From Candidatus Moraniibacteriota bacterium (lineage in GTDB: Bacteria > Patescibacteriota > Minisyncoccia > Moranbacterales > UBA1568): 64,000 nucleotides of DNA. Positions 1 through 64,000 of this stretch are shown here, piece by piece. How positions within the stretch are numbered: the stretch's first letter is position 1; each line of letters begins with the position of its first letter. Below the pieces are notes generated by a model. The model did not search any database. It saw nothing but the letters and a program-made list of their open reading frames with translations, and was not told the DNA's origin. The stretch lies in contig JBPOHW010000005.1 of assembly GCA_052035095.1 (NCBI GenBank), forward strand, positions 30,269 to 94,268. The letters run 5' to 3'. Position numbers and translations under genes: made by a program.

Positions 1-936
1 ACAGCTTGTCGCATTGGTGACAACGCTCCAGCTGAGGATAGAGGAAGCGTCGGAGGTAATGCTTGTTGGATTGGCTGTAAAGGTGAAGGTGGGGGCGGAA
101 GTGCCACCAATGAGCACATCGCCATTTTCCATATTGCCAGTTGCGGGAGTGCCAGAGGCAGAGTCTGTGTATACCTCCATTTCATCCCAATAAACGTGAT
201 TTACAGCATCATGAACACGTGTTCCAGCGACACCTGACCAGTTAGACCCAAGGTAAAGAGGCGCATCCGTTACACCGGAGACATCATATGTTGCCACATC
301 TCTAATGAGAGCATCGTTGATCCAAATGCGATGCAAGTTTGTTGCCCTATTGAAGTACATCTCAAGTTTCGTCCAAGCGGAACGAGAGAGCGATCCCATA
401 TACCACTGATGATTTCCCGGAGTTGGAGTATCATGTATCCAGCCCACCCAAGCAGGATCTGTTCCGGGATTTACTTGTTCCATACCCAAGTATGCCTCAT
501 ATCCAGACAGGCTAAAAAATCGCAATAACTTTGGTCCAGTATTATCTCCACCCGCACCCGTTGACGTCATGTTGGGAGATACCCGAATATACACCCGAAA
601 AAAGAGTTCATTTCCGGAAACAGAAGGGAACGCCATGGTTTCATAACTCGCCGGGTCATTCCATTCAACCGTACCATTCCAATTGCACTGAGCTATTCGG
701 CTCCCCGATTGTGGAGCAGCACCTCCATCCCCCGGCGACGCAACAACCGTGCATCTATTTCGAAGATCAACTTGCCTCCACAAGCTCGTATTCCCACTTT
801 CAAATCCATCATAAAATACCCGAGTCGCCGCCATCACATTGTATGGGATCGCGGTTAGAGAAGCCACGCAAAACAACGCAAAAACCAAAAGAAAAGCAGG
901 GGTGATGAATCTTCTCTGATACAGCTGGTTTTTCAT
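1..936 (-). CDS. Secreted hypothetical protein, N-terminal part only (ORF runs off the window start)
   Basis: Manual minus-strand translation from the ATG at 936: MKNQLYQRRFITPAFLLVFALFCVASLTA... (signal peptide), then a Thr/Ser/Asn-rich domain. Open frame continues to position 1. Not in the ORF track because no stop lies in the window. Confidence 0.5.
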   Translation of the reverse strand, partial: MKNQLYQRRFITPAFLLVFALFCVASLTAIPYNVMAATRVFYDGFESGNTSLWRQVDLRNRCTVVASPGDGGAAPQSGSRIAQCNWNGTVEWNDPASYETMAFPSVSGNELFFRVYIRVSPNMTSTGAGGDNTGPKLLRFFSLSGYEAYLGMEQVNPGTDPAWVGWIHDTPTPGNHQWYMGSLSRSAWTKLEMYFNRATNLHRIWINDALIRDVATYDVSGVTDAPLYLGSNWSGVAGTRVHDAVNHVYWDEMEVYTDSASGTPATGNMENGDVLIGGTSAPTFTFTANPTSITSDASSILSWSVVTNATSC

Positions 937-1001
937 ACGCAAGGTATTATTTTTTTGTTTAAAAAAACTAACGAAACACACTTTCAAAGAAAAATTATAC
1001 C

Positions 1002-2315
1002 TCAATCAGAGACAGCGACAGTGAATGGTTTCCGCTTCCACTCCTCCGACTGACGACAGAGCAGTTCGCGCGCGCGCGACGGTTCCGCCATTACAATTTC
1101 GACCGCCTTTTCAAGTCGCATTCCTTGGGAACCTTTGAGAAGCGCGATATCGCCCTCGCGAAGCGAAGCCGCGAGCTGCGTTCCAAGCGACTCGGGATCC
1201 AAAAACCAGTGCACCTGCTCACTCGGGAAGCCCGATCGCTCCAGAGTTTCCTTCGCCAAAAGCATTGCTTTCCCAAGAAGAAACACCTCCTGAACATCGC
1301 ACCCCTTGAGCCACTCTGCGACCGCTCGGTGCGAAAATTCACTTTCAGCGCCCAGCTCAAGCATATCGCCGAGCGCCGCGAGACGTCGAACCCCGCCGAG
1401 ACTCCCCAGCGTCTTGAGCGCGGCCTCCAAAGATTTCGGCGAAGCGTTATACGTATCGTCAACAATGAGCGAGCGATGCACCCCTTCAAAAAGCCGCATC
1501 CTGCCGGGGAGCGAACGAAAATTCCGAAGCGCCTCCGCCACCTCGAGCGGATTCATCTTGAAATGAATACCGACCGCGGCGGCGGCGAGCGCCGCTCCGA
1601 TATGATGCTCGGCAATCACATTCGGCAGACGGACGGGAATACTCTTTCCCTCATATTCCATCTTGAAACTCGTCCCGATCGGCGCGCCCACCGTATCGCG
1701 AAAAAATGAAATATGCGTCGCCCGCACATCCGCCGCTTCGTCAAAGCCGTACGACAAGACCGTCGCTTTCGTTTTGTCGCGAAATTTCATCACGCGCGGC
1801 TCATCCACGTTCAAGACGGCGAGTCCGTTTTTCGGAAGCCCGGTAATAAGTTTTCCTTTTTCGCGCGAAACCACCGACACCGTTTTGAAAAACTCGAGGT
1901 GACTCGTTGAAATGGCGGTCAAAACTCCGACCGTCGGCGACAGGAACCCGAGGAGATAGTCCATATCCCCCACGCGATCAATGCCGAGCTCTAACACAAG
2001 CATCTCCGGATATCGACTTCGCGGGAGAAGAAGCGTCGCGAGACATCGAAAGGGAGCGCACGCGAGACGAAGCTTCGAGTTTCCGGACGACGATGATCCG
2101 AGAATCGCGAGCGGAACACCGATTTCGTTATTGAAGTTTCCCGGACTCTCCCTCACGCGAAACCGTGCCGAGAGAACCGTCGCAATCGCCTCCTTGGTCG
2201 AACTCTTTCCGACCGACCCGGTAATCCCGATAACGATCGGTCGATGCCGCCGCAAAACAAGTATCGCCATCAGGCGAAGCGCCGACTCTAGAAAACGCAC
2301 AAGAAAAGATTTCAT
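1002..2315 (-). CDS. murF: UDP-N-acetylmuramoyl-tripeptide--D-alanyl-D-alanine ligase (MurF)
   Basis: GITGSVGKSSTKE Mur-ligase P-loop and DDTYNASP motif. Last gene of the mraZ-rsmH-ftsL-ftsI-murF cluster. Confidence 0.85.
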   Translation of the reverse strand: MKSFLVRFLESALRLMAILVLRRHRPIVIGITGSVGKSSTKEAIATVLSARFRVRESPGNFNNEIGVPLAILGSSSSGNSKLRLACAPFRCLATLLLPRSRYPEMLVLELGIDRVGDMDYLLGFLSPTVGVLTAISTSHLEFFKTVSVVSREKGKLITGLPKNGLAVLNVDEPRVMKFRDKTKATVLSYGFDEAADVRATHISFFRDTVGAPIGTSFKMEYEGKSIPVRLPNVIAEHHIGAALAAAAVGIHFKMNPLEVAEALRNFRSLPGRMRLFEGVHRSLIVDDTYNASPKSLEAALKTLGSLGGVRRLAALGDMLELGAESEFSHRAVAEWLKGCDVQEVFLLGKAMLLAKETLERSGFPSEQVHWFLDPESLGTQLAASLREGDIALLKGSQGMRLEKAVEIVMAEPSRARELLCRQSEEWKRKPFTVAVSD

Positions 2316-2364
2316 ACCGAAAAGACAAAAAAGTATTCGCTCGCTACTCTCTACTTGCTACTCT

Positions 2365-4152
2365 CTACTGACGCCTCATTGCCTCCGTCGGCTCGATGCG
2401 GGCGTATTCGAGCAGAAACTTCATCACCTTGCCAAAGGTCGGCGCGGCGCTCGACTCCGCCCAGACGACATCCTTGGGGTTATCAATCTTTACCAAAACG
2501 GCGAACTTGGGATCGGAGAGTGGCGCGTAACCGACAAACGACCCGATATTCATTCCCTCTTCATATCCTTTTTCGCCGCGTTTCGCAACCTGCGCCGTCC
2601 CGGTTTTTCCGACCACCTCATACCCGGGCACATCGGCGCGCTTCCCGTGACCGTTCACGACAACATTCCGGAGCATAGCCCCCATCGCGCGCGCCGTCCC
2701 TTCGCTCACTACCGACCGAATCTCTTCGGGAGCAACTTCTTCGACACGTCCATCGGAAAGAATCATTCGTCGCACAATTCTCGGTTTCATCAGAACGCCG
2801 CCATTCGCGATCGCCGCGTAGGCATTCACCATTTGAAGCGGCGTAGCGGTAATACCCTGCCCGAAGGAAGCGGTATAGAATTCGATGGAGCGCTTCGTGT
2901 TTGCGAGATTTTTGATGTTTCCCGCCGCCTCCGCCGGAAGCGCCACGCCCGTCTTCTCCCCGAAACCGAAGCGTTTCAAGTACTCTCGAAACCGCTCATT
3001 CCCAACCTGCCGCTCGACGAATATGACGCCGGTATTGATGGATTCCTCCAAAACTCGCGTCATACTTGATCGACCATACACCTTCTCCTCGGCGTTCTTG
3101 ATAACATAGCCCCCTTCCTTCACCATTCCCGTATCGACATACTCGGTCGCCGCATTCACTTTCCCATCTTCGATACCAATCGCCATCGTCACCGGCTTCA
3201 TAATGGATCCGGGTTCATACGAAAGACTCACCGCCGGATTCAAGAACGATTCGGGATTCTCCACTTTCGAATACTCGTTCGGATTGAAATTGGGAAAAGA
3301 CGCGAGCGCGAGAATACTTCCCGTTTTCGGCTCCAGCACGAGAATCGTCCCGCCATCCGCGTGAAATCCCTCCACCGCTTCCTTCAAAATCTTCTCCACC
3401 TCATACTGAATCACCCGCTCAAGGGTGAGGACGATATTCGCCCCATGTTCGGGCGGAGCGAAAATTTTTCCCGAAAGCGGAATCCACCGTCCGCTCGCGT
3501 CGCGTTCATTGGAGAGGGATCCATGCTCTCCTTTGAGCGAAGTCTCAAACGACGCTTCAACTCCGTAGCGTCCGGCAAACGCATCTTCCTTCATCCCGAC
3601 GAATCCGACCGTCTGCGCGGCAAGATGCTCGCCCGGATAATACCGATACGTCTCCGGCAACAGAGAAACACCCTCCAAATTAAGCTCGCGCATACGCGAA
3701 ACTTCTTCATCCGAAAGTCGCCGCTTCAAAATTTCAAACGGATCGTTTTCCTTGGAAAGTTTCTCGAGAATAAATGACGAATCAAGCGAGAGCGCCGACT
3801 CGAGGTGGCGAACCGTTTGCGCGCGATCGCGAATATCCGCCGGCACGGCATAGGCGAGGAAGTACTCGCGATTCACCGCGACGGGATACAGGTCATTCGC
3901 GTCGCTCAGAAAAATTTCTCCGCGGTCCGAAGGAAGCTCTCTCGAAACATTCTGCTGCTCTTCCGCGAGCGCGAGAGAAATATCGCGTCGCACGACTTGA
4001 AGCACAAAAAGTCTCGCGACGAGCGCGAGAGAAAGACAAAAAATAAAAAGCACGAGAGCGGAAATCCTCCAGTGCTTCCGAGGAGAAGCTGCCTTCGCGC
4101 GTTTTTGAGCAGTTTTCCGCATGAACATTACGGCATAAGTTCCAATATCCAA
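2365..4152 (-). CDS. ftsI: Peptidoglycan D,D-transpeptidase FtsI (class B PBP, division-type)
   Basis: N-terminal TM anchor, dimerisation domain, and SIMKP (SxxK) and KTGTAQ transpeptidase motifs. Sits in dcw cluster context after ftsL. Confidence 0.85.
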   Translation of the reverse strand: MDIGTYAVMFMRKTAQKRAKAASPRKHWRISALVLFIFCLSLALVARLFVLQVVRRDISLALAEEQQNVSRELPSDRGEIFLSDANDLYPVAVNREYFLAYAVPADIRDRAQTVRHLESALSLDSSFILEKLSKENDPFEILKRRLSDEEVSRMRELNLEGVSLLPETYRYYPGEHLAAQTVGFVGMKEDAFAGRYGVEASFETSLKGEHGSLSNERDASGRWIPLSGKIFAPPEHGANIVLTLERVIQYEVEKILKEAVEGFHADGGTILVLEPKTGSILALASFPNFNPNEYSKVENPESFLNPAVSLSYEPGSIMKPVTMAIGIEDGKVNAATEYVDTGMVKEGGYVIKNAEEKVYGRSSMTRVLEESINTGVIFVERQVGNERFREYLKRFGFGEKTGVALPAEAAGNIKNLANTKRSIEFYTASFGQGITATPLQMVNAYAAIANGGVLMKPRIVRRMILSDGRVEEVAPEEIRSVVSEGTARAMGAMLRNVVVNGHGKRADVPGYEVVGKTGTAQVAKRGEKGYEEGMNIGSFVGYAPLSDPKFAVLVKIDNPKDVVWAESSAAPTFGKVMKFLLEYARIEPTEAMRRQ

Positions 4153-4250
4153 ACTCCAATTTCCAAATAAATTTCAATATTCAAAATAGTAGAAACATTC
4201 TCGCTTGATATTTGTGATTTGAAATTTATTTGGAACTTGTGATTTTGAAT

Positions 4251-4604
4251 TTATTTCCCGTAGGCAACCGTACCCGGCTCTTCAAGGGAAATCGCTCCCT
4301 CAATCGGCTTCATATCAAGGCAACTACTCGCTTCTTCCAGACCATAGAGCGATCGGAGCTCCGCCTCTCGTATGCGGAGCCGTTGCGATTCATTCGAAAG
4401 CTCGATCATCCGTTTCTCGACGGCGCGCATAGAATACCCCGCGACCGCGTTCCGGTTCACCGAGAAGAGATACCCGACCACCGCAACAAAAAGACTGAGG
4501 CAGGCAAGTATCTTTGCAATTCGCAGTCGCCCCCCCGACCCTAATGTCTCCGCCTCGTCACGATGAGGCGCGCACCCTCGCATTGTCATATGTTTCCGGT
4601 ACAT
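4251..4604 (-). CDS. ftsL: FtsL-like cell division protein (small bitopic coiled-coil protein)
   Basis: 117 aa with a single TM helix (ILACLSLFVAVVGYLF) followed by a coiled coil. Located between rsmH and ftsI, the canonical ftsL position. Confidence 0.6.
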   Translation of the reverse strand: MYRKHMTMRGCAPHRDEAETLGSGGRLRIAKILACLSLFVAVVGYLFSVNRNAVAGYSMRAVEKRMIELSNESQRLRIREAELRSLYGLEEASSCLDMKPIEGAISLEEPGTVAYGK

Positions 4605-4731
4605 CGCGTTGTTGTTTTTATTTTAGACTTCGCGGCGGTCAGCTCTCAGCAATCAGCCTCCAGCAATTGACCTTATTCATTACTCCCCGCCCGCACCCCG
4701 ATTCATCGGGGAGCGATGCGGGCAGGCCTGT

Positions 4732-5703
4732 TCATTGCCCCTTTTTCCCTGATATCCTCTCCGCTATTCGAAGCTTGGCGCTTCGCGCTCGCGGATTTTC
4801 CCGTGTTTCTCTATCGCTCGGGACAATCGCTCGCTTCGTAATAATATTGAGCCGCACCTTCCTTCCGCACCGGCAGACCGGAAATTCACGTGGACAGACG
4901 CATCCCCTGGCGTCTTCCGCAAATATCCGCTTCACCGTTCTCTCCTCGCCGGAGTGGAACGAAAGTACCGCTATTCTCCCGTCTTCCTTCAAAAGCCCGA
5001 TCGCGTCATACAAAAATTTTTCCAGTGATGCTCGCTCATGATTAACCGCAATGCGAAGCGCCTGAAATATCTTGGTTGCCGGATGAATCGAGGCGCGCCG
5101 ATCGCGCGAAACGCTTTTCACAAAATCCGCAAATTCGGTCGTTGTCTCAAATGTTCGCTCCTTCCTCCGCGTTCCAATCGCCCTCGCCATTCTTCCGGCA
5201 TCGCGCACATCCCCGTATTCTCGAAATATCTCGGCAAGCGCCCCCTCGCTCCAGGTATTGACTATCTTCCCCGCCGTCTCGCCATCACTTTGATCAAGTC
5301 GCATATCGAGCGGCCCTTCGCGAAGGAATGAAAACCCGCGCGCCGGATCGTCGAGCTGATCGGATGAGAATCCCAGATCGGCAACAATACCGGAAACGGA
5401 TGAGATACCCCGATCTCGAAGCGCTTCCCCGATATCCGAAAACTGCCGGTGGATGAGCGCAACGCTCCCATCACGAAGTCCGTTCAGAGAATCTCTCTCA
5501 TGCTCGAGGCGATCCCGGAAGCGAACGATCGCCGTCTCATCCGCGTCAAACGCAAAGAGTCGACCGTCCGGCAAAATCCGCTTCAATATGCCGAGCGCGT
5601 GTCCGCCTCCCCCCAGAGTGGCGTCCACTATCGTATCTCCTTTGTTAAGGTTCAACCCCTCAATCACCTCGGACAGCATCACCGGAATATGGATCGTAGA
5701 CAT
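4732..5703 (-). CDS. rsmH: 16S rRNA (cytosine1402-N4)-methyltransferase RsmH (MraW)
   Basis: MSTIHIPVMLSEVIEGL...DATLGGGGHA SAM-binding signature typical of RsmH. Immediately downstream of mraZ. Confidence 0.9.
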   Translation of the reverse strand: MSTIHIPVMLSEVIEGLNLNKGDTIVDATLGGGGHALGILKRILPDGRLFAFDADETAIVRFRDRLEHERDSLNGLRDGSVALIHRQFSDIGEALRDRGISSVSGIVADLGFSSDQLDDPARGFSFLREGPLDMRLDQSDGETAGKIVNTWSEGALAEIFREYGDVRDAGRMARAIGTRRKERTFETTTEFADFVKSVSRDRRASIHPATKIFQALRIAVNHERASLEKFLYDAIGLLKEDGRIAVLSFHSGEERTVKRIFAEDARGCVCPREFPVCRCGRKVRLNIITKRAIVPSDRETRENPRARSAKLRIAERISGKKGQ

Positions 5704-5815
5704 AACAGAGTACGGAAAGCTAATTTCAAATAATAAATTTCAAGTTTTAAAATAATTTTTGAATTTCAAAAATTTAGAATCATTTTGCATTTTTCATTTT
5801 ACATTTTGCATTTCC

Positions 5816-6250
5816 CTAGTACGCTCCCATCTTCCCCAATTCTTCCGCGATTCGTTCGGAGTTTCCTTCGGCATCCTGCTTGTAGTGTTTCCACTTCGTC
5901 TCATCCCACACCTCAAGCCGATTCCAGAGTCCGGCGACAATCACATCCTTCGACAATCCGGCATAATCCTTGAGGGCATCCGGTATGAGGATTCGTCCCT
6001 GACTGTCCACCTCGGTATCGAAGGCTCCCGCAAGCATCAGCCGCACAAAGCTCCGCGTCCCCCCCTCGCCGATCGGCATCGAACCGAGCTTCTCCGCGAG
6101 CGCCTCCCATGTTTTCATCGGATAGACAAAGAGGCACTGATCGAGCCCGCGCGTCACCACCACCCGACTCCCCAATTCGCCGCGTACCTTTGATGGAAGC
6201 GAGAGTCGTTTTTTCGTATCGATACTGTGGGTATACTCGCCGATGAACAT
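5816..6250 (-). CDS. mraZ: Transcriptional regulator MraZ
   Basis: MFIGEYTHSIDTKKRLSLPSKVR... tandem MraZ/SpoVT-AbrB-like halves. The ORF-track ORF (to 6406) has an unsupported N-terminal extension; the start is placed at the internal MFIGEY Met (ATG at 6248-6250). Confidence 0.85.
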   Translation of the reverse strand: MFIGEYTHSIDTKKRLSLPSKVRGELGSRVVVTRGLDQCLFVYPMKTWEALAEKLGSMPIGEGGTRSFVRLMLAGAFDTEVDSQGRILIPDALKDYAGLSKDVIVAGLWNRLEVWDETKWKHYKQDAEGNSERIAEELGKMGAY

Positions 6251-6270
6251 ACCATTTTTCTCAAAGACCT

Positions 6271-6300
6271 CCACTCTGCCCCACTCTCTTCCACTCTGTC
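6271..6300 (-). promoter_or_regulatory. Putative MraZ operator: three direct GTGG(A/G) repeats at 10-bp spacing, 20-50 bp upstream of the mraZ start
   Basis: Minus-strand read: AGAGTGGAAG AGAGTGGGGC AGAGTGGAGG. Matches the known MraZ box architecture (direct GTGGG-type repeats with 10-bp periodicity). Confidence 0.55.
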
Positions 6301-6487
6301 CCCATTTTATTCCACTTGCTTCCCTTGTGTCAAATATCGCGAAACAAAAAAGAAAAGCCCTCCATATCGGCTCTCTTTTAGCGGAAGAATCTTGACATTT
6401 CAGCAAAAATACGTTATACAGAAATGATTCTCGCCGACAGCATCAGCGAGAAGAAGCTGTCCTTGAACAATTCAAAGGAGCGCTGAA

Positions 6488-6748
6488 GTGACCACCAGTA
6501 CCTTGACGCTTGCTGCATTAATTCCAAGCCTCATACTCAATGTAGGGCTTCTGTATCTTTATTTCCGCTCTCAGAGAGATATGAAAAAACTCAGGGAGAG
6601 CTATCACCGAGCCATATTTGAACTCGAGAAAATGAGGTCCGATGTTCGCAGAGAATTACAGAACATTCTCGAAAACCTCCAGAAACATCGGGAAGGTGTC
6701 GAAACCCTTCTCAAAACCCTGCAATCCGAAGATGAGGTGAAAAAATGA
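6488..6748 (+). CDS. Small membrane-anchored coiled-coil protein (hypothetical)
   Basis: N-terminal TM helix, then a heptad-rich charged segment. Its stop overlaps the start of the GGDEF gene (6745), so it is likely co-transcribed. Confidence 0.4.
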   Translation: MTTSTLTLAALIPSLILNVGLLYLYFRSQRDMKKLRESYHRAIFELEKMRSDVRRELQNILENLQKHREGVETLLKTLQSEDEVKK

Positions 6749-7437
6749 TTGATCTACAACCAGGCGCTCTTAGGGAAAATCTGACACGCCAGATAAACCA
6801 ACTCAAAGAGGAGAACGAGAGGCTCAAAGAAAAAGTTCAGGAGCTCGAGCTCCTCGTCACGGAAGATCCGCTCACAGGTGTGCTCAATAGGAGGGGGCTC
6901 AATGACGCATGGGGACGCGTTGAATCGTTCCTCAGCAGAAATAAAGAAGCCCTCTGTACCCTCCTCTTTTTTGATGTCGATCATTTCAAGAGGATAAACG
7001 ACGAGCTTGGCCATGAAATGGGAGATATAGCACTCACCTTCTTGGCGCGAGCACTCGTCACCTCAGTACGACCGGGAGATATCGTAGCGCGACTCGGCGG
7101 CGATGAATTCACGGTCATTCTGGTTGGGAGCTCAATAAAACAGGCTTTCGGTCGCCTATTCCAGATAGAGGAACACTTCTCAATGTGGCTCCGGAACGCC
7201 CTAATGTCGAAGCATGGAAATATCCCGCCGGAAATACGCATCAGTACCTCGTGCGGCATCAGAGAGTTCTCCAATGGAGAATTCGAGAAATGGTGGAGAG
7301 GCGATAAAACTGAATCAACTCTCCTAGAGAGGATACTCTCTGAGGCGGATACATGTCTCCGCCAAGCGAAACAAGCAGGAAAGGGACAGATCTGCTGGAA
7401 AGAGGAGCGGGAATTCAAGTATCGCGTATATCTCTAA
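6745..7437 (+). CDS. Diguanylate cyclase (GGDEF domain protein)
   Basis: N-terminal coiled coil, then LTGVLNRRGL...FFDVDHFKRINDELGH...RLGGDEF: a complete GGDEF domain with an intact GGDEF motif. Confidence 0.8.
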   Translation: MIDLQPGALRENLTRQINQLKEENERLKEKVQELELLVTEDPLTGVLNRRGLNDAWGRVESFLSRNKEALCTLLFFDVDHFKRINDELGHEMGDIALTFLARALVTSVRPGDIVARLGGDEFTVILVGSSIKQAFGRLFQIEEHFSMWLRNALMSKHGNIPPEIRISTSCGIREFSNGEFEKWWRGDKTESTLLERILSEADTCLRQAKQAGKGQICWKEEREFKYRVYL

Positions 7438-7443
7438 AACCAA

Positions 7444-7475
7444 ACGGGACGACACCAGTCGTCCCGTTTTCATTT
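7444..7475. terminator. Bidirectional rho-independent terminator between convergent GGDEF and pepA genes
   Basis: ACGGGACGAC-ACCA-GTCGTCCCGT perfect 10-bp stem followed by TTTTCATTT. The complement strand is also followed by a T-rich run. Confidence 0.6.
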
Positions 7476-7555
7476 CCTTTCTTCTCTGTTCATTGTTTCC
7501 TGCTCACTCTTCACTACTCTCTACTCATTACTCATTCCTCATTCTTCGCTCCTCC

Positions 7556-8965
7556 CTACAATTCCTCCGCAATCTTGAGGAGGAGTCGCACCGGCGCGCC
7601 GGCGGCGCCCTTCCCGAGGTACTCGCCTTCGACAGCGGTCATCCGCGGCGCCATATCGATATGCGCCCACATATAGTCGGTCGCGAATTGCGCGAGAAAC
7701 GCCGCCGCCGTGATGGCGCCGCCCCACCTGGTCCGTCCGATATTTGCCACGTCGCCAAACGTCCCCTTCACTTCCTCGTCATATTCTTCCCACAAAGGGA
7801 GCGGCCACACATAGTCACCAGACATTTCTCCAAGCTCGCGCAGTTTGGTTTCGAGCGCCTGGTCGCGCGTAAAAATCGCCGAGGCGCGCTCGCCAAGCGC
7901 CACGAGCGAGGCACCCGTCAGGGTCGCCACATCAATGACGAGCCTCGGCGCGTAGCGCTTGGCATAGTGGAGGGCGTCCGCGAGAATAATCCGCCCCTCG
8001 GCATCGGTATTCAAGACTTCGATCGTCTTCCCGCTCATCGAGCGGAGGACATCTCCCGGTCGATAGCTCGACCCGGACGGCATATTCTCGACCGCGGGCA
8101 CGAGCGCCACGAGATTTTTTTTCACCCCGAGGCGCGCCACGAGAGAGAGCGTATGAATCACCGCGGCGCCCCCGGACATATCCATATTCATTCCGAGTAT
8201 CGCGTCCGACGGTTTCAAGTTGATGCCGCCCGTATCAAACGTGACCCCCTTCCCGACAAACACCATCGGCGCTTCATTTTTCTTACCTCCTTGATATTCC
8301 ATGATGATAAACTTCGGCGGAATCTCCGATCCCTTCCCGACTCCCAAGATGCCTCCCATCTTGAGCTTTTTCATATCGGCTTCCTCGAGAATTTTCACGC
8401 GAATATGCTTTCCCTTCGCGACACGACGCGCCTCATCCGCGAGCGTTTGCGGCGTCACGTCACCTCCGGGCAGATTCGCGAGCCGCCGGCAGGCATTCAC
8501 TTCTTCACCGATGATTCGCCCGCGCTCCACGCCGTCTCGAAACGATTTCGACGCCCCGAGAATCGCGACATTCTCAACAAATGCAAATCCCTCCGGCGGT
8601 TTTGTCAAAAATTCCGTAAACTGAAAATTCGCCATCTCGAAATTGGTCGCGAGAATTTCGCCGAGGTTTCGATCGGATATGTCGAGATCCGAAAAATGGA
8701 AATCCGCCACATTAACAACGACGTTCTTCGCCCGCTTCGTCTTCGCGCGCGCGATCGCGCGCCGCGCAAGCAGGATGAGCTTCCTCCGCGTCATTTTTTC
8801 GGACTCCGAAACCCCGAGAAGTATTTCCACTCCGCCCGCATCATTCCTCACTACCTCATCTTCTTTCGCCCTCGCAATTCGTATCCGAACGCCTCCCGCA
8901 TTCTTCGTTTCCTCTTTCGGAAATACATATTTCATAGACTTCACACTAAAGAATATGGACTGCAA
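7556..8965 (-). CDS. pepA: Leucyl aminopeptidase (M17 family, PepA)
   Basis: NTDAEGRIILADAL M17 signature, plus VGKGVTFDTGG and surrounding catalytic-domain conservation. Confidence 0.85.
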   Translation of the reverse strand: MQSIFFSVKSMKYVFPKEETKNAGGVRIRIARAKEDEVVRNDAGGVEILLGVSESEKMTRRKLILLARRAIARAKTKRAKNVVVNVADFHFSDLDISDRNLGEILATNFEMANFQFTEFLTKPPEGFAFVENVAILGASKSFRDGVERGRIIGEEVNACRRLANLPGGDVTPQTLADEARRVAKGKHIRVKILEEADMKKLKMGGILGVGKGSEIPPKFIIMEYQGGKKNEAPMVFVGKGVTFDTGGINLKPSDAILGMNMDMSGGAAVIHTLSLVARLGVKKNLVALVPAVENMPSGSSYRPGDVLRSMSGKTIEVLNTDAEGRIILADALHYAKRYAPRLVIDVATLTGASLVALGERASAIFTRDQALETKLRELGEMSGDYVWPLPLWEEYDEEVKGTFGDVANIGRTRWGGAITAAAFLAQFATDYMWAHIDMAPRMTAVEGEYLGKGAAGAPVRLLLKIAEEL

Positions 8966-9040
8966 ATGTAAACGGTATCAGAAAAAAGGTATTTTTAAAA
9001 GCCCTGGGATTTCCAAGGCTTCTTATGCATTTGTGACCTG

Positions 9041-9361
9041 TTAGGTCGATTTTTCTTTTGAGGAACCTAAGTAGAGACAAATATACTCAGCTATTTTTCG
9101 GCATACAGCATCAAGGAGTGTAAAGCCAAGCTCTTGTAGAGCCACTCGGACTTCCTCAAGGCTCCCTACTGCAACGACACTTTCGGAAACTACTTCATAG
9201 TTTCCATACCCCCCATCTTCCAATCGAACTATTTCAATACTCGCATTGTCATCGGGTTTCAAAAGTCTCCCGACCCCAATATACGAAGTATTCGAAGGAT
9301 TGAGACCTCCTCCGACATCCACCACCTCTCCATCCTCAGACAAAAGAGTAAGACCGCACAT
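9041..9361 (-). CDS. Hypothetical small protein in a low-GC pocket
   Basis: 106-aa ORF in an AT-rich 600-bp stretch between pepA and csoR. No recognisable motif. Confidence 0.25.
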   Translation of the reverse strand: MCGLTLLSEDGEVVDVGGGLNPSNTSYIGVGRLLKPDDNASIEIVRLEDGGYGNYEVVSESVVAVGSLEEVRVALQELGFTLLDAVCRKIAEYICLYLGSSKEKST

Positions 9362-9558
9362 AAAATCTCTATTTCCCCATGTCGAATTGTTAAGGTTCTT
9401 CCCTTTCCGTTTTCTCCTCGACCAACATATTGACGCAAAAACGAACTCGTGTCAATACGACCCGTCAAAAATACCGATGGGATCCACATCGCTTCAAAAT
9501 GTTTGCGGTTATAGGAGCAAAACCTTGACAAGCATTCCTCGCGTGATAGTATAACCAC

Positions 9559-9576
9559 ATACCTCCCCCAGAGGTA
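9559..9576 (+). promoter_or_regulatory. Putative CsoR/RcnR-type operator (TACC-TCCCCCAG-AGGTA, a G/C-tract palindrome) about 30 bp upstream of csoR
   Basis: ATACCTCCCCCAGAGGTA is an inverted repeat of TACCTC/GAGGTA flanking a C5 tract. It resembles the TAC-N-G/C-tract-N-GTA operators described for CsoR/RcnR. A TAGTATAAC -10-like hexamer lies just upstream. Confidence 0.5.
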
Positions 9577-9604
9577 CAAGGATACCGTTCATCACGAAAC
9601 AGCT

Positions 9605-9883
9605 ATGCTCAATCAAGAGAACAAGAAAAAGATCACCATCGGTCTCAAGAAAGCATCGAGCCTTATTTCCAAGGTGATCGAAATGGTAGAAAAAGATCGC
9701 TACTGCATCGAGGTTATGCAGCAGAACCTCGCCGTAATAGGGCTCCTCCGATCGGCGCATGAAGAGCTTATGGCGAATCACCTCGATACGTGCTTCCGAT
9801 CAGCGCTCGTCTCCGGAAACAAAAAAAAGAAAGAGGCGATGGTCGAGGAAATACTCAAAGTAAACCGCTTCTACAATAAATAA
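9605..9883 (+). CDS. csoR: CsoR/RcnR-family metal-sensing transcriptional repressor
   Basis: IEMVEKDRYCIEVMQQNLAVIGLLRSAHEELMANHLDTCF is the characteristic DUF156 helix bundle with the conserved Cys and His metal ligands. Confidence 0.8.
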   Translation: MLNQENKKKITIGLKKASSLISKVIEMVEKDRYCIEVMQQNLAVIGLLRSAHEELMANHLDTCFRSALVSGNKKKKEAMVEEILKVNRFYNK

Positions 9884-9903
9884 TCCGCTCGTATCGCGCC
9901 CAT

Positions 9904-10560
9904 ATGGAACAAAACAAAAAAGATACCGATTCATGTTGCGCTGTTGTCGAAAAGAAAAAAACGAGCGGGATAGCGTTTGGTATTCTCTCCGGTCTCCTTC
10001 CGCATTCGTTCTGCGTCGCTTTTTTCGTCTTCTCAATCGTCGGCATAACGGCGGCGAGCGCCTTCTTCCGACAGTTTCTCCTCATCCCAAATCTCTTCCT
10101 CTGGCTCGTCGCGCTCTCGATCGCCCTTACCACTCTTTCCGCGATCATATTCCTCAAAAAAACCGACTGCCTCTGTTTTCCGGGAATCCGACGCAAATGG
10201 CGATACCTCTCCAGCCTTTACGGGACAGCCATCCTGACCAATCTCCTTCTCTTCTTTGTGATTTTCCCGCTCGCGACAAACGCCAATTTCTCACGAAATG
10301 AAAACGAAACGCCCGCTCACGCGAAATCCGGCACGCGTGCCGGTGAATCAAGGGCGACGACCGCGATCACGGTAGACATTCCCTGCTCGGGACACGCCCC
10401 GCTCGTCGCGGATGAAATTCGAAAGAATTTCCCATTCACTTCCGTCACCTTCACGCTGCCAAACCGATTCGAAATAACCTATAACCCCTTCGACACTTCT
10501 CCCGAAAAGATCCTCTCACTCGATCTCTTCAAGACATATCCGGCCCGAAAGACTCTTTAG
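9904..10560 (+). CDS. Membrane protein with MerT-like Cys-Cys TM region and C-terminal HMA-like (heavy-metal-associated-like) domain; putative metal transporter
   Basis: DSCCAVVEKK at the entry to TM1, four predicted TM helices, then TAITVDIPCSGHAPLVADEIRKN...VTFTL, a ferredoxin-like HMA-type fold with CSGH replacing the canonical CxxC. Directly downstream of csoR. Confidence 0.5.
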   Translation: MEQNKKDTDSCCAVVEKKKTSGIAFGILSGLLPHSFCVAFFVFSIVGITAASAFFRQFLLIPNLFLWLVALSIALTTLSAIIFLKKTDCLCFPGIRRKWRYLSSLYGTAILTNLLLFFVIFPLATNANFSRNENETPAHAKSGTRAGESRATTAITVDIPCSGHAPLVADEIRKNFPFTSVTFTLPNRFEITYNPFDTSPEKILSLDLFKTYPARKTL

Positions 10561-10649
10561 CGCCACTTTCCCACACGAAACCACTCCGAGAGTCTCCGTC
10601 GCGAAGGAGCGCTCATCGGGCGGCGATATAATTCATTAAGCGTCATACT

Positions 10650-10772
10650 ATGACAGAAGATGCAAGCCCCTGCGTCTGCAACTGCGGATGCCAAGGGAGT
10701 AAGAAATGCGCCTGCGGTCCGCAATGCACATGCGCCGAAAAATGCGCCTGCGAATGCACCCAGGAAGCCTAG
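10650..10772 (+). CDS. Metallothionein-like cysteine-rich peptide (40 aa, 11 Cys)
   Basis: Manual translation: MTEDASPCVCNCGCQGSKKCACGPQCTCAEKCACECTQEA*. It has CxC repeats throughout, lies between the CsoR-regulated membrane protein and a strong terminator, and was below the ORF-track length cutoff. Confidence 0.6.
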   Translation: MTEDASPCVCNCGCQGSKKCACGPQCTCAEKCACECTQEA

Positions 10773-10784
10773 CCAAAAAAAGAA

Positions 10785-10816
10785 AACACCGCCCGAAAAA
10801 AGCGGTGTTTTTTCAT
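10785..10816 (+). terminator. Rho-independent terminator ending the csoR-metallothionein unit
   Basis: ACACCGC-CCGAAAAAA-GCGGTGT stem-loop followed by TTTTTT. Confidence 0.65.
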
Positions 10817-10820
10817 CGAA

Positions 10821-10909
10821 GGCGGAGAGGCAGGGATTCGAACCCTGGAAGGGGTTTCCCCCTTAACACATTAGCAGTGTGCTGCTTTCAGCCACTCAGC
10901 CACCTCTCC
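10821..10909 (-). tRNA. tRNA-Ser (anticodon GCT), long variable arm, 3' CC encoded (no A)
   Basis: Manually folded: acceptor GGAGAGG/CCTCTCC, D-arm GCT-GAGTGGCTGAA-AGC, anticodon stem GCACA/TGTGT with loop CUGCUAA, long variable arm, T-arm CAGGG-TTCGAAT-CCCTG. The ORF-track ORF containing 'ERQGFEPW' is read-through of this tRNA. Confidence 0.85.
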
Positions 10910-11248
10910 TATTTCAGCTCTCAGTCGTCAGCTTTCGGCTTTCAGAAGAAGAGCTTCGTGATTGCCAGTGTATCATTGTGAAACACTCATTGGCAAGATA
11001 GGTTTTGAGGTATCTCGACCGGACAGATCCGGGCGTATCATTGGCAATGAGCGACCCTTGCAGAGATGGGAAAAATATGCTACACTCGCGGCAGTAGTAA
11101 GTTTCTCATCAGGTTTCTGGCGGAATCCCCTCCGATAATCGGGGTGGACGTTCTAAGGGCGAGATTTTCGAGCTTTTAGGGAAAGCGGGAGCAAACAGAG
11201 GAGAAGGTCGGCTTACTCGCGTTATTCTCTCAAAGAGAACGAAATTCT

Positions 11249-11566
11249 ATGGCACAGAAGCTCTACGTCGGAAACCTCTCGTATGGTACGACGGACGACA
11301 GCCTTCGCGACGCGTTCGCGCAGGCCGGTTCCGTTGCATCGGCGACCGTTATCACCGACCGCGCTACCGGCCGTTCGAAAGGCTTCGGCTTTGTCGAAAT
11401 GGCATCGGATGCGGATGCTGAAAAAGCAATCGCCATGTGGAACGGAAAGGATCTCGATGGTCGCACCCTCGTCGTGAACGAGGCGCGTCCGTTTGAACCC
11501 CGACCGCGCCAAGGCGGAAACGGCGGCGGATACTCCGACGGCGGCAACAACCGACGGGACTGGTAA
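11249..11566 (+). CDS. RRM-type glycine-rich RNA-binding protein
   Basis: LYVGNLSY (RNP-2) and KGFGFVEM (RNP-1) motifs, with a Gly-rich C-terminal tail. Confidence 0.85.
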   Translation: MAQKLYVGNLSYGTTDDSLRDAFAQAGSVASATVITDRATGRSKGFGFVEMASDADAEKAIAMWNGKDLDGRTLVVNEARPFEPRPRQGGNGGGYSDGGNNRRDW

Positions 11567-11593
11567 TTCTCTCCCGAAGTGTTGTGCGAAAAA

Positions 11594-11622
11594 CTCTCCC
11601 GAGCAATCGGGAGAGTTTTTTT
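11594..11622 (+). terminator. Rho-independent terminator after the RRM protein gene
   Basis: CTCTCCCGA-GCAA-TCGGGAGAG followed by TTTTTTTG. Confidence 0.65.
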
Positions 11623-11648
11623 GTATAAAAATCAATCAGTCCCATCGA

Positions 11649-11768
11649 GGACTTCCTCACTTTGATGCAGTTCGAGGAAAAACCAAGCACTGAAACGAGG
11701 TGTATGAGACATACTCCGAGTGAGGAGCGCAGGTTTTGACGAAGAAATGCGCAAAGTGAGGAAGTCCC
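11649..11768. repeat. Divergent copy (C) of the ~130-150-bp terminal-inverted-repeat element family (see 36621 and 60626)
   Basis: Shares internal blocks ATGCAGTTCGAGGAAAA and TTTTGACGAAGAAATGCGC with copies A and B. Its terminal inverted repeat is GGACTTCCTCACTTTG...CAAAGTGAGGAAGTCC, different in sequence from A/B but still perfectly self-complementary (compensatory changes). Confidence 0.6.
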
Positions 11769-11772
11769 ACCA

Positions 11773-12951
11773 TCAATAAATCACAATCGGAGTGCCTATG
11801 TCCGCCCACTCAAAGACTCGTTTCGCGGGACCGATGCCAAGACGGACGCAACCGTGCGACACGGGAATACCCAAATGATTCGTACCCTCTTTGTAGCCAC
11901 CGGGCCACTCGGGAAGCTCGTGAATGCCAAACTTCCCGCCGGGCACGATCGCCATCCAGTATGGCATATAGAGCCCATAGGTTTTGGACCAGGCGCGCGG
12001 CGTCTTGTTATGAATCGAAAATGTTCCCGTGGGCGTATCCATTCCTCGTTTTCCGGAAGAAATCATAAACGCGTCAAGTGCCGTCCCGTTTTCGAAAATC
12101 GTCATAACCTGACTCGAAATATTGACATCGATATACTTCCCCGTCGTTATCGCGGGATCCGTATAGCGCTTGGCCTCAAGGAGACGCGTCGGAAAATCCT
12201 TCGCCCACGCGGAGGGCTTGGGAGGGAGCGTTTCAAAACTTCCTTCATATATTTTTGCAAACGAATCATCACTCCCCTCGCGATGACGCGCGCGGACGAC
12301 GAGCGTATACCGCTTCCCCGACTGAATATCGCTCGGAAGAATACGAAATTCCGATTTCTCGGGATCGATTTCATAGACGATCGCTCCCGCGTCATTAAAA
12401 GAAAATTCGAGAAAAGAATCTTTTGCCGGCCGATCAAGCGTTACGACAACCGGATCCTCGGCGCCGAGAAGCACGTCTCTCGCGCCATCCTCGGGGGAAA
12501 CCGACGCGACCGAAGGCGGCGCCCATGTTTCAAAAACAAGCGTCGTCTCGGGAATCATTCCCAACCATCGCGTCTTCCCAGCGGGAAGCGACACCGTATA
12601 GCGCGTCCCAAATTCCCATTGAGACTTCGGTCGAATAAGAAGCTTCATGTCGTCATCCTTCCATTCAAAACTCATGTCGGCGGACGGGCTGACACGAATC
12701 CCCTCGACGAACCCTTCCGTCTTCACGGAAGAAAGAAAAACAATGCCGATCGCGCTCTCGGACTTCACATTCCCCACGGTCGTCAAATCAAGCTCCGGCC
12801 GCGTTTCGGTGATACGCGCGTAGGAACGAAATCCGTACACAAATCCCGCCGAAAGAAACAAGAGCACTATAGAAAGCGGGAGCGCGCTCCACCTTGTCCG
12901 CCCCTTACTCGCCCCTACCTTCCTCGCCCTCGATGAAAAATTGAAGTGCAT
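11773..12951 (-). CDS. L,D-transpeptidase (YkuD domain) with N-terminal TM anchor and Ig-like domains
   Basis: C-terminal HELPEWPGGYKEGTNHLGIPVSHGCVRL is the L,D-transpeptidase catalytic His/Cys motif. Confidence 0.8.
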   Translation of the reverse strand: MHFNFSSRARKVGASKGRTRWSALPLSIVLLFLSAGFVYGFRSYARITETRPELDLTTVGNVKSESAIGIVFLSSVKTEGFVEGIRVSPSADMSFEWKDDDMKLLIRPKSQWEFGTRYTVSLPAGKTRWLGMIPETTLVFETWAPPSVASVSPEDGARDVLLGAEDPVVVTLDRPAKDSFLEFSFNDAGAIVYEIDPEKSEFRILPSDIQSGKRYTLVVRARHREGSDDSFAKIYEGSFETLPPKPSAWAKDFPTRLLEAKRYTDPAITTGKYIDVNISSQVMTIFENGTALDAFMISSGKRGMDTPTGTFSIHNKTPRAWSKTYGLYMPYWMAIVPGGKFGIHELPEWPGGYKEGTNHLGIPVSHGCVRLGIGPAKRVFEWADIGTPIVIY

Positions 12952-13062
12952 GTATTTTTGTTTTTTTCATTGTAGCATCAAACGCTCACCCTGAAAAAAC
13001 GAGCGCGATTCAAAACACTCCGTACTCATTCTTCAAAGAAAGTTTCAGCGACAAAATCCCGA

Positions 13063-14553
13063 TTATGCGCCAGTTTTTTCGGCGATTTGAGAATCGTTGC
13101 TCCGCAGCGGCGGGAAGATAACCGTTTCTCTCACGGAGCGATTCAGAAGGATGGCAAAGAAACGCTCGCTCATACCAAAGCCGCACGCCGGCGGCATTCC
13201 GTATTCAAGAGCCTCGATGAAATCTTCATCAAGCTGTTGCGCTTCGGCGTCACCCTCGGCGCGGAGTTTCATTTGTTCTTCGAAGCGCGCACGCTGATCG
13301 ATCGGATCATTGAGCTCGGCAAAACCGTTGCCGAGTTCGCTCGCGCAGGCGACCGGCTGGAAACGAAGGACTTTGCGTGGAAATTTGGAATCGCGTTTCG
13401 CGAGGGGCGACACTTCAATCGGATGCCCGACCAAAAAACATGGCTGAATGAGCTTCTTGCGCACGGTTTTTTTGTAGATCGTGTCGATCATTCGTCCCTT
13501 GCCGTATGACGCTTCGTATGCGATGTTCAATTCATCGGCTTTTTCCTTCAACATTTGGACGGAAACATCTCCTGACAAATCAATACCGGTTTCCTGTTTG
13601 AATGCCGTGAAGTAGTCCACAACCTCAAAAGGCTTCTCCCAGCGGATCGTCTCATCATTCCATTTCGTTTCGAGACCCCCCGTAACGCGCCCGACAATCT
13701 GCCGAAAGAGCCGCTCCACCATATCCATTCCGGTTTTCATATCGGTATACGCCGAGTAGAATTCCATATGATCGAATTCTTGCAAATGCTCGCGATCGAT
13801 ACCTTCGTTCCGGAATACGCGCCCGATTTCAAAAACGCGCTCATATCCGCCGACCAAGAGACGCTTGAGTGGTAGCTCGAGCGAAATACGAAGATAGAAG
13901 TCCCGGTCGAGCGCATTATGATGCGTCACAAACGGCTCCGCCTCGGCGCCGCCCGGGATATGCTCCAAAACCGGCGTCTGCACCTCGAGAAATGTTTCCT
14001 CGGAAAGAAAGTTTCGAATCGTCTGCCAAAAAACATTCTTCTTGCGGAAGAGTTCCCGCGTTTCGGAGTTCGTCGCGAGATCGAGGTAGCGCCGCCGCAA
14101 CAATTCTTCTTCGTCTTTGAGCCCATAAAATTCCGACGGCATCGGACGAAGCGACTTCGAGAGCATCCGCCAACTCGACACTTCAAGCGTCTTCTCGTTT
14201 TGCTTCGTCAGAAAGAGCGTCCCCGTCACTTCAACAAAATCGCCGATATCCACTCCTTCGAGAAACGTCGCGAAAAGATCGTCCGAGAGCGCGCCCTTCT
14301 TCACGAAGACCTGCACCTTCCCGCTCTCGTCTTCAATGTGCGCGAAGGCGATTTTCCCCATCGTGCGAAGCGATCGCACCCGTCCCACGAGCGATACGGA
14401 TTTCTTTTCACTCGAAAGCGCGTCAAAATTCGAAAACACTTCCGCGTTCGTCCCGGTCCGAAACGAAACCTCCGGATACGCCTCACCGAATTCTTTTTTC
14501 ACTCGCTCGAGTTTTTCTCTCCGTGCCGAAAGTATGTCTTCACGCATAGGCAT
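13063..14553 (-). CDS. lysS: Lysyl-tRNA synthetase (class II)
   Basis: FLEVQTPVL, GGAEAEPFVTHHNALD, FRNEGID (motif 2) and class II motif 3 are present. The ORF-track start (14661) adds a hydrophobic extension that overlaps a repeat motif; the start is placed at the internal MPM. Confidence 0.85.
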   Translation of the reverse strand: MPMREDILSARREKLERVKKEFGEAYPEVSFRTGTNAEVFSNFDALSSEKKSVSLVGRVRSLRTMGKIAFAHIEDESGKVQVFVKKGALSDDLFATFLEGVDIGDFVEVTGTLFLTKQNEKTLEVSSWRMLSKSLRPMPSEFYGLKDEEELLRRRYLDLATNSETRELFRKKNVFWQTIRNFLSEETFLEVQTPVLEHIPGGAEAEPFVTHHNALDRDFYLRISLELPLKRLLVGGYERVFEIGRVFRNEGIDREHLQEFDHMEFYSAYTDMKTGMDMVERLFRQIVGRVTGGLETKWNDETIRWEKPFEVVDYFTAFKQETGIDLSGDVSVQMLKEKADELNIAYEASYGKGRMIDTIYKKTVRKKLIQPCFLVGHPIEVSPLAKRDSKFPRKVLRFQPVACASELGNGFAELNDPIDQRARFEEQMKLRAEGDAEAQQLDEDFIEALEYGMPPACGFGMSERFFAILLNRSVRETVIFPPLRSNDSQIAEKTGA

Positions 14554-14723
14554 GCCAACTGCCGACTGACAACTGACAACCGTCAGCAGCCAACCGGCAA
14601 CAGAAAACAAGAAACAAAAAATGTATGCCTCCACTCTAGCGAATTTTGAAACTTGTCGCAAGAAAACACCCCTCCAAAAAATGAAGGGGTGCTACAGGTC
14701 ACTTGCAAACCGATTTTCAGTCC

Positions 14724-15041
14724 CTAAGGAACTAAACGGCAAAAATCTTTACCGAAACGAAGAAAACTACCGAGAGATGCAATTTTGTCCCAAAAATCCG
14801 CCGCCTGATGCTTTCCAAAATCCCTCAATGCTTGAACGGCATCTTCCGTAAATACAACAAATCCATCTACATTTTCCGTTCCAGTCCATACTCCACCAGG
14901 TTCCACATCCTTCTCAGGAAGTGGGATTTCGACACCTATCCACTGCTCCCGTATCTCTTTTGGCGCAAAACCTGGAGGAGTTGATACTATTCGTATCTTC
15001 CTTCTTTCCTCCGCACAACATCTTGACTCTTTTTTAGCCAT
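14724..15041 (-). CDS. Hypothetical small protein (low-GC pocket)
   Basis: 105-aa ORF, MAKKESRCCAEERRKIRIV..., with no recognisable domain. Local AT-richness contrasts with its neighbours. Confidence 0.3.
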   Translation of the reverse strand: MAKKESRCCAEERRKIRIVSTPPGFAPKEIREQWIGVEIPLPEKDVEPGGVWTGTENVDGFVVFTEDAVQALRDFGKHQAADFWDKIASLGSFLRFGKDFCRLVP

Positions 15042-15094
15042 GATACCTCACCTCGCTGGAAACCAAACAAAAAACAAAGAACAGAAGAATCCTT

Positions 15095-15550
15095 CTACTC
15101 CACTCCCAAAATTTCGTATTCCATACTACCGGCGGGCGTGTCGACGGAAATGCGGGCGCCTTTCTCTTTGTTGAGAAACGCTTTGCCGAGCGGCGACTCG
15201 TGGGAAATTTTTCCGGCCGCGGGATCCACTTCATTGGAACCGACAATTGTAAACGCCATTTCCCTGCCGCGAAGGAGCGCTCGGACGGTCGAACCGATTT
15301 GCACGCCGGAGGAGCGATTATTGTGCTTGGCAACCACCGCCTCTTTGAGCGATGCCTCGAGCTCGGCGATACGCGACTCATTCTCCGCCTGCTCTCGCTT
15401 CGCCTCGCTGTACTCGGCATTTTCGGACAGATCCCCTTGCTCCTTCGCCTCTTTGATGGCGGCGGCGATACGCTGGCGCACGGTGATGCGCCGCTCTTCA
15501 AGCTCCTCTTGGAGTTTTTTCAGTCCGTCTTTGGTCAATATTTTCGTCAT
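15095..15550 (-). CDS. greA: Transcription elongation factor GreA
   Basis: Full-length match to the GreA coiled-coil N-domain (DLSENAEY) plus the FKBP-like C-domain. Confidence 0.9.
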   Translation of the reverse strand: MTKILTKDGLKKLQEELEERRITVRQRIAAAIKEAKEQGDLSENAEYSEAKREQAENESRIAELEASLKEAVVAKHNNRSSGVQIGSTVRALLRGREMAFTIVGSNEVDPAAGKISHESPLGKAFLNKEKGARISVDTPAGSMEYEILGVE

Positions 15551-15657
15551 AGTGAAGCGCTACCTGATTATGTTTTGTTTCAAAGAAACGCAATGCTCCC
15601 TATGATACAGAGGTGGTTTGGGCTTGTCAATACTCGATTTGTCAAGAGAACCAGTCA

Positions 15658-17550
15658 TTATTTGAGAGCATCCTTTCCATGCCCTTCCGAAAAGTACCAT
15701 TCGTAAATATCATGCGTCACCGGAACGGCATTGTAGGTTTCGTCCTTGGATTGACCCTCGACCAAGACGAGGAGCGCGATTGACGGATGCTCATAGGGAG
15801 CAAACGAAGAAAACCATCCATGCGTTCTTTCCTCACTGCCAAACTGCGCCGTCCCCGTCTTCCCGGCAACCGGCACCGGGAGGCTGGAGAGTGACTGCGC
15901 CGTCCCTTCGGTCACGGTCATACGCATCCCTTCGCGAACCGCCCTTGCTATCGACGGCTCGACAATGCGATCCCGCACCATCTCCGATGAGAGTGTCTTC
16001 GTCTCGCCGGTATGAAAACGAACCTGCCCCACAATTCTCGGTTTCCACAAAACGCCGCCATTTGCAATGGCCGCCGTCGCGGAAGCCACCTGCATCGGCG
16101 TCGCAAGGACAAACCCCTGACCGATTGAGGCATGATACGTGTCCCCGATATACCAGCGTTCGCCCACTTTTTCCTTTTTCCATTCCGACGTCGGCAAAAA
16201 ACCAGCCCTCTCACCGGGAATATCAATGCCAGTTTTCGATCCGAAACCGAAACGAGCTTCATATTCGTTTATTTTTTCCATACCGAGTCCGCGAACCGCG
16301 CCGTACCCGCCACCGATACTGTAGAAATATACGTCGCTCGAAACGGCGATCGCGCGCCGAATATCCGTAAAACCATGCACTTTCCAATCGCCGAAGGAAA
16401 AGCTCCCAACGGTGATTCCGCCGCGACTCTCGATACTCGTCCGTTCCGTAACAACACCTTCCGCAAGCGCCGCTCCCGCAAGAAACGGCTTTATGGTGGA
16501 GCCAGGCGGGTATTCGCCGGCAATCACACGATTGAAAAGCGGAAGCGACGGATCATTGATAATCTCCGCGTAGCTCGAGGCGTCGATGCCTTTGGCGAAA
16601 AGATTGTTATCAAAAGACGGGATACTCACAAGCGAGAGGACGCTCCCGTCATTGGGGTCAATCGCGATCGCCGCCCCCGCCTTCAACCCTTTTGCCTCCA
16701 ATGCCGAACGGAGCGTATCGAATATTTTTTTCTGAAGTTCCGCGTCGATATTCAAAATGAGATCGTTCCCCGGCTCCGGTTCAAAAATCCCAAGCTCTTT
16801 CTTGACAACGCCTCGCGAATCCACCTCCACCCGATCAGCGCCTCGCTTCCCGCGCAGTACCGACTCATAACTCTTTTCCAACCCCTGTTTCCCAATCGAA
16901 TCAATCGGGAGATACTCGGGATGCTCTTCAAGCTCTTCCTTTCGGATCTTCCCTTCATATCCCAAGATGTGCGAGAAGATAAGGCTATCCTCATACTCTC
17001 GAACCGCCGATTTCTCAATCAAAATGCCGGGAAACTCCGCGGAACGGCTCAAAAAAAGAAGCGCTTCATCCTGTGAAAGCGACGTTTTCAAGACAATCGG
17101 AAGAGACAGTATATCGGAAGCGCATACCGAATGCTCCGATTCGATCGAATCGAAAGGGACAATCGCGTGAAGATTTGTAAGAAGCGCTCGACATTCGTCT
17201 TCGGATTTGGGAAGTCCCGCCGGCACGGCAACGAGCTCCATACTCGGAACATTGCGCACCAATTGTCGACCGTATCGATCGAAGATAAGACCGCGCGGCG
17301 CCGGAAGAAGCACGCTCCGCACGCTGTTTCGAACGGCAATCTCGCGATAATACTCCCCCTGAACCACATTCAAAAAGAAGACCCGCGCGCCAAACAAGAC
17401 CAAGACGACAACAAAAAGAAAGCGAAACCATGTCGCCCCGAAACGGTTGATCGGAAATTCAAGGCGCGCCGCGTCCTTTTCCGTCACCGTAAGCACCGCG
17501 TCGTCAATTTCCATCCCGCGATACTTCGTCCGATTGCCAAAGAAAGACAT
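15658..17550 (-). CDS. mrdA: Penicillin-binding protein 2 (class B PBP, elongation-type; MrdA-like)
   Basis: N-terminal TM anchor, and STIKP (SxxK), SxD and KTGTAQ transpeptidase motifs. It is the second class B PBP in the window; the other is ftsI. Confidence 0.8.
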   Translation of the reverse strand: MSFFGNRTKYRGMEIDDAVLTVTEKDAARLEFPINRFGATWFRFLFVVVLVLFGARVFFLNVVQGEYYREIAVRNSVRSVLLPAPRGLIFDRYGRQLVRNVPSMELVAVPAGLPKSEDECRALLTNLHAIVPFDSIESEHSVCASDILSLPIVLKTSLSQDEALLFLSRSAEFPGILIEKSAVREYEDSLIFSHILGYEGKIRKEELEEHPEYLPIDSIGKQGLEKSYESVLRGKRGADRVEVDSRGVVKKELGIFEPEPGNDLILNIDAELQKKIFDTLRSALEAKGLKAGAAIAIDPNDGSVLSLVSIPSFDNNLFAKGIDASSYAEIINDPSLPLFNRVIAGEYPPGSTIKPFLAGAALAEGVVTERTSIESRGGITVGSFSFGDWKVHGFTDIRRAIAVSSDVYFYSIGGGYGAVRGLGMEKINEYEARFGFGSKTGIDIPGERAGFLPTSEWKKEKVGERWYIGDTYHASIGQGFVLATPMQVASATAAIANGGVLWKPRIVGQVRFHTGETKTLSSEMVRDRIVEPSIARAVREGMRMTVTEGTAQSLSSLPVPVAGKTGTAQFGSEERTHGWFSSFAPYEHPSIALLVLVEGQSKDETYNAVPVTHDIYEWYFSEGHGKDALK

Positions 17551-17590
17551 AGGGTCGGATATTCAAGAGACCAAAGCGCCTCATTATACC

Positions 17591-19258
17591 CTATTTTTTC
17601 TCGATACTCCACCGGCCGCCTTCATCTCCCTTTTTCTCCGCGATCATTCCGATCGCGCCCAACCACACCCAGACAAAGCCCAAAAGAATGCCGGAATTAA
17701 AGAAATTAAAAACAGTCAAACCGACCCACGAGGTCAAGAAGAAAACGGCAACCGCGCGACTCGAAAACGCATCCTCTCCTCCGAGATGTCTCCCAAAAGA
17801 TGTTCGGAGCGCGAAAAACGGGACGCACAGCCAGAAGAGCGCAAACGCAATGAGACTGATCATACCGCCGCCGAGCCATACTTCGAGAAACGCGTTGCTT
17901 GCGTTGAGCGCTGATCCGCGATCGTCCGTCCCGAGAATATCGCCGATACTCCCCCACCCGATCCCGAAGAGCCAATGTTCCCTCAACGTCTCAAACGTTT
18001 TTTCTCGAATGACACGACGCGCTTCGATACTCGGATCGAGACGAAGGACGGTTGAGATGAATTTTCCGGCATTTTTTTCCGCCTCGATGTCTTCCAATCG
18101 AATATGCCGGCAATCATACGGAGAAAGCTCCGCGACATCCCCTATTCTTTCCGGCAGAGAAATCGGCGTCGCGCAGGAAACGGTTATTTCTTGCACTCCC
18201 GAAACCGTACTGCCGGCGCGGCTCCCGATGTCAAAAGTCGTGAGCCGAAACGCCCACACGGCAAAAAGCGCGAGCAAAAATGAAGCAAATACCGCCGTAC
18301 TCCCCTTCGCGAACAGTTTCCACCGCCACTCGCGCGGATTCCATGAATACTTTCCCACGAGAAGAAGCTTCAAAAACAAAAGCGCGGAAAAGGCGAACCC
18401 CACCCACGCACTCCGCGCGACCGTGAGGAGAAGCCCAAGGAGAAGCGTTAAAAATGAGAAATGCAAAATGAAAAATTTAAAAAAGGAATACAAAGAAGAT
18501 TTTTCGAAATTTTTCATTGTGCATTTTTCATTTTGCATTTCCCCATTTATTTTCAAAGAACCTCTCTCAAGGAGAAAAAACATCAAAGAGAGGAAAATGC
18601 TTGATGAAAAGATAAGGAACATCCCGAGCCAATCCGGTTCGGGGAAAAAAGCGTTGGGACGTCCCGGCATCACCTCAAACGAGGAAAGTCCCGCCGTAAA
18701 TCGAACACTCTGCCACAGGGCAAACAAAGCCGTGAGTACCGAGGGAACGACGAGGAAAAGAAGCGCGCGGCGAGCGTCACGCGCCTCCCCAAAAAATTGC
18801 CGCGAAAGAAAATAGAGCGCGACAAAAGAAAGCGCGACTACCGCTTGCTTGCTCGCGCCCGCGGAATCCGACGCGGAAGCGATCGAAAAAAATCCGCCGA
18901 GCGCGAAGAGAAGCGGGAGTACGTCAAACCATCGGAACTTTACTGGAGAAAACGAGAGTCGTCGAAACAGAAAACGCAAAAAAATCGCGAGAAGTATATT
19001 CGCGCCAAGCAATTGATACGGTCGGAGAGAGAACGGGATCGAATCCGGCGAAAGGTTCACCATCTCAAACGGGAGAAGCGAGAGAAATATCAGAAACGCC
19101 CACCCGGGACGATAGAGCGCAAAAAGAAATGAAAGCGCGACAAAAAACCAAACATCAATCTCGCCGAGCGGAAACAATTCCGAGTTTCCAAAAACAAGGA
19201 AGAAGAGATTGAGAAATACGGCGCCCGAAAGGAGCGCGATCGGAACCATGCGAATCAT
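17591..19258 (-). CDS. O-antigen ligase/Wzy-like polytopic membrane protein
   Basis: About 12 TM helices and TVARSAWVGFAFSALLF (the RSAW-G loop typical of the Wzy_C/O-antigen ligase family). It contains an in-frame AT-rich insertion at about 18470-18545 (see findings). Confidence 0.5.
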   Translation of the reverse strand: MIRMVPIALLSGAVFLNLFFLVFGNSELFPLGEIDVWFFVALSFLFALYRPGWAFLIFLSLLPFEMVNLSPDSIPFSLRPYQLLGANILLAIFLRFLFRRLSFSPVKFRWFDVLPLLFALGGFFSIASASDSAGASKQAVVALSFVALYFLSRQFFGEARDARRALLFLVVPSVLTALFALWQSVRFTAGLSSFEVMPGRPNAFFPEPDWLGMFLIFSSSIFLSLMFFLLERGSLKINGEMQNEKCTMKNFEKSSLYSFFKFFILHFSFLTLLLGLLLTVARSAWVGFAFSALLFLKLLLVGKYSWNPREWRWKLFAKGSTAVFASFLLALFAVWAFRLTTFDIGSRAGSTVSGVQEITVSCATPISLPERIGDVAELSPYDCRHIRLEDIEAEKNAGKFISTVLRLDPSIEARRVIREKTFETLREHWLFGIGWGSIGDILGTDDRGSALNASNAFLEVWLGGGMISLIAFALFWLCVPFFALRTSFGRHLGGEDAFSSRAVAVFFLTSWVGLTVFNFFNSGILLGFVWVWLGAIGMIAEKKGDEGGRWSIEKK

Positions 19259-20418
19259 AGATGTCCCTCCCCGACAGCCGAGCGGAGGAGTTTATCGGAA
19301 AAATGATGCCACGAAAAACGCTCGACCCGCTCCTTCCCGCGCTTCGCGAGCAACTCGCGCAGTTCTCGATTCGACAGTATATTTCGAACTACCATGGCAA
19401 TATCATCGGTATCATCCGGATGGCAATAGAGCGCCGCGTCTCCACCCACTTCCGGAAGCGACGATGTCTTCGATGTAACGACCGGCGTTCCGACACTCAT
19501 CGCCTCCAACACGGGGAGCCCGAATCCTTCATACCGCGACGGAAACAAAAAGACCCGCGCGTTCACGTAGAGCGCCGGCAATTCTCTCTGCGGCACAAAA
19601 CCGAGAAGACGCACAAATCGTGTCAGGTCAAGTTCCCTCACAAGTCTCTCGACATCCGTAACGAGCGGCGCGAGCTCCGGCATGAGCTTCCCTGAAATAA
19701 CAAGGGGCGGAATGGCGGGCGTCATATGGTCGGACTTCTCCCGATCAAGGAGCTTGCGATACGCGCGAAGCACGCCTTCGGCATTCTTCCGCACCTCGAG
19801 CCCGCCGCCGTGGTAGAGATAGCCGGGCGAGAGGTGGTATTTTTGCATCACTTCGGCGCTTCGTTCATCGGTAACACGCCGCTTGAAAATCGGATCGACA
19901 TCGGGACGATTGATCGAAATACGAGAGGGCGGAATACCGAGGTGCTGTACGAGATCCTTCTCGGTCCGCGACGATACGGCGTAGATCTTGTCTGCCTGCC
20001 GGATACCGCGCTCAATACTCCTCCAGTCAAGTCGCTTCCGCCAATTGTTTTGATATTCCGGAAAGAGCTTCGGAATAATATCGTGTACCACCATCAGGTG
20101 ACGGATATTTTTTGGCATCACGGTCGCCGACTGAGAGAGGCTGATAAAAGCATCGCACCCGTCGCGCTTCGCCGCTTCCGGCAAAAGGAAACGCTCCCAC
20201 CAGAGTTTCCGCACCAAATCATCTCGCCGCCACGGCGGCAAAAACGCCCGACGCTCGAAGTGCCGCGGAATACCGAGTTCATCGGGTATCTCTTCTTCCG
20301 AATACAAGACAAACTCCGCCCGCGAACTCTCTCCGACGCTCCGCAAAAAATGAAGCGTCACCTGCCCGATCCCCGTATAGGGCTTCCGCACAAACGACGC
20401 ATTGATGCCGATACGCAT
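19255..20418 (-). CDS. Glycosyltransferase family 1 (GT4-type)
   Basis: [20 protein letters not shown] motif of GT-B retaining glycosyltransferases. Confidence 0.8.
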
Positions 20419-20521
20419 AGAACTGTGTTAATCTCCCTCTATTGTAGCACGGAAAGAAAGAAAAAGGGGATGCATCATTCTTGTAGAGACATAAAATTTT
20501 ACGTCTCTATAGAATCGCCTC

Positions 20522-21040
20522 TCATTTCTCTAACACCAAAAACGAATAGCGGAATCCGTCCGATTCTCCATCTTCTCGTCTGACGGTTTTTGGAAAGAGC
20601 GATTCGTATTCCGGAAAGAAGACGTCACCCGAGAAGTTCCCATAAACAAGTGTGAGGTAGAGCCGATCGGCACGTGAAAGCGCCTCTCGATACACCATCC
20701 CGCCCCCAATCACAAACACTTCCTCGCTCCCCGGAAAATCCCTTGCCTTTTGCAGGGCATCTTCGAGCGAAAAAGCAACGATAACGCCAATCGGCGCCTC
20801 CCACGGCGTGTCAGTGAGCACGATATTCGTCCGCCCGGGGAGCGCGCGCCCGATCGAGAGAAAGGTGTTCTTCCCCATAACAATCGGATGCCCCATCGTG
20901 AGCGCCTTGAACTGTTTCAAATCCTCTGAAATATGCCACGGTAATTTCCCGTGATCGCCAATCACTCGATTCCCCTCGCCAATCGCGACGATGATACTGA
21001 TTTTTCTCGGACTCATAAACAAAAATGCGAAGTGCGTCAA
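20522..21040 (-). CDS. folA: Dihydrofolate reductase
   Basis: ISIIVAIGEGNRVIGDHGKLPWHISEDLKQFKALTMGHPIVMGKNTF matches the DHFR N-terminal signature. The likely start is the internal Met (MSPRK). Confidence 0.85.
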   Translation of the reverse strand: MTHFAFLFMSPRKISIIVAIGEGNRVIGDHGKLPWHISEDLKQFKALTMGHPIVMGKNTFLSIGRALPGRTNIVLTDTPWEAPIGVIVAFSLEDALQKARDFPGSEEVFVIGGGMVYREALSRADRLYLTLVYGNFSGDVFFPEYESLFPKTVRREDGESDGFRYSFLVLEK

Positions 21041-22054
21041 TTATTTTTTCTCAAATCCGCCTATATTGGCAATTTCGGCGCGAATAGCCGGGTGCGGATC
21101 ATATCCCTCAAGAGAAAAATCTTCAAAGACGAAATCATCTATCTCTTTTCGCCCTGAATTCAATATCAAATTCGGAAATGGTCTTGGCTTTCGAGAAAGT
21201 TGCTCATGAACTTGATCAAAATGATTGCTATAAATATGGGCATCACCGATATTATGAACGAAATCTCCCACTTTCAATCCCGTTACTTGCGCCACCATTC
21301 GAAGAAGAAGTGAGTAACTTGCTATGTTAAACGGAAGGCCAAGAAACGTATCGGCACTCCTCTGATAAAGCCCCAAATTCAAAACTCCATCGCCCGTTAC
21401 GGCAAACTGAAACGTTGTATGACAAAATGGAGGCACTTCATTTGCGTTTCCAGGAGACGCCATTGCATAAATAAAATCCGGATTCCATGCCGACACAACA
21501 TACGACTTTCGAAAAGGCTTGTCCCGGAGTCCCTCAATTAACCATCCGAGTTGGTCTATCTTTCGTCCGTCACTTGCCGGCCATCGGCGCCACATCTTGC
21601 CATACGCCATAATAAGATCGCCCCATTCCTTTACAAACGGACTTTCTTCTGGTTCCAACTTTATCTTTTCAATAAACTCGTCCTGCTCCATATCGGGCAA
21701 GCTCCGATCACGACAAAGTTTGTGATATCGTTTCCATGCCCACTCATCCCAAATATGAACATCTCGATCAACGAGATACTTGATATTTGTATCTCCGCGC
21801 AAAAACCAAAGGAGCTCATGAAGAATGCCTCGAAAGAAAACTTTTTTTGTTGTTAATAGAGGAAAATATTCCCCGACATGAAACCGCATAGAATATCCGA
21901 ATATCGATCGAATAATTGGCGGTTTTTGCCCCTTTTTTCTGTACTGTTCAAAAATTTCCGGCGTGAAAAACACATCTTTATCCGTCCCCCCGTCAAGAAT
22001 ACTTTGCAAAAGATCAAGATACTGATACTCCGGATGTTTCTTTCGTGTTGCCAT
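21041..22054 (-). CDS. thyA: Thymidylate synthase ThyA (long-insert type)
   Basis: HELLWFLRGDTN, PPFCHTTFQFAV (catalytic Cys) and DAHIYSNH motifs. At 337 aa it is longer than E. coli ThyA because of an internal insertion. Confidence 0.85.
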   Translation of the reverse strand: MATRKKHPEYQYLDLLQSILDGGTDKDVFFTPEIFEQYRKKGQKPPIIRSIFGYSMRFHVGEYFPLLTTKKVFFRGILHELLWFLRGDTNIKYLVDRDVHIWDEWAWKRYHKLCRDRSLPDMEQDEFIEKIKLEPEESPFVKEWGDLIMAYGKMWRRWPASDGRKIDQLGWLIEGLRDKPFRKSYVVSAWNPDFIYAMASPGNANEVPPFCHTTFQFAVTGDGVLNLGLYQRSADTFLGLPFNIASYSLLLRMVAQVTGLKVGDFVHNIGDAHIYSNHFDQVHEQLSRKPRPFPNLILNSGRKEIDDFVFEDFSLEGYDPHPAIRAEIANIGGFEKK

Positions 22055-22064
22055 AGGCGTTTTG

Positions 22065-22649
22065 CTACTTTTTAGAAGTCTTCTTTTTCACACCGAGTTT
22101 CTTCGTTTTCTTTGGAAGTGCGAAATTTTTCTTCCAATTGTCGCCACTGAAGCGACCGGTTTTCTCGTAGTCCGTCGACACGGGCGACGAGAGCTCGGAA
22201 AAAGTTAGTTGTGCAATCGGCATTCCTGGACGAAGCACAATAGGGACGATATTGAGATTCGAAAGTTCGAGAGTAATATTCAAGAAGTGCCCCGGATTCA
22301 CGATACCGGCGGTATTATGAACCACGAGCCCGATGCGCGCCAGACTGCTCTTCCCCGACAATTGGATGAGATATTTCTTAGATCCCACGAAGTCGCGCAC
22401 CATTCCCAAAACGGTCGTCCGCGGGTGAAGCACGAAATATTCGCCGTCCTTCACCTCCACTTCATGTGTATTGGCAAAAAGCCCCTTCACCGGATCGATG
22501 AATTCCGTCGTATGCTGATCCGTCACGACAAATTTGTTTCCCAAGAGCACGTCATAGCTTGCCGGTTGAATACGTTTTCGATCAAAGTCCCTCAAAACAA
22601 CATCTCCCGATTCAATCGCTTTCACAATATCCCGATCAGAAAGATACAT
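22065..22649 (-). CDS. dcd: dCTP deaminase (Dcd family) with lysine-rich C-terminal tail
   Basis: MYLSDRDI N-terminus and a dUTPase-like fold (GYDVLLG-type motifs). The start is placed at MYLSD. It has an unusual KKTKKLGVKKKTSKK C-terminus. Confidence 0.75.
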   Translation of the reverse strand: MYLSDRDIVKAIESGDVVLRDFDRKRIQPASYDVLLGNKFVVTDQHTTEFIDPVKGLFANTHEVEVKDGEYFVLHPRTTVLGMVRDFVGSKKYLIQLSGKSSLARIGLVVHNTAGIVNPGHFLNITLELSNLNIVPIVLRPGMPIAQLTFSELSSPVSTDYEKTGRFSGDNWKKNFALPKKTKKLGVKKKTSKK

Positions 22650-22680
22650 AGTCGTTTCATAGCAAATTACTCTGGAATCT

Positions 22681-22785
22681 TCTCTCATGAACGCCGAGAC
22701 CGCGAAAAATAATTTTTCTCAAGCTTGCTCCGATAGAGAGGAGCATGTGAGAAAAAATATTTTTCGTGGTCGAGGCAACTTTCAA
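22681..22785. repeat. Copy 1 of a ~110-125-bp palindromic intergenic repeat family (3 copies)
   Basis: TCTCTCATGAACGCCGAGACCGCGAAAAATAATTTTTCTC-AAGCTTGCTCCGATAGAGAGGAGCATGTGAG-AAAAAATATTTTTCGTGGTCGAGGCAACT. It has a long outer stem plus an inner GC hairpin. Compensatory changes in the outer stem (CCGCG/CGTGG here versus CTGCA/TGCAG in copy 2) preserve pairing. Confidence 0.7.
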
Positions 22786-22812
22786 GGGAGGGGAAATAAA
22801 AGTAATTTCGTT

Positions 22813-23490
22813 TCAGTCAATAACAAAAATATTTTCGGTTCCGTAATACTCCGGCCAATGTGCATTGTAGTGCGCAAACATCCGCTCCAATCTCTCCTGT
22901 GGCAATTCTTCAACGCCCAATTTTTTCATAAAGTCCAAAAGCTCTCGTTTCGCGCCCTCCGCTTCATGCGCCTCGTGTACTATTTTTTCGAATTCCGCCA
23001 CATATCCATACCCGGCGTTTCGATCAAGACACACGGAAATGTTTCCCGCGGCGTACTCCTCCCGATCGCGCGACCACTTTGCTTGATATTCAAATCCGGA
23101 TTTGAGTAAGACAGCATCAAGCTCGTCAAGCGAAAGCTCTGGAACCTCCTCTTCAAATTCCATTCGAGAAATACCATTCGAACTCGTTGTATCATCAATG
23201 GACGCCTTCACTACCAAAAGTACCTTCCCATCCGACTGCCGCGTTCGCACGGAGTGATTTTTTCCCTCACTCACGATTCGATGGAAAGACTTTTTCTTCT
23301 CGCCAGAAAAATGAGGCTCCATATTTTTCAAAAATTCCTTCCAATCGCCACCCGTAAAATAGTGGTTGAGCTGCGAAGTCGTCCGAACAAGCTTTGCCGA
23401 TTCGGGAAGTTGCGCGAGCCTCTCCCGTAACGCATCCGCCTTCTCTTTCTCTCCCAAAAGACTTTTTATCTCAATTTCAAAATGTGCCAT
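22813..23490 (-). CDS. CYTH-domain protein (CyaB/thiamine-triphosphatase-like)
   Basis: The N-terminal EIEIKSLL matches the CYTH ExExK signature, within a roughly 220-aa triphosphate-tunnel fold. Confidence 0.55.
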   Translation of the reverse strand: MAHFEIEIKSLLGEKEKADALRERLAQLPESAKLVRTTSQLNHYFTGGDWKEFLKNMEPHFSGEKKKSFHRIVSEGKNHSVRTRQSDGKVLLVVKASIDDTTSSNGISRMEFEEEVPELSLDELDAVLLKSGFEYQAKWSRDREEYAAGNISVCLDRNAGYGYVAEFEKIVHEAHEAEGAKRELLDFMKKLGVEELPQERLERMFAHYNAHWPEYYGTENIFVID

Positions 23491-23640
23491 AAGCAGACAA
23501 CCTTACAGATTACCCCCTCCCCCAGCCCGACCAGTATACACCAAAAACCGCTCCGGAAACACCGGGACGGTTTCTCAAAATATGCAAGGAAATCACAACC
23601 ACCCCAACCATCTACAATTTGTAGACAATTGGGAAGTCCC

Positions 23641-24540
23641 CTACTCCCTTCCCTTTCCCATACGCTCAAACGCGCGGAGGACTTCGAGGGGGACGGCGAA
23701 GACGACGGTATTGGACTGATCGGAAGAAATATCATTGATCGAGTGGAGCGTTCGAAGGTGCAACGATCCGTCATTTTTCGCCAATATACCCGCCGCTTTC
23801 GAGATATTTTCCGCGGCGATGACTTCGCCCTCCGCCTTGATGATGACGGCGCGCCGTTCGCGCTCGGCTTCCGCTTGTTTTCCGATAACGCGCTTCATTT
23901 CTTCGGGGAGTGTTACGTCTTTGAGCTCCACCGAATTCACCTTGACGCCCCACGCATCCGTCGCCTGATCCACAATGCCGCGAATCTTCTCGGCGATCGC
24001 GTCACGATTGGAGAGGAGCTCGTCCAAATCCACTTCACCGACGACATTGCGCATCGTCGTTTGCGCGAGTTGGGAAACCGCGTAGAAAAAATTCTCCACT
24101 TCGATAATCGCTTTTTCCGCGTGTGAAATTTTGTAGTAGATGACCGCGTTTACCGTGACGGAAATATTATCCTTGGTAATCGCCTCCTGATCCGGCACGT
24201 CGACGGCGCGCACCCGCATATCCACTTTCTGATACGACTGAAAAATGGGAACGACGAGTCGCCATCCCGGCTCCATCGTGCCGGTAAATTTCCCGATCGT
24301 AAACTTCACTCCGCGTTCATACTGATTGATCTGCCGAATCGAAATCAATACGACACCAACGACAAGAACCAACACAACCATGATTGGATCCATACGCGTG
24401 GCAAAAAAAGTTAAAAGTTCAAGCAAAGGTCTCCCAAAGAAAAGGAGTGTGAACAGAACGATCACCGGAACCTTGTATCGTTCCAAATCTTTCAATTTGG
24501 CTTTGATTACTTCCTCGTCAAAAGGCGGTTTCGGTTTCAT
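23641..24540 (-). CDS. SPFH/band-7 (stomatin/HflC-like) membrane protein
   Basis: N-terminal TM segment, then an SPFH core (VPIFQSYQKVDMRVRAVDVPDQEAITKDNISVTVNAVIYYKI...) and a coiled-coil tail. Confidence 0.75.
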   Translation of the reverse strand: MKPKPPFDEEVIKAKLKDLERYKVPVIVLFTLLFFGRPLLELLTFFATRMDPIMVVLVLVVGVVLISIRQINQYERGVKFTIGKFTGTMEPGWRLVVPIFQSYQKVDMRVRAVDVPDQEAITKDNISVTVNAVIYYKISHAEKAIIEVENFFYAVSQLAQTTMRNVVGEVDLDELLSNRDAIAEKIRGIVDQATDAWGVKVNSVELKDVTLPEEMKRVIGKQAEAERERRAVIIKAEGEVIAAENISKAAGILAKNDGSLHLRTLHSINDISSDQSNTVVFAVPLEVLRAFERMGKGRE

Positions 24541-24549
24541 ATCACGATA

Positions 24550-25836
24550 TCATTTCACTTTTTCTCGCATCACTTCGAGCGCCCGATCAAGCTGGGGATC
24601 GCGATCGGCGTCATAATCTTCGTCCGTGCGATCCACCTCGATATCGGGAGCGATTCCTTCTTTGTTGATCTGATGACCGTTCGGGGTAAGCCACCGCGCG
24701 ACCGTCACCTTGAGCGAGGTATCCTTGGTAACCTTGACCAGTTCCTGCACCGAGCCCTTGCCGAAAGATTTCTTACCAAGGAGCGTCACGTCGTCCCGAT
24801 TCTCCCGAAGCGCCGCCGAGAGAATTTCCGCGGCGCTCGCCGAACCCTCATTGATCAACACCACGATCGGGACGGTTCTCAAGAGCTCCCCGTTTTTGAC
24901 ATCGTAGGTACGGAGAAGCTCTCGATTCCCTTTTCCATCCTCTTCAATCGCCACCGTCTTTCCCTTGGGGAGGAAAAAGCTCCCGATATCCACCGTCGCG
25001 TCAAGGCGACCACCGGAATTGTTGCGGAGATCAATTACAACGCCGCGTGGCGGACGAGCATGGAGCGTGTCCACGGCGCGCTTCACTTCATTCGCCGTCT
25101 CATCACCGAATTGATTGATTTTGAGAATCAAGATCTCGCCGTCCTTCCAATCGAGTTTAACGCTTTTTACGGTAATGGTATCGCGAACAACAATGAAGTC
25201 TCGCGTTTCTTGTTCGCCCTGACGAAAAATGGTGAGCTTCACTTCCGTCTCCTTCTTGCCGCGCATTTTTTTGACAGCAACGTCGACATTCATTCCCTCG
25301 GTGCTTTCATCGTTTATCTTTACCACCTTGTCGCCAGAACGAAGCCCGGCACGTTCCGCCGGCATATCTTCAAGCGGCGCTATTATGGTAAGCATTTTAT
25401 CTTTCATGCCGACCTCGGCCCCAATTCCCTCGAAGCTCCCCGCGAGTTCCTCATCAAAGAGCGTGTTTTCTTCCGGATCAAAAAAGGTGGTATAGGGATC
25501 GTCGGTCGCCGCAAGCATTCCCTTGATCGCGCCATAGAACAACGCGGTTCCATCAAGCTTTTCGCGATCGACAAATCGCTCATGCAAAAGATCCCAGGTC
25601 TTCCAAAAAATACTCATATCGGGATGCTCCGCGTTTTTTTCGGAAGAAGAAAAGAGCGTCGAAGACGGCAAAGAAAAACCCCGCGCGGCATCCCCTTCCG
25701 TTTTTCCCCGTTCAACACCCGCGAAATACGCGATAACGACCAAAAATGTGATCGCAAAAAGCGTAATAAACGAGTGTCGCTTTTTTTGGCGCCCCATCCC
25801 TGTTTTGTTTTCAACTTCTTGTGGCGTCATTTCCAT
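24550..25836 (-). CDS. Carboxyl-terminal processing protease (S41 family, CtpA-like)
   Basis: PDZ domain (GLRSGDKVVKIND) and S41 catalytic region (LINEGSASAAEILSAALRENRDDVTLLGKKSFGKGSVQ). Confidence 0.85.
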   Translation of the reverse strand: MEMTPQEVENKTGMGRQKKRHSFITLFAITFLVVIAYFAGVERGKTEGDAARGFSLPSSTLFSSSEKNAEHPDMSIFWKTWDLLHERFVDREKLDGTALFYGAIKGMLAATDDPYTTFFDPEENTLFDEELAGSFEGIGAEVGMKDKMLTIIAPLEDMPAERAGLRSGDKVVKINDESTEGMNVDVAVKKMRGKKETEVKLTIFRQGEQETRDFIVVRDTITVKSVKLDWKDGEILILKINQFGDETANEVKRAVDTLHARPPRGVVIDLRNNSGGRLDATVDIGSFFLPKGKTVAIEEDGKGNRELLRTYDVKNGELLRTVPIVVLINEGSASAAEILSAALRENRDDVTLLGKKSFGKGSVQELVKVTKDTSLKVTVARWLTPNGHQINKEGIAPDIEVDRTDEDYDADRDPQLDRALEVMREKVK

Positions 25837-25927
25837 AGAATATGTTACTTGCCCACCCCGTAAAGACTCCGAACCTCAAAAGAACTCTCGAAAAATAGTT
25901 CCCTAAAACCGAATTATCTTGAAGACT

Positions 25928-26035
25928 TCTATCATGCGCGCCGAGACTGCAAAAAATAATTTTTCGAAAGCTTGCTCCGAGCCCAACGAGGAGCATGTGA
26001 GAAAAATTATTTTTTGCAGTCGAGGCAACTCACAA
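25928..26035. repeat. Copy 2 of the palindromic intergenic repeat family
   Basis: TCTATCATGCGCGCCGAGACTGCAAAAAATAATTTTTCGAAAGCTTGCTCCGAGCCCAACGAGGAGCATGTGAGAAAAATTATTTTTTGCAGTCGAGGCAACTCACAAGG. It has a perfect roughly 21-bp outer stem. Confidence 0.7.
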
Positions 26036-26072
26036 GGTAGCAGAGAGATTAGGCACATTGGTACAGAACCCT

Positions 26073-27272
26073 CTAGGGAAGCTTTTTGAAAAACTCGTGA
26101 ATTCGATCGTAATTGTCACCCTTGGGAAGGAGAATATAGCCGGCGGCACCGGTATCTTGCGGCGCGTAAAGCAGTCCATTTTCGGAATTGTCCACCACGA
26201 CATCCTCCGAAAGCTTCACATCTTTATTCTCGAGGTAGAGATCGAAAAACTGTTTCAGTTCCCATGCTTCCATATCGGTTCGCGCGTTATCACCCAAGCT
26301 GTCAAGCATCGCGTTTACCTTGCCAAAATCCGAAAGCGTCCCGAGACTCAAGGCTTTCTCCTGAAGCGCCTGGAGAATCGAGTGTTGTCGTTTCGCCCGT
26401 TCGAAATCGTTCGACGTCACGCGCGCCCGCGCGTAACAGAGCGCTCGCTCGCCATTCAGAACGCTCGTCCCAGCGGGGAGATCAAAGACGCCGCCGCACT
26501 CGACATCCTTATTATAACAGAGCGGGTACGATTCAACGATTCGGCGCCGTCCGCTCGGTGTCGTCACATATTTGTGCTCGTATTGAAGCGGGCTCGTCGG
26601 CACCGTAAACACATTCGGATCGCAAACGTGTGGCTCTCGAAACTGAAGCGGCTCGGTAAACGGCGCGTCAAGCGTCACCGATACCCCACCCACCGCGTCC
26701 ACGAGCTCCTCGAATCCTTTAAAATCAATCGACGCAGCATAGTGAATCGGGACGCCCGTCACCTCGGAAAGAATTGTCTTCATCGCCTCGAGTCCCTGCC
26801 CATCGCCTTTTTGTTCGCCGTAATGATGGACCGCGTTGATCTTCTGTTTGTCCGACGTGCCGGGAACGGTCACGTAGAGATCGCGCGGAATGGAAACGAG
26901 CGACGCGCGCGCCGTATCGTTCTCATCCTTTTTCGGATGAAAGGATAACACCATAATCGTATCGGCGAGAAGGCCGCCGCCCTCGACTCCTTTCCCTCGC
27001 ATACCGAGAAGCACCATATTGATCCGCCCCTCCTCCTCGCCGGCGAGTTTCTTATCGACACCCGGCAATGAATTCACGATATTTGAAAAAATGCTCCCAT
27101 TTGGCGCGATACGCTGCACCAAAGAACCCGCCTTCCAAAACGCCACTCCTCCGAGAATCAGAAGAACGACAACTATGCCGATCATCCATTTAGCAAGACG
27201 ACGCTTTTTGGGTTCGGCTTTTTTTGACGGTTGGAAAAGAGGCGGTTTGGCAATCGGTTCGAAAGAAGTCAT
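26073..27272 (-). CDS. LytR-CpsA-Psr (LCP) family protein
   Basis: TM anchor, then INMVLLGMRGKG...ADTIMVLSF...SIPRDLYV LCP-domain motifs. Confidence 0.8.
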   Translation of the reverse strand: MTSFEPIAKPPLFQPSKKAEPKKRRLAKWMIGIVVVLLILGGVAFWKAGSLVQRIAPNGSIFSNIVNSLPGVDKKLAGEEEGRINMVLLGMRGKGVEGGGLLADTIMVLSFHPKKDENDTARASLVSIPRDLYVTVPGTSDKQKINAVHHYGEQKGDGQGLEAMKTILSEVTGVPIHYAASIDFKGFEELVDAVGGVSVTLDAPFTEPLQFREPHVCDPNVFTVPTSPLQYEHKYVTTPSGRRRIVESYPLCYNKDVECGGVFDLPAGTSVLNGERALCYARARVTSNDFERAKRQHSILQALQEKALSLGTLSDFGKVNAMLDSLGDNARTDMEAWELKQFFDLYLENKDVKLSEDVVVDNSENGLLYAPQDTGAAGYILLPKGDNYDRIHEFFKKLP

Positions 27273-27302
27273 ACGCGCGAAGAAAAAAATAAACTCGAAA
27301 AG

Positions 27303-28469
27303 TCACGAAACTGTCTTTTTATGAAAACATATTTTCTCATATGAAGCAAGAAGGCTTCTCGCGCTCTGTTCCCACGAAAAGAAACGTGCCCGAACAAGTC
27401 CCTTTTGGATAAGCGTCTCGCGAATCGATCCGGAAAGGCACGCCGTTCGAAGCGCGGCGGAAAACGCCTCCGCATCATCCGTCGAGACAAATAGTGCCGC
27501 GTCCCCTCCCGCCTCCCGAAGCGCCGGGATATCCGAAGCGACGACCGGTACATCTTGACTCATCGCTTCGAGTATCGGGATGCCGAATCCTTCATAGCGC
27601 GAAGGAAATATGAAGGCTCTGGCAAAAGCAAAAACCCATGGGAGATCCTGCTGATCGACAAATCCCGGAAACACCACCGCAGACTCGAGGTCAAGGCACC
27701 GCAGTGCCTCGTCAATCTCAGGATCACTATGGTGCCCCGTTCGATTCCCCACCAAAACCAGTCCGAGCTCGGAATCTTCCGCTCGAATTTGAGCAAACGC
27801 CTTAAGGAGAGCGGGAATGTTTTTTCGCGGTTGAAGCGTCCCGACATACAAGAGAAATGTTTTCGGCAGATGATATTTCTTCCGAATCGACTCGCGACTT
27901 TCCGAGTCCATCGCGCGCTCTTCAAAAAATTCCGGAGCCACCGCATTGTACACGACCGATATTTTCTCTTTCAGGTCGCCATAATACCGAATAATTTCTT
28001 GTTTGGTAAATTCCGACGGCGCAACAATGAGATCGGCGCGCCGGAGACTGTGAGGAATGAGCATGTTCAAGAACAGTCGATCGAGAGGCGCGATATACTC
28101 CGGAAACGCGCAAAAGGAAACGTCATGAATATGCGTCACCACTTTTGTCCTTTTCGGCACAAAAAACGGCACGATATATTGCGTGTGATAGATATCAATC
28201 GCGTTTTTTCGGAGATATCGCGGCACATACCACACATTCCAGTCGAATTTGTTGTTCGCCGGAAGCGTCACGAAACGAACATTCTTTCTCCCGACAATAC
28301 CAAGGCGCTTTTCGATATCGCGAAGCGCCTCATCGGACCGCTCTTCAAGAAACAAAAAGTATTCATTCTCCGAATCCAACTTCACCAACTCGCGAACGAG
28401 ATTCAAAAACACCACCTCGTCCCCGGTGCGTCGCTTCCCGATATTTCGAATGTCAATGCCAATGTTCAT
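27303..28469 (-). CDS. Glycosyltransferase family 1 (GT4-type)
   Basis: EGFGIPILEAMSQDVPVVASD motif. Confidence 0.8.
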   Translation of the reverse strand: MNIGIDIRNIGKRRTGDEVVFLNLVRELVKLDSENEYFLFLEERSDEALRDIEKRLGIVGRKNVRFVTLPANNKFDWNVWYVPRYLRKNAIDIYHTQYIVPFFVPKRTKVVTHIHDVSFCAFPEYIAPLDRLFLNMLIPHSLRRADLIVAPSEFTKQEIIRYYGDLKEKISVVYNAVAPEFFEERAMDSESRESIRKKYHLPKTFLLYVGTLQPRKNIPALLKAFAQIRAEDSELGLVLVGNRTGHHSDPEIDEALRCLDLESAVVFPGFVDQQDLPWVFAFARAFIFPSRYEGFGIPILEAMSQDVPVVASDIPALREAGGDAALFVSTDDAEAFSAALRTACLSGSIRETLIQKGLVRARFFSWEQSARSLLASYEKICFHKKTVS

Positions 28470-28537
28470 AGAAAGAGATGTACGGCTTTACACGTTGCCC
28501 GTGATCAAAAATCTTGTATCGTATCCATTTCGCTAAA

Positions 28538-28690
28538 CAACCACCCTACCCTTCGGGCACCCCTCCACCGGAGGGGAATTTTTTGCGCATTCATTCCCCT
28601 CCGGTGGAGGGGCGAGGGGGTGGTAGCTCTCCGGTGGAGGGGGTAGGGGGTGGTAACTCTGCGATGAAGGCAGTGGCTCCCCATTTCTCA
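28538..28690. repeat. G/C-rich palindromic + tandem 30-bp repeat block (copy A of 3), left boundary of AT-rich island
   Basis: CCCTTCGGGCACCCCTCCACCGGAGGGGAAT...ATTCCCCTCCGGTGGAGGGG inverted repeat, followed by tandem CCGGTGGAGGGG(C/G)(G/T)AGGGGGTGGTA(G/A)CTCT units. The same architecture recurs at 31118-31300 and 31738-31935. Confidence 0.7.
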
Positions 28691-28696
28691 TGCCGA

Positions 28697-31056
28697 TTAC
28701 TTTTGCAGTTCCGCCATGTTTACCGATCGCTTGCTGATTTTGATCATTTCCTCGTCGTGTGAAACACAAATTATCGTAGTGTCCGGATATTTCTCGTTTA
28801 TCTCACTGATAATTTTCCTTACTTCGGTTGCAGCTTGCGAATCGAGGCTTGCCGTCGGTTCATCAAGCAACATGATCTTTGCCCCTTTAACCAAAGTGCG
28901 CGCTACGCCAATCCTTACCCTCTCACCTCCCGATAAATTTTTTACTTCTTCGTCGAGTCTGCCAATAAATTTTTCCAAATGCAAATCTTCCAATACTTTC
29001 TTTATTTTTTCATAGCTTATTTCTTCTTTCGACCACAGCAAAATATTTTCACGCAATGTCATTTCATCAAAAATTTGCGGATTTTGGTTGCAGTAAGACA
29101 TGACTGAATAGATCGATTTTTTGCCGTATTTTTTTATGTTGTCATTCTTAACTCCGCCTATTTCTATTTCACCGCCACCCGGCTTATATAGACCAACTAA
29201 ATTTCGGAGCAGTGTCGATTTTCCAATTCCAGATGCTCCCGATATAGCCAAGAATTCTCCCTGCTTAATATTCATGCTTATACCGCGCAAAATATTTTTA
29301 TAGCGAAGATTTTTTATAGAAATATCAAAATTTTCCAATTCGGAAATCGGTACGCGTTCCTTTTCTTTTTCACCTTCCGGCAAATCCAGTTTTTCGTATT
29401 TTCCAAAAATTTCGTCCATCCGTTGTATATCCTGAATATAACGAGAAAATCTATTGAAATAAAGACTTACCAATTCTTGAACCGGGTAATTTAGCATGCC
29501 AGAATAAGTGATATTTGACAAAATAGCTCCACCGGAAATCATGCCGACCGCTTGAAGCGCGCCACCTACGCCAGCCGCCACGACGGTTGAAACATCAAAA
29601 GGAATCCTCCTTATCAAATCCATCTTCGTTTCTTCGACAAATCTCCCCAACGAAAGAGTATCTATTCTGTCCATCTGCCTTTTTACATCGGCGGCAATGA
29701 TCGGCGTTTCAGACGAAGTTTTAATTTCTTCAAATCCACTCTTTATCGATCCGAGACGCGTCTCTATTTTTCCCCCTCTCGTCTTTCTTTTTCATACATC
29801 GGCCAGACTTCATTATTCTGTTTTTTCGCGACTCTATACATAACAGGCAGGCTTCCAGCGCCAATTGCACCAAGAACAGGATTTATTTTCATCAAAAATG
29901 CGAGAGACATGGCTATTCCCGCTAAAGTCGGAGCAAATTCTGAAAGAGTGTCTCGTAAAATTCCCTCTGTCGCGTTTTTGCCCCTTTCCAAAGTCGCATA
30001 AATTTCGCCCAATGGTTTTTCGTGTATAAATTCAAATTCTTGAAAAAACAACGAATTGGTTATCCGTTCGTTAATTTGATGATTAATTTCATTCATCACC
30101 TTAGCCAGTTCGATTTTACTCTTCGCATCAATAAGCACTGATACCTTGTTGAGTCCGAGAAATTCCAAAAACACGGCGACATTGAACCTATCTTGCACGA
30201 TTATGTCTTGAAATAATGACGGGGCGAAACTTTCCAAACCTTTTGACGCTAAATGTCCAAGAGAAATTTTTGCTATCGCTCCTTTTTTCTCACCCAACTC
30301 ATACTCGTTCCAAAGCCGCGTGATTGTTTCAACGAGAACTCTCGGCGAATAATTTTCATCCTCGCCTTTGTCAGATCGTATAAGATCTACTAAAATTTCA
30401 ACCTCAACCTTGTCCAATGGATATCGATTTTGTAGGTCTTTTACCAACTCGGCTTTTTGTTTTCGTTGTTCCTTTTCGTCGATCTCGCCGTCTTCATCAA
30501 TCATTTTGTCCTTGTAAAAATCAGCGATATCTTTTTCCAACGACTTTGTGTTCATCACGTTCCCGATTGAATCAAAAAGCAGCCAGCATTGAGCACGTAA
30601 TTCTTCAGTATCTTCTTCAGTAAGAGATGATTCTCTTTTGTTTCGTATCTCGCTGACTAGATTCTCAATCCAGTCTTCAATAGCGCAGGAAAACTCTTCA
30701 CTATTAACATTAACAAATTCTCTGTGCGGATGCTCTTCTGATTTTTTGGCTTTCTCGTTAAAACCCTTCAAGATTTGTTTGTATTCGGTCACCAGTTCTG
30801 GCGCGATGAGTTCGCTCAACAACTTCATTTTTTCTTGTTCCTCCAAGGTCGGTTTTTCAACAGAGATCTTCTCTTGGATTGATAAACGTAAAGACAACCA
30901 ATGATCCTTGAGCGTCATCGGTCTTCCCTCTGTTTCGTCATGTTCTTCAAGAGTAAGCGGTTCCGCTTTTGCAGATTCTTTCTCTCGCTCAATTTCTCCT
31001 TTGATTGGCCTAAAAAAATCACTTTCTTTCATAGTTGTGAAACATAAAACAACCAC
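28697..31056 (-). pseudogene. Atypical ABC exporter (N-terminal ~330-aa charged domain + partial TMD + NBD) interrupted by a frameshift at a G5A5 homopolymer run (~29765-29792)
   Basis: The downstream ORF has TMD helices 5-6 plus an NBD (Walker A ISGASGIGKST, signature LSGGERVRIG, Walker B IMLLDEPTASLD). The upstream ORF (29764..31056) ends in a TMD segment homologous to ABC-exporter ICL1/TM3-4. The downstream frame stays open back to 29792 and overlaps the upstream stop (29764-29766). A single-base indel in GAGGGGGAAAAA would fuse them. Confidence 0.5.
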
Positions 31057-31117
31057 CCCACCCCTTGAGAACTATTTCATACAGGAAGTTATCATCCCAC
31101 ACTTTAAACACTCCTCC

Positions 31118-31300
31118 ATGCGAGAGACCACCCCACCCTTCGGGCACCCCTCCACCGGAGGGGAATCATCCCCGTTCCAATTCCCCTCCGGTGGAGGGGG
31201 TAGGGGGTGGTAGTTCTCTAGCAGAGGGGGTAGGGAGTGGTTTAATAGGCGAGGGGGTGGTAGCTCTGCGGTAGAGGGAACAATAAGCGTTAGCCCCCTC
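31118..31300. repeat. G/C-rich palindromic + tandem repeat block (copy B)
   Basis: Same core as 28538-28690: CCACCCCACCCTTCGGGCACCCCTCCACCGGAGGGGAATCATCCCCGTTCCAATTCCCCTCCGGTGGAGGGGGTAGGGGGTGGTAGTTCTCT, followed by degenerate tandem units. Confidence 0.7.
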
Positions 31301-31307
31301 TGTAAGA

Positions 31308-31673
31308 TCATACCTTCCCATTTTGAAACGCCGAATGTTTCCCGAGCCATTCCATAACATTCGGGAGATTTTTTTTCACCTCCCAATCATCGATATGAAT
31401 AACGGTAAGACCGAGTCCCTCAAGAAACAAATCCCGTTCTCGGTCGTATTCTTGTTTGTCATCATGGCTACTCCCATCAATTTCTATAACCACCATTGCG
31501 TTAGAACAAAAGAAATCGACGATGTAGTGTCCGATAATTTTCTGCCGATCAAAATCGAGCCCCCTGAATTGACCATTTCTTATCTGTTGCCAAAAGAGCA
31601 CCTCTGAAAGATTTCCCGATTTTCTCAATTCTCTCGCGCGTTCTTTGAGTTTCGGATTGTAAGGAAGGGACAT
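31308..31673 (-). CDS. DUF559-type (Vsr/PD-(D/E)xK-like) endonuclease-domain protein
   Basis: MSLPYNPKLKERARELRKSGNLSEVLFWQQIR...IIGHYIVDFFCSNAMVVIEIDGSSHDDKQEYDRERDLFLEGLGLTVIHIDDWEV is the classic DUF559 sequence pattern. The ORF-track N-terminal extension is translation of the repeat block. Confidence 0.7.
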   Translation of the reverse strand: MSLPYNPKLKERARELRKSGNLSEVLFWQQIRNGQFRGLDFDRQKIIGHYIVDFFCSNAMVVIEIDGSSHDDKQEYDRERDLFLEGLGLTVIHIDDWEVKKNLPNVMEWLGKHSAFQNGKV

Positions 31674-31737
31674 GAAGTTTCGCGTATGACGAAAAACTAT
31701 CACGTCTTTCGGGCACTCATCAATACGAGAGACCACT

Positions 31738-31935
31738 CCACTCTTTGGGTGCCCCTCCATACGGGAAGGTACCACCCCGCCCTTCGGGCACCCCTCCACC
31801 GGAGGGGAATCATCCCCGCTCCAATTCCCCTCCGGTGGAGGGGCAAGGGGGTGGTAACTCTCCGGTGAAGGGGCAAGGGGGTGGTTGTCCCGTGTTGGAG
31901 GGGGTAGGGGGTGGTAGCTCTGTAGTGAAGAAGCG
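31738..31935. repeat. G/C-rich palindromic + tandem repeat block (copy C), right boundary of AT-rich island
   Basis: CCACCCCGCCCTTCGGGCACCCCTCCACCGGAGGGGAATCATCCCCGCTCCAATTCCCCTCCGGTGGAGGGGCAAGGGGGTGGTAACTCT, then at least three tandem 30-bp units. Confidence 0.7.
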
Positions 31936-32068
31936 ATTCGACAAAATCGAGGGGATACCATATTCCGAAGTTCATACGAATCAACCGTAAAATCAATCCA
32001 TCCACCTCTTCATCTTATCCTATTTTTCTTCGTGTCTCAATGCGGAAAGAATTTTATCACAATTCTTC

Positions 32069-32608
32069 TCACCTCCGTCCGACATTCGTTCGTTCAAAGA
32101 GATCGAGATATCGCTCAAAAATCATAGTGAGATGAAACATCGCTACGAAAAGCAGCAAAGAAAAAAGCATCGACCATGGAATCGCCGACCAATTCATATC
32201 GGAAACATACGAAAGAAACATCGAAACATCACGCGCACGAAAAGAAAGAAAAAGAACATCGGTCATCCGCGCGAAAAATTCAAACACCCACACGCCGATA
32301 CCGAAGAGAAAAAGTCGTTCCATCCTGTATCCGAACAAAAATTGTCGCGCCATCAAACCAAACACGGCTGAGGCGAGCGCCAGTTCAAAAGAAGCGCCTC
32401 CAATCCTCGAAAAAACGATTGAGTCAAGAAAGACGCCACCGACGACTGCCCATTTCCACGAAAACGCGAATCCCTTGAGAAGGGTGAGCGATACAATGAC
32501 TGAAAGAAATATCGGGGGCGGAAACTGCGGGAAAAGTACCGTGAAAAACGACGCATCCGCAATTGCGGCAGAGACGAGAAATGCGCTGCGAAAGAGGATC
32601 GGTTTCAT
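32069..32608 (-). CDS. mreD: Rod shape-determining protein MreD (putative)
   Basis: 179-aa polytopic membrane protein immediately downstream of and overlapping mreC. Position and size fit MreD; sequence similarity is weak. Confidence 0.55.
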   Translation of the reverse strand: MKPILFRSAFLVSAAIADASFFTVLFPQFPPPIFLSVIVSLTLLKGFAFSWKWAVVGGVFLDSIVFSRIGGASFELALASAVFGLMARQFLFGYRMERLFLFGIGVWVFEFFARMTDVLFLSFRARDVSMFLSYVSDMNWSAIPWSMLFSLLLFVAMFHLTMIFERYLDLFERTNVGRR

Positions 32609-33420
32609 GATTTCGTACCGATAATGACGGACACAAAACGCACCCGATCAAAACGGACAGGGGAAGCGATCGTTGCATATTGAAACAATCTATCAGACGA
32701 AGACTCTACCTTTGTAATCGTCCCGATAAAGAGTCCTCTCGGCACTTCCCCGCCCAAGCCCGAGGTAATCACCTCATCTCCTTCGCGAAGCGTTTCGGAC
32801 TGGAGTACCATATCGAGAGCCAACCCCAAGCCGTATTCTCCGCGCACGACGCCGCGCGCCTCGGTCGCTCCGGCAACCGCATTCACCGCGCTCGCCGAAT
32901 CCGAAAGAAGAAGCACGCGAGACGCAAGCGGAGTCGTTTCAATGACGCGACCGATCAATGTCCCCTTCCCGACCACCACCGCCATACCCTTCCGAATCCC
33001 GGCGAGTTCTCCCACATTGAGAAGGATCGCCCCTCCCGACGACACATCGTCTCGCCCCATCACCTCTGCCGCCTTCAATTCAAATTGGGCGTACGGCGCA
33101 AGTCCCCGTTCCGTCCGAAGCGCCGCATTTTCCCGCGACACATCGGCGAGAGCCGCCACTTCCGCCTTGAGATCGATATTTTCTTCAAGAAGACGTTCGT
33201 TTTCCCGTTTCAATCGACCAATCGACCCGAGAAACGATCCGATTCGTCCCGCATGGTATCCAAAAAATGAACCGACATTTTGAAACGGAAATGTCACCGT
33301 CCCCACCGCCGTTCGAAGCGAAAATGCCACAAACGGCGGGTTCCACAAAAACACCGCGACGCATCCGAGCAGAATGAGTATGAGTTTCCCAAATTTGTTG
33401 TTCCAAATAAAACGAATCAT
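32605..33420 (-). CDS. mreC: Rod shape-determining protein MreC
   Basis: N-terminal TM segment, a coiled coil (ENERLLEENIDLKAEVAAL) and a C-terminal beta domain. Located between mreB and mreD. Confidence 0.8.
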   Translation of the reverse strand: MIRFIWNNKFGKLILILLGCVAVFLWNPPFVAFSLRTAVGTVTFPFQNVGSFFGYHAGRIGSFLGSIGRLKRENERLLEENIDLKAEVAALADVSRENAALRTERGLAPYAQFELKAAEVMGRDDVSSGGAILLNVGELAGIRKGMAVVVGKGTLIGRVIETTPLASRVLLLSDSASAVNAVAGATEARGVVRGEYGLGLALDMVLQSETLREGDEVITSGLGGEVPRGLFIGTITKVESSSDRLFQYATIASPVRFDRVRFVSVIIGTKS

Positions 33421-33577
33421 GAAGAAGAAAGATAAAAGAAAATTCCAAATCCAAAATCACAATTTCCAAATAAGCACCAAATCACAAACATAAAACGAAG
33501 TAGGTAAGACCATTTTGAACATTGAGATTTGAATTTTATTTGGAACTTACAATTTTTAATTTGATAGTTTATCCCCT

Positions 33578-34687
33578 CTATCGGAGGGGGGTCCCTCGTT
33601 GGTCCTCGACCAGCACTTCCTTAAGCCGCTCCATATCTTCGAGGACAACGCCCGTACCGCGTACCACCGCAGTCAAAGGATCCTCCATCATACGGACGGG
33701 AATGCCGGTTTGATTGGCGAGAAATCGATCAAACCCGCGAATCATACTTCCGCCGCCCGCCAGAATAATGCCCCGCTGAAAAATATCAGAAAGAAGTTCG
33801 GGCGGCGTTTCCTCTATAATCGTCTTGATGTTATTGACAATAATGCGGATCGAATGCGAAAGCGCCTCGCGAATATGTTCGTCGGTCGCGATGATCTCTT
33901 TGGGCAATCCGCTCACCAAATCGCGTCCGCGTATGGGATAGGTCATCGGCTCTCGAAGCGTATAGGCGCTCCCGATGGAAATTTTCACTTCTTCAGCGGT
34001 CTTTTCCCCGATAAGAAGATTGAATGAATCTCGCGCGTACCGGACGATGTCCTCGTTCATTTCGTCACCCGCGATACGAAGACTCCGCGATACAACGACG
34101 CCGCCCAAAGAAATAACGGCAATCTCCGTCGTCCCGCCACCGATATCGACGACCATGTTGCCGGACGCCTCGATAACCGGGAGTCGCGCGCCAATCGCCG
34201 CCGCCATCGGCTCGTCGATGAGGAACGCTTCGCGCGCTCCGGCATTCATCGTCGCTTCAATGACCGCGCGCCGTTCCACTTCGGTCACTCCCGAGGGAAC
34301 TCCCACCAAAACGCGCGGTCGCCGCAAAAACGCAAGATTGGTATCATGCACTTTATTGATAAAAAACCGGAGCATTTGTTGGGTCACGTCGAAGTCGCTC
34401 ACGACACCATCAACCAAAGGTCGTGTCGCCACAATATGCCCGGGCGTCTTCCCTACCATACGTTTGGCATCGCGTCCGATCGCGAGAATTTGCCCGGTCC
34501 GTTGATTCACCGCCACAACCGACGGCTCATTGATGACAATCCCCTTCCCGCGCACATAGACCAGCGTATTCGCCGTTCCCAAATCAATACCGATATCCTG
34601 CGAAAATCGCCCGAATACCATATCGGAAAATTGTTTCCGATACCGCCTGTATTGATGCGCAAATGAATTCGGTGAATGTGATTCCAT
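33578..34687 (-). CDS. mreB: Rod shape-determining protein MreB (actin homologue)
   Basis: IGIDLGTANTLVYVRGKGIVINEPSVVAV and downstream actin-fold motifs. The true start is probably the internal Met near 34621 (MVFGRFSQDIGIDLG). Confidence 0.9.
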   Translation of the reverse strand: MESHSPNSFAHQYRRYRKQFSDMVFGRFSQDIGIDLGTANTLVYVRGKGIVINEPSVVAVNQRTGQILAIGRDAKRMVGKTPGHIVATRPLVDGVVSDFDVTQQMLRFFINKVHDTNLAFLRRPRVLVGVPSGVTEVERRAVIEATMNAGAREAFLIDEPMAAAIGARLPVIEASGNMVVDIGGGTTEIAVISLGGVVVSRSLRIAGDEMNEDIVRYARDSFNLLIGEKTAEEVKISIGSAYTLREPMTYPIRGRDLVSGLPKEIIATDEHIREALSHSIRIIVNNIKTIIEETPPELLSDIFQRGIILAGGGSMIRGFDRFLANQTGIPVRMMEDPLTAVVRGTGVVLEDMERLKEVLVEDQRGTPLR

Positions 34688-34821
34688 ACAAACGCAAAAA
34701 AATCGGAAGAGTCATTCCTTCACCAAGACTACCAAGAAACCCCCCAAGGAGCAAGAAAATTCGCACGGGCAACACTTCCCGTGCGAATTTCAAAATCCAC
34801 GAAAAACTCAGTCTCCCGGCT

Positions 34822-36147
34822 TCACGGCGTGAGACGTTTGACGTCTCTCGGAAAGAGGACAGCCTGTTTGATGGTGGGAAGTCCCAAGAGTTGCTGAATG
34901 GTGCGCTCCGATCCCCAGCCCCACCCGCCGTGCGGCGGGCAACCATACCGAAAGGTGTCGAGATAATTCGAGAAATCCTCCGGATTCATCCCGCGCTTCT
35001 TGATCGACTCCACCATTTTTTTGTATTCATGAATACGCTGTCCGCCAGTCGCGAGTTCCAGCCCGCGAAAGAGGAGGTCGAAGCTTTCCGTAAAGTGCGG
35101 ATCGGCGCCCGGCAAAGTATAAAACGGCCGAATGGCGGTCGGATAATGCGTCAAGAAGACAAAATCCGATCCAAATTCGCGCTTCACATACTCGCAAATC
35201 ATCCGCTCGCCCTCGGGATCGATGTCGATTTCCCCGCCTTCCATTTTCTTCCCGAATTCTTTTTCAAGAATTTGAAGCGCTTCCGTCAGCTTCATGCGCG
35301 GGATAGCGACTCTTTTGGGAGCCTCGGCGCCCCACAATTCAAGCTCTTCTTTTCCTCGTTCGCCTATTTTTTCAAACACGTCAAAAATGATGCTTTCGAG
35401 CTCGTTCATCACGTCACCGACGCCTTCAATAAACGCCATCTCGGCATCAAGACTCACGTATTCGTTCACGTGGCGCGTCGTAAAGTGCGGCTCGGCGCGA
35501 AACACCGGTCCAATCTCGAAAACTCGCTCAAACACACTTGCCCCCGCCTCCTTATAAAATTGCGGACTCTGCGCGAGAAACGCATCGCGATCAAAATATT
35601 TGATCTTGAAAAAGTTGGCGCCGCCTTCGGTCGCGGCATTCACCACCTTTGGCGTCTTCACCTCGAGAAAACCGCGCGACCGAAGCGCGTCGGCATACGC
35701 GGATACCAGTATGCCATAAAGCCGAAAAATCGCCTGAACTTTTCGATTGCGGAGCGAAAAAATGCGATTGTTGAGAAGTGTATCAAGATGAAGTTCCTCA
35801 AGACCGCCCTCAGCTATTTCAAATGGGAGCGGACTTTCGGGAGCGGAAAGAATGATGAGTTCTTCAACTTCCACTTCGATACTCCCCAGGGTATCGGCGC
35901 GCTCGGCGCCACCCGGACGAGATTTCACCACACCGATCGCCTCGATGATACACTCATTCCGGCACTCGCGCGCCGCCTCATACGCCGCGCTATGATCGGG
36001 TATTACCACCAGTTGAACCGTACCGCTTCGATCGCGAACATCGAGAAATAAAATTTTCCCGTGGTCGCGACGCATATTCACCCATCCTTTCAGGCGAACC
36101 CGTTCCCCTTTCGCACGCAACGCTTCGACAATCAGTGTTCGTTCCAT
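34822..36147 (-). CDS. aspS: Aspartyl-tRNA synthetase, archaeal/eukaryal type (AspRS2-like; possibly non-discriminating)
   Basis: 441 aa with an N-terminal OB fold, FLEVKTPKVVNAATEGGANFFKIKYFDRDAFLAQSPQFYKE (the ATEGGA motif is typical of archaeal-type AspRS, versus SDCEGAGE in AsnRS), FRAE motif 2 and GGWGWGSER motif 3. Confidence 0.7.
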   Translation of the reverse strand: MERTLIVEALRAKGERVRLKGWVNMRRDHGKILFLDVRDRSGTVQLVVIPDHSAAYEAARECRNECIIEAIGVVKSRPGGAERADTLGSIEVEVEELIILSAPESPLPFEIAEGGLEELHLDTLLNNRIFSLRNRKVQAIFRLYGILVSAYADALRSRGFLEVKTPKVVNAATEGGANFFKIKYFDRDAFLAQSPQFYKEAGASVFERVFEIGPVFRAEPHFTTRHVNEYVSLDAEMAFIEGVGDVMNELESIIFDVFEKIGERGKEELELWGAEAPKRVAIPRMKLTEALQILEKEFGKKMEGGEIDIDPEGERMICEYVKREFGSDFVFLTHYPTAIRPFYTLPGADPHFTESFDLLFRGLELATGGQRIHEYKKMVESIKKRGMNPEDFSNYLDTFRYGCPPHGGWGWGSERTIQQLLGLPTIKQAVLFPRDVKRLTP

Positions 36148-36156
36148 AACTTCTTG

Positions 36157-36600
36157 TTACTGATTATTCCCTCCGGGATTTTCATCCGCTTGCAAATGCT
36201 CAATTTCATCACTCTGCCGCGATCCGGGTTGTTTCAGAAAACGAGAAACTTCTTCGACAAGTTGCGACGGCGAAAACTCAGACTTCGAAATAAAGCCGTT
36301 CGCGCCAAGACGCAGCGCCTTTTCCCGATCCTCTCGCTCATTCAAATTGCTAAACATGACGATTTTCAAATCGGGAGCATACCCGCTTTTGGGATTTCGA
36401 ATCTGCTCCAACACTTCCATACCGCCCATCTCGGGAAGGACGATGTCAAGAAGAACGATATCAAACGGCTCAACCCGCAAAATATCAAGTACCGCCTTTC
36501 CGGAAACCGCGATACGAACATCGAAACCGGCGGCAACGAATTTCCGTTCATACATCTCCGATATCATCGGGTCATCTTCAACCAAGAGTACCTTTGACAT
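36157..36600 (-). CDS. Single-domain response regulator (CheY-like receiver)
   Basis: MSKVLLVEDDPMISEMYERKF...FDIVLLDIVLPEMGGMEVLEQIR...KIVMFSNL is a receiver domain with the phospho-acceptor Asp context. The start is placed at MSKVLL (ATG 36598-36600); the ORF-track extension reads through the upstream repeat. Confidence 0.8.
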   Translation of the reverse strand: MSKVLLVEDDPMISEMYERKFVAAGFDVRIAVSGKAVLDILRVEPFDIVLLDIVLPEMGGMEVLEQIRNPKSGYAPDLKIVMFSNLNEREDREKALRLGANGFISKSEFSPSQLVEEVSRFLKQPGSRQSDEIEHLQADENPGGNNQ

Positions 36601-36620
36601 AGATGTTTTCTTAAATAATC

Positions 36621-36749
36621 TAGGACTTACGCGTTTGAGTGCAGTTCGAGGAAAATGCGAGGAACAGAGTAAACTGTATGCGCCATACAGCGTCCCCGCC
36701 GAGGCGGGGGAACATTTGACGAAGAAATTCGCCAAACGCGTAAGTCCTA
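36621..36749. repeat. Copy A of a ~130-150-bp element with 17-bp perfect terminal inverted repeats (TAGGACTTACGCGTTTG...CAAACGCGTAAGTCCTA), flanked by TA
   Basis: TAGGACTTACGCGTTTGAGTGCAGTTCGAGGAAAATGCGAGGAAC...GTCCCCGCCGAGGCGGGGGAACATTTGACGAAGAAATTCGCCAAACGCGTAAGTCCTA. It is near-identical to 60626-60773 and related to 11649-11768, and sits in the 5' leader of the response-regulator gene. Confidence 0.75.
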
Positions 36750-36752
36750 TAA

Positions 36753-37541
36753 TCAACGGAATTTCCACTTCCACATATATCGTACCCACGACCGTATATG
36801 CTCGCGCGCGAGGCGACTCGTAAAAGGCGCCACAAACCAACGTGATCGAGCGCTCCCTCTCGCGTGATCGTGTATGACAACCGCTTCCGGCAAGTATACC
36901 ACTCGAAGACCACTCCGCCACGCCCGACGGCACAGATCGGTATCTTCAAAATACATAAAGAAGCGCTCATCAAACCCGCCCACCCGCCGATAAAAATCCG
37001 CTCGTATCATAAGGCACGACCCGATCATCCAGTCGACATCGCGAATCGTCTCGTGATCGAAGTCGGTCATAAGATACCGCCCGAGATACGCCGGCACAAG
37101 ACGCCCGAGCGATGTCCGACGTACAATCGGCGTCCACACTTTCGGAAACCGAAGGCAGGAATATTGAAGCGTCCCGTCGGGATTCAAGAGTTTCGGCCCC
37201 ATAATGCCGATATCCTCACGCTCCTTCATACCCAAAAAAAGAAGTCGGACAGCATCGGGACGAACCAAGGTGTCGGGATTCAGAATAAGGAAAAACTTCC
37301 CCGTCGCCCGCTCGGCGCCCCGATTGTTCCCGCCCCCCATTCCGAGATTCTTTCCGCTTGAAAGGAACACTGCCTCCGGAAACTCCCTCTCGAAAGAAGT
37401 ATCAAAATCAGCCGTCTCGCTATTGTCAACCACGATCGTTTCATGCGATACTCCCGAGAAATCGGCTTTCCGAAGAGAACAAAGACACCGCCGAGTTTTC
37501 TCTCGGCTTCGATAGTTAACCAGAATGATACTCACGTCCAT
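36753..37541 (-). CDS. Glycosyltransferase family 2
   Basis: MDVSIILVNYRSREKTRRCL...VVDNSE...DTD...DED are GT-A (DXD) motifs. The ORF-track N-terminal 69 aa are antisense read-through of tRNA-Arg and are discarded; the start is the ATG at 37539-37541. Confidence 0.8.
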   Translation of the reverse strand: MDVSIILVNYRSREKTRRCLCSLRKADFSGVSHETIVVDNSETADFDTSFEREFPEAVFLSSGKNLGMGGGNNRGAERATGKFFLILNPDTLVRPDAVRLLFLGMKEREDIGIMGPKLLNPDGTLQYSCLRFPKVWTPIVRRTSLGRLVPAYLGRYLMTDFDHETIRDVDWMIGSCLMIRADFYRRVGGFDERFFMYFEDTDLCRRAWRSGLRVVYLPEAVVIHDHARGSARSRWFVAPFTSRLAREHIRSWVRYMWKWKFR

Positions 37542-37633
37542 ACACCGGAAATACCGAAAAATACCAGTTTCCCCATTTCCCCAGTGTACAATACTCGCAA
37601 AAAAAAGTATACTGCCTGACGAAGAAGGCACAC

Positions 37634-37706
37634 GTCTCTGTAGCTCAGTGGATAGAGCGTCTGGTTCCGGTCCAGAAGGCCGCAGGTCCGATTCCTGCCA
37701 GGGACA
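37634..37706 (+). tRNA. tRNA-Arg (anticodon CCG)
   Basis: Manually folded: acceptor GTCTCTG/CAGGGAC (one G-U pair), D-arm GCTC-AGTGGATA-GAGC, anticodon stem TCTGG/CCAGA with loop UUCCGGU, variable AGGCC, T-arm GCAGG-TCCGATT-CCTGC, discriminator A. No CCA encoded. Confidence 0.85.
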
Positions 37707-37710
37707 CACA

Positions 37711-37737
37711 CAAAAAGCGAGTTCGACTCGCTTTTTA
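37711..37737 (+). terminator. Rho-independent terminator immediately after tRNA-Arg
   Basis: AAAAAGCGAG-TTCGA-CTCGCTTTTTAT. Confidence 0.65.
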
Positions 37738-37760
37738 TATTCGCACAAACAAAACTTCGA

Positions 37761-39407
37761 TCATCCTTTCTTCACGGGGAAATCGACGGAAAAGGTGGAG
37801 CCTTTGTTGATGCCTTCGGAGAAAACGGAAATGGTTCCGCCCTGAGCTTCCATCATGCTCTTTCCCACATAGAGCCCGAGCCCGGTACCATTGGCATAGA
37901 GCTTCCCGCTCTCCTCGCCGCGGGTAAACTTCACAAAGAGCCGCGGAATCGCTTCGGGCGCTATGCCGACGCCCGTATCCGAAACCGAGATACGAACCAT
38001 GTTTGACACACGCTCCACTCGAACGCGGACACTCCCCTTCGGCGTATATTTGATCGCGTTATCTATCAAGTTCGACACCACTTCGAACGATTTCTTGCGA
38101 TCGATCCACACCGGCGGCAACGCCTCCCCTTCGGGACACTCAAAGGAAAGCTCAAGCCCCTTCTTCTTGGCGGCAATTGCAAACGTATCGCGAAGTTCAT
38201 TCAAGAATTCACATAAATTCACTTCCGTATATTCATAGACGAGTCGCCCCGCCTCCATACGAGAAATATTGAGAAGATCTTCAACCAAGTGAATAATACG
38301 CTCATTGGACGTATAAATTTTTTTGAGAATATCGGCGATACCGGCGGGCACCGCGCCATATGACCCCTCAAGAAGAAGCGAGACGAATCCCTTGATGGCG
38401 GTAAGCGGCGTCCGCAACTGATGCGACGCAATCGAGATAAATTCCGTTTTCGATTGGTCGAGCCGCTTCAACTCCACGTTCGCCGCCGCGAGCTTGTCCG
38501 TCACCACCTGCAACTCCTCCTTCCGCCGAATTTCATTCTTCACCGACCGGATGAGCAATATCCCGAATCCGATGGATAGAAGAAAGGTAACCGAAGTCAA
38601 AATATAATTGGTCGTTGTCTTGATGAAAAAAAGCTGAGCGCCGATAAGAACCGAAAGCCCAATCACCAACGCCTGCGCAGCAAGAAGCTTAATATTGAAT
38701 ATCTGGTATCGGACAATGAGATACGCCAAAAGCCCCATAAAAACCGGCATGCCGAAGAGTCCGTATTGGAGATATTCCCAATGCTCGGTAACACTTCCCA
38801 AAATATTCATCCCGGAAAAAGAGAGAAGAAAGAAAATTGAACCAACGGAAAGAAGCACCACCTTCTTTCTCTCTTCTCCGGAAGAATGAGCTATTTTATA
38901 AAGAAGAAATCCGAGAAGCCAGAGAAAAAAGAATACTTCGAGAAAATAGAAGTAGTATATGATCGGTCCCTGCGTCGCCTCGCAAACGGCCACATCAAAA
39001 CCCTTCAAATTAATACCCGTTGGAATCAACGCTAAAAATGGAAGAAAGAGGAAAGCGACAAACATTTTCCATCGAAGCAACACATCGCGCTTTTCCAAGA
39101 AGAGATACACGAAGTACAGCGTAAACACCGAAACGAAATTTTCAAGAATGTTAACAAACGACCACACAAACATAATGAAGCGACTGTCATTATTTGTCCA
39201 AAGTACAAGGTCTGAAAGCGCCCAAAAAGTAAAAAAAATAGATACGAAAAGAAGAGACTGAGCGGAAATATCACGACCCTTCATCCAAACAAAAAATCCG
39301 AGAAACAATGAAACAAGAATTGCCGGGAAATGTGAATAATACAAAAGTGGATGTGCTTCTTCTGAAAATATAAAAAACAAAGGATCTGAAATGTCTGTAC
39401 AGAACAT
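37761..39407 (-). CDS. Sensor histidine kinase with large N-terminal polytopic membrane domain
   Basis: About 8 TM helices, then HisKA (SHQLRTPLTAIKGF, phospho-His) and HATPase_c (GTGLGLYVGKSMMEAQGG) motifs. Confidence 0.85.
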   Translation of the reverse strand: MFCTDISDPLFFIFSEEAHPLLYYSHFPAILVSLFLGFFVWMKGRDISAQSLLFVSIFFTFWALSDLVLWTNNDSRFIMFVWSFVNILENFVSVFTLYFVYLFLEKRDVLLRWKMFVAFLFLPFLALIPTGINLKGFDVAVCEATQGPIIYYFYFLEVFFFLWLLGFLLYKIAHSSGEERKKVVLLSVGSIFFLLSFSGMNILGSVTEHWEYLQYGLFGMPVFMGLLAYLIVRYQIFNIKLLAAQALVIGLSVLIGAQLFFIKTTTNYILTSVTFLLSIGFGILLIRSVKNEIRRKEELQVVTDKLAAANVELKRLDQSKTEFISIASHQLRTPLTAIKGFVSLLLEGSYGAVPAGIADILKKIYTSNERIIHLVEDLLNISRMEAGRLVYEYTEVNLCEFLNELRDTFAIAAKKKGLELSFECPEGEALPPVWIDRKKSFEVVSNLIDNAIKYTPKGSVRVRVERVSNMVRISVSDTGVGIAPEAIPRLFVKFTRGEESGKLYANGTGLGLYVGKSMMEAQGGTISVFSEGINKGSTFSVDFPVKKG

Positions 39408-39493
39408 AAAAGAAATTTTTATTCCCTCCTCGGGGTCATTTTAACATAAAACAAGTATCCCTGCTCTAAAAGGCCAACTTCAAAGGAAAATAT

Positions 39494-40429
39494 CTACAAT
39501 AAGTAAACTCCAAAAGCAACAACTGCTATAGAACATATTTTAACACATAAACCGCGAAATTGATCTCGATATATTTTTTGTACAAACAGTGTCTGAAAAC
39601 GAAAAATCCACAAAAATACTATCAATAGAGCGCTAAACAACATCACAAAAGCCGGAATCAGGGTTTCCAAGACCGCAACAAAAGACGGTGAAGAGGAAAG
39701 GGAGAGCGCTCGTTGCGAACACAAAAATCCGAGAAGCGCCAGCCCTTCGCTTATCAAAAACACAAACCAATATCGTCGCGCCAGCTGAAACACTTTTGCA
39801 TTTCGTACTTTCACCGCCCACACAAGCGGCGCCACCAAAAATGCACCGAGTGAGAAAAGGAGATATCCGCTCCAAAATCCACCTTCTCCGACCAACTCAT
39901 ACGCGTGGGATTGAATTACCATACTTGCGGCAAGAGAGATATTCGCAAACAACATAGTCCCGGCGATAGACCAAAATCCTTCCGCGCGAATCGATGAGTC
40001 CATTGAAAGAAAAAATCCGCCGAGAAAAGCGACAAAAATTCCAACATACTGAATCCATTCAAGCCGTTCCCCAAGCGTGACCCATGAAAAAACCGGAACG
40101 AGGGGAAGTGAAAGCGTCCACAGTACCTGCGCCAGCGAGACATCGTTCTTTTGAAAGAGGGCTTTAAAATAAAAGTAGAAAGCCCCCATATAGAGGAAGC
40201 CCCCAAGAAGAAAAAGAACAAAAGGAAACATCGGAAGAAGCTGAAATTCCAAGATACCGAAAGGAACGGCAATCCATGGAACGATCTGAAAAAAACTCGA
40301 CAACAAAAGACCGTCAAGCGGTCCATCATAGATATCCTCAACAAAATACACGTCAATCAAATTGACAATCGCCCACAAGGCCGGCGCGCACAGCGCCAAG
40401 AGAAACCAATTATCCCAGAGAAAGTGCAT
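39494..40429 (-). CDS. Polytopic membrane protein, function unknown (first gene of AT-rich island)
   Basis: 311 aa with about 9 predicted TM helices and no diagnostic motif. Lower GC than the backbone. Confidence 0.4.
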   Translation of the reverse strand: MHFLWDNWFLLALCAPALWAIVNLIDVYFVEDIYDGPLDGLLLSSFFQIVPWIAVPFGILEFQLLPMFPFVLFLLGGFLYMGAFYFYFKALFQKNDVSLAQVLWTLSLPLVPVFSWVTLGERLEWIQYVGIFVAFLGGFFLSMDSSIRAEGFWSIAGTMLFANISLAASMVIQSHAYELVGEGGFWSGYLLFSLGAFLVAPLVWAVKVRNAKVFQLARRYWFVFLISEGLALLGFLCSQRALSLSSSPSFVAVLETLIPAFVMLFSALLIVFLWIFRFQTLFVQKIYRDQFRGLCVKICSIAVVAFGVYLL

Positions 40430-40486
40430 ATCGAAGGTAATCAGTAAAAAACAAAACTAAAACTATTTATAAAAATCAATTGTTTT

Positions 40487-40942
40487 TTACTTTTCCTGTA
40501 TGTTCAAGATTCTCTCTTGCACCCTATCGAGCTCCTCATCAGATACCTTTGGCCCTTCAACTGTTGTAATATAGCCAAGATATTCTGGATGAAATTCAAA
40601 GTGCTTGCTCCAGATATTCGTCTCATCCGCAAGATTTCCATGAAGCGGATACAGCTTTGCATGAACATAGGCAACGCCGGTACCCTCAAATACCATAGCA
40701 ACACGAGACACGCCAAGTGCTTTTTCAAGAATTTTTGCCACCGTTCTCGCCGCACCAAGCAAACCTTGATAGTCATTCTCCTTTAAGTCAAATACGTAGT
40801 TCCCAACATCACTCTTTGGAATCACGACAGTTACTCCAATGGTATTGGGAAATGGCGTCAAAAAAGCAAGGTAGTCATTATCTTCCCATACCTTCCACGA
40901 TTTCAATTCTCCAGAGAGAATTCTTTCAAAGAGAGTGCTCAT
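40487..40942 (-). CDS. HIT-superfamily-like protein with degenerate histidine triad
   Basis: The N-terminal FERILSGEL...WEDNDYLAFLTPFPNTIGVTVVIPK matches the HIT fold (IFCKII..E.P..V.ED....AF.DI.P.APGH.LVIPK). The HxHxHxx triad position reads VHAKLYP, with only one His retained. Confidence 0.45.
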   Translation of the reverse strand: MSTLFERILSGELKSWKVWEDNDYLAFLTPFPNTIGVTVVIPKSDVGNYVFDLKENDYQGLLGAARTVAKILEKALGVSRVAMVFEGTGVAYVHAKLYPLHGNLADETNIWSKHFEFHPEYLGYITTVEGPKVSDEELDRVQERILNIQEK

Positions 40943-40983
40943 AAACTCGATTAGCTCAATTCAGAAAGCGCTTTTTCCGCATG

Positions 40984-42393
40984 CTATTTCTTTCGCTTCT
41001 CAATCCAAACCTGTCGTAGCGTTTCATCGGATAACTCGCTCGGAGCGCCCATAAGCAAATCTTTTGCCTCGCCTGTTTTTGGAAATGCGATTACTTCACG
41101 AATACTTTCTTCACCAAGAATAGTAGAGATAAGCCGATCCATTCCAAGCCCCGTTCCAGCGTGCGGTGGAACCCCAAGAGAAAATGCACGAAGTATATGA
41201 CCAAATTTATTCTGTATTTCCTCTTCCCTAAGTCCGATCGACTCAAATATGGTTTTTTGTAGCCCTGCATCATGTATACGAACACTGCCAGAACTAATTT
41301 CATACCCATTCAGAACAAGATCAAACGCCGTGGAACGAACCGAGAGCGGATCGCTTTTTATTCGAGATATATCTTCGTCGAGCGGCATGGTAAATGGGTG
41401 ATGCGCGGATGAAATTCCAGTCTTCGAAGTGCTATCTTCTTCAAAAAGCGGAAACTCCGTCACCCAACAAAATGCCAACGTGTCACTATCTTTTTTCTCT
41501 CGCATATCCGGTTTGTCACACCCATAATTCTTCATAGAATCCGCATAGGTCATTTTTGGAAACGGCGTAGAAAGAATTTTCTTGTTCGGAAATATCTTCG
41601 AAACAAGCGCTATCATAGAATCCTCAACCATTTTCATCACATCACCCTCATCAACAAAAGACATCTCAATGTCAAATTGAGTAAATTCCGGCTGACGATC
41701 CTGTCGCTGATCCTCATCTCGAAAGCACCGTGCCACCTGAAAATATTTCCCCATACCGGAGACCATGAGAAGTTGTTTGAACTGTTGTGGAGATTGCGGA
41801 AGAACATAAAACTGTCCATGATGAATTCTCGAAGGAACGATAAATTCTCGAGCACCCTCCGGAGTTCCCTTAGTAAGGATAGGTGTCTCCACCTCACAAA
41901 ATCCATTCTCGCTGTAGTAATTCCGAAGAAAGAGCATTGTTTCATGGCGAGACCGGATATTTCTTTGCATTCGATCCGATCGGAGATCAAGATATCGGTG
42001 TTTCATGCGAAGAGACTCGTCTATCGCATTCGTGTCATCGTCAACGGAAAATGGAAGCGCTGTCGCAGGCGAAAAAATATGAAGAGTTTCAGCGACAAGT
42101 TCTCTGTCACCGAGAGGCTGATTTGGATTTATGAGATTTTTTTGTCGCTCAACGACGGTTCCGGAAACTTGTATGACCGACTCGAGGGAAATCTTCTTTA
42201 TTTGTTCAAATGTTTCTCCGGTACACACAACCTGAATTTTCCCCGAAGGGTCACGAAGATCACAAAAAGCAACCTTTCCGTGCAGTCGGAGGTTGTGTAC
42301 CCACCCAGAAAGAATAGTCTTTTTTCCGACACGTTCCCGACTCTCAGCTATAGAGCAATCATTCTTTCTATAGGTTTTCATAATGGTTTCCAT
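40984..42393 (-). CDS. aspS: Aspartyl-tRNA synthetase, bacterial type lacking the GAD insertion domain
   Basis: 469 aa with an N-terminal OB fold, RYLDLR, QSPQQFKQLLMVSG, FRDEDQRQDRQPEFTQFDIEMSF (motif 2), bacterial-specific LAFCWVTEFPLFEE and AHHPFTMP, GGSVRIHD and GLGMDRL (motif 3). There is no roughly 100-aa GAD domain. Its start overlaps the stop of the upstream fusion gene. Confidence 0.8.
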   Translation of the reverse strand: METIMKTYRKNDCSIAESRERVGKKTILSGWVHNLRLHGKVAFCDLRDPSGKIQVVCTGETFEQIKKISLESVIQVSGTVVERQKNLINPNQPLGDRELVAETLHIFSPATALPFSVDDDTNAIDESLRMKHRYLDLRSDRMQRNIRSRHETMLFLRNYYSENGFCEVETPILTKGTPEGAREFIVPSRIHHGQFYVLPQSPQQFKQLLMVSGMGKYFQVARCFRDEDQRQDRQPEFTQFDIEMSFVDEGDVMKMVEDSMIALVSKIFPNKKILSTPFPKMTYADSMKNYGCDKPDMREKKDSDTLAFCWVTEFPLFEEDSTSKTGISSAHHPFTMPLDEDISRIKSDPLSVRSTAFDLVLNGYEISSGSVRIHDAGLQKTIFESIGLREEEIQNKFGHILRAFSLGVPPHAGTGLGMDRLISTILGEESIREVIAFPKTGEAKDLLMGAPSELSDETLRQVWIEKRKK

Positions 42394-44381
42394 TAAGGAA
42401 TAATATGTGTCTGGCTTCTTGGAAATAGAACTACGTCTTCAACGGTATTATACCCAAGTAATTTCGCAACAACCCGATCAATTCCAAGACAAAAACCGCC
42501 GTGCGAAACCGGCGTCTTGAAGTAATCGAGATAAAACTGAAAGTTTTCAGGATTTACTCCTGACATCTTCATTCTTTCAACAATACGAGAAGCATCGGTT
42601 TCTCGTACGGCGCCAGAACAAATTTCCCAGCCCCTATAAATAATATCAAAGGACTCTGTATAGTGCTCGTCCACCTCTTTCGTATAAAACTTTTTCGTGA
42701 GATTCGGATAATGAACAATCGCAAAAATATCCCAGCTACGATTTTCTTTTAAGAAATTTGCCAATTCGTATTCCCTGCTATAACCAAGATCATCCCCGTA
42801 CGAATATTCAGTATCAACATGAGCTGTCACTATCTCAAATACCTCGTCATAACTTATGGATTGTATTTCCTTCGCAATAACATTTTCTTGCGCAATAAGT
42901 TGCCCTTCCAATAATCTCTCCGAGGAAAAATTCAGTATTTCTCCAGCAACAGCAAGTAGAGCATTGATTCCTTCATTTTTCTTCAGTTGCATTTCAACAT
43001 CAAGCCCCCATGCTTCTGATAAATGCCTTGCAGTAGGACTCGTCTCCTCACGCCAAAATGGTCCATACTCAAAAACGCGCCTCATCCCAGACAGAACAAG
43101 CATTTGCTTATACATCTGATTAGACTGTCGCAAAAAAAGTTTTCTTTCATACCATTGAACAGAGAACAATTCCTCACTTGCATTGTTTCTCGGTGGGTCA
43201 GTTGATATTGGTACTACATACGGAGTATGCACTTCCGTATAAACCTCCTTTTCTTGCAGATAATCTCGGAAGCCCTTTTCAAAAACGCTTCTCAAAAAAG
43301 CAACGTGCGCTAAATTTTTATTGAGCCTCTTCTTGCTCAATTCTAAGTTTAAGCCGACCTCCACACTTATCAACTCTTTTTCTATAGCACGATACACCTC
43401 ACCGACACGTTCTCTTATAATCTCATTTGCCTTTTCAATTTGAGCAACTCGATCCCTATATCGTTGAGCAGTCAGTTTTTTTATGGTCGCTATTGAATAG
43501 ATAGACGCGCTTTTGTTCAAAGATGCAAGCAAAATCGTATTCTGAGGGTTTCCAACATCGATAATTTTTGGTATATGGAACAACTTATTTATTTTCTCTG
43601 ACTCTTCATAAGAAAGAACATCCGAAAGACAGAAGAAAACGGCATCGTACTCGCCTATTTTATCGAGATACTCACTAAATTCGACTCTGGCTCTTGCCAC
43701 TCCGGTTTCAACCAATTTATTTGCTCGAGACTCTGTCCTATTTGTAACATCAATAGATTCAAAACCTTTTTCATGTAAAACATGTGCAATGAGGCTCCCC
43801 ATAGCTCCACATCCGACAATCAGAATGCACTGAGACTGATCGCCATTTACATTTTGAAGCAACTCAACCGCTTGTCGACCGACTGAAACGTTTCCAATCC
43901 CTATCATTGTTTGTTCTTTTACGGAAAGCGCTACTCTTTTGGCTGAACGAAAAAGAACCTCCATTACCGGACCAGAGGCTTTAAATTTTTTACTGCTCGT
44001 CAAAGCAAATCGAACCTGTCCAAGTACTTGACCATCCCCAATGGTCACGCTCTTTAATCCGGAAGACACTTGCAAGAGATGCTCGACACATTTGTATTCA
44101 CGGTAAAGGGCGATGTCAGATCCGCCGAAGCCATCTGGAGAGATACTAACTAATCTCCACGTTTTTACAATTTTTTCCAAATCAAAAACCCCCCAGACAA
44201 AAATCTCCGTGCAATTACATTTTTGCAAAATGACTACCTCCTCTACACAGGGGAGTTTCTTAAATTCACTATATCCCCGCGAAATATCTTTAATATTACA
44301 GGCATTGACGATATCCTGAGTGTTATTATTTAGACTTATTGAAATACAATAAAGGTCTCTTTTTTGCAAAGTTTTCCCCAT
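42393..44381 (-). CDS. Fusion protein: glutamyl-tRNA reductase (HemA/GluTR)-like N-terminal half + class IIb aminoacyl-tRNA-synthetase-like catalytic core (AspRS/AsnRS/AsnA-type, no anticodon-binding domain)
   Basis: N-half: VVILQKCNCTEIFVW (GluTR catalytic-Cys motif TCNRTELY, with Arg replaced by Cys), VEHLLQVSSGLKSVTIGDGQVLGQVRFAL (versus GluTR [23 protein letters not shown]), ILIVGCGAMGSLIAHVL...NRTESRANKLV (NADPH Rossmann domain, versus LLVGAGET...ANRTRERAQ) and KIIDVGNPQN (versus DIAVPRD). C-half: EVHTPYVV...RQSNQMYKQMLVLSG, YGPFWREETSPTARHLSEAWGLDVEM (motif 2), SFDIIYRGWEICSGAVRE and GGFCLGIDRVVAKLLG (motif 3). Confidence 0.7.
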   Translation of the reverse strand: MGKTLQKRDLYCISISLNNNTQDIVNACNIKDISRGYSEFKKLPCVEEVVILQKCNCTEIFVWGVFDLEKIVKTWRLVSISPDGFGGSDIALYREYKCVEHLLQVSSGLKSVTIGDGQVLGQVRFALTSSKKFKASGPVMEVLFRSAKRVALSVKEQTMIGIGNVSVGRQAVELLQNVNGDQSQCILIVGCGAMGSLIAHVLHEKGFESIDVTNRTESRANKLVETGVARARVEFSEYLDKIGEYDAVFFCLSDVLSYEESEKINKLFHIPKIIDVGNPQNTILLASLNKSASIYSIATIKKLTAQRYRDRVAQIEKANEIIRERVGEVYRAIEKELISVEVGLNLELSKKRLNKNLAHVAFLRSVFEKGFRDYLQEKEVYTEVHTPYVVPISTDPPRNNASEELFSVQWYERKLFLRQSNQMYKQMLVLSGMRRVFEYGPFWREETSPTARHLSEAWGLDVEMQLKKNEGINALLAVAGEILNFSSERLLEGQLIAQENVIAKEIQSISYDEVFEIVTAHVDTEYSYGDDLGYSREYELANFLKENRSWDIFAIVHYPNLTKKFYTKEVDEHYTESFDIIYRGWEICSGAVRETDASRIVERMKMSGVNPENFQFYLDYFKTPVSHGGFCLGIDRVVAKLLGYNTVEDVVLFPRSQTHIIP

Positions 44382-44551
44382 ACAACAAAAAAAATTCAGT
44401 AAGCAACCGACAAAAAGAAGTTATCAGGAAAGTAAACGAAAGACAAGTGCAGGCTTCTTCACTACGAAATTGCAAGACATCAGAACATCCATCCCCATCG
44501 TTTCAGCCGTTTGCTATCCTTTCTTTATAAATAGCTCCCTGATATAGGAAA

Positions 44552-45877
44552 TTAGGAAACCCATCCCCATTTTTGTAACAAAGGAAGCTCTTTTTCTGCA
44601 AATTGAACGCCGATATCTGTTCGGTAAAACATCTTCGGAACAATAATCTTTTCAACAATGCAATATACCTCTCCCCTTGCTTTTTCTATAGAATCTCCAA
44701 ATCCGGTAACGTAGAGTATAAACCCGTTGCTTCCGGAAATATAGTAATTCTTTCCCTCAGTTCCTCTATCCTTGGAAATTTCTTCAAAATGAACTCGACT
44801 TCGTTCCTCATGAGAAAGTGGGCAACTAAAGAAAACTCTCACACCTTTTGATGAATATATCGATGATATACCTTCATAGGGAAATGGTGGCGCCGCTACA
44901 GAGACAACTACGCCAAATCCGTGTTTATACTTCAAATCATACGATTTTCCATCCGCCACGGCACTCAAAAATTCCGTCCATGGGGAAAGATGGATTTCCG
45001 CTTGCAGCTGAGTGGAGGGACAACCAAGTCGCGAGGTAACCTCAAGCGGATACAGAGCCTTTTTATCAAGGATGCAATTTATGTCAATATCGCCTCTAAA
45101 ATCAATTTTCTGAAGATATGATTTCATCTTGGCAAGCGTCTGACAAAAAAGCTGGTTATTTTCATTATCGGTATACCACATCACCGTTCCCATTTCTCCG
45201 GTTTTCGGTCCGATACCATCGTTAAAAAGACTTTTGTGCTCAACATTGATTTCGATTGGTCCCACCCAATCCTTTCCATTAAAATAACGAGCAACCCCAA
45301 CCTCTATTCCCATCACCTTTTTCTGCAGGTCGATATCTTGAATTCCAACCTCATCATATTTTTTCAACACACTCAAAACATCCTCCCCATCATCAACTTT
45401 TCCAACATAATTAAGCGAACTTTGGTGACTATTCTGCTTTATCACCCACTGGCCCGGATGTTTTTTTAAAAATGCTATCGCCTTTTTCGGGCTCTCAAAA
45501 CGAAACGACGGGAGTATGGCAATCCCGCATTCCTCTAAAATTTTTTGTCCGTACTCGCGATTTTTTTCGAGACGATCTCCAAACGCGCTTCCGCCAAAAA
45601 CGCGGTAGCCTTCTTTTCGCAGGCGATCCTGTTCTCGACCAAACCCGACATCGTCAAAAACAATAAGCCCCTTCTTCCCCACCCATTCAAGCTCTTTTTT
45701 CCAGTCATTCGTCTTTTTGACCATACCATCGAGACATTCGCGCCGCTTCGGATCGCGAATATACATTTTCACGTCATTCCCCTCGCCCTTCAGGCGAACA
45801 CACAGATCCGCCCCAATTAATTCCCCCGAAACAAAGAGTATCCGCATAAAACAAAAAAGATAATTCCTCTCAATCAA
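44552..45877 (-). CDS. PurD-like ATP-grasp ligase (glycinamide-ribonucleotide-synthetase family fold)
   Basis: MRILFVSGELIG (PurD-type N-domain start), ATP-grasp core, GPKTGEMGTV (versus PurD GPNTGGMGA) and a C-terminal GFGDSIEKARGEVY (versus PurD GDTLEEAR..AY). The likely start is the internal MRILF Met. Confidence 0.6.
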   Translation of the reverse strand: MIERNYLFCFMRILFVSGELIGADLCVRLKGEGNDVKMYIRDPKRRECLDGMVKKTNDWKKELEWVGKKGLIVFDDVGFGREQDRLRKEGYRVFGGSAFGDRLEKNREYGQKILEECGIAILPSFRFESPKKAIAFLKKHPGQWVIKQNSHQSSLNYVGKVDDGEDVLSVLKKYDEVGIQDIDLQKKVMGIEVGVARYFNGKDWVGPIEINVEHKSLFNDGIGPKTGEMGTVMWYTDNENNQLFCQTLAKMKSYLQKIDFRGDIDINCILDKKALYPLEVTSRLGCPSTQLQAEIHLSPWTEFLSAVADGKSYDLKYKHGFGVVVSVAAPPFPYEGISSIYSSKGVRVFFSCPLSHEERSRVHFEEISKDRGTEGKNYYISGSNGFILYVTGFGDSIEKARGEVYCIVEKIIVPKMFYRTDIGVQFAEKELPLLQKWGWVS

Positions 45878-46099
45878 ACATCAAAATCAAACTCAAAATA
45901 TAGTTTCTAAAGTAAACTTGAATTTATACCATAAAATGATTTACGCGTCAATATTAAAAGTCAAAGAAAACGGACAAAAATGTCCGCTTGAAAAGAAACT
46001 CCATATTTTATGCTCGAAAAATACCCTTTCAATGGGGGAAAATGGGGTTTTCATATCGGAAAATACATCCGGAAAAACATCAACGATGGTCGGAGCTCT

Positions 46100-46798
46100 C
46101 TATTCGATTCCTTCATTCACTTCTTTTGTCGCCTCCATATCGCCCTTTTCGGGCTCGGTCACACTCCCCTCTCCTTCTTGAGGAAGCTCGCCCTCAAGAG
46201 GACTTGCGTCTTCCTCATTCGCCGTCTCATCTCCTTCACTCTCATTCATTTCTTCCGGCTCCACATCATTCGACGGGACAAACCCCGGACCAACGCAGGA
46301 CTCGCCCTCCGGCACGGTTTCATCGTCGCACATCGTTTCAGTGCAGTCCGCTTCGTCCGACCGGCACGACAGATCGGCGCAAGTTGGATCTTCGAGCGAA
46401 CCAAACGCGCACACCTCCGGAAAGGCGGATGCCTTCCGCTCGACGATTTTGTAATACGCCGTTTCAATAGGAGTGTCCCCTTCTCCGCAGACGCCGTCCT
46501 CGGTCTCGCAAATATCGCGCGCGAAACACGCCGACACAGCCGGATCGCAGACGGTCTCCAGCGTCACCGCGTAGTTTCGAGCCACAAATATCCGATAATA
46601 GGTCGCTCCGACCGAAAGAAAAATCGCCACGAAGAAAACCACGAAAAACCACCGAGACGAAAACGATCGTCGCCCACCGATTCCTTCTTCTGCCTTGATC
46701 ACTTTACCATCCATAAAACATCGCTCTGCAATGAAAAGCTTCGACTTTTTCAGTATACCAGAAAGTGCGTACAATAAAAAATACAACTTTTTTCGCAA
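46100..46798 (-). CDS. Membrane-anchored cysteine-rich, highly acidic protein (hypothetical)
   Basis: TM helix (WFFVVFFVAIFLSVGATYY), an extracytoplasmic segment with 12 Cys (CDPAVSACFARDICETEDGVCGEGD...CAFGSLEDPTCADLSCRSDEADCTETMCDD) and a D/E-rich tail. Confidence 0.45.
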   Translation of the reverse strand: MRKKLYFLLYALSGILKKSKLFIAERCFMDGKVIKAEEGIGGRRSFSSRWFFVVFFVAIFLSVGATYYRIFVARNYAVTLETVCDPAVSACFARDICETEDGVCGEGDTPIETAYYKIVERKASAFPEVCAFGSLEDPTCADLSCRSDEADCTETMCDDETVPEGESCVGPGFVPSNDVEPEEMNESEGDETANEEDASPLEGELPQEGEGSVTEPEKGDMEATKEVNEGIE

Positions 46799-46921
46799 AC
46801 CTTTTCGCTTTCATTTCTTTCGCTGTAACAAAAAATCAAGTCCTGCGAAAATAAAAAACGGCGGGAAGAGTATTGAAGCATAATATGCTCTCACTCTTCA
46901 TCCGCCGCGCAAGCCACTCGA

Positions 46922-47392
46922 TCAACGAGTGTCCTCAGACCACTCACAATAGGAAAGCTGATCTTCTCTCACCCCCGGAAAAAGCCCCTCCGCGTTAAGC
47001 CTCCCAAGAGGAAAACGGGGCGCGTCACTTCCTTCAACCGTCCGAATGACATCCTGTCCTGCAAAATAGCACCTCCTCGCATACTCGGTGATGAGCTCCG
47101 AAATCGGAACAAGATGGTTTTCTTGCACGGAAACCGGCGATACAAAGGGGAGGGTAGCAGGCGTCACCAAAGCCCGTCCTGGATCCAGTCTGTGGAAACA
47201 ATATGAACCTGTCGGAATTTTCACAACTTCTTGAAACGGTCGCAAGGGATACCACCATCCATCCTCACGCATTTCCTCCAAAGTAAACTTTCGACGAACG
47301 AGCACGCCATCCGGAGGAAGATACACGAAAAGCTCATCCCCAATATCTATCTCTCTCGGTTGCCCCGGAACCGTAAAGCACATCTTCTTCAT
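46922..47392 (-). CDS. Hypothetical protein
   Basis: 156-aa ORF on the coding strand of the gene train. No recognisable motif. Confidence 0.35.
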   Translation of the reverse strand: MKKMCFTVPGQPREIDIGDELFVYLPPDGVLVRRKFTLEEMREDGWWYPLRPFQEVVKIPTGSYCFHRLDPGRALVTPATLPFVSPVSVQENHLVPISELITEYARRCYFAGQDVIRTVEGSDAPRFPLGRLNAEGLFPGVREDQLSYCEWSEDTR

Positions 47393-47514
47393 CGCTACCT
47401 CCTACCTATTTCTGAATCCTGAAAGGTACTCAATTTTTCACTCAAGAGAATAGCACATCCTTTTCCCGATTGGAAGAGTTGCCCCCACCCTTACCCGAGG
47501 AGAGCACACCTCTT

Positions 47515-48573
47515 TCACAATCCGTTTGCCGATTTGTTGCGTTGATGTTCCTCGAAGGTCTTCGCGAAAAAGGTCTCGCCGGTTTGGGGATTGTTGAGAA
47601 AAAAGTAGAAATCATTCGCAATCGGAAAGAGCGCCGCGCGAAGCGAGACAAGTCCGGGATTGCCAATCGGTCCCGGCGGAAGCCCCGTATTGATATAAGT
47701 ATTGTACGGGGAATCCGTACGCGTTTCTTCAAACGAAAGCTGGGGCTTGTTGGTACCCAAAACAAACTGCACCGTCGCGCAGCTCTCGAGCGCGTGATTA
47801 TCGGCGAGACGCCGCCAAAAAAGATCACTCACCATCTTTCGATCACGTTCGATTACTTCAACGCTTTGATTCGCCGTCCCAATTTCCCTTTCCAGAATAC
47901 TCGCGAGAATAACCACATCAAAAACGCTTTTTCCTTGCCGAGCAGCTTCCTGCCGGAGATCGTCTCCGAAACGCGTCTCAAAATTTCGAAGCATCTTCTC
48001 GAGAATGTCCCGCGGCGTCGCATCCAGACGAAAGGTATACGTATCCGGAAAGAGAAATCCTTCAAGCGAGGCGTCGATCGGCACGCTCGAGAGTATCGGG
48101 TACGTCACCCTCCAGTCGGGAGACGGGTCATTAACAAGTGCCAGCCATCCTTCACCATCAAACCGATTTGCCGAAAGCCGCGCCGCCATTTTCTTCGCGT
48201 CCCATCCTTCGGGAAACGTGAGTTTCACTTCCATCGGCTTCCCCTCTTCCGAAAGAAGAGTCACGACCACTTCTGGCGCCGAAAGTTTCCCGGGAATCAC
48301 GAAATCCCCAACATGAACCTTCCCACGAAGCCCGCCTCGCCACGCGCTCCAGAGGAAATACCACCGCGATACAACGAGTCGCTCGCTTTCAAGTCGCTTC
48401 GCGATGGAAGTAATGTCCTCGCCCGCTTCGATATGAAAAACTTTTTCCCCCACAAACGTACTCTTCGCCATCTTCGACTGATACAGAAAAATACCGGCGC
48501 CAACGCCGGCAACAACGAGTACAACAAAAAATGCAAAAAATATTTTTTTTAACATGAATTGATCATTGAACAT
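47515..48573 (-). CDS. mltG: Endolytic murein transglycosylase MltG (YceG family)
   Basis: N-terminal TM anchor, YceG-domain motifs (FPEGW, LFPDTYTF) and a C-terminal GLPPGPIGNPG. Confidence 0.85.
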   Translation of the reverse strand: MFNDQFMLKKIFFAFFVVLVVAGVGAGIFLYQSKMAKSTFVGEKVFHIEAGEDITSIAKRLESERLVVSRWYFLWSAWRGGLRGKVHVGDFVIPGKLSAPEVVVTLLSEEGKPMEVKLTFPEGWDAKKMAARLSANRFDGEGWLALVNDPSPDWRVTYPILSSVPIDASLEGFLFPDTYTFRLDATPRDILEKMLRNFETRFGDDLRQEAARQGKSVFDVVILASILEREIGTANQSVEVIERDRKMVSDLFWRRLADNHALESCATVQFVLGTNKPQLSFEETRTDSPYNTYINTGLPPGPIGNPGLVSLRAALFPIANDFYFFLNNPQTGETFFAKTFEEHQRNKSANGL

Positions 48574-48591
48574 TGATAATTGTTCATTGAA

Positions 48592-49032
48592 TCAAATTCC
48601 CATCACCTGCACGATGACATCGCGTTTCCGCGCGCCGTCAAACTCGACCGCGAAAATACTCTGAAGGGATGAAAGAATAAGATCGCCTCGCTCAATAAGA
48701 ATATTTTCACTCGACCCCATAAGGAGCGCCTTGCAGTGAGAATGCCCGTTGCTTCGACCGTCCGAAGGACATTCTTTGCGAATTTCAAAAAGATCGTGTG
48801 AATAATGATCGTCAACCGGCGCCACTTTGTAGAGCACACGCATAAAATCCTGAAGGAGGAGCGGCTCATTGTGATTGATGACGACGCCCATCGTCGTATG
48901 CGGCACAAAAATCGTCACCTGCCCCTGTCGAATCCCCGATTCCTTCACGATATCTCGAACACGATCCGTAATATCGACAAAGTCGATCTGCGTCCGACTC
49001 TCAAAGGGAAGCAATTGTTTGTGTATTCTCAT
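48592..49032 (-). CDS. YjbQ/UPF0047 family protein (secondary thiamine-phosphate synthase-like)
   Basis: 146 aa, VTIFVPHTTMGVVINHNEPLLLQDFMRVL...HSHCKALLMGSSENILIERGDLILSSLQSIFAVEFDGARKRDVIVQVMG. Matches the UPF0047 pattern (conserved His cluster, 'GxxQxIxLxExDG' C-terminus). Confidence 0.6.
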   Translation of the reverse strand: MRIHKQLLPFESRTQIDFVDITDRVRDIVKESGIRQGQVTIFVPHTTMGVVINHNEPLLLQDFMRVLYKVAPVDDHYSHDLFEIRKECPSDGRSNGHSHCKALLMGSSENILIERGDLILSSLQSIFAVEFDGARKRDVIVQVMGI

Positions 49033-49054
49033 AATCCCTCCGTTTTATTAGAAC

Positions 49055-49369
49055 TTACACGTTTGAAAGCACCTCCTTAAGCGCCCCTTTTTTTTGAACC
49101 CCTGAAAACTCCTTTACCACTTTCCCGCCCTTAAAAATTTTGAGACTCGGAATAGACATAATGCCATATTCTGACGCCATCTTGGGATTCTCATCCACAT
49201 CAAGTTTCCCCACTTTGGCTTTTCCTTTCATTTCTTCCGCCACTTCATCAATGATCGGACCCATCATCTGGCACGGTCCGCACCACGGCGCCCAAAAATC
49301 AACAAGAACCGGCTGGTCACTCTTCAAAACTTCGCTGTCGAAATTACTATCGGTAAATGTAAGCGCCAT
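49055..49369 (-). CDS. trxA: Thioredoxin
   Basis: MALTFTDSNFDSEVLKSDQPVLVDFWAPWCGPCQMMGPIIDEV is the canonical WCGPC active site. The start is placed at the ATG at 49367-49369; the ORF-track extension is unsupported. Confidence 0.9.
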   Translation of the reverse strand: MALTFTDSNFDSEVLKSDQPVLVDFWAPWCGPCQMMGPIIDEVAEEMKGKAKVGKLDVDENPKMASEYGIMSIPSLKIFKGGKVVKEFSGVQKKGALKEVLSNV

Positions 49370-49403
49370 AAAAATAAAATTAGGAATGAGGAATTGCAAA
49401 GCC

Positions 49404-49694
49404 CTACTTCTCCGTACCGAGAATATCGCCGCCCTTGCCGTTGCCGCCCAAGAAATCCGAGAGCTCGTGCGCGAAGGTACTGTCGTGTTTGCCGATCCAG
49501 GCGAGAAGCATCGCCGCATGCTCTTTCTCCTCGTCGCGATTGTGTTCGAGAATCCCGCGAAGCTCTTCGTCGGTCGCCACGTCCGCGCGCTCATTATACC
49601 ACGCAACCGCCTCAAGCTCTTCCTTCAGAGAATCAATCGCCCGCGTCATATCCACCACCTCGGGACTCAACTGTTCTCTATTTTCGTACAACAT
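49404..49694 (-). CDS. Encapsulated-ferritin-like (EncFtn family) ferritin-like protein, orphan (no encapsulin shell gene adjacent)
   Basis: EELEAVAWYNERADVATDEELRGILEHNRDEEKEHAAMLLAWIGK closely matches the EncFtn di-iron helix pair (EELEAVDWY...AHNRDEEKEHAAM). The start is placed at MLYENRE; the ORF-track N-terminus reads into the upstream repeat. It has a Gly-rich C-terminal tail (GGNGKGGDILGTEK). Confidence 0.6.
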   Translation of the reverse strand: MLYENREQLSPEVVDMTRAIDSLKEELEAVAWYNERADVATDEELRGILEHNRDEEKEHAAMLLAWIGKHDSTFAHELSDFLGGNGKGGDILGTEK

Positions 49695-49745
49695 AGAAAG
49701 AATATTAATGGTTAACACCAAAACACCCTGAAATCTTCTATCATG

Positions 49746-49858
49746 CACGCCGAGACTGCAATCCCGCCTTGGCGGGACGAAAGTTTGCTCCGAGCCCAAC
49801 GAGGAGCATGTGAGAAAAATTATTTTTTGCGGTCGAGGCAACTCACAAGATAGCAGAG
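49746..49858. repeat. Copy 3 of the palindromic intergenic repeat family (variant 5' arm carrying its own CCCGCC-TT-GGCGGG hairpin)
   Basis: TCTATCATGCACGCCGAGACTGCAATCCCGCCTTGGCGGGACGAAAGTTTGCTCCGAGCCCAACGAGGAGCATGTGAGAAAAATTATTTTTTGCGGTCGAGGCAACTCACAAGA. Confidence 0.7.
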
Positions 49859-49962
49859 ATTAAAGTAAGTTGGTATAGCATCCCTTCATTACAGGTATTG
49901 TAGCATACGTCGAATAAATCAAAAACGCGCACCGTAGAGACACAAAATCTTTCGTCTCTACC

Positions 49963-51870
49963 CTAATTTTCACCCTTCCGCAGTACTTCGAGAAACGCCT
50001 TTGGCGGGATGGTAACGCCACCGATCGCTCGCATTTTTTTCTTGCCTTTTTTCTGTTTTTCGAGTAGCTTCCGTTTTCGCGTCACATCGCCGCCATAAAG
50101 CTTTGCGATGACATCCTTCCGAAACGCCGAGATTGTTTCGCGCGCGATCACTTTGCCACCGATCGCCGCTTGAATCGCCACCGCAAAATTGTGTCGAGGA
50201 ATGACGCTCTTTAGCTTTTCAACCGTCACCTTCCCTTCGGAATACGCCTCGCGCTTCGGCACCATACGCGAGAACGCGTCAACTGGCTCATCCGCCACGA
50301 TAATATCAAGTCGCACCACATCCGAAACCCGATACCCGATGGGGTCATAATTCATCGACGCGAATCCCGACGAAACACTCTTCAGTCGATCATGAAAATT
50401 CACGATCACATCCATAAGCGGCGCCTCAAAAGAAAGCAAGATGCGCTCTTCGTCGAGATACTCGGTATTCTTGTACTCCGCCCGAATAGATGATCCCAAA
50501 TCGAGAATCGCACCCAAGTACGAAGCGGGCGCGACTACCTTGAGATCCACATAGGGTTCATAGATCGCCTCAATCGAAGCGGGATCAGGCATATCCATCG
50601 GAGAATACATCGGGAGGCGACCCTCCTTGCCACGCTGTTCGATTTCATAGACAACCGACGGCGTCGTAATGGTCGGGGTCAAAGAAAACTCCCGTTCAAG
50701 CCGCGCCTGCACGATTTCTAGGTGAAGGAGCCCCAAAAAACCACACCGAAATCCGCGACCGAGCGCGGCGTTACTCTCCGGTTCAAACGCGAACGCGGCA
50801 TCATTGAGTTTCAATTTTTCCAGAGCGTCGCGCATTTCGGTATAGTCGTCGCCGTCAACCGGATAAAGATTTGCGTACACCATCGGTTTCACGTCTTTGT
50901 ATCCGGGAAGCGGTTCGACGGATCCGGCATCCACCCGTTTCGGATTTCGATCGCTCCGAACGGAAAGTGTCACCGTATCACCGACACGACACGAGGCGAC
51001 ATCCTTTTGTCCCGTCGCGATATAGCCGATATCGCCCGCAGAAAGCTCGTCCGTCGACACAAGCTCCGGCTTCATCATCCCGACTTCAATGGCGATACTC
51101 TCGGTCTCCGTCGCCATCATACGAAGCATATTCTCCCGCCGAACCGATCCATCCACAATGCGCACATAAGCGACCACGCCCTTGTACGTATTGTACGCCG
51201 AGTCAAAAATGAGCGCGCGAAGCGGGGCATCTTCCCTTCCTGTAGGCGCCGGCACCCGTTCAATGACCGCGCGGAGAATTTCGGAAACACCAATCCCCGT
51301 TTTTCCCGACGCGAGAAGAATATCGTCTTCGCGACACCCGAGAATATGTAGAATTTCCTTTTTCGTTTTCTCGACATTCGCCGCCGGCAAATCGATTTTG
51401 TTCACAACCGGAATAATCGCGAGCCCCTCTTCAATCGCCAGGTACAAGTTAGCAAGCGTTTGCGCCTGCACACCTTTGGTCGCGTCCACCAAGAGTATCG
51501 CCCCCTCAACCGCTGCCAAGGATCGCGACACCTCATAATGAAAATCCACATGCCCGGGCGTATCGATGAGATTCATGATGTACTCGCCACTTTCAACCGA
51601 CAACTCACCGCTATCAGCTGTTCGCCTCAAACTGTTCATTGTCAGTTGTTTGTTGTCAGTCGTTTGTCGGTACCCATACTTCATCCGAACCGGTTGAAGC
51701 TTGATCGTGATGCCTCGTTCGCGCTCCAAGTCCATCTGATCGAGGAGCTGTTCCTTCATTTTTCGCGCCTCGACCGTCCCCGTCATTTCCAAAAGCCGAT
51801 CGGCCAAGGTCGACTTCCCGTGATCAATATGCGCGATAATGCAAAAGTTTCTTATAAACCGTTGATCCAT
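49963..51870 (-). CDS. lepA: Elongation factor 4 (LepA) with a ~25-aa in-frame insertion in the G domain
   Basis: IRNFCIIAHIDHGKSTL (G1), DTPGHVDF (G3), NKID (G4) and LepA-specific C-terminal domains. The start is at MDQRF (ATG 51868-51870). The insertion YRQTTDNKQLTMNSLRRTADSGELSV lies between the beta-strand ending MKYG and NLIDTPGH and is absent from E. coli LepA. Confidence 0.85.
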   Translation of the reverse strand: MDQRFIRNFCIIAHIDHGKSTLADRLLEMTGTVEARKMKEQLLDQMDLERERGITIKLQPVRMKYGYRQTTDNKQLTMNSLRRTADSGELSVESGEYIMNLIDTPGHVDFHYEVSRSLAAVEGAILLVDATKGVQAQTLANLYLAIEEGLAIIPVVNKIDLPAANVEKTKKEILHILGCREDDILLASGKTGIGVSEILRAVIERVPAPTGREDAPLRALIFDSAYNTYKGVVAYVRIVDGSVRRENMLRMMATETESIAIEVGMMKPELVSTDELSAGDIGYIATGQKDVASCRVGDTVTLSVRSDRNPKRVDAGSVEPLPGYKDVKPMVYANLYPVDGDDYTEMRDALEKLKLNDAAFAFEPESNAALGRGFRCGFLGLLHLEIVQARLEREFSLTPTITTPSVVYEIEQRGKEGRLPMYSPMDMPDPASIEAIYEPYVDLKVVAPASYLGAILDLGSSIRAEYKNTEYLDEERILLSFEAPLMDVIVNFHDRLKSVSSGFASMNYDPIGYRVSDVVRLDIIVADEPVDAFSRMVPKREAYSEGKVTVEKLKSVIPRHNFAVAIQAAIGGKVIARETISAFRKDVIAKLYGGDVTRKRKLLEKQKKGKKKMRAIGGVTIPPKAFLEVLRKGEN

Positions 51871-52223
51871 AATTTCCTTCCAATTCAAAATAAAAAGAAG
51901 CCCCCTCAAAAGCTCCTTTACGGTAGTATAAACCCAAAGAAAAGGCAATCTGGCATTATTGGAGTCTATAACTAAACCCGTGCCCAAAAAAAACAACCAT
52001 CTATGCCCTATACGAAGTCAAAACATTGAGTCCTGCCTCCCTCAAAAAAATACTCCTCGTTTTGGAGGATATAGAACTCTCGAGCGAACTCACAGTGCCA
52101 TACATATGAGATACTTAAAAAGTCGCAAAAAAAGGGCAACTTTTCAACAGTGCCAGGGCTATAGGACGAAATCAGAATATATTTGTCTACTGCCATAGTA
52201 CCACAAACCAACAGAATGAGCGC

Positions 52224-52252
52224 TTGACAGGCTTATTTTCCCCGTATACACT
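52224..52252 (+). promoter_or_regulatory. Candidate sigma70-type promoter for the M23 peptidase gene (TTGACA-N17-TACACT)
   Basis: TTGACAggcttattttccccgtaTACACT lies about 100 bp upstream of the ATG at 52355. An AGAGGA Shine-Dalgarno sits 9 bp before the start. Confidence 0.4.
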
Positions 52253-52354
52253 CGAAACCGTACCTTAACAAACCGAGAACGCGCCGAAAAGGTCACTCAA
52301 AATGTGCGGGTACATGCGTTTTTTTTGCCAACCACCCTCGAAGAGGATCATTTC

Positions 52355-53677
52355 ATGAAACGCTTCACAGTGATTGCAACATGCCTCTCTGTTTACATAA
52401 GTCTCCCTGTAGAAACATTTGCATTCAATGGTCCGAATATCCCAAGGGAGGTGCCCTTTACGGAAAATGATGTGACGTACACGTCGTATATCCAAACCTG
52501 GCACCCATGGTACAACCAGAGCTATATCTGCTATTTCCCCGCTAATCTCGACCCTGATCAGATGCCTGTTATCGCGAACTATAATCAGGGTCCTCCATAT
52601 CAGCATGCGTGGATCATACTCAATCCCGCCTCTTCTTCCCAAGCCTGGGATAGTACCGCCTATCATAGTAACGCCTTGTGTTATTGGCGTTATGGCTATA
52701 ACTGGCTCACCCCATTCGTTCCAACGCAGGTTGTCAATCCGGCGACATACACATGGTTTGATTGGCACTACTCGGGACCTGCCGGATACGATATCCGTGA
52801 AGACCTGATTCGAGTATACGGAGGCGTGGATCTCAAGGTGAACTTCTCCTACAACTGGGATGGGCAGTTCAATCTGCCGAACCTCTCATCTGGGGATTAT
52901 GTTTTGCAGAGTGATCCCGTTGCCACACCACTCAGTTTCCCGCTTAGCGGTTATACGGCGTATACGGCTTCAGTGTCATCAGTGATGGATCATTCAATGA
53001 CGACTCCGTATACGAAAGATGGGACAGTGTCAGCCTTCAATGGTGAAGAAGGAAATGTCGATAATGGATGCTGGTGCTATTCGACGAGTTCTGCTTGTAA
53101 CTCAAGTAATTACACGAGTTGTTTCGCTGCTGGGTTTAAAAACTTAGAAGAAACCGGTTTCCTAAGTGGCGTCATTGCTTATGATGACCAGTATCTCTAC
53201 TACGATGGTCACCCTGGATATGACTATCCCGCTACTTTGGGAACGGATATTCATGCTCCAGCCGACGGCACTCTTTGTGTTGCTACCACTCATACAGCAC
53301 AACGAAACCCGGCGAATGTATGGCGCGATGAATCTCATTGTCCATTGCCATCGGTAGTGACCACAAGATGGCTGGATTCCGATGGGTATAACACTTTCTA
53401 CATCTTCCATGAAGGGTTGCACGTCAATGGGTCTACAAATGACTACATGACGGTCTTCCTTCACAGCAATGATCTGGAAAGTACAGTTCGAGGTAATATT
53501 CAGCAATACGGATACACTCAAGTTTCAAGGAACCAGCATATTGCTGAAGTGGGTGATGTAGGTGCCCCTGGCGCATACCATGTACATCTCGAGGTGTACA
53601 AGAAAAATGGCGAGAACTGGGATCGCGTCGATCCCTATGGCGACGGAACCAACAACATTCTGTGGGAGCGGAATTAA
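52355..53677 (+). CDS. Secreted M23-family metallopeptidase (lysostaphin/LytM-like) with large N-terminal Tyr/Trp-rich domain
   Basis: Signal peptide (MKRFTVIATCLSVYISLPVETFA). C-terminal M23 motifs YDGHPGYDYPA (HxxxD) and AYHVHLEVY (HxH). In a low-GC stretch on the opposite strand from the gene train. Confidence 0.75.
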   Translation: MKRFTVIATCLSVYISLPVETFAFNGPNIPREVPFTENDVTYTSYIQTWHPWYNQSYICYFPANLDPDQMPVIANYNQGPPYQHAWIILNPASSSQAWDSTAYHSNALCYWRYGYNWLTPFVPTQVVNPATYTWFDWHYSGPAGYDIREDLIRVYGGVDLKVNFSYNWDGQFNLPNLSSGDYVLQSDPVATPLSFPLSGYTAYTASVSSVMDHSMTTPYTKDGTVSAFNGEEGNVDNGCWCYSTSSACNSSNYTSCFAAGFKNLEETGFLSGVIAYDDQYLYYDGHPGYDYPATLGTDIHAPADGTLCVATTHTAQRNPANVWRDESHCPLPSVVTTRWLDSDGYNTFYIFHEGLHVNGSTNDYMTVFLHSNDLESTVRGNIQQYGYTQVSRNQHIAEVGDVGAPGAYHVHLEVYKKNGENWDRVDPYGDGTNNILWERN

Positions 53678-53712
53678 CTTCCCGTCTAAACGGCAACGTC
53701 CGTAAACTAAAA

Positions 53713-53747
53713 CCCCTGTCAGGAAATCTGGCAGGGGTTTTTATTTT
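53713..53747. terminator. Bidirectional rho-independent terminator between convergent genes
   Basis: CCCCTGTCAG-GAAAT-CTGGCAGGGG followed by TTTTTATTTT. Confidence 0.65.
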
Positions 53748-53770
53748 GAGATAACTTTAAACCTATGCAA

Positions 53771-54652
53771 TCAGTGACCTGAAGAGAGTGCAAATGTTTG
53801 TACAAGTTCTTTTAAATTTTCAAAAGAGGCGCGTATTTTTTCAGCAGTCTTACCGGTTCGATACCACGCGATAATACCACACGCCTTATCCACATTGTAA
53901 GCATTTCCACCGCGACATTCTGGGGTATTGACATATCCTCGCAACTCAATTTCTTCTGGAGTATCGGCATAGGGAACAAAGGCTGCACCAATCCAAACAA
54001 GTTTATCTTTATATCGAGCTGTATATGTTGGACCCTCTAATGAGGTATTTAGGCTATTAAATAAAGAAGGATCAGATATAAACTTTACACCTGATTTGTT
54101 GACAACCAAAACATTATCATTTTGAATTTTAGGTTGTATGGTTGAGATTGTTACAGAATCTCCTTTAAAGTTGCAAACCTTGCTAGGATTATTTGGGATG
54201 TTTAAATCCAATAATTTAATTTCCAAATTAATTGGTGCGCTAGAGAATTTAAGGACAACATTATATAATCCCCATTGATATTTTTTCGTTAAATTAATCA
54301 TCATCGGAAGAGGAACTTCACAAGGAGGGAGGCTAATGCTATTTCTGTTGCCATTTTCAACTACAACAGCTCCCCAGTCAGCCGGATAGTCAAACGATAA
54401 TCCTAGATCTTTATTTTGATATGTTTTCCAACTTTCAATCGGTTCAGCAACAACAGGGGTGTTTTTTTCACTCGAATCTATAATGGGCGGTGCCGAATTT
54501 TCTTTCGTCCGTGGCGTATTTTGAACACCAGCTCTATCAATGAGTCTTCCACATTGATAGCTCACCACAAGAGCAACTCCCAAAAACAGAACTACAGCCA
54601 TACCAATCCACAAAACTTTCTTTTGAGTTTTCTCCATAAGGCATATTTTCAA
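53771..54652 (-). CDS. Membrane-anchored hypothetical protein (low-GC)
   Basis: N-terminal TM helix (VLWIGMAVVLFLGVALVV), then a roughly 250-aa Asn/Ser-rich extracytoplasmic region. No known motif. Confidence 0.4.
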   Translation of the reverse strand: MKICLMEKTQKKVLWIGMAVVLFLGVALVVSYQCGRLIDRAGVQNTPRTKENSAPPIIDSSEKNTPVVAEPIESWKTYQNKDLGLSFDYPADWGAVVVENGNRNSISLPPCEVPLPMMINLTKKYQWGLYNVVLKFSSAPINLEIKLLDLNIPNNPSKVCNFKGDSVTISTIQPKIQNDNVLVVNKSGVKFISDPSLFNSLNTSLEGPTYTARYKDKLVWIGAAFVPYADTPEEIELRGYVNTPECRGGNAYNVDKACGIIAWYRTGKTAEKIRASFENLKELVQTFALSSGH

Positions 54653-54712
54653 CGAATGATTACACTGGGGATTATTGCAAATATCTTCAAGATTGTAAAA
54701 CTTTTTTTTGAC

Positions 54713-56404
54713 TTATACTCCCCCGAGCGACGACTCTTCCTCGGCCTCTTTTAAAACCTGCGGCTGTTTTAAGACGCGAGAAACAATGAAGCGCCACACT
54801 TGTTCAAGCTCCTCAATCTTCAGAATCCACGCGGAAGCAATAAAAGCCGCGATACCAAAAAGTCCGGCAAGTACCAACTCAAGAAACACTTCGACAAACG
54901 TATCAAGCTCGACATTGCCGAGTCCGAAAAAAAACTTCACCGACTGCACGGCGAGAAGCGCGCACAGAGAGGCGAGTACCATCTTGGACACCGCCGTAAA
55001 GAAAGACTGGTCGCTCCATACTCCGACTCGCTTTCGCAGAAAGAAAAAGAGGAGAAGCGCATTTACAATGCTCGCAACAGAGAAGGAAAGCGCGAGCGAA
55101 AGGGGTCCCCATGCCTCTATATATGCGACCAACACGGCTATATGAATCACCTCCGAAAAAAGGGCGAGAAAGAGCGGCGTCTTGGTGTCTTGAAGTGAAA
55201 AGAATGCCCTCGCGAAGAGAGGAATCAAACTCTGCGCGAACAGACTCGCGGAGAGGATGCCCAGAATTTCAAAAGTAAGCGTCGTATCCTCCCAATCAAA
55301 CGCTCCCGTCCCCAAAATGACGCGGACAATCTGCGCGCGGAGCGCTATTATCATAAAACTTGCCGGGAGCACAAAAAACAAAACTTGTCGCGATGTTTTG
55401 ATCAGTATTTCCAAAAACCGGCGGCGATCATCCTTGGCGACAAATCCGGAAAGCGCCGGAAAGGCGGCAAGTGAGAAAGCAACACCAAAGAGTCCCAAAG
55501 GGACACTTTGAATATTATTGGCGAGCGTGAAGGCGGCAAGCGTCCCCGGCGCCAAGAAGGAGGCGAACATCGTCACTACGAGAAAACTCACCTGACCCAC
55601 CGCGATACCGAGGGATCGTGGCACCATCAGACGGATAACTCGCCACACTTCTCTATTTGCACAAGAAAACGCGCCGAATGAAATTCGAAAGCCCGCTTTT
55701 CGGACGCTCGGATACTGAACAAGCGCGTGAAGCGCCGTCCCGAGCACTACGCCGATCGCGAGTCCCGAAGGACCGAAGAACTTCGAGAAAAATACAGCGC
55801 CGAGAATTATGCCGACATTGTAGAAGAGCGGAGCGAGTGAAAAAACAATGAAATTTCGAAACGATACCAAAACACTCCCAAAAACAGCGCTCATACCGAG
55901 AAAAATCGGTCCGATGAGCATAATCCGCATAAGATTCATGGAGAGCTCTTGTTTCTCGGAAGAAAATCCGGAAACGATGAAGTTCATAATCGGCTCCGCA
56001 AAAACAAAAGCGAGAAGCGCCGTGCAACCCAAGACGCATACAACCAGCACAAAAACGCCGCTCGCCAAATCCCACGCGGATCGCCCTCCGTTCCTTTCGC
56101 GAAGCTCCGTAAATACGGGAACAAAAGCCGCCGAAAGAGCACCGGCGACAAGAAGCCCGTAAAGAAAATCCGGGATGCGAAAGGCGGCATAGTAGGCATC
56201 GAGCACATCGCCCGCGCCAAATGTCCCCGCAAGAATGCGGTCCCGAACAAATCCCAGCAGTCGACTCGCCACCCCAAAGAGAGCGATCACGAGCGCCGCG
56301 CCCCCCACCGTCGTGTTTTCCCTTCCGTGAAACATCGAGCAGGTGCGTGAAAACATTCGACAAAGAATCCCCCTCATACAAAAGTCAAGAAAACCAAAAA
56401 GCAA
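54713..56404 (-). CDS. murJ: Lipid II flippase MurJ (MviN)
   Basis: LGFVRDRILAGTFGAGDVLDAYYAAFRIPDFLYGLL MurJ N-terminal signature and about 14 TM helices. The true start is probably an internal Met near 56335. Confidence 0.8.
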   Translation of the reverse strand: MLFGFLDFCMRGILCRMFSRTCSMFHGRENTTVGGAALVIALFGVASRLLGFVRDRILAGTFGAGDVLDAYYAAFRIPDFLYGLLVAGALSAAFVPVFTELRERNGGRSAWDLASGVFVLVVCVLGCTALLAFVFAEPIMNFIVSGFSSEKQELSMNLMRIMLIGPIFLGMSAVFGSVLVSFRNFIVFSLAPLFYNVGIILGAVFFSKFFGPSGLAIGVVLGTALHALVQYPSVRKAGFRISFGAFSCANREVWRVIRLMVPRSLGIAVGQVSFLVVTMFASFLAPGTLAAFTLANNIQSVPLGLFGVAFSLAAFPALSGFVAKDDRRRFLEILIKTSRQVLFFVLPASFMIIALRAQIVRVILGTGAFDWEDTTLTFEILGILSASLFAQSLIPLFARAFFSLQDTKTPLFLALFSEVIHIAVLVAYIEAWGPLSLALSFSVASIVNALLLFFFLRKRVGVWSDQSFFTAVSKMVLASLCALLAVQSVKFFFGLGNVELDTFVEVFLELVLAGLFGIAAFIASAWILKIEELEQVWRFIVSRVLKQPQVLKEAEEESSLGGV

Positions 56405-56413
56405 CGATATTTT

Positions 56414-58726
56414 TCAAGGTTTCTCGGAAAAAAGAAGCCCAACGAAACGGTCGAATACCAGATCGGTTTTCAGACACCGTCCACCGTCACACGGTATCAG
56501 ATTCTCGTCCGATTGCCAAACAGAACGGAAGCGATCCGGAAACGACACACGCAAGGACAGCGCGCTCCCTCGCGATCCGGATTGCTTCTGAAAAACCATC
56601 GAATACGCATCGAGGGAATTTTCAAAACTTCCGGGATCCACGCGGAACGGGAGAAGATACGTATAGGTCACCGTCACCGTTTCTCCGGGACTCACATAGA
56701 CCCAGTTTCCAAAGACCGTTTTGCCTGAATCTTCGGAAATGCGCGTTCCGGAAGTGGGATCAATACGCGTTCCATTTTCCTCGCGCGCGACATCGGGATC
56801 TCGAGAAAATCGAAGCGCCGAATAATCAAGTGGCGGCAAAACCGTTTCCCGCGTGTGCCCGTCGGCCGACAAGAGAACCGATCCGAGCGGTACATACACC
56901 CGCATATAGTCGGCATTCACCTTGTCCCACCACTCTCGTCCCGTGTTTCCCCCGCGATGCGTCCGCTGTATCACGATCGTATCAATGATACTGCCATCAC
57001 CCTGAATATCCGCTCGGTGGGTAATCGCTTCATCGAGAATGCCGTCCGTTTTGTATCCGTTAATATTCGAATGAATGACACTCGCGTAATCGCGACTCGC
57101 GAAAAGCACCTCCCCCGACCAGCCGACATCGGAAATAAGGCGTTGCATATCGGCATTTCGCGAATAAAACAGGATGTGCTTCTCGGAAAGTCCCGACTCG
57201 ATCGAGGCAAGCGCTTTCCCGAAGGCTCCGGGCGGCGCCTCCTCGCCAAAAACGCGTTCAAGCACTATCGGCGCCAAGTCGGAGAGAATTTGCTTGGGTT
57301 TGTTTTCTTTTTTGTCATACGCCACCTCGACTTGATACTGTATGGTTTCCAGAAAATTCTGCTCGTCAACAGTCGCTCCGTATTTTTCCATCGCGATGGG
57401 TCCCGTAATCGAAAGAAATCGCTTCAACACTTCCGGCGTAAAAGCAATGACGCCATCAACCGTCGGACCGCCGGTCTTCTCATAGAAGTGAATCGCCTTC
57501 TCGGCAGAGAGAGGAAAATCCGGAAACCAATTGCTGTCATGAAGGCTCCACCCCGCGCTAATTTTTTGAATGGGAAGCGGTGGAACGATATCCTCGTGAA
57601 TCTGCCCGTCGGGATTAAAGATGCCGTCCACAAAAAATTTCCGCACACGTCCGTTATTCACATCAAGGAAAGCATAGCTTCCGATAAAACCGCCGGTCGC
57701 CCGCAACTCTTGATTGTTTTGAAAGAGGAAGAGAAATTTTCTCGAACCGTTTCCGCCCAACATATCCGAAAAAATATCGCCATGCTCGAGAAAAAGCCGT
57801 AAACCCGAAATCGCTTCCGGCAAAGCTGTTTTGAGCTGAAGAAATTTGGCACGCTTGTCTTCGGGAAGATCGGAAACCGCTACTTTTCCGAGATTCCCCG
57901 CCGCCAAGGAAAGGAGTCGCTCGGCTTCCGCCGCGTCGGCGCGCACCGATCGAAACACATCAAGAAACGAAATATTTTCGCCGTTTTCCAGAGGATTCCC
58001 CAGCGAAGCGATACGGCTTCCGATTCTCGAAAATATTTCACCCGCGATCGCGATATCGGACGCCGCGTCAAGGAGATATTTCCCCGAAGAAAGTCGGGAG
58101 ACGAACGGGATGAACTGCGCCACATCGAACATTGATTCATTCCATCCGTCAAAAAAATCGGAAGCGGTCGAAAATGAAACGGAAGCTTCTCGAAAGAGGC
58201 GTCCGGACGATTCGAAATCTCGCCGCTTCGCTTCCTCAATCGCCTGAGAAATTTCTCCATATCCTTCGGTACTCGCGCCAAGCACTCGCGCTTTCATATC
58301 CATTCCTTTTTCAAAAAGCCGAACGCCAAACCACGCGGATCCGAGCAAGAAAAAAGCGAGCGCGATCGCCACCCCGTAACGTTTCCCGTTTCCCTCTTCC
58401 GAAAAAAACGAACACCGAGAAGCGAGTGCAAACCACCAGGAAGCCAAACGATCTCGAAAAGAAGTTTGTAAAAACACCGAGCGATCCGAAATCGAATCGC
58501 GCGAAACATCTGTCACAAGTTCAGGGTGTTCTTCTTTCTCGGGTTCAAATGAAGAAATGGGAGAGAAAGAGGCGATCGGTGAAAAAGTCTTTTGCTCCTC
58601 TTGAGGCGACTTTGGTTTCGAAGCATCGGAAAACTCGGGCGGCAAACTCACTCTTTTTCGCACCGAACGAATATCCGTCATCCGACGGATCGGTTTCTTT
58701 TGAAAAGAAGTCGGGGAAGCGCGCAT
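56414..58726 (-). CDS. DUF4012 domain-containing envelope protein
   Basis: 770 aa with a TM anchor and KFLFLFQNNQELRATGGFIGSYAFLDVNNGRV (the hallmark NN.ELR.TGGFIGS motif of DUF4012). Sits among glycosyltransferase and flippase genes. Confidence 0.6.
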   Translation of the reverse strand: MRASPTSFQKKPIRRMTDIRSVRKRVSLPPEFSDASKPKSPQEEQKTFSPIASFSPISSFEPEKEEHPELVTDVSRDSISDRSVFLQTSFRDRLASWWFALASRCSFFSEEGNGKRYGVAIALAFFLLGSAWFGVRLFEKGMDMKARVLGASTEGYGEISQAIEEAKRRDFESSGRLFREASVSFSTASDFFDGWNESMFDVAQFIPFVSRLSSGKYLLDAASDIAIAGEIFSRIGSRIASLGNPLENGENISFLDVFRSVRADAAEAERLLSLAAGNLGKVAVSDLPEDKRAKFLQLKTALPEAISGLRLFLEHGDIFSDMLGGNGSRKFLFLFQNNQELRATGGFIGSYAFLDVNNGRVRKFFVDGIFNPDGQIHEDIVPPLPIQKISAGWSLHDSNWFPDFPLSAEKAIHFYEKTGGPTVDGVIAFTPEVLKRFLSITGPIAMEKYGATVDEQNFLETIQYQVEVAYDKKENKPKQILSDLAPIVLERVFGEEAPPGAFGKALASIESGLSEKHILFYSRNADMQRLISDVGWSGEVLFASRDYASVIHSNINGYKTDGILDEAITHRADIQGDGSIIDTIVIQRTHRGGNTGREWWDKVNADYMRVYVPLGSVLLSADGHTRETVLPPLDYSALRFSRDPDVAREENGTRIDPTSGTRISEDSGKTVFGNWVYVSPGETVTVTYTYLLPFRVDPGSFENSLDAYSMVFQKQSGSRGSALSLRVSFPDRFRSVWQSDENLIPCDGGRCLKTDLVFDRFVGLLFSEKP

Positions 58727-58738
58727 GATATTGCCAAT

Positions 58739-59902
58739 TTATGATTTCATTCCGGCTTCGCGATATACATCAAGTGTTTTTTGTCCCATAACCTCCCAAG
58801 AAAAAGTCGAGGCACGCTCGTATCCCTTGTGACGAAAATGTTCCCGAAGCGACTCATCATTCCAGAGTGAGAGAAGTGCGTTTCGGAGCGCGCCAGGTCG
58901 AGCGGGATCAAAAAATAAGGCGGCATCGCCGAGCACCTCCGGAAATGCGGCGGACGAGGCGGCGAGAACCGGCGACCCCTTCGTCATCGCCTCAAGAGGC
59001 GGAAGCCCGAAGCCTTCGTAGAGCGACGGAAAAACCGAGAGACGCGCGTACCGATAGAGCGCATCGAGTTCCTCATCCGAAACGATACCCGCAAATATCA
59101 CGGACGAAAGTCCCTTCGATCGCGCGAATTTCGCCAAGCGTCGATAAAAATAGTCATCCCGACCAACCAAAACAATCCGCGCCTCACGATCCGGAAAATT
59201 CATAAATGCGAGAAGAAGCGCCTCGAGATTTTTGTGTGGATACGCGTTTCCCACATAGAGCGCGTACGGTCTTAGTATACCACGGGACGCCCTCGTCGAT
59301 TCGGAAATCGTCAAGCCGAGCCGCTGGAAAAGTTCAGCTCTTCGCGATCGCGGCAGCAGAAAACAAAACGGATGCGTCGCCTCGTACGTGACGGAAATTT
59401 TGTCGGCGGGAAGCACGTATCGGTTGAGAATATCGCGTTTGGTATATTCCGAAACCGTAATGACACGCTTGGAGCGTGAAAGCGCGTTTCGAATGACGAA
59501 GCGATACGCGAGAAATTTCAGCTTATAGAAAAAGGGGCTGAGGGTCGTCGCGCGAAGCGTCGGAAAACGCAAGAGTATGAGATCGTGCACCGTCACCACA
59601 AAAGGACGTCGATAGAAAATCGGCACATTGAAGTGCGGAAAATGTACGAGATCGCACCGTTCCCGAAAGAGCGTTCGAGGAAACAAAAATTGCTCCTCAA
59701 ATGAATACCATCGAAAATCCGCGAGCACCTTCCGAAATCGCGGATTCTTGGGTTCGTACTGATCGAAATTTTCCCGACGAAGGAATACGACATAGTCATT
59801 CTCCGTATCAAGCGCCTCAAGAGTTCGGATCAACTCCGTCGTATACCGCCCGAGCCCCTTCCCCAGCGGCCCATAAAACCGCGCGTCAATGCCGATGTTC
59901 AT
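58739..59902 (-). CDS. Glycosyltransferase family 1 (GT4-type)
   Basis: EGFGLPPLEAMTKGSPVLAASSAAFPEVLGDAALFFD. The start is placed at MNIGIDARFYGP (ATG 59900-59902). Confidence 0.8.
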   Translation of the reverse strand: MNIGIDARFYGPLGKGLGRYTTELIRTLEALDTENDYVVFLRRENFDQYEPKNPRFRKVLADFRWYSFEEQFLFPRTLFRERCDLVHFPHFNVPIFYRRPFVVTVHDLILLRFPTLRATTLSPFFYKLKFLAYRFVIRNALSRSKRVITVSEYTKRDILNRYVLPADKISVTYEATHPFCFLLPRSRRAELFQRLGLTISESTRASRGILRPYALYVGNAYPHKNLEALLLAFMNFPDREARIVLVGRDDYFYRRLAKFARSKGLSSVIFAGIVSDEELDALYRYARLSVFPSLYEGFGLPPLEAMTKGSPVLAASSAAFPEVLGDAALFFDPARPGALRNALLSLWNDESLREHFRHKGYERASTFSWEVMGQKTLDVYREAGMKS

Positions 59903-59907
59903 AAAAT

Positions 59908-60612
59908 CTATTCCCCTTTCTTCCCTTCTTTTTTCTTGGCTTCGATGTGTTCCTGCTCGATCGAGTAGAGGAAGAGCGCTTGCGCGGCGAGCGCTTTGAA
60001 AATTTCCGGATCTTCGATAACACCGTTCTTTTTTCGAAGCACGATAAAGGCGAGGCATCCTTTCATTCGTTTCGAGGAACGAATGATGACATACTCCCCT
60101 TCACGTAACACCGTTTCGTTTCGCTTGGCAAGCTCGGAATATTTAAGTACCGGACATCGTTTTCCGCGAACATCGAATTTTTTGGCGACATTTCCCGAGC
60201 GAACATCCACGACGCACAAGAAAAACGTATCCGTTTTCCCGAGAAGCGAGAGCGCCTCCAGGATGGATTCATAGAGCTCCGTAAGTCGTTCCGGCGTGAC
60301 GGACGACGTCTCCGGAAGCCCCAGGGCGATATTTTTGACGATCTCCATTTTGCGATTGATTTCCGCGATATAGGAATACGAATCGGCGAGATCGCGGGAA
60401 ACTCGAGAAGCTTCTTTTTGGATTTTCACTTTTTCGCGAAGCTGGAAACGAAGCTGATTCTCTTTCCACAAATAAATCAGCAATCCAATCGCCCCCACGA
60501 AGAAAATAAGGATGGATTCTTGATCATCCTCCAAAAGAAAGAGTCGGTCGCCGCTCACAACTTTCGGTATGATGACAATAAGAACAAAAAGAGAAAGGTA
60601 GATCCAGTACAT
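59908..60612 (-). CDS. Membrane-anchored hypothetical protein
   Basis: Two N-terminal TM helices, then a roughly 170-aa cytoplasmic domain with no recognisable motif. Confidence 0.4.
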   Translation of the reverse strand: MYWIYLSLFVLIVIIPKVVSGDRLFLLEDDQESILIFFVGAIGLLIYLWKENQLRFQLREKVKIQKEASRVSRDLADSYSYIAEINRKMEIVKNIALGLPETSSVTPERLTELYESILEALSLLGKTDTFFLCVVDVRSGNVAKKFDVRGKRCPVLKYSELAKRNETVLREGEYVIIRSSKRMKGCLAFIVLRKKNGVIEDPEIFKALAAQALFLYSIEQEHIEAKKKEGKKGE

Positions 60613-60625
60613 GATTGATATAATT

Positions 60626-60773
60626 TAGGACTTACGCGTTTGAGTGCAGTTCGAGGAAAATGCGAGGAACGGAATGAATTGTTTGGGAAACAATTCATTG
60701 TATGCGCCATACAGTGTCCCCGCCGAGGCGGGGGAGCATTTGACGAAGAAATGCGCCAAACGCGTAAGTCCTA
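60626..60773. repeat. Copy B of the terminal-inverted-repeat element (17-bp perfect TIRs, TA-flanked), with an extra internal palindrome
   Basis: TAGGACTTACGCGTTTGAGTGCAGTTCGAGGAAAATGCGAGGAACGGAATGAATTGTTTGGGAAACAATTCATTGTATGCGCCATACAGTGTCCCCGCCGAGGCGGGGGAGCATTTGACGAAGAAATGCGCCAAACGCGTAAGTCCTA. Sits between the galU stop and the next gene. Confidence 0.75.
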
Positions 60774-60777
60774 ATCG

Positions 60778-61656
60778 TTAAAGATCAAGTTTTTTTAAGT
60801 ATTCACGAAGACGCGATCCGGTTTCGGGATGCTTGAGACCGAAATGAACGGTTGTCTTGAGGAAGTTGAATTTATCGCCCGTATCGAACCACTCTCCTTC
60901 AAGAAGGCGCCCATGAATCGGCTTTCCCTCGCGGAGCATACGGTTAAAGGCGTCAACCAATCGTATCTCTCCCGATTCTCCTTCGGTCATCGTCGAAAGC
61001 GTCCGGAAGACATCGTACGTCAAAATATACTTTCCGGGCGCGACCACGGTACTCGGCGCCTCCTCAACGCTCGGCTTCTCCACGATGGCGCGAACGCGAA
61101 TATCGCGATCATTCAAGAAGTCTCCCGCGACCACGCCAAACTTTGACACTTCTTCGCGCGGAATATCCGTCAGTCCGATAATCGGTGTCTGATATTCATA
61201 GTATGCCTCCATAAGCTGGGCGGATGCCGGCGTCCCGCTGTCATAAATACAGTCGCCAAAAATAACAAGAACACTTTCATCATCGTCCACCAAATGCGAT
61301 GCCTGAAAAAGCGCGTGCCCATCTCCCAGAGGAATCGGTTGCCGGACATAGGAAAACTTCGCAAGCCCTGAAATCTTTTGCACCGCCTCGAGAAGATCGA
61401 GCTTGTTTTTCTCAACGAGCGTATCTTCAAGTTCATACGACACATCGAAATGATCTTCGATCGCGCGCTTGCCGCGCCCCGTCACGAAAATGATTTCCTC
61501 AATGCCGGACGCAATCGCCTCTTCAACCAAATACTGCACCACCGGCTTGTCAACGATCGGGAGCATCTCTTTCGGTTGCGCCTTCGTCGCCGGCAAAAAC
61601 CTCGTCCCAAACCCCGCGACCGGCAATATCGCCTTCTTGATTTTTGTGTGTTTCAT
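60778..61656 (-). CDS. galU: UTP--glucose-1-phosphate uridylyltransferase (GalU)
   Basis: KAILPVAGFGTRFLPATKAQPKEMLPIVDKPVVQY is the nucleotidyltransferase signature of GalU. Confidence 0.85.
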   Translation of the reverse strand: MKHTKIKKAILPVAGFGTRFLPATKAQPKEMLPIVDKPVVQYLVEEAIASGIEEIIFVTGRGKRAIEDHFDVSYELEDTLVEKNKLDLLEAVQKISGLAKFSYVRQPIPLGDGHALFQASHLVDDDESVLVIFGDCIYDSGTPASAQLMEAYYEYQTPIIGLTDIPREEVSKFGVVAGDFLNDRDIRVRAIVEKPSVEEAPSTVVAPGKYILTYDVFRTLSTMTEGESGEIRLVDAFNRMLREGKPIHGRLLEGEWFDTGDKFNFLKTTVHFGLKHPETGSRLREYLKKLDL

Positions 61657-61681
61657 AAGTTTTCTCTTGCAAAATCAAGAT

Positions 61682-61930
61682 TTACAAAATCCCAGAAACA
61701 ATGAAAAAAATAGCCACGAAAAATAATAGCACCGAGATAGAAACTCTATATCTTCTTTTATCAATATCACCGTAGAAGGAATCAGAAAAAAACACACTCC
61801 ACCAAAATCCACCACCAAGAAAAAATTTCTTCACTCTCGCCCAAAATGATTGAGACAGAAAGAAAAGTAGCAATGAGAAAAAACAAAGAGATCCTCCGAT
61901 AACCAACGAAACAATCTTAAAACTATTCAT
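61682..61930 (-). CDS. Small membrane protein (hypothetical)
   Basis: 82 aa with two predicted TM helices. Confidence 0.35.
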   Translation of the reverse strand: MNSFKIVSLVIGGSLCFFSLLLFFLSQSFWARVKKFFLGGGFWWSVFFSDSFYGDIDKRRYRVSISVLLFFVAIFFIVSGIL

Positions 61931-61963
61931 ATAATTTCATAATTCAAAGAAAGATTACCGCAC

Positions 61964-63208
61964 TTATCGATACAAGGGAAACTTCTTACAGAGTGCCGAC
62001 ACTTCTTTGCGAAGTGACTTCAAAATTTTTGCGTCGCCTTTTGAGCGGAGCGTCGCGTCCATCCACCCGGCGATTTTCTTCACTTCTTTTTCCTTCATAC
62101 CGCGCGTCGTAAGCGCGGGAACGCCGATACGGATGCCGGAGGGATCCATGGGACTGCGCGCGTCATCGGGAATGACGTTCTTGTTGAGCGTGATACCGAT
62201 TGCGTCGAGGAGCGTTTCCGCCTCTTTCCCGCCGATACCGAGCGTCCCGAAAACATCCACCAAAATCATATGATTGTCCGTTCCGCCGAAAAGAATCGCG
62301 TACCCGCGGCTCCGGAACTCCCCCTCGAGCATCCGCGCGTTTTTCAAAATTTGCGCCGCGTATTTTTTGAACGGAGGTCGAAGCGCCTCCTGAAACGCCA
62401 CCGCTTTCGCCGCGATGATATTCATATGGGGTCCTCCTTGTATTCCAGGGAACACCGCTTTGTCAATGTCCTTCGCAAACTTTTCGCGACACAGGATCAT
62501 CCCGCCTCGAGGACCGCGCAGCGTCTTGTGTGTCGTCGTTGTCACGACATCAAAGTACTCGACCGGGTTGGGCACGACGCCGCCCGCGACAAGCCCCGCG
62601 ATATGCGCCATATCCATCATCGTGATCGCGCCCACCTTCTTCCCGATCGCAGTGAATTTTTTGTAATCGATCTGACGCGTGTACGAAGAAAATCCCGCAA
62701 GCAACAATTTCGGCTTTTCTTTCTGCGCGAGCGAGAGCAATTTCGCGTAATCAATAGTTCCGTCCGCTTCCGTCTTGTACCGGACGAATCGGAACACCTT
62801 TGAAGAGAACGTCACCGGATGTCCGTGCGTCAAGTGCCCTCCGTGTGAAAGATCCATCCCGAGTATCGTATCCCCGGGCGCGAGGAGCGCCGCGTAGGCG
62901 GACATATTCGCCGAGGCGCCCGAAAGCAACTGAACATTCGCGTGTTCCGCCCCGAAGAGTTTCTTCGCTCGCTCGATCGCGAGCGTCTCCACGATATCGG
63001 TAAACTGTTGCCCGCCATAGTAGCGACGCCCCGGATACCCCTCGGAATACTTGTTGGTAAAAACCGTCCCCAAGGCCTCAATAACCGCGGGAGAAGCGTA
63101 GTTTTCCGACGCAATCATTTCAAGTCCTTCCTCCTGTCGATTCATCTCCCCCATTATCGCCGCCATCACCTTCCCATCCGTCTTTTTGACCGCCGCATAT
63201 CGAAACAT
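61964..63208 (-). CDS. glyA: Serine hydroxymethyltransferase
   Basis: LEMIASENYASPAVIEALGTVFTNKYSEGYPGRRYYGG and the PLP-lysine region (TTTTHKTLRGPRGG). Confidence 0.9.
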   Translation of the reverse strand: MFRYAAVKKTDGKVMAAIMGEMNRQEEGLEMIASENYASPAVIEALGTVFTNKYSEGYPGRRYYGGQQFTDIVETLAIERAKKLFGAEHANVQLLSGASANMSAYAALLAPGDTILGMDLSHGGHLTHGHPVTFSSKVFRFVRYKTEADGTIDYAKLLSLAQKEKPKLLLAGFSSYTRQIDYKKFTAIGKKVGAITMMDMAHIAGLVAGGVVPNPVEYFDVVTTTTHKTLRGPRGGMILCREKFAKDIDKAVFPGIQGGPHMNIIAAKAVAFQEALRPPFKKYAAQILKNARMLEGEFRSRGYAILFGGTDNHMILVDVFGTLGIGGKEAETLLDAIGITLNKNVIPDDARSPMDPSGIRIGVPALTTRGMKEKEVKKIAGWMDATLRSKGDAKILKSLRKEVSALCKKFPLYR

Positions 63209-63699
63209 AGTCTCTGTGTCTCAAAGGTTACGCGTGTCCCCAGAGTATACCAAAGTGTCCAGAAAAATCCAGGATATGTATGCGTTCACCAATATTTCCA
63301 TTCCCTCATCAAAAAAAATGAAAAAACCCATCACCTTTCGGAAATGGGCATAACACAGAATAAAATTTCACCGACACCGACGATTGAGAATACTGTTCGC
63401 TCTCGCCCAGTGATCCGTTGGATATCCCTTCCTCTCGAGACCAAGGAGGCGGAGGAAGCATCTCGCATATTCCTTGGGATACTCCTCGCGGCAAATCGTA
63501 AGACCGCGGCAGAATTCTTCAATCGCCATACGCATCCCTCCCGTATTCATAAAAGGAATGGCGACAAAGAACATGTCAAGACATCCATTTATCACAAGGC
63601 GATGACCTACAGAGAGCGTGTTCATATCGAATTCCTCGCCCGTTTTCGGGCTTTGAAACTTCGGGTTTCCCTTGTTAAAAAACGAGTTCCCTCTCCGCT

Positions 63700-63740
63700 A
63701 GGAATCTAACAAAAAACAGGGAAAGAATCAATATTCTTTC
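63700..63740 (-). terminator. Rho-independent terminator downstream of ndk
   Basis: Minus strand: GGGAAAGAAT-ATTG-ATTCTTTCCC, a perfect 10-bp stem followed by TGTTTTTTGTT. Confidence 0.6.
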
Positions 63741-63778
63741 CCTGCCCTCTTGCAGTTGAAATTCTCGAACGAAGGGCG

Positions 63779-64000
63779 CTACTCCACAATCCCGTCCAGG
63801 TTCACATCGTAGAGAATCGCCTCCTGAATGTGCCGGTATGACAAAAGCTCACTCGGTGAAAACCAAATCGGAATCTCTTTCTCGGCTTCCGAGGGCTCGC
63901 CCGAAGCATGGATGAGGTTCCTGATAGAGCGGCTATCGGCATCGGCAAGACCGTAGGAATCAATCGTGAAGTCCCCACGAATCGTCCCGACATCGCTCCC
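63779..64000 (-). CDS. ndk: Nucleoside diphosphate kinase, C-terminal part (N-terminus beyond window end)
   Basis: Manual minus-strand translation: ...GSDVGTIRGDFTIDSYGLADADSRSIRNLIHASGEPSEAEKEIPIWFSPSELLSYRH...IVE*. It matches the Ndk TIRGDF and NxxHGSD(S) region and the WF C-terminus. Not in the ORF track (no start in window). Confidence 0.7.
   Translation of the reverse strand, partial: GSDVGTIRGDFTIDSYGLADADSRSIRNLIHASGEPSEAEKEIPIWFSPSELLSYRHIQEAILYDVNLDGIVE

Follow-up and report, generated by a model that had tools for sequence, protein, structure and literature searches.

The 64,000-nucleotide stretch of DNA analysed here (the window) carries a cassette in the order promoter, palindrome (TACCTCCCCCAGAGGTA), CsoR repressor, HMA membrane protein, Cys-rich ORF and terminator. 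Its elements and immediate surroundings are as follows.

9525..9552, + strand: sigma-70-like operon promoter (TTGACA, 16 nt, TG-extended TAGTAT), 10/12 matches in a promoter scan
9560..9576, no strand assigned: CsoR-type operator, G/C-tract palindrome TACCTC-CCCCA-GAGGTA, a perfect 6+6 inverted repeat
9605..9883, + strand: CsoR-family metal-sensing repressor, 92 aa (Pfam PF02583, E = 2e-14)
9904..10560, + strand: membrane protein of 218 aa, three long helices followed by a C-terminal domain with the HMA fold (AF2 model)
10650..10772, stop codon included, + strand: 40-aa metallothionein-like Cys-rich ORF (11 Cys), conserved at the same position in relatives
10660..10866, + strand: overlapping 68-aa ORF in another frame
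10783..10816, no strand assigned: bidirectional intrinsic terminator, AAAACACCGC-N9-GCGGTGTTTT plus T-run (hairpin fold)
10821..10909, - strand: tRNA-Ser(GCT)

The 10650-10772(+) ORF begins with an ATG and encodes, in 40 codons, the peptide MTEDASPCVCNCGCQGSKKCACGPQCTCAEKCACECTQEA, in which 11 of the 40 residues (27.5%) are Cys, laid out as C8xC10xC12xC14, C20xC22, C26xC28 and C32xC34xC36. An in-frame stop lies 18 nt 5' of position 10650 and no ATG, GTG or TTG occurs between the two, so that the start is unambiguous. No Shine-Dalgarno motif precedes it; since SD-like motifs are found at only about 7 of the 43 long ORFs of the window, this is normal for the genome. The tryptic peptides expected from the 40-mer are MTEDASPCVCNCGCQGSK, CACGPQCTCAEK and CACECTQEA. 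Without metal, apo-metallothioneins are unstructured.

A preliminary description of this DNA had proposed a missed 40-codon Cys-rich ORF with a poor Shine-Dalgarno context, set between a metal-regulated gene and a terminator hairpin and lying in a different frame from a 10660..10866 ORF explained as tRNA read-through. ORF and Cys arrangement are exactly as it had them, the 68-aa frame does run antisense through tRNA-Ser(GCT), the hairpin is present 3' of the ORF at 10783-10811, and the metal-regulated neighbourhood can be sharpened to a CsoR-type copper-sensing operon.

A predicted CsoR-type copper-sensing operon

The promoter at 9525-9552 is the top-scoring site within 9300-11300, and the operator, just 3' of its -10 box, is the one TACC-N9-GGTA site of the 64-kb window. 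Of 23 related genome loci, 20 have a box of this kind (TACCTACCCCCCAGGTA and variants) 5' of csoR, as do many loci from metagenomes. CsoR operators are described as G-tract pseudopalindromes (PMC3902906), and the RicR box is TACCCCGCTGGGTA (PMC3944814); the window site is such a G-tract pseudopalindrome and stands at csoR's own promoter. The repressor itself scores 54 bits against PF02583 (cut-off 22.8), and among solved structures it comes closest to M. tuberculosis CsoR (2hh7, E = 2e-10), with whose C36/H61/C65, Y35 and E81 its own C34/H59/C63, Y33 and E81/E82 align. The PF02583 fold, the x-C-H-C fingerprint and the second-shell Tyr and Glu of a Cu(I)-sensing CsoR are all in place. Among NCBIfam models the top match is RicR, under the RicR cut-off, followed by weak matches to FrmR and RcnR.

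The terminator hairpin (10783-10811) has a perfect stem of 10 bp (12 bp when folded), a folding energy of -15 kcal/mol and a z-score of -4.4, and serves both strands, closing the operon (+) as well as the convergent tRNA-Ser (-). No internal terminator was found within the operon, and an Rfam scan of 9000-12000 returned nothing above threshold except the tRNA. The 89-nt spacer before the Cys-rich ORF, with a TATAAT-like hexamer at 10628-10633, would leave room for a promoter of its own. It holds no promoter-scan site, no second CsoR box and no significant RNA structure (z = -1.4), which leaves an independent promoter or operator unsupported. A leader peptide or attenuator was also rejected, given that only the terminator and the convergent tRNA lie downstream. 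Other neighbours in the window encode an M17 peptidase, an RRM protein and a YkuD transpeptidase; such flanks vary by lineage, conservation around the ORF being limited to csoR and the membrane protein. Taken as a whole, this arrangement assigns the Cys-rich ORF to a predicted CsoR-type copper-sensing operon.

Conservation and coding character of the Cys-rich ORF

Among ATG ORFs of at least 30 aa in the 64-kb window, only 10650-10772 reaches 20% Cys. In 200 first-order Markov simulations of the whole window, Cys fractions peaked at 18%, short of the 20% mark in every run; the Cys content of the ORF is far above chance.

Relatives carry Cys-rich ORFs of 26-61 aa at the same place, amounting to 54 distinct peptides at 65 loci, each with an ATG start. 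When genome contigs were scanned for the cassette, a single membrane-protein query gave no relatives, whereas an alignment-based scan did. A terminator hairpin and T-run comparable to those of the window lie 3' of all 23 related ORFs inspected in genome contigs, and the ORF is kept intact in relatives whose neighbouring membrane protein is just 40-50% identical.

Frameshifts or stops in relatives, or Cys positions that drift, are what the preliminary description had named as evidence against a real missed gene; comparison with relatives favours the gene. More specifically, the sense frame is open in 54/54 distinct peptides, compared with 29/54 for the +1 frame and 2/54 for the +2 frame. The three antisense frames are likewise open in 45-51 of the 54 as a by-product of codon composition, so that the strand is called from start, stop, terminator and pN/pS. 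In the sense frame, pooled pN/pS comes to 0.20, the lowest of six; the other five range from 0.32 to 2.3, with 1.1-1.2 for the +1 and +2 frames. Pooled substitutions at codon positions 1, 2 and 3 number 63, 38 and 143, and pairwise dN/dS among close pairs is 0.09-0.23 (one pair, L023/L041, was left out because an indel shifts its register). All aligned Cys are kept in the four close pairs compared residue by residue, TGT and TGC interchanging synonymously, and the alignment of relatives contains six invariant and four nearly invariant Cys columns. Contigs of the same species differ by S6N, K18R and synonymous changes only, while across the lineages that conserve the ORF synonymous change is saturated. 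These results show that purifying selection acts on the sense frame, and comparative sequence evidence marks 10650-10772(+) as a genuine conserved protein-coding gene.

An HMM made from the 53 remaining peptides gives the window peptide 21.8 bits, compared with -5.4 +/- 4.6 bits for composition-preserving shuffles (0 of 2000 match the real score). Shuffling only the non-Cys residues leaves the score unchanged (21.2 +/- 2.4). The similarity to the family thus lies entirely in Cys spacing, and orthology rests on synteny.

Protein databases hold almost nothing of this family. None of 10 members looked up is present in a 15-billion-protein collection; an exact look-up and a word-index search with the window peptide gave no record and no match, and phmmer, run exhaustively over 1.84 billion representatives, returned 0 matches. 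A profile search (alignment A2) returned one match (E = 5.5e-3), to P0037, a relative that had been called as a gene and carries an N-terminal extension. Gene callers predict spurious overlapping frames in sister contigs. Because the peptides are short, uncalled as genes and subject to HMMER's composition bias correction, empty homology searches are not evidence of absence. A widespread family has been almost entirely missed by gene finders and protein databases.

Metallothionein character, the third slot and the membrane protein

Across the 54 peptides (26-61 aa), Cys makes up 31% of residues, Lys 18% and Gly 11.5%; Phe, Trp, Tyr and Leu are absent from all of them and His accounts for 0.2%. 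CxC occurs in 54/54 and CxCxCxC in 50/54. Small size, about 15-35% Cys, conserved Cys in CxC, CxxC or CC motifs and scarcity of aromatics and His are sequence traits of the metallothionein class (small, Cys-rich metal-thiolate cluster proteins), and all are found here; the metallothionein-type Cys composition claimed earlier holds for the window peptide and extends to its family. We use the term metallothionein as a compositional and contextual assignment, under which the peptide would bind metal.

Neither the window peptide nor the family profile has a significant match in Pfam, NCBIfam or the PDB, and similarity to described metallothioneins stays below significance (Pfam E >= 0.43, PDB E >= 5). 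The bacterial family PF02069 (Metallothio_Pro) matches neither the window peptide nor 23 relatives, even at E <= 10, and the PDB searches did not return 1JJD. None of the eukaryotic metallothionein families in Pfam (PF00131, PF01439, PF02067 and others) matches significantly. The only one touched is PF02067 (Metallothio_5), which 4 of 23 members, the window peptide not among them, reach at E >= 0.43; the only PDB match of the window peptide is the Neurospora crassa copper metallothionein 1t2y (E = 5.4), and that of the family profile is a snail cadmium metallothionein (E = 8.5). Low-complexity sequences rich in Cys reach such scores by chance. On sequence, with MymT compared by description only, the peptide lies outside all described metallothionein families searched.

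In 56 of the 57 loci bearing the Cys-rich ORF, csoR is directly upstream, and in sister operons a copper P1B-ATPase (CopA) fills the third slot. In ORF-less loci, the next gene scores 563 and 582 bits against the NCBIfam copper-ATPase model TIGR01511 (cut-off 397), and this alternative cargo scores higher on the copper-ATPase model than on the Cd/Zn model. CopA occupies the third slot in 0/57 loci with the ORF compared with 57/86 without it (Fisher p = 2e-18). The two never share the slot and represent mutually exclusive layouts. Two ORF-bearing loci also carry a divergent P-type ATPase, so that 'instead of efflux' fails for some genomes.

At every locus the membrane protein is present as the invariant neighbour. 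Its AF2 model (pLDDT 80) places behind the three long helices a C-terminal domain resembling ATP7B, Menkes MBD4, MerP and HAH1, with target-normalised TM-scores of 0.7-0.8. No Pfam family matches it at E <= 1 and no NCBIfam family at E <= 0.001; the MerT (Pfam) and MerTP (NCBIfam NF033556) profiles leave it unmatched. Invariant residues, taken from an alignment of 26 homologues, include an N-terminal CC, a PHSFC motif within helix 1 and, in the HMA loop, IPCSGHAPL, and K+R counts suggest that the N-terminus faces inside and the HMA domain outside. Homologues number 36, those named by source being Patescibacteria, and the protein is common to Patescibacteria and DPANN archaea; one homologue (L063, Woesearchaeota) has its HMA domain extended by a fused tail rich in Cys and Gly. 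We regard this protein as a candidate new metal-handling component.

Proposed function, alternatives and known systems

We consider it likely that 10650-10772(+) is a metallothionein-like peptide gene, the last cistron of a three-gene copper-responsive operon of an ultra-small bacterium (Patescibacteria), serving copper-induced cytosolic sequestration of Cu(I) by thiolates. We infer its transcription, regulation and translation, and the metal binding, stoichiometry, copper specificity and possible hand-off with the membrane protein, along the following lines. At low copper, a CsoR tetramer would sit on the palindrome at 9560-9576, 3' of the -10 box, and block transcription; Cu(I) bound at Cys34/His59/Cys63 would release CsoR from the DNA, allowing a single transcript that starts near 9555 and ends at the terminator near 10816. 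The peptide would be translated without a Shine-Dalgarno sequence from an A/U-rich, mostly unstructured start region. Its 11 thiolates, in CxC and CxCxCxC motifs, would then wrap a Cu(I)-thiolate cluster, probably of 6-8 Cu(I) by analogy with copper metallothioneins of 7-10 Cys, and this cluster would buffer cytosolic copper. With the CopA exporter in the same slot of sister lineages, sequestration may replace or complement efflux, the HMA membrane protein being a partner common to both layouts. Copper as the metal is suggested by the regulator and the alternation with CopA.

Alternatively, instead of being a sink, the peptide could act with the HMA membrane protein as its chaperone or relay partner, in a cassette that imports and immobilises extracellular copper. 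Metal would pass to or from the Cys/His relay (CC, PHSFC, CSGH) much as from MerP via MerT to a cytosolic acceptor. The invariant pairing, three helices with an HMA fold that also matches MerP, the suggested topology and the fused tail in Woesearchaeota are all consistent with such a route. However, the MerT and MerTP models do not match the membrane protein, its pairing with the exporter CopA suits a CopZ- or CupA-like donor better than an importer, and 11 Cys in 40 residues far exceeds what a one-site chaperone needs. We consider this reading unlikely.

It is somewhat less probable again that the peptide handles Zn(II), Cd(II) or some other thiophilic metal as a metallothionein, or acts as a general buffer for thiols, persulfide or redox, under a CsoR-family regulator that senses a signal other than Cu(I). 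CxC-type metallothioneins bind Zn and Cd besides Cu. The CsoR family includes Ni/Co, formaldehyde and sulfur/persulfide sensors, in line with the weak FrmR and RcnR matches, and a sulfur-oxidation member has been reported (PMC10318464). Against this stand the full Cu(I) C-H-C set with second-shell Tyr and Glu, RicR as top NCBIfam match, the G-tract CsoR-type operator, an alternative cargo above the copper-ATPase cut-off that beats the Cd/Zn model, and a family almost without His.

A precursor of a RiPP or secreted Cys-rich peptide (sactipeptide, ranthipeptide or lanthipeptide-like) would, as many RiPP precursors are, be short, Cys-rich and unannotated. We judge it very improbable: genes for a radical-SAM enzyme, YcaO, lanthionine synthetase, protease or exporter are missing from the window neighbourhood, csoR and the membrane protein are the sole conserved neighbours of the ORF, and the peptide has neither leader/core organisation nor signal peptide, its Cys being spread over the whole length. 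Least credible of all is a chance or non-coding frame in a GC-rich pre-terminator spacer, or a real gene that overlaps the ORF (10660-10866(+) or antisense): a mere 40 codons, the missing Shine-Dalgarno, the open antisense frames and the overlapping frames chosen by gene callers in sister contigs speak for it, but simulations never match the Cys content, the 10660-10866 ORF crosses a tRNA gene on the other strand, and conservation across lineages with saturated synonymous change, the sense-frame minimum of pN/pS and the often closed +1 and mostly closed +2 frames refute it as far as sequence analysis goes.

Building on the proposed copper sequestration by a metallothionein-like peptide, we tentatively raise a broader possibility, which is well short of established. 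Patescibacteria may hold a large, essentially unannotated and independently arisen family of eukaryote-like CxC metallothioneins in CopA's slot of the CsoR operon, working with an undescribed three-helix HMA membrane protein common to CPR bacteria and DPANN/Methanofastidiosa archaea; some ultra-small cells would then capture and sequester copper, by a MerT/MerP-like relay to a thiolate sink, rather than export it by ATP-driven efflux. If so, bacterial metallothioneins are far commoner than the two accepted families suggest. They are considered rare, and reviews name SmtA with its homologues and MymT (PMC7558416, PMC11672702); a family of at least 54 peptides bears on whether they are truly scarce or simply missed by annotation, and would add a third bacterial family. 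It also offers a concrete example of how genes of fewer than 50 codons are systematically lost in MAG annotation, and a natural experiment in sequestration versus efflux, within the same operon slot of minimal-genome organisms. As presumptive very compact metal binders, the peptides may interest bioremediation or biosensing.

Among bacterial systems, BmtA/SmtA (PF02069; PDB 1JJD) resembles the proposed one in cytosolic Cys-rich metal sequestration induced via a dedicated repressor, and differs in that the window family has no PF02069 match. SmtA has His ligands, binds mainly Zn and is controlled by the ArsR-family SmtB, not CsoR. Its fold is zinc-finger-like (PMC7558416).

Eukaryotic CxC copper metallothioneins (Neurospora crassa 1t2y, yeast Cup1, snail and insect proteins) share the repeated CxC, the Gly/Lys/Ser/Asn spacers and the lack of aromatics. 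Their gene context is unrelated to a prokaryotic operon under CsoR control, and the resemblance is most simply convergent.

The classical csoR-copZ-copA (Bacillus) and copY-cupA-copA (Streptococcus) operons have the same plan of repressor, small copper-binding accessory and cargo, and sister loci of the window cassette do carry copA third. In the window, however, the cargo is a 40-aa thiolate peptide as opposed to a pump of ~730-780 aa. The accessory protein combines an HMA fold, as in CopZ, with membrane anchoring, as in CupA (both described in PMC7558416), but has three membrane helices, a CSGH loop rather than GMxCxxC and no known family.

The closest functional and regulatory analogue, by description and not by sequence, is MymT, likewise a small, annotation-missed Cys-rich ORF under a CsoR-family repressor and palindrome. 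MymT contains His and mixed Cys motifs, whereas the window family is purely of CxC type with essentially no His. Copper resistance requires this 4.9 kDa Cys-rich Cu(I) metallothionein, which stems from a small ORF that had gone unannotated and has a predicted capacity of up to six Cu(I) (PMC7558416). Its repressor, acting via a TACCC...GGGTA-type palindrome, is the CsoR paralogue RicR, in whose regulon mymT, reported only from pathogenic mycobacteria, is listed as a separate locus (PMC3944814). The window gene, by comparison, comes third in the operon to which the repressor itself belongs, and its family is spread across Patescibacteria.

The reading frame and its cassette

The cysteine-rich open reading frame (ORF) starts with ATG and comprises 40 codons and a stop (translation MTEDASPCVCNCGCQGSKKCACGPQCTCAEKCACECTQEA). 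Its 11 cysteines (27.5%; positions 8, 10, 12, 14, 20, 22, 26, 28, 32, 34 and 36) follow the CxCxCxC / CxC / CxC / CxCxC arrangement given in the preliminary description, and its frame is indeed separate from that of the 68-aa ORF at 10660-10866, which crosses tRNA-Ser(GCT) antisense. The start is fixed by an in-frame stop 18 nt upstream, since no other start codon occurs between this stop and the ATG. The missing Shine-Dalgarno motif is uninformative, since only about 7 of the 43 long ORFs of the window are preceded by one. A perfect TATAAT hexamer (10628-10633) is located 17 nt 5' of the ATG with no good -35 element; if active, it would produce a nearly leaderless second transcript, independent of CsoR.

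Features of the cassette and its flank (window positions)
9525-9552: promoter-like site ahead of csoR (TTGACA, 16 nt, TG-extended TAGTAT), the best of the region
9560-9576: perfect palindrome TACCTC-CCCCA-GAGGTA, directly after the promoter-like site
9605-9883, + strand: CsoR/RcnR-family repressor, 92 aa (Pfam PF02583, E = 2e-14)
9904-10560, + strand: membrane protein, 218 aa, without Pfam or NCBIfam match
10650-10772, + strand: Cys-rich ORF
10783-10811: terminator hairpin, followed by a T-run, 10 nt after the stop codon (-15 kcal/mol, z = -4.4)
10821-10909, - strand: tRNA-Ser(GCT), convergent to the Cys-rich ORF

In the window (about 50% GC), this is the sole ATG-started ORF of at least 30 aa to reach 20% Cys. 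The highest Cys fraction in 200 first-order Markov simulations was 18%. The proposed ORF is confirmed and is more than a chance occurrence.

Gaps of 20 nt and 89 nt separate csoR from the membrane gene and the membrane gene from the Cys-rich ORF, with no convincing terminator between the three genes; the 89-nt spacer does not fold significantly. The downstream hairpin, matched in folding by 0 of 200 shuffles, can serve as terminator for the + strand transcript and also for the convergent tRNA. The suggested setting between a metal-regulated gene and a terminator holds, with a CsoR-family repressor upstream and this hairpin downstream. The repressor aligns best to Mycobacterium tuberculosis CsoR (2hh7, E = 2e-10): Cys34/His59/Cys63 correspond to Cys36/His61/Cys65, the Cu(I) ligands of CsoR, and Tyr33 and Glu81/82 to its second-shell Tyr35 and Glu81. 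The palindrome is the single TACC-N9-GGTA site in the 64-kb window. One source describes CsoR operators as G-tract pseudopalindromes (PMC3902906), and the RicR box is TACCCCGCTGGGTA (PMC3944814).

Beyond the terminator, same-species sister strains (L001 3924-5640, L002-L005 likewise) carry an insertion of about 1.2 kb that is absent from the window strain (10821-11050). It lies exactly at the 3' end of tRNA-Ser(GCT), with a few bases around window 10821-10826 duplicated, and contains a DUF5677 gene, with a GIY-YIG gene and small ORFs nearby. The insertion resembles a small integrative element, or a variable island, occupying a tRNA attachment site.

Conservation, selection and missed annotation

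With the peptide as query, a word-index search, an exhaustive phmmer search and an exact look-up returned nothing. Because direct protein searches were blind, relatives were reached through the neighbouring membrane protein; alignment-based scans with it yielded 80 genome loci and, with 385 metagenome stretches matching in total, 80 metagenome loci. Where the membrane protein is identical or near-identical (L001-L010, L095), the Cys-rich ORF is intact: beside synonymous changes there are three versions of the peptide (S6N, K18R), none of them altering a Cys. Different Cys-rich ORFs occupy the same place in two lineages in which the membrane protein shares only about 48-50% identity. Overall, 23 genome loci have such an ORF directly 3' of the membrane gene, as do 42 metagenome loci, in one of which a contig end truncates it; the 65 loci with a complete ORF, window included, yield 54 distinct peptides.

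These peptides range in length from 26 to 61 aa and contain 9-21 Cys, and each begins at an ATG followed by a short Lys/Glu-rich head. Many share the C-terminal ending CxCGP(D/E)CxCGCNK, the counterpart of which is KKCACGPQCTC in the window peptide versus KKCTCGPECEC in locus L020. In all 23 peptide-bearing genome loci csoR immediately precedes the membrane gene, and a clear hairpin with T-run follows the ORF; a TACC-N9-GGTA box, typically TACCTACCCCCCAGGTA, precedes csoR in 20 of them, and metagenome loci agree. One Paceibacterota MAG (L021 1379-1531, - strand) has a second small Cys-rich ORF, MEQKKCKKCDMPLDKPEDKCSCADDLCVYCCECEEECNCGCKKK, on the opposite strand about 0.7 kb upstream of csoR. 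In a Minisyncoccia MAG, a convergent DUF305 gene (PF03713; L011 3907-4359, - strand) follows the cassette; DUF305 is linked to copper resistance, and the gene may be part of a larger copper island there.

Selection tests favour coding in the sense frame. In 12 close pairs, substitutions by sense codon position numbered 63/38/143, and pooled pN/pS was 0.20, compared with 0.32 (an antisense frame sharing wobble positions), 1.10, 1.17, 1.25 and 2.32 in the other five frames. Individual pairs gave dN/dS of 0.09-0.23 with dS near saturation; TGT and TGC replace one another, but every aligned Cys is retained. All 54 peptides have an open sense frame, compared with 2 of 54 for the +2 frame; antisense frames are often open because of codon composition, so that the strand is assigned from start, stop, terminator and pN/pS.

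Against an HMM of the other 53 peptides the window peptide scored 21.8 bits, a value reached by 0 of 2000 composition-preserving shuffles (-5.4 +/- 4.6 bits). Shuffling only the non-Cys residues gave 21.2 +/- 2.4 bits, so the signal common to the family is Cys spacing, as is usual for metallothioneins. Orthology of the window peptide to the family is supported mainly by synteny. Taken together, we regard the ORF as almost certainly a real gene, which leaves very little room for a chance ORF.

The family falls outside every Pfam and NCBIfam model, and 0 of 10 members were present in a collection of 15 billion proteins. One relative, P0037, does have a gene call, labelled 'hypothetical protein' and spuriously extended at the N-terminus. 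On sister contigs gene callers predict overlapping out-of-frame or antisense ORFs and leave the real 40-49-codon gene uncalled, a systematic annotation error.

Spurious overlapping calls
L001: 3660-3962, - strand
L002: 3757-3966, + strand
L006-L010: ORFs of 63-64 aa
L013: 3728-3871, + strand

The membrane protein and its alternation with CopA

Named-source homologues of the membrane protein come from Patescibacteria (Paceibacterota, Minisyncoccia), the best near 50% identity. Its AF2 model (pLDDT 80) has long helices at 23-54, 64-86 and 99-126 and a C-terminal beta-alpha-beta-beta-alpha-beta domain, which compares with the HMA domains of ATP7B, Menkes protein, MerP and HAH1 at target-normalised TM-scores of 0.7-0.8. 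An N-terminal CC, PHSFC in helix 1 and the HMA metal loop IPCSGHA (IPCSGHAPL in fuller form) are invariant or nearly so. K+R counts (N-terminus 4.3, loop 1 1.4, loop 2 2.8) suggest an internal N-terminus and an external HMA domain. In logic the protein is akin to a MerT-MerP fusion, or to CopZ or CupA anchored in the membrane; none of the MerT/MerP, CopZ or CupA profiles in Pfam and NCBIfam matched.

The family is common to CPR bacteria and to DPANN, Methanofastidiosa and Micrarchaeota archaea at 35-50% identity, possibly through inter-domain transfer. Its gene (window 9904-10560, loci L015-L174) is usually beside copA, and the protein is apparently a widespread, uncharacterised copper-handling component. 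In a Woesearchaeota MAG (JABGUJ010000001.1; L063 2501-3292) the homologue extends past the HMA domain as a fused Cys/Gly-rich tail with 8 Cys, SSCGGGCGGSGGGCGSSCGGSCGGSCGGSGSCGGKL, a Rosetta-stone hint that a thiolate-rich segment may work next to this domain. Elsewhere (L149, L161, L162 from 2236, L030 from 760) a different conserved Cys-containing ORF, ...MCYLGAWVFEEGTCKCEEMIEKGEFDKVCPECKKG..., follows the membrane gene; it is not metallothionein-type, and in L030 it lies within a 121-aa protein with an N-terminal membrane helix. Several Methanofastidiosa MAGs (L083, L086, L088, L090, L091, L093; about 1000-1550, + strand) encode, upstream of the membrane-protein gene, a conserved protein of about 175-185 aa whose N-terminus forms a membrane helix, whose middle is coiled-coil-like and whose C-terminus is rich in Cys and Tyr (YCSCGYYKYYCxCNGYCYYDWYCPSSCSCCYT..C.NC).

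Where the peptide is absent, the gene after the membrane protein usually starts with an HMA domain (GMxCxxC). The two full-length downstream genes tested, including that of cultured Minisyncoccus archaeiphilus, scored 563 and 582 bits on TIGR01511, the NCBIfam copper-translocating P-type ATPase (cut-off 397). Among 143 loci with enough downstream sequence, drawn from partly redundant genome and metagenome collections, peptide and downstream CopA were mutually exclusive (0/57 versus 57/86; Fisher p = 2e-18). Two loci, L019 and L022, carry a divergently transcribed P-type ATPase in addition to the peptide; the swap therefore concerns the operon slot but does not necessarily extend to the whole genome. 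Neither a P-type ATPase nor a further HMA motif occurs in the 64-kb window.

Proposed function and known systems

Family composition (31% Cys, 18% Lys, 11.5% Gly, 11% Glu, 0.2% His; no Phe, Trp, Tyr or Leu) is a textbook metallothionein signature. Together with CsoR control and alternation with CopA, it makes a copper-induced cytosolic Cu(I)-thiolate buffer the best-supported model, and we hold this full copper-sequestering reading to be probable. Cu(I) binding would cause CsoR to leave its operator, a tricistronic mRNA would be made and translated, and the peptide would fold around a Cu(I) cluster of perhaps 6-8 Cu(I) per 11 Cys, an estimate by analogy with known Cu-metallothioneins. Among the alternatives, a function as relay partner or chaperone of the membrane protein is unlikely, a role with another metal or in redox chemistry somewhat less likely still, and a RiPP precursor, like a chance ORF, very unlikely. 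The metallothionein-type interpretation first offered for this gene is supported. What the analysis demonstrates are the features of the sequence, its conservation and the selection on it, the cassette architecture and the folds; regulation, translation, binding of metal, specificity for copper and any joint action with the membrane protein we infer.

A full-text literature search, of incomplete coverage, linking metallothionein with Patescibacteria, CPR or Parcubacteria gave nothing relevant, and an earlier description is possible; we rate the peptides as a family that is new among bacterial metallothionein-type proteins and sits in an operon layout that is likewise new. Membership in BmtA/SmtA was rejected (no PF02069 match). 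Likeness to eukaryotic CxC metallothioneins is at chance level (Neurospora 1t2y, E = 5.4; snail Cd-MT, E = 8.5; Pfam Metallothio_5, E = 0.43) and is best read as convergence. By description, the nearest functional analogue is MymT, a 4.9-kDa Cu(I) metallothionein whose ORF had escaped annotation (PMC7558416) and which is repressed by the CsoR paralogue RicR via a palindromic motif (PMC3944814). The cassette follows the same operon logic as csoR-copZ-copA and copY-cupA-copA, with the difference that its pump is replaced.

Follow-up and report, generated by a model that had tools for sequence, protein, structure and literature searches.

A probably mobile, MITE-like foldback element in the intergenic spacers of Candidatus Moraniibacteriota

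MITEs of the Correia, ERIC and RUP type have the potential to add promoters or RNase sites. Single-strand transposition of the IS200/IS605 group, which is carried out by HUH/Y1 enzymes, makes no target duplication, and integron attC sites are imperfect palindromes of 57-141 nt. Bacterial MITEs such as Correia of Neisseria, the enterobacterial ERIC/IRU and the pneumococcal RUP fold as long hairpins in transcripts; they are ~100-170 nt long, contain no ORF, carry terminal inverted repeats and are present in many dispersed intergenic copies (PMC10969869, PMC2229807). In REPINs, a long hairpin is the replicating unit and compensatory changes across this hairpin are common. Tens of extragenic copies are present per genome and are retained at orthologous sites; the excision intermediates have a 5' tail and leave ~6 nt behind (PMC3116915). 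Quasipalindrome template switching is a mutational process and not an element family: it is a known replication error route that perfects imperfect inverted repeats by correcting arm against arm (PMC7202029).

In the window, the stretch of 64,000 nucleotides of Candidatus Moraniibacteriota DNA that was analyzed here, nearly all genes lie on the minus strand, and three copies of a palindromic element are located within a co-directional gene train (Table 1). A preliminary description had placed three copies at these sites, all in one orientation; both the sequence and block counts bear this out and put them on the plus strand: the conserved blocks GAGGAGCATGTGAGAAAAA, GTCGAGGCAACTCACAAG and CTTCTATCATGCACGCCGAGAC occur three times each in the window (at most 3 mismatches), against 0.00-0.04 times in shuffles. 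The flanking gene pairs that had been named agree with Pfam (CYTH>dcd, LCP>S41/CtpA and lepA>EncFtn), and the sequences flanking the different copies are unrelated to one another. No fourth copy was detected in the window by an nhmmer profile. The extents first given were right as to position but too short: in an alignment, the similarity among the three copies continues well past them, and the true element has further outer inverted-repeat arms.

The element is an imperfect palindrome from end to end, with a length of about 150-165 nt (148 nt in copy 1). Variable outer arms are followed by a GCC-GA-GAC / GTC-GA-GGC junction, a 21-24 bp A/T-rich stem, a small asymmetric loop and an apical GCTCC-loop-GGAGC, so that the internal GC hairpin and the A/T-rich stem described before are indeed present. 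The family consensus of the outer inverted-repeat arms is ATACCAAATTACCCTGAAG...AGGGTAAGTTGGTAT, also written as ATACCAAATTACCCTGAAGTCTTCTATCATGCAC... / ...CTCACAAGGTAGCAGAGATTAGGGTAAGTTGGTAT, and the inverted-repeat ends are of the ATACCAAATTAC type. A 30-nt core that was thought to be common to all three copies is not shared verbatim. The core of copy 1 reads TTGCTCCGA-TAGAGA-GGAGCATGTGAG, with an apical loop that is different and shorter (GATAGAGA vs GAGCCCAACGA in copies 2 and 3). The replacement of the 5' arm of copy 3 by a different hairpin was correctly observed. The 3' end of copy 1 is ~5 nt short of the family consensus and of its own 5' end. Every window copy folds as a single long hairpin, with energies of -60.6, -51.6 and -41.6 kcal/mol on the plus strand and -48, -44.8 and -39.5 kcal/mol on the minus strand for copies 1, 2 and 3, respectively; the z-scores reach -9.1 (copy 1, plus strand).

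Table 1. Positions of the element copies and of their associated features in the window.
Feature	Position	Strand	Remark
Copy 1	22660..22807	+	148 nt of inserted DNA, between CYTH stop and dcd start
Copy 1 core	22693..22776	+	GCC-GA-GAC junction, A/T-rich stem, apical hairpin, GTC-GA-GGC
Copy 1 apical hairpin	GCTCC 22727-31 / GGAGC 22740-44	+	
Target duplication, left copy TCGTTTCA	22652..22659	+	gene sense TGAAACGA; includes the CYTH stop codon region
Target duplication, right copy TCGTTTCA	22808..22815	+	from the comparison of the window with empty sites
Promoter-like TTGAAA-18-AATATT in copy 1	22756..22785	-	towards dcd; 9/12 consensus match only
Copy 2	25906..26064	+	between LCP stop (26073) and S41/CtpA start (25836); core 25940-26026
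Promoter-like TTGTGA-18-AATAAT in copy 2	26006..26035	-	towards CtpA; found by scanner
Copy 3	49715..49876	+	between lepA stop (49963) and EncFtn start (49694); core 49749-49839
Copy 3 GC hairpin TCCCGCC-TTG-GGCGGGA	49762..49778	+	stands in for the 5' arm of the A/T stem
Promoter-like TTGTGA-18-AATAAT in copy 3	49819..49848	-	towards EncFtn; found by scanner

No coding capacity was found, as indels of +2, +3 and +4 nt between the copies disrupt every frame. A conserved ATG was considered as a protein start on either strand and was rejected for the same reason; only in copy 1 does the frame continue into a gene. The public dcd model P0121 (JGI, 207 aa) starts at an ATG inside copy 1 (22650-22688, minus strand), and the dcd of relatives measures 193-196 aa and has its start at the position equivalent to 22649. 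The start of the longer model was probably mis-called through the insertion. A search of the window with Rfam 15 returned two tRNAs only; the element had no match at gathering or permissive thresholds, and its best sub-threshold matches were chance hits to miRNA-hairpin models.

All three window positions are empty in relatives. The CYTH-dcd spacer measures 163 nt in the window vs 7 nt in L037-L043, L164 and L165, whose dcd is 86-93% identical to that of the window, and the LCP-CtpA spacer measures 236 nt vs 71 nt in the relative L037. Between lepA and EncFtn, the window has 268 nt vs 74-89 nt in three complete Moraniibacteriota genomes (L032, L035 and L036), in which LepA is 78-84% identical and the order MurJ-lepA-EncFtn-Trx-YjbQ-YceG is kept. 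In the window-syntenic region of one relative (CP064974), Cas12a-Cas4-Cas1-Cas2 are found just downstream of yceG (L032:14516-20478, L034:10938-16900). No element copy was found in the ~140 kb of relatives' loci that were sampled.

Copy 1 is bracketed by an exact 8-bp target duplication. In the empty CYTH-dcd sites (L037-L040), which read ...ATTGA(C/T)TGAAACGACTATG..., the 8-mer occurs once; in the window it occurs twice, around the insert. Set side by side, the empty site ...ATTGACTGAAACGACTATG... and the window sequence ...ATTGAC[TGAAACGA]-148 nt-[TGAAACGA]CTATG... have identical flanks. The MITE alternative that had been named in the preliminary description is thus supported by the empty sites and by this duplication, although most copies are without a recognizable one. 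Flanking direct repeats of at least 8 nt were seen in 3 of the 23 copies that have both ends recognizable, and only that of copy 1 is convincing; those of L012 (AAGAAAAA) and L024 were rejected as low-complexity sequence and as an artefact of the palindrome, respectively. A fourth polymorphic site lies between ABC-aux and DUF4340. Occupied in L021, it is empty in JAYRSG and in two more assemblies (JAYRSG/L166-168), and at most 3 bp can be read there as duplicated, with the compared genomes only 79% alike at this place. In L030 and L031, short-read assemblies of the window organism, the sequence breaks off within the element.

In its size, its lack of an ORF, its terminal inverted repeats and its many dispersed intergenic copies, the element resembles Correia, ERIC/IRU and RUP (PMC10969869, PMC2229807). 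It also shares with them the insertion within transcription units, the insertion polymorphism between relatives and, at copy 1, a target duplication. No sequence similarity to these families was detected, however (no Rfam or phage match), and in contrast to Correia and IS630-type MITEs, for which TA is typical, the duplication at copy 1 measures 8 bp. The full-length palindrome, the strongly covarying A/T stem and the ~1-Mb CPR host are further differences.

The family comprises at least 34 copies in three genomes, namely that of the window and two further Candidatus Moraniibacteriota genomes. In searches with LepA and dcd, the window organism falls within Moraniibacteriota. When species-representative genomes were scanned with the pattern GGAGCATGTGAG-N14-20-GTCGAGGC, 16 copies were obtained, all from the Candidatus Moraniibacteriota MAG JAYRSG01; four other matches were obvious chance. 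A metagenome scan with an apical-hairpin pattern yielded 9 copies, all from metagenome Ga0268298, and an nhmmer profile added 6 more divergent copies within the JAYRSG01 and Ga0268298 loci, which together with the 3 of the window make up the tally. By locus, this amounts to at least 20 copies in JAYRSG01, at least 11 in Ga0268298 and 3 per 64 kb of window. No true copy was found in a phage collection (blastn) or in IMG/VR (pattern scans), where the second pattern was too loose and all of its 120 matches were rejected by nhmmer. As far as sampled, the family is restricted to a few Candidatus Moraniibacteriota (CPR) lineages. In a full-text literature search, such repeats were not found to have been described for CPR bacteria, a weak indication of novelty.

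Nucleotide synteny between the window and the element-carrying loci was not found, the sequences being too divergent. Between genomes with MurJ and DUF4340 proteins of only 78-79% identity, the cores are ~85-95% alike; this and the patchy distribution speak for recent spread and not for ancient vertical descent. Some copies are nonetheless long-lasting, since one site between the same two flanking genes is occupied in both JAYRSG and Ga0268298 (L019:4948-5068 and L025:6180-6346). At L019 (~5075-5260) there is an extra insert of ~180 nt with the hairpin CATTCCCGTGAAAACGGGAATC, which is absent from L025 (6160-6180), and both loci retain a terminator-like hairpin AAAACTCCG...CGGAGTTTTG past the upstream gene. 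Sequence resembling the 3' terminus is found just outside some copies, as GTAGTTGGTAGTTGGTAAT upstream in L008 (1315-1352 and 1505-1530) and GTTGGTATAAT upstream in L025 (6160-6178), and GTATAACCC-GTATAACCC, a short duplication in tandem, lies at the 3' end in L008. Such sequences may stem from slippage or be left over from earlier ends. In four copies (window copy 3, L019, L018:130-278 and L011:1473-1634), a GC hairpin replaces or interrupts one arm of the A/T stem, so the long A/T duplex is not indispensable.

Compensatory base changes had been taken as a sign of selection on structure. The paired differences between copy 1 (GACCGCG/CGTGGTC, with one G-U) and copy 2 (GACTGCA/TGCAGTC) are present, and pairing is preserved throughout the family. 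On the named full-length structure, 97.7% of the core helix and, over 26 copies, 69.8% of the outer helix is paired, whereas slid-partner controls give only 42-52% pairing. Pairs with both sides changed number 23 over the full-length structure (15.4 ± 2.2 in shuffles), and the observed covariation score was matched by none of 500 shuffles. RNAalifold, which had been proposed as a check, gives 28 pairs in the core, of which 9 have changed on both sides. The stems remain paired even where the outer arms have diverged (L009, L014, L015 and L024). The copies were found by their core sequence, so the invariance of the apical and junction blocks is partly ascertainment; the pairing of the stem is not such an effect, because the stem is absent from both search patterns.

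This family-wide pairing is not specific for RNA, as REPINs behave alike (PMC3116915). In L029, two neighboring bases of one arm have changed (GA>TC; GCCGAAAC/GTTTCGGC), whereby the GA/GA loop has become Watson-Crick pairs, beside a compensated G>A/C>T. The copy at L024:539-652 has lost its apex and is a perfect palindrome, GCCGAGAC...GTCTCGGC. Two copies have AA/TT at the junction (L009:1998-2156 and L011:1473-1634), a further sign of arm-templated correction. The arm-templated perfecting of mismatches in L029 and L024:539-652 means that compensated changes can arise without selection at the RNA level, and both copies fit quasipalindrome template switching; the mismatches conserved in most copies are not accounted for by this process. 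The pairing is probably maintained by hairpin-dependent propagation, by arm-to-arm templated correction or by both. The covariation of the family is genuine, yet alone it is no proof of a functional RNA.

The two strands of the element are not equivalent. Of 22 copies between co-directional genes, 18 have the plus ('GA') strand antisense to these genes and 4 have it in sense (two-sided binomial ~0.004; genes called by a codon-usage score trained on the window). One-sided changes in the core, read on the plus strand, amount to 15 G-U vs 2 A-C cells, which as distinct column events become at least 8 vs 2 and are suggestive, not significant alone. The outer arms, with 68 vs 56, show no bias, nor does the whole element in a crude arm alignment (110 vs 115). 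Purine-purine GA/GA loops are found on the plus strand only. In most copies the better-pairing strand is not the mRNA strand; GC skew identifies it as the sequence of the lagging strand. Which strand pairs better is predicted neither by mRNA-hairpin selection nor by exposed-strand deamination.

Around the three copies, the only sigma-70-like sites reported by the scanner lie inside each copy, on the gene-sense strand, with the -35 TTG within the conserved CAAG block. The matches are weak (9/12) and near the chance density of 1 per 2.7 kb. The termini (TGGTAT plus flank) were also considered as outward extended -10 promoters, a reading of the letters to which the scanner gives no support. Upstream of EncFtn, an extended -10-like box TGnTAnAnT is seen in the window and in L032, L035 and L036 (TGCTACAAT, TGCTATACT, TGATATACT and TGTTACAAT). 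In the window this box (~49897-49905, minus strand) is upstream of copy 3, which would place the element in the EncFtn 5' UTR.

The three loci are probably copies of a non-autonomous, non-coding foldback element of the MITE-like kind. They are small and non-coding, have terminal inverted repeats, occur dispersed in multiple copies and show presence/absence polymorphism at four orthologous sites, and the MITE alternative is better supported than a structured RNA. Several observations fit it less well. In the 386-416 kb examined for multi-copy ORFs, solo or long-spaced terminal repeats and an HUH/Y1 motif, neither a transposase nor a longer element with the same ends was found. The duplication is clear at one insertion only, the ~5 nt missing from the terminus of copy 1 would be odd if the transposase requires both ends, and JAYRSG and Ga0268298 share one occupied site. 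Moreover, a plain double-strand cut-and-paste MITE predicts neither the conserved mismatches (the GA/GA loop and the asymmetric inner loops) nor the G-U excess in the core and the orientation bias. These last features could be explained by a single-strand route, which would account for strand-specific structure, conserved mismatches and an orientation bias relative to replication or transcription. In such a hairpin-dependent element (REPIN/RAYT- or IS200/IS605-PATE-like), the folded plus strand would be the ssDNA substrate of an HUH/Y1 or other structure-specific enzyme. The hairpin that spans the whole length, its conserved internal loops and compensated stems, the one-stranded GA/GA loops and the long persistence at one orthologous site are all consistent with it. 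As in REPINs, a long hairpin with common compensatory changes is found in tens of extragenic copies per genome, some of them persisting at orthologous sites, and the terminal asymmetry of copy 1 recalls REPIN excision intermediates (PMC3116915). Nevertheless this route is unlikely. The exact 8-bp duplication is unexpected under HUH/Y1 transposition, a crude HUH...Y motif scan of 386 kb revealed no Y1/HUH protein and no RAYT, and the better-paired strand, being the lagging-strand sequence, runs counter to the IS608 rule; counted as events, the excess of G-U is not significant by itself. A GTAG-type REP head is also lacking: in place of GTAG-headed REP modules, a single uninterrupted palindrome is seen that has junction motifs of its own, and unlike the long vertical persistence of REPINs, its distribution among close relatives is patchy. 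An integron attC site was considered as well, which is likewise an imperfect palindrome with structure conserved above sequence, variable terminal structure and a strand-specific folded ssDNA form. It was rejected, because the ends do not fit the R''/R' boxes (RYYYAAC/GTTRRRY) and the neighbors are housekeeping genes in conserved synteny; there is neither an integrase nor an array of cassettes, and a target duplication is present.

Mobility might also be merely the origin of what is now a cis-acting structured RNA in the polycistronic mRNA (an RNase III-type site, a 3'-end stabilizer or a 'loop-out' for translational coupling) or a site-selected mobile promoter. RNase III cuts near-perfect duplexes of the kind formed by the 21-24 bp stem. 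The window copies lie in a co-directional train and would be co-transcribed unless they terminate or initiate transcription, and the promoter-like sites face the downstream gene. The orientation bias, the stems that stay paired despite diverged outer arms and the site occupied in two genomes can be read in the same way. Such a role is hardly likely, however: relatives do without the element at all three sites, with spacers of 7-89 nt, which makes it dispensable for those operons, and the mRNA strand pairs worse in most copies (A-C mismatches, pyrimidine loops). The promoter matches are close to the chance rate, no terminator-like feature is seen, and the conservation of the core is partly ascertainment. 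The suggestion of a small ncRNA gene or an attenuator finds no support either, given that the element has no Rfam match and that no terminator-like site (hairpin plus U run) was found in or beside the three copies; an intrinsic terminator or attenuator was rejected for want of a GC-rich stem followed by a U run. It is very improbable that the copies are three instances of a small ncRNA gene in its own right, transcribed from the plus strand and antisense to the gene train. The plus strand does fold better in all three copies and is the one favored by the G-U pairs and GA/GA loops, but it has no promoter-like site and no terminator, the flanks are unrelated, the insertion is polymorphic with a target duplication, and dozens of copies with decaying ends are present per small genome. 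It is conceivable, if doubtful, that the plus strand hairpin, as ssDNA or antisense RNA, is the selected, protein-recognized form, spread by a CPR enzyme and carrying a promoter that re-drives the downstream gene. The features behind this reading are the tandem G-A loops, the toleration of G-U and the avoidance of A-C; if true, ultra-small genomes would have a mobile regulatory hairpin of a new kind.

Under the MITE-like explanation, the element would be moved in trans by a transposase encoded elsewhere, and copies would survive only where genes stay intact, that is, in such compact genomes, just past stop codons or ahead of start codons. The pairing of the stem would be kept because propagation requires the hairpin and lineages that keep it multiply; alternatively or additionally, it may be kept by template-switch correction of arm against arm at replication. 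A dedicated RNA gene would not be required. After insertion, the element would form part of the gene-train transcripts as a long hairpin, with a putative sigma-70-like site that faces the downstream gene. Secondary effects on mRNA processing, stability or downstream expression are plausible.

Other repeats occur in the same DNA. An unrelated palindromic intergenic repeat, family B, is found at 11641-11776, 36615-36756 and 60620-60780 of the window (all plus strand) and at L022:600-722, where it adjoins a copy of the element studied here. It has perfect terminal inverted repeats of 16-17 nt (TAGGACTTACGCGTTTG...CAAACGCGTAAGTCCTA) and an inner GC hairpin CCCCGCCGAGGCGGGG; its copies 2 and 3 are 91-96% alike, and TAATC is present on both sides of copy 2. 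A G-rich tandem unit of 30 nt, CTCCGGTGGAGGGGCGAGGGGGTGGTAGCT, forms three short arrays (28540-28700, 31127-31280 and 31771-31932) that flank a low-GC stretch encoding an ABC ATPase, an uncharacterized 430-aa protein and a DUF559 endonuclease-like protein; this stretch is possibly an inserted island. An A/T-rich dispersed repeat, TTGATATTTGTGATTTGAAATTTATTTGGAAC..., is located at 4137-4252, 5722-5806 and 33440-33562, with partial inverted symmetry at 4148-4248.

The genomes of CPR/Patescibacteria are ~1 Mb in size and tightly packed, and mobile DNA is usually said to be scarce in them. The family appears to be a new one of foldback MITE-like elements in a CPR lineage, ordinary in kind and unusual in its host. 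This lineage carries several palindromic intergenic repeat families, and the present element was recently inserted between housekeeping genes, in spacers down to 7 nt long. In practice, these repeats break short-read assemblies of these organisms and mislead gene callers, as in the public dcd model, and they are markers of strain-level insertion polymorphism. They also call for caution, in that clean compensatory changes in a multi-copy palindrome are on their own no evidence of a functional RNA. Should the orientation and strand biases turn out to be genuine, the family could show in what way the operons of minimal genomes tolerate or use mobile hairpins.

Follow-up and report, generated by a model that had tools for sequence, protein, structure and literature searches.

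A DUF559 nuclease gene between inverted palindromic units in a strain-variable, apparently mobile island of a Moranbacteria-like genome

Introduction

What is the DNA that separates mreD from a glycosyltransferase gene in a Moranbacteria-like (CPR) genome, and how did it come to be there? The window analysed here (the whole 64-kb stretch of DNA) contains at this position a DUF559 gene and a broken ABC exporter gene, which alternate with three G-rich repeat blocks. The original prediction, made by reading the sequence, saw in this layout a cassette-like array of genes inserted at a recombination-prone site. Here, we ask whether the island is indeed an insertion, whether its repeats belong to this locus or to a wider family, and which of its two genes, if either, is connected with them.

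Results

The three blocks were recovered as predicted, at 28540-28670, 31127-31280 and 31771-31930, and within the window they are confined to the mreD-GT4 locus (Table 1). Each consists of an inverted doublet together with tandem partial units. The 20-mer CCCCTCCACCGGAGGGGAAT occurs six times in the window, against none expected in 100 shuffles, and supplies the two inverted arms of each block (28560/28593, 31147/31180 and 31791/31824), which in every block are perfect, 20 nt long and 13 nt apart. All seven occurrences of AGGGGGTGGTA (0.27 expected) likewise fall within the blocks. A repeat search of the window returned a 116-nt unit in three copies of 83-88% identity and a tandem unit of ~30 nt in seven copies, while TRF reported a period of 30 at 28599-28660 (2.1 copies) and at 31830-31921 (3.1 copies). 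The GC content of the blocks is 63-66%, compared to 42% for the DUF559 gene, 39-40% for the ABC gene and 49% for the whole window. The G-rich strand of the blocks carries many GG, GGGG and GGGGG tracts. The proposal that the blocks form G-quadruplexes did not hold up: the canonical motif (four tracts of three or more G, loops of 1-7 nt) is present in none of the three, and their dominant predicted structures are long hairpins with energies of -37 to -45 kcal/mol (DNA parameters). The original prediction was right to set CRISPR aside, because the blocks lie 0.6 and 2.6 kb apart with genes between them and the units inside a block are contiguous.

Table 1. Features of the island and its flanks, listed in gene direction (positions in the window)
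Feature	Position	Strand	Remarks
Solitary core-like hairpin CCCCTCCGATAGAGGGG	33573..33589	(-)	Overlaps mreB stop codon
mreD	32069..32608	(-)	Upstream backbone flank; follows mreC (PF04085)
Non-repeat left end of inserted DNA (approximate)	31931..32024	(-)	L001 alignment loses similarity after ~32025
Block 3	31771..31930	(-)	Three L-type units without hairpin, 31930-31824 (gene direction)
Block 3, continued		(-)	13-nt spacer 31823-31811, then R-type unit with CCCGAAGGG hairpin 31810-31771
Degenerate extra R-type unit	31732..31770	(-)	Directly upstream of DUF559
DUF559 (Vsr-like PD-(D/E)XK) endonuclease gene	31308..31676	(-)	PF04480, E 2e-30
Block 2	31127..31282	(-)	L-type units 31282-31180, 13-nt spacer 31179-31167, R-type unit with hairpin 31166-31127
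Partial R-unit end	31047..31072	(-)	GGGGTGGGGTGGT then TGTTT; just upstream of ABC start; repeat family D5
ABC exporter pseudogene	28697..31056	(-)	N-part 29764-31056; C-part with ATP-binding domain 28697-29674
Block 1	28540..28670	(-)	Two L-type units 28660-28593, 13-nt spacer 28592-28580, R-type unit with hairpin 28579-28540
GT4/GT1 glycosyltransferase gene	27303..28469	(-)	Downstream backbone flank; PF00534 and PF13439

In the direction of the genes the locus reads mreD - [L L L.13.R] - DUF559 - [L L L.13.R] - ABC pseudogene - [L L.13.R] - GT4, where L and R are the two unit types, so that DUF559 bears one inverted unit on each side, as do its homologues elsewhere (see below). Smaller traces of the repeats are also visible. 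The region of the degenerate R-type unit belongs to a repeat family (D4, 31714-31759) that is 83% identical to the block 2 flank, and the partial R-unit end near the ABC start, with a match to GGGGTGGT at 31052, resembles the junction between block 1 and GT4. An ATG at 31961 opens a 217-codon frame that runs through block 3 into DUF559 (ORF 31308-31961). The ABC exporter, whose C-part matches PF00005 (E 1.6e-31) and whose N-part likely starts at 31029, is split in a way that one frameshift near 29770-29790 accounts for, and the identical split is found in contigs of two other samples (L211 and L212). Intact homologues are 703-736 aa long, all from Patescibacteria. Where homologues of the ABC gene occur elsewhere, they are free of such repeats. 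The suggestion that a recombinase or integrase might accompany the repeats drew no match among the window ORFs scanned, nor was a transposase found among them, the window being the 64 kb of the genome that was seen.

Related strains demonstrate that the island is an insertion, as had been proposed. At their empty mreD-GT4 junctions the glycosyltransferase gene adjoins mreD, following it after about 100 nt with no repeats. Such junctions are present on six contigs from at least five samples (L001/L263, L262, L264, L265, L266 and L268), with flanks that are 95-99% identical, and the identical mreD protein is found on empty-site contigs; L262, a 234-kb contig, has no unit in the 19.2 kb read. The island is a strain-variable insertion between the two genes, apparently a mobile element. 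The idea that the locus is prone to recombination found support in an intermediate allele, L009, which has DUF559 and lacks exactly one gene (ABC) and one block: block 2 is joined to the GT4 flank, with the crossover inside a 32-nt identical stretch of the R unit that the repeats have in common. Recombination between the repeats of the element would account for the ABC gene having been gained or lost. The sample of L009 has no record for the ABC protein, and L009 is a k=31 short-read assembly in which a chimeric path across the 32-nt repeat is possible.

The repeats are not peculiar to this locus. The unit, of ~42 nt, is composed of ACCACCCC, a variable hairpin, the core hairpin CCCCTCC-NNN-GGAGGGG and then AAT, its conserved flanks being ACCACCCC and AAT(T). 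Among the matches listed there are more than 120 exact 20-mer sites in GTDB genomes, which include isolates of Chryseobacterium, Pedobacter, Advenella and Ottowia as well as MAGs of Planctomycetota, Clostridia, Cyanobacteria, Cloacimonadota, Saccharibacteria and others, several MAGs supplying many loci each. This dispersed, cross-phylum family is at odds with the original view of the repeats as boundaries of a cassette that are specific to the locus and go with AT-rich inserts. The unit is mostly intergenic, with only 7% of its copies within long ORFs, against 48% of random positions; it occurs solo, as doublets and in tandem arrays, and some betaproteobacterial doublets have a conserved internal spacer in common. 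No Rfam family matches the blocks or the unit, for which only generic hairpin (microRNA) models appear, well below threshold.

The variable hairpin keeps its pairing by means of compensatory changes. Its 109 distinct segments have a mean folding energy of -6.5 kcal/mol compared to -2.4 for shuffles, and the fraction paired is 0.80, which drops to 0.51 ± 0.02 if each 5′ half is combined with the 3′ half of a randomly chosen unit. The stem contains CG, GC, AU and UA pairs, positions 3-7 are paired in 92-100% of cases, and RNAalifold identified three pairs with 7-19 double changes each. Since GT+TG pairs (17) are about as frequent as AC+CA pairs (18), neither strand is favoured, which suggests that the structure of the unit is formed at the level of DNA.

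DUF559 is the only gene family that recurs beside the unit among the 120 genome loci listed, and it is accordingly more than one of two cargo genes. We examined 80 metagenome loci that carry the closest relatives of the window DUF559, and which are therefore not a sample of all DUF559 proteins. A core hairpin lies no more than 400 nt from DUF559 in 73 of them and on both sides in 55, in a stereotyped R-gene-L order; typically there is one inverted copy of the unit per side, and the density of core hairpins near DUF559 is 15 times that in the rest of these loci. Of the 120 genome stretches of 8 kb that bear the unit, 113 are without a DUF559 gene near it, which fits non-autonomous copies and, equally, units that spread independently of DUF559.

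In 42 of the 80 loci the whole unit-DUF559-unit module forms an in-frame insertion within a larger gene. Most of these hosts belong to restriction-modification systems (HsdR, HsdS, type ISP/IIG and type III methylase genes), with the addition of an essential aminoacyl-tRNA synthetase gene (one LeuRS), and the reading frame of the host continues through the nuclease and the linkers that the repeats encode. The units are free of stop codons and rich in Pro and Gly, and such insertions would therefore be tolerable to the host protein. Units without the nuclease gene are also found in frame, as a solo L.R doublet in the LeuRS of locus L165 and as solo units in type ISP genes. Filled and empty alleles can be compared for an HsdR gene (L170), whose insert is missing from 120 of 120 closest homologues (87-92% identical); this indicates that the insert was gained recently and is not part of a conserved architecture. 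Its R and L units differ in their variable hairpins, and so are not simple copies of one terminus. None of 40 evaluable loci has the inverted orientation, and in 25 of them there is read-through on the same strand. The many different host sites argue against a single long recognition site, and there is no Hint or intron signal (Pfam on the module loci, Rfam on the window). Free-standing intergenic copies of DUF559 also exist, that of the window included. Neither filled/empty pair (window and L001, or HsdR) yielded a clean junction or a target-site duplication, the flanks having diverged.

The DUF559 protein of the window matches PF04480 with 105.3 bits (gathering cut-off 20.6) and, by sequence, PDB entry 3HRL (E 8e-16). 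A Foldseek search with its AF2 model (pLDDT 86.7) placed 3HRL first (E 5.6e-7) and 3R3P (I-Bth0305I) second, with a probability of 1.00 and a TM-score of 0.75 normalised to target length; Vsr itself (1CW0) matched more weakly. Residues D54, E65, D67, G68 and H71 are invariant in 40 homologues and present in the window protein, which on the basis of this model is predicted to adopt a Vsr-type restriction-endonuclease-like fold with conserved acidic and His residues. At 122 aa it comprises the catalytic core only; I-Bth0305I has extra regions outside its catalytic domain. DUF559 has 19,114 cluster representatives at E ≤ 1e-3 in an exhaustive library, and among the best 150 of these ~58 are at least 250 aa long with DUF559 internal. 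DUF559 proteins have a conserved HPAL/HPAF at the C-terminus, which the first part of the L unit encodes, and the last ~10 codons of the window gene (KHSAFQNGKV) resemble a decayed L-type unit. On reading, its ATG has no obvious ribosome-binding site, and this copy may therefore be silent.

Discussion

On balance, we favour the view that the island (~28540-32024) is a horizontally acquired, selfish element made up of DUF559 and its repeats. Its units would fold as DNA hairpins or cruciforms at which DUF559 may nick or cut, or they might otherwise be needed for copying, which would give DUF559 a part like that of RAYT in REP systems, or of a homing endonuclease in its own element. The role of the nuclease in mobility is inferred; to our knowledge no nuclease activity, cleavage site or transposition intermediate has been reported for this subfamily. 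The ABC gene could be a passenger, or a neighbour caught between blocks, that is gained or lost by recombination between directly repeated R units, and the solitary and doublet units elsewhere may be non-autonomous copies.

We found no published description of such an element. With less confidence, and aware that the odds lie somewhat against us, we put forward the broader idea that this DUF559 subfamily and its ~42-nt units constitute an undescribed, cross-phylum class of mobile element, one that requires no transposase, intron or intein, which spreads as a nuclease gene between inverted units, leaves REP-like solo and doublet copies, and is able to insert in frame as a linker-domain-linker cassette. 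If this were true, it would tell us what a large 'domain of unknown function' family does, provide a PD-(D/E)XK-based counterpart of REP/RAYT, and account for spurious or extended ORFs (TTPPLRGTPPxEGN, NSPPLEGW..GVV) across MAG annotations. A selfish element that prefers restriction-modification genes would bear on the evolution of defence systems, and near-identical units across phyla could serve as portable homology for gene exchange, as the variable presence of the ABC gene at this locus would illustrate. In the annotation of CPR genomes, islands of this kind would be flagged as strain-variable foreign DNA.

The closest parallel is with REP sequences, REPINs and RAYT transposases, reportedly described by Nunvar in 2010 and by Bertels and Rainey in 2011. 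In both cases short, GC-rich palindromic units are mostly intergenic and multi-copy, occurring singly, in inverted pairs and in clusters; one small nuclease gene characteristically lies between inverted units; and genomes differ in the sequence of the hairpin but share a short conserved motif beside it. However, the flanked gene here is a PD-(D/E)XK/Vsr-fold DUF559 rather than an IS200/IS605-like HUH Y1 transposase, the unit lacks a GTAG head, long parts of it are identical across phyla, and the module is often in frame in coding genes. The latter property recalls the Rickettsia palindromic elements, which Ogata is said to have described in 2000: they too insert palindromes in frame into ORFs (compare the LeuRS and type ISP genes above) and occur in intergenic DNA, although the resemblance is functional only. 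Those elements have no gene of their own and are limited to Rickettsia, whereas the repeats here flank a nuclease ORF and are found in many phyla. MITEs such as the Neisseria Correia elements are similarly small, non-coding, bounded by terminal inverted repeats and present in many copies per genome. They differ in that we found no parent IS transposase and in that the units also work as single halves and tandem arrays; a target-site duplication was not visible at the two filled/empty comparisons, in which the flanks have diverged. Finally, Vsr-like (EDxHD) homing endonucleases such as I-Bth0305I, known from 'fractured genes' (Dassa 2009, PMC2677866) and from a survey of PD-(D/E)XK enzymes (PMC3424549), have a fold of the same Vsr type (3R3P being our second-best structural match). 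They too are selfish nuclease genes that sit inside conserved host genes or stand alone and for which uninterrupted host alleles exist, and filled and empty alleles at high identity are likewise found here (the L170 HsdR; the window against L001 and L262). Homing endonucleases of this kind sit in group I introns, between the halves of split inteins, or split the host into two ORFs; the DUF559 module, in contrast, has no intron or intein, leaves the host frame uninterrupted and occupies many host sites.

Could the units instead be an independent REP- or MITE-like family, spread by another enzyme or by host replication and recombination, with DUF559 as a favoured landing site or as a hitch-hiker between two units, and the island as foreign DNA recombined in through portable homology? 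This reading, which we regard as unlikely, would accommodate the absence of DUF559 from the 8 kb around most unit sites, the solo, doublet and tandem occurrences, the use of units as recombination substrates in L009 and the differing R and L hairpins of one element. It leaves unexplained why DUF559 is the sole recurrent neighbour among the loci listed, why R-DUF559-L is stereotyped in distance and orientation, why the conserved C-terminus of the protein is encoded by the L unit, and how the whole module moves into unrelated host genes, and neither a transposase nor an integrase appeared among the window ORFs scanned or as a recurrent neighbour. A second alternative is that the module is a domesticated part, serving restriction-modification enzymes as an additional nuclease domain on flexible linkers, or acting as an on/off switch that is inverted by way of its inverted repeats; the window copy would then be a stray example that stands alone. 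Roughly half of the close homologues do lie in frame in restriction-modification genes, the ~58 long representatives with internal DUF559 agree with a domain of larger proteins, and 'DUF559 domain-containing protein' is listed among the coding sequences enriched for predicted programmed inversions, with an odds ratio of 14.3 (Milman et al. 2023, PMC9881135). We nevertheless think this improbable given that the hosts are heterogeneous and include LeuRS, the insert is missing from all closest HsdR alleles, none of the 40 evaluable loci is inverted while 25 read through on the same strand, and free-standing intergenic copies exist.

We give very little credence to the locus as an integron-like cassette array, that is, an attC cluster without integrase in which the blocks are attC-type sites and DUF559 and ABC are the cassettes. 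The parallel lies in palindromic sites that alternate with promoterless genes in one orientation and in the joint loss of gene and site: the locus follows the order repeat-gene-repeat-gene-repeat, its genes share one strand and are outnumbered by the blocks by one, the blocks are imperfect palindromes, and L009 lacks exactly one of each. Yet the window ORFs scanned include no integrase, the attC boxes (RYYYAAC/GTTRRRY) are absent from the blocks on reading, no Rfam model reaches threshold, and the sequence of the site is conserved, not its structure alone. Moreover, the unit is mostly solitary, intergenic and singly dispersed in other genomes, ABC homologues elsewhere have no flanking unit, and a crossover within 32 identical nt is what plain homologous recombination would be expected to produce. 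Equally implausible is a regulatory role for the blocks in the host, as terminators, mRNA-stabilising hairpins or G-quadruplexes between the genes of an operon. In its favour are the high stability of the hairpins, one terminator-like match in block 1 and the many G tracts of the G-rich strand, but the blocks are wholly missing at the locus in related strains, a T-run follows the hairpin in block 1 only, the scan gave 3 terminator-like sites against 4.3 expected, no block has a canonical G4 motif, and neither identity across phyla nor linkage to DUF559 would be expected of a host regulator. Outside the island, the solitary hairpin CCCCTCCGATAGAGGGG at the mreB stop codon, whose membership of the repeat family is uncertain, is present in the empty-site strain L001 too.

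The island and its repeat blocks

Reading of nucleotides 28300-32200 of the window revealed the three repeat blocks described in the original prediction, and these were borne out by counts of 20-mers and by the concordant output of a repeat finder and a tandem-repeat finder. On the plus strand, each block starts with ACCACCC(C/T) and a small CCCTTCGGG hairpin, continues with a 20-nt arm CCCCTCCACCGGAGGGGAAT, a 13-nt spacer and the inverted arm ATTCCCCTCCGGTGGAGGGG, and ends with two to three units of ~30 nt of the form (CTCCGGTGGAGGGG)nnA(GGGGGTGGT)AnCT. The 20-mer arm has six copies in the 64-kb window, all within the blocks, where none is expected by chance, while AGGGGGTGGTA is present in seven copies versus 0.27 expected. 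The order of genes and blocks, all on the minus strand, is AspRS, mreB, mreC, mreD, block 3, DUF559, block 2, ABC exporter (in two pieces), block 1, GT4 glycosyltransferase, LCP-family gene and S41 peptidase. The blocks bracket the DUF559 gene and the frameshifted ABC exporter between mreD and a glycosyltransferase gene, just as had been claimed, and the gene bodies are indeed more AT-rich than the backbone (GC content 39-40% for the ABC gene and 42% for DUF559, compared with 49% for the window and 63-66% for the blocks). The proposed capacity of the tandem units to form G-quadruplexes found no such backing. No canonical motif is present in the blocks, and ViennaRNA with quadruplexes allowed gave only two-layer quartets beside the main hairpin, which are not to be trusted with DNA parameters.

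No further DUF559 copies or units were found in the window outside the island, apart from a core-like hairpin (CCCCTCCGATAGAGGGG) detected in a looser core-hairpin search. The TAG stop codon of mreB falls within the loop of this hairpin, which is also present in the empty-site strain L001 but was not found in a second one, L262. It may represent a unit in decay or a terminator-like hairpin of unrelated origin.

Positions of the features discussed in the text
Feature	Sequence	Position	Strand
Island	window	~28540-32024	
Block 1	window	28540-28670	
ABC exporter, broken	window	28697-31056	-
Block 2	window	31127-31280	
DUF559	window	31308-31676	-
Block 3	window	31771-31930	
Core-like hairpin at mreB stop codon	window	33573-33589	
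Gap corresponding to AspRS-mreB insert	window	34688-34821	
AspRS, non-discriminating	window	34822-36147	-
AspRS-like gene, bacterial type	window	40984-42393	
662-aa ORF	window	42393-44381	-
Gap corresponding to Bro-N gene	window	23491-23640	
Insertion point of island	L001	~8075-8080	
AspRS-mreB insert	L001	1828-5390	
Duplicate of AspRS 3' end	L001	4600-4635 (resembles 1791-1827)	
AspRS-mreB insert	L262	1532-5130	
Bro-N domain gene	L262	12596-13420	
HsdR variable loop, uninterrupted	L221	~1200-1260	

Strain variation at the mreD-GT4 junction

The island is an insertion. Contigs of close relatives were found through exact-protein look-ups, and the suspicion that related genomes might have an empty mreD-GT4 junction proved correct: in six contigs (L001/L263, L262, L264, L265, L266 and L268) from at least five samples, with flanks 95-99% identical to the window, the GT4 gene follows ~100 nt after mreD with neither island nor repeat unit. 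One of these, L262, is part of a 234-kb contig. Contigs from SRR10398024 match the window at 100% identity and break off within the repeats. In a third arrangement (L009, a short-read assembly from SRR34217542), DUF559 and block 2 are followed by the block 1 flank and GT4, with the crossover lying within a 32-nt stretch common to both blocks (ATTCCCCTCCGGTGGAGGGGTGCCCGAAGGGT); the ABC gene is missing from this contig and is not on record for the sample. The locus thus has at least three alleles, its repeats are the means by which the adjoining ABC gene is gained or lost, and the description of it as recombination-prone is justified. The empty spacer of L001 aligns only loosely with the two window flanks, and comparison of these two sequences gave no convincing or clean target-site duplication.

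A single frameshift must be bridged to read through the ABC gene, and the same split recurs in contigs of two other sequencing runs, in agreement with the original prediction. Intact homologues are 703-736 aa long; homologues as a whole all come from Patescibacteria, and database entries for them are often fragmented, split or incomplete. A role of the ABC gene as regular cargo is improbable: its homologues have no units nearby in the five contexts checked. Their surroundings are instead an adjoining rve-family transposase or glycosyltransferase clusters. In this exporter family (P0128, stretches L213-L218, and P0143/P0145), one lineage has the gene immediately behind an rve-family (IS-type) transposase, in contexts that vary.

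The window backbone is, judged by sequence, that of a Moranbacteria-like member of the Patescibacteria; the cluster of its GalU at ≥90% identity includes Candidatus Moranbacteria MAGs, and the ABC homologues were the second basis for this placement. Two other differences between strains were seen. One operon away from the island, L001 and L262 carry a 3.5-kb insert between AspRS and mreB that is missing from the window and contains none of the units. It encodes a guanylate-kinase-like gene, a 466-aa ORF, a NUDIX gene and a 212-aa ORF, and terminates in a duplicate of the AspRS 3' end. The other is a Bro-N domain gene between the Band_7 and CYTH genes of L262, for which the window has no counterpart.

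A structured repeat family found across phyla

The notion of the repeats as a local feature of this locus has to be abandoned, since they are members of a structured family that crosses phyla. An exact 20-mer scan of one genome per GTDB species returned at least 120 stretches. The matches listed include isolates (Chryseobacterium, Pedobacter albus, Advenella and the complete Ottowia caeni genome) and MAGs of Balneolaceae, Planctomycetaceae, Clostridia, Desulfobulbaceae, Rickettsiales, Cyanobacteria, Cloacimonadota, Saccharibacteria, Thermotogaceae and others. Aligned contexts give a consensus consisting of ACCACCCC(G), a hairpin variable in sequence and length, (C)A, the core hairpin CCCCTCC-NNN-GGAGGGG, and AAT. 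The variable part appears from sequence covariation to be a true hairpin. Its 109 distinct segments fold with a mean of -6.5 kcal/mol versus -2.4 for shuffles, stem positions pair at 92-100% using CG, GC, AT and TA pair types, and the paired fraction is 0.80 versus 0.51 ± 0.02 once 3' halves are permuted between units; in the RNAalifold output, 7-19 double changes support each of three pairs. Wobble pairs are equally rare on both strands (17 versus 18), which fits a DNA-level structure, or one that both strands must form, better than an RNA transcribed from one strand.

Units are found singly, as inverted doublets and as tandem arrays. They lie inside long open frames in 7% of cases compared with 48% of random positions, and by reading all six frames through them are free of stop codons. 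Searches of Rfam at gathering and E-value thresholds gave only generic hairpin (microRNA) matches far below the cut-offs, and only 39 stretches among 2.9 million viral contigs match a looser pattern, so that carriage by phages was discounted. In four betaproteobacterial-type genomes (L027, L098, L125 and L129), inverted doublets share a conserved inner spacer of ~42 nt (…GCCTCACTCGT…GCAGTCGG…) and look like a defined MITE-like derivative of ~135 nt.

Association with DUF559 and entry into other genes

A tight link joins the unit family to this DUF559 subfamily. When all ORFs within 600 nt of units were clustered in the 120 genome stretches listed, only DUF559 recurred (nine loci). The converse comparison gives far stronger evidence: across 80 metagenome loci, which represent only the closest relatives of the window DUF559 (57-76% identical), the core hairpin lies within 400 nt of the gene in 73 and on both sides in 55, and its density near DUF559 is 15 times that elsewhere in the same loci. 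The positions are stereotyped: an R-type unit (ATTCCCCTCC..GGAGGGG-TG-hairpin-CGGGGTGGT) precedes the gene by 50-125 nt, and an L-type unit, in reverse orientation, follows at a distance of 5-50 nt. The L unit, through its ACCACCCCGCCCTT start, supplies the codons for the conserved HPAL/HPAF at the C-terminus of DUF559, and database gene calls frequently extend into repeat-encoded peptides. The ~30-nt tandem units of the window are hairpin-less L units, of a kind present in other loci, and its layout in gene direction is mreD-[LLL.13.R]-DUF559-[LLL.13.R]-ABC-[LL.13.R]-GT4, so that the window DUF559 has the standard flanks of the family. A plasmid collection held only distant DUF559 relatives (35-45% identical).

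Many unrelated genes have acquired the unit-DUF559-unit module, and so recently that empty alleles still exist. In 42 of the 80 loci, the reading frame of DUF559 continues without a stop for at least 100 codons in each direction, and by Pfam these host genes are type I HsdR (interrupted immediately ahead of helicase motif I), HsdS, type ISP and Eco57I-like type IIG enzymes, N6/N4 methylases and one leucyl-tRNA synthetase, which has an additional solo doublet in frame. In-frame units encode linkers of ~14 residues (NSPPLEGWxxxGVV, NHPALxGTPPxEGN), and one HsdR contains eight tandem 42-nt units, all in frame. The interrupted HsdR at locus L170 has ~170 extra residues at the insert point relative to EcoR124I HsdR. 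The insert is missing from all of its best 120 homologues (87-92% identical), and DNA of two of these (L221 and L222) places it in a variable loop of 11-13 residues, with no convincing target-site duplication among the three sequences. In L221 the same loop, uninterrupted, encodes a perfect small palindrome of its own (AGAGACGTTGCATGCAACGTCTC), and the loop is a possible insertion hot spot for palindromes. The module was in the opposite orientation inside its host gene in none of 40 evaluable loci, and an invertible switch was rejected on this basis.

In an exhaustive library of cluster representatives, DUF559 has 19,114 members at E ≤ 1e-3, and ~58 of the best 150 matches are proteins of at least 250 aa with an internal DUF559. 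One representative, P0310 (520 aa), has three separate DUF559 stretches, which suggests that the module was inserted in tandem or repeatedly into one ORF.

The DUF559 protein

The window DUF559 matches PF04480 and the structural-genomics entry 3HRL, and retains the residues invariant in 40 homologues. A confident AF2 model (pLDDT 86.7) is closest in fold to 3HRL, then to the catalytic domain of the I-Bth0305I homing endonuclease, with Vsr lower. Several apicomplexan and ciliate mitoribosomal proteins follow immediately after the nucleases in the ranking (Foldseek probability reaching 1.00 in several cases, query TM-score 0.44-0.65). These probably contain RAP-type domains; if that identity holds, the fold of the DUF559 model can bind RNA too. 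A survey of PD-(D/E)XK enzymes places VSR, DUF559 and DUF2726 in one group (PMC3424549), and Vsr-like homing endonucleases are known from group I introns, 'fractured' split-intein genes and stand-alone inserts (PMC2677866).

Interpretation and alternatives

We propose that DUF559 is the nuclease that would drive copying of the element. By analogy, it might nick at the hairpins, like RAYT at REPs, or it might break empty sites in the manner of a homing endonuclease; on this view, solo and doublet units would represent non-autonomous copies. The alternative to which we give most weight is that the units spread independently and DUF559 is a hitch-hiker. A domesticated module or switch comes second and an integron-like array third, the latter lacking attC boxes and any integrase among the window ORFs scanned. 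A host regulatory hairpin or G4 comes last; the G4 motif is missing and a terminator scan yielded 3 sites against 4.3 expected. None of these last three fits the empty alleles.

Literature searches with the unit sequence strings returned nothing relevant, those on DUF559 only passing mentions, and those on palindromic, in-frame, selfish or homing elements only the paper on Vsr-like homing endonucleases. We found no description of DUF559-associated repeats or in-frame DUF559 insertions, although subscription journals lay outside the search and an earlier description is possible. The nearest published trace is a table in which DUF559 proteins are enriched among predicted inversion targets (Milman et al., 2023; PMC9881135), probably as a side effect of these inverted units.

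Another gene of the window

The 662-aa ORF fuses a glutamyl-tRNA-reductase-like N-terminus (GlutR_N and a Shikimate_DH-type NAD domain) to a class II aaRS catalytic domain (tRNA-synt_2). It adjoins the bacterial-type AspRS-like gene, and the window contains a second, non-discriminating AspRS.
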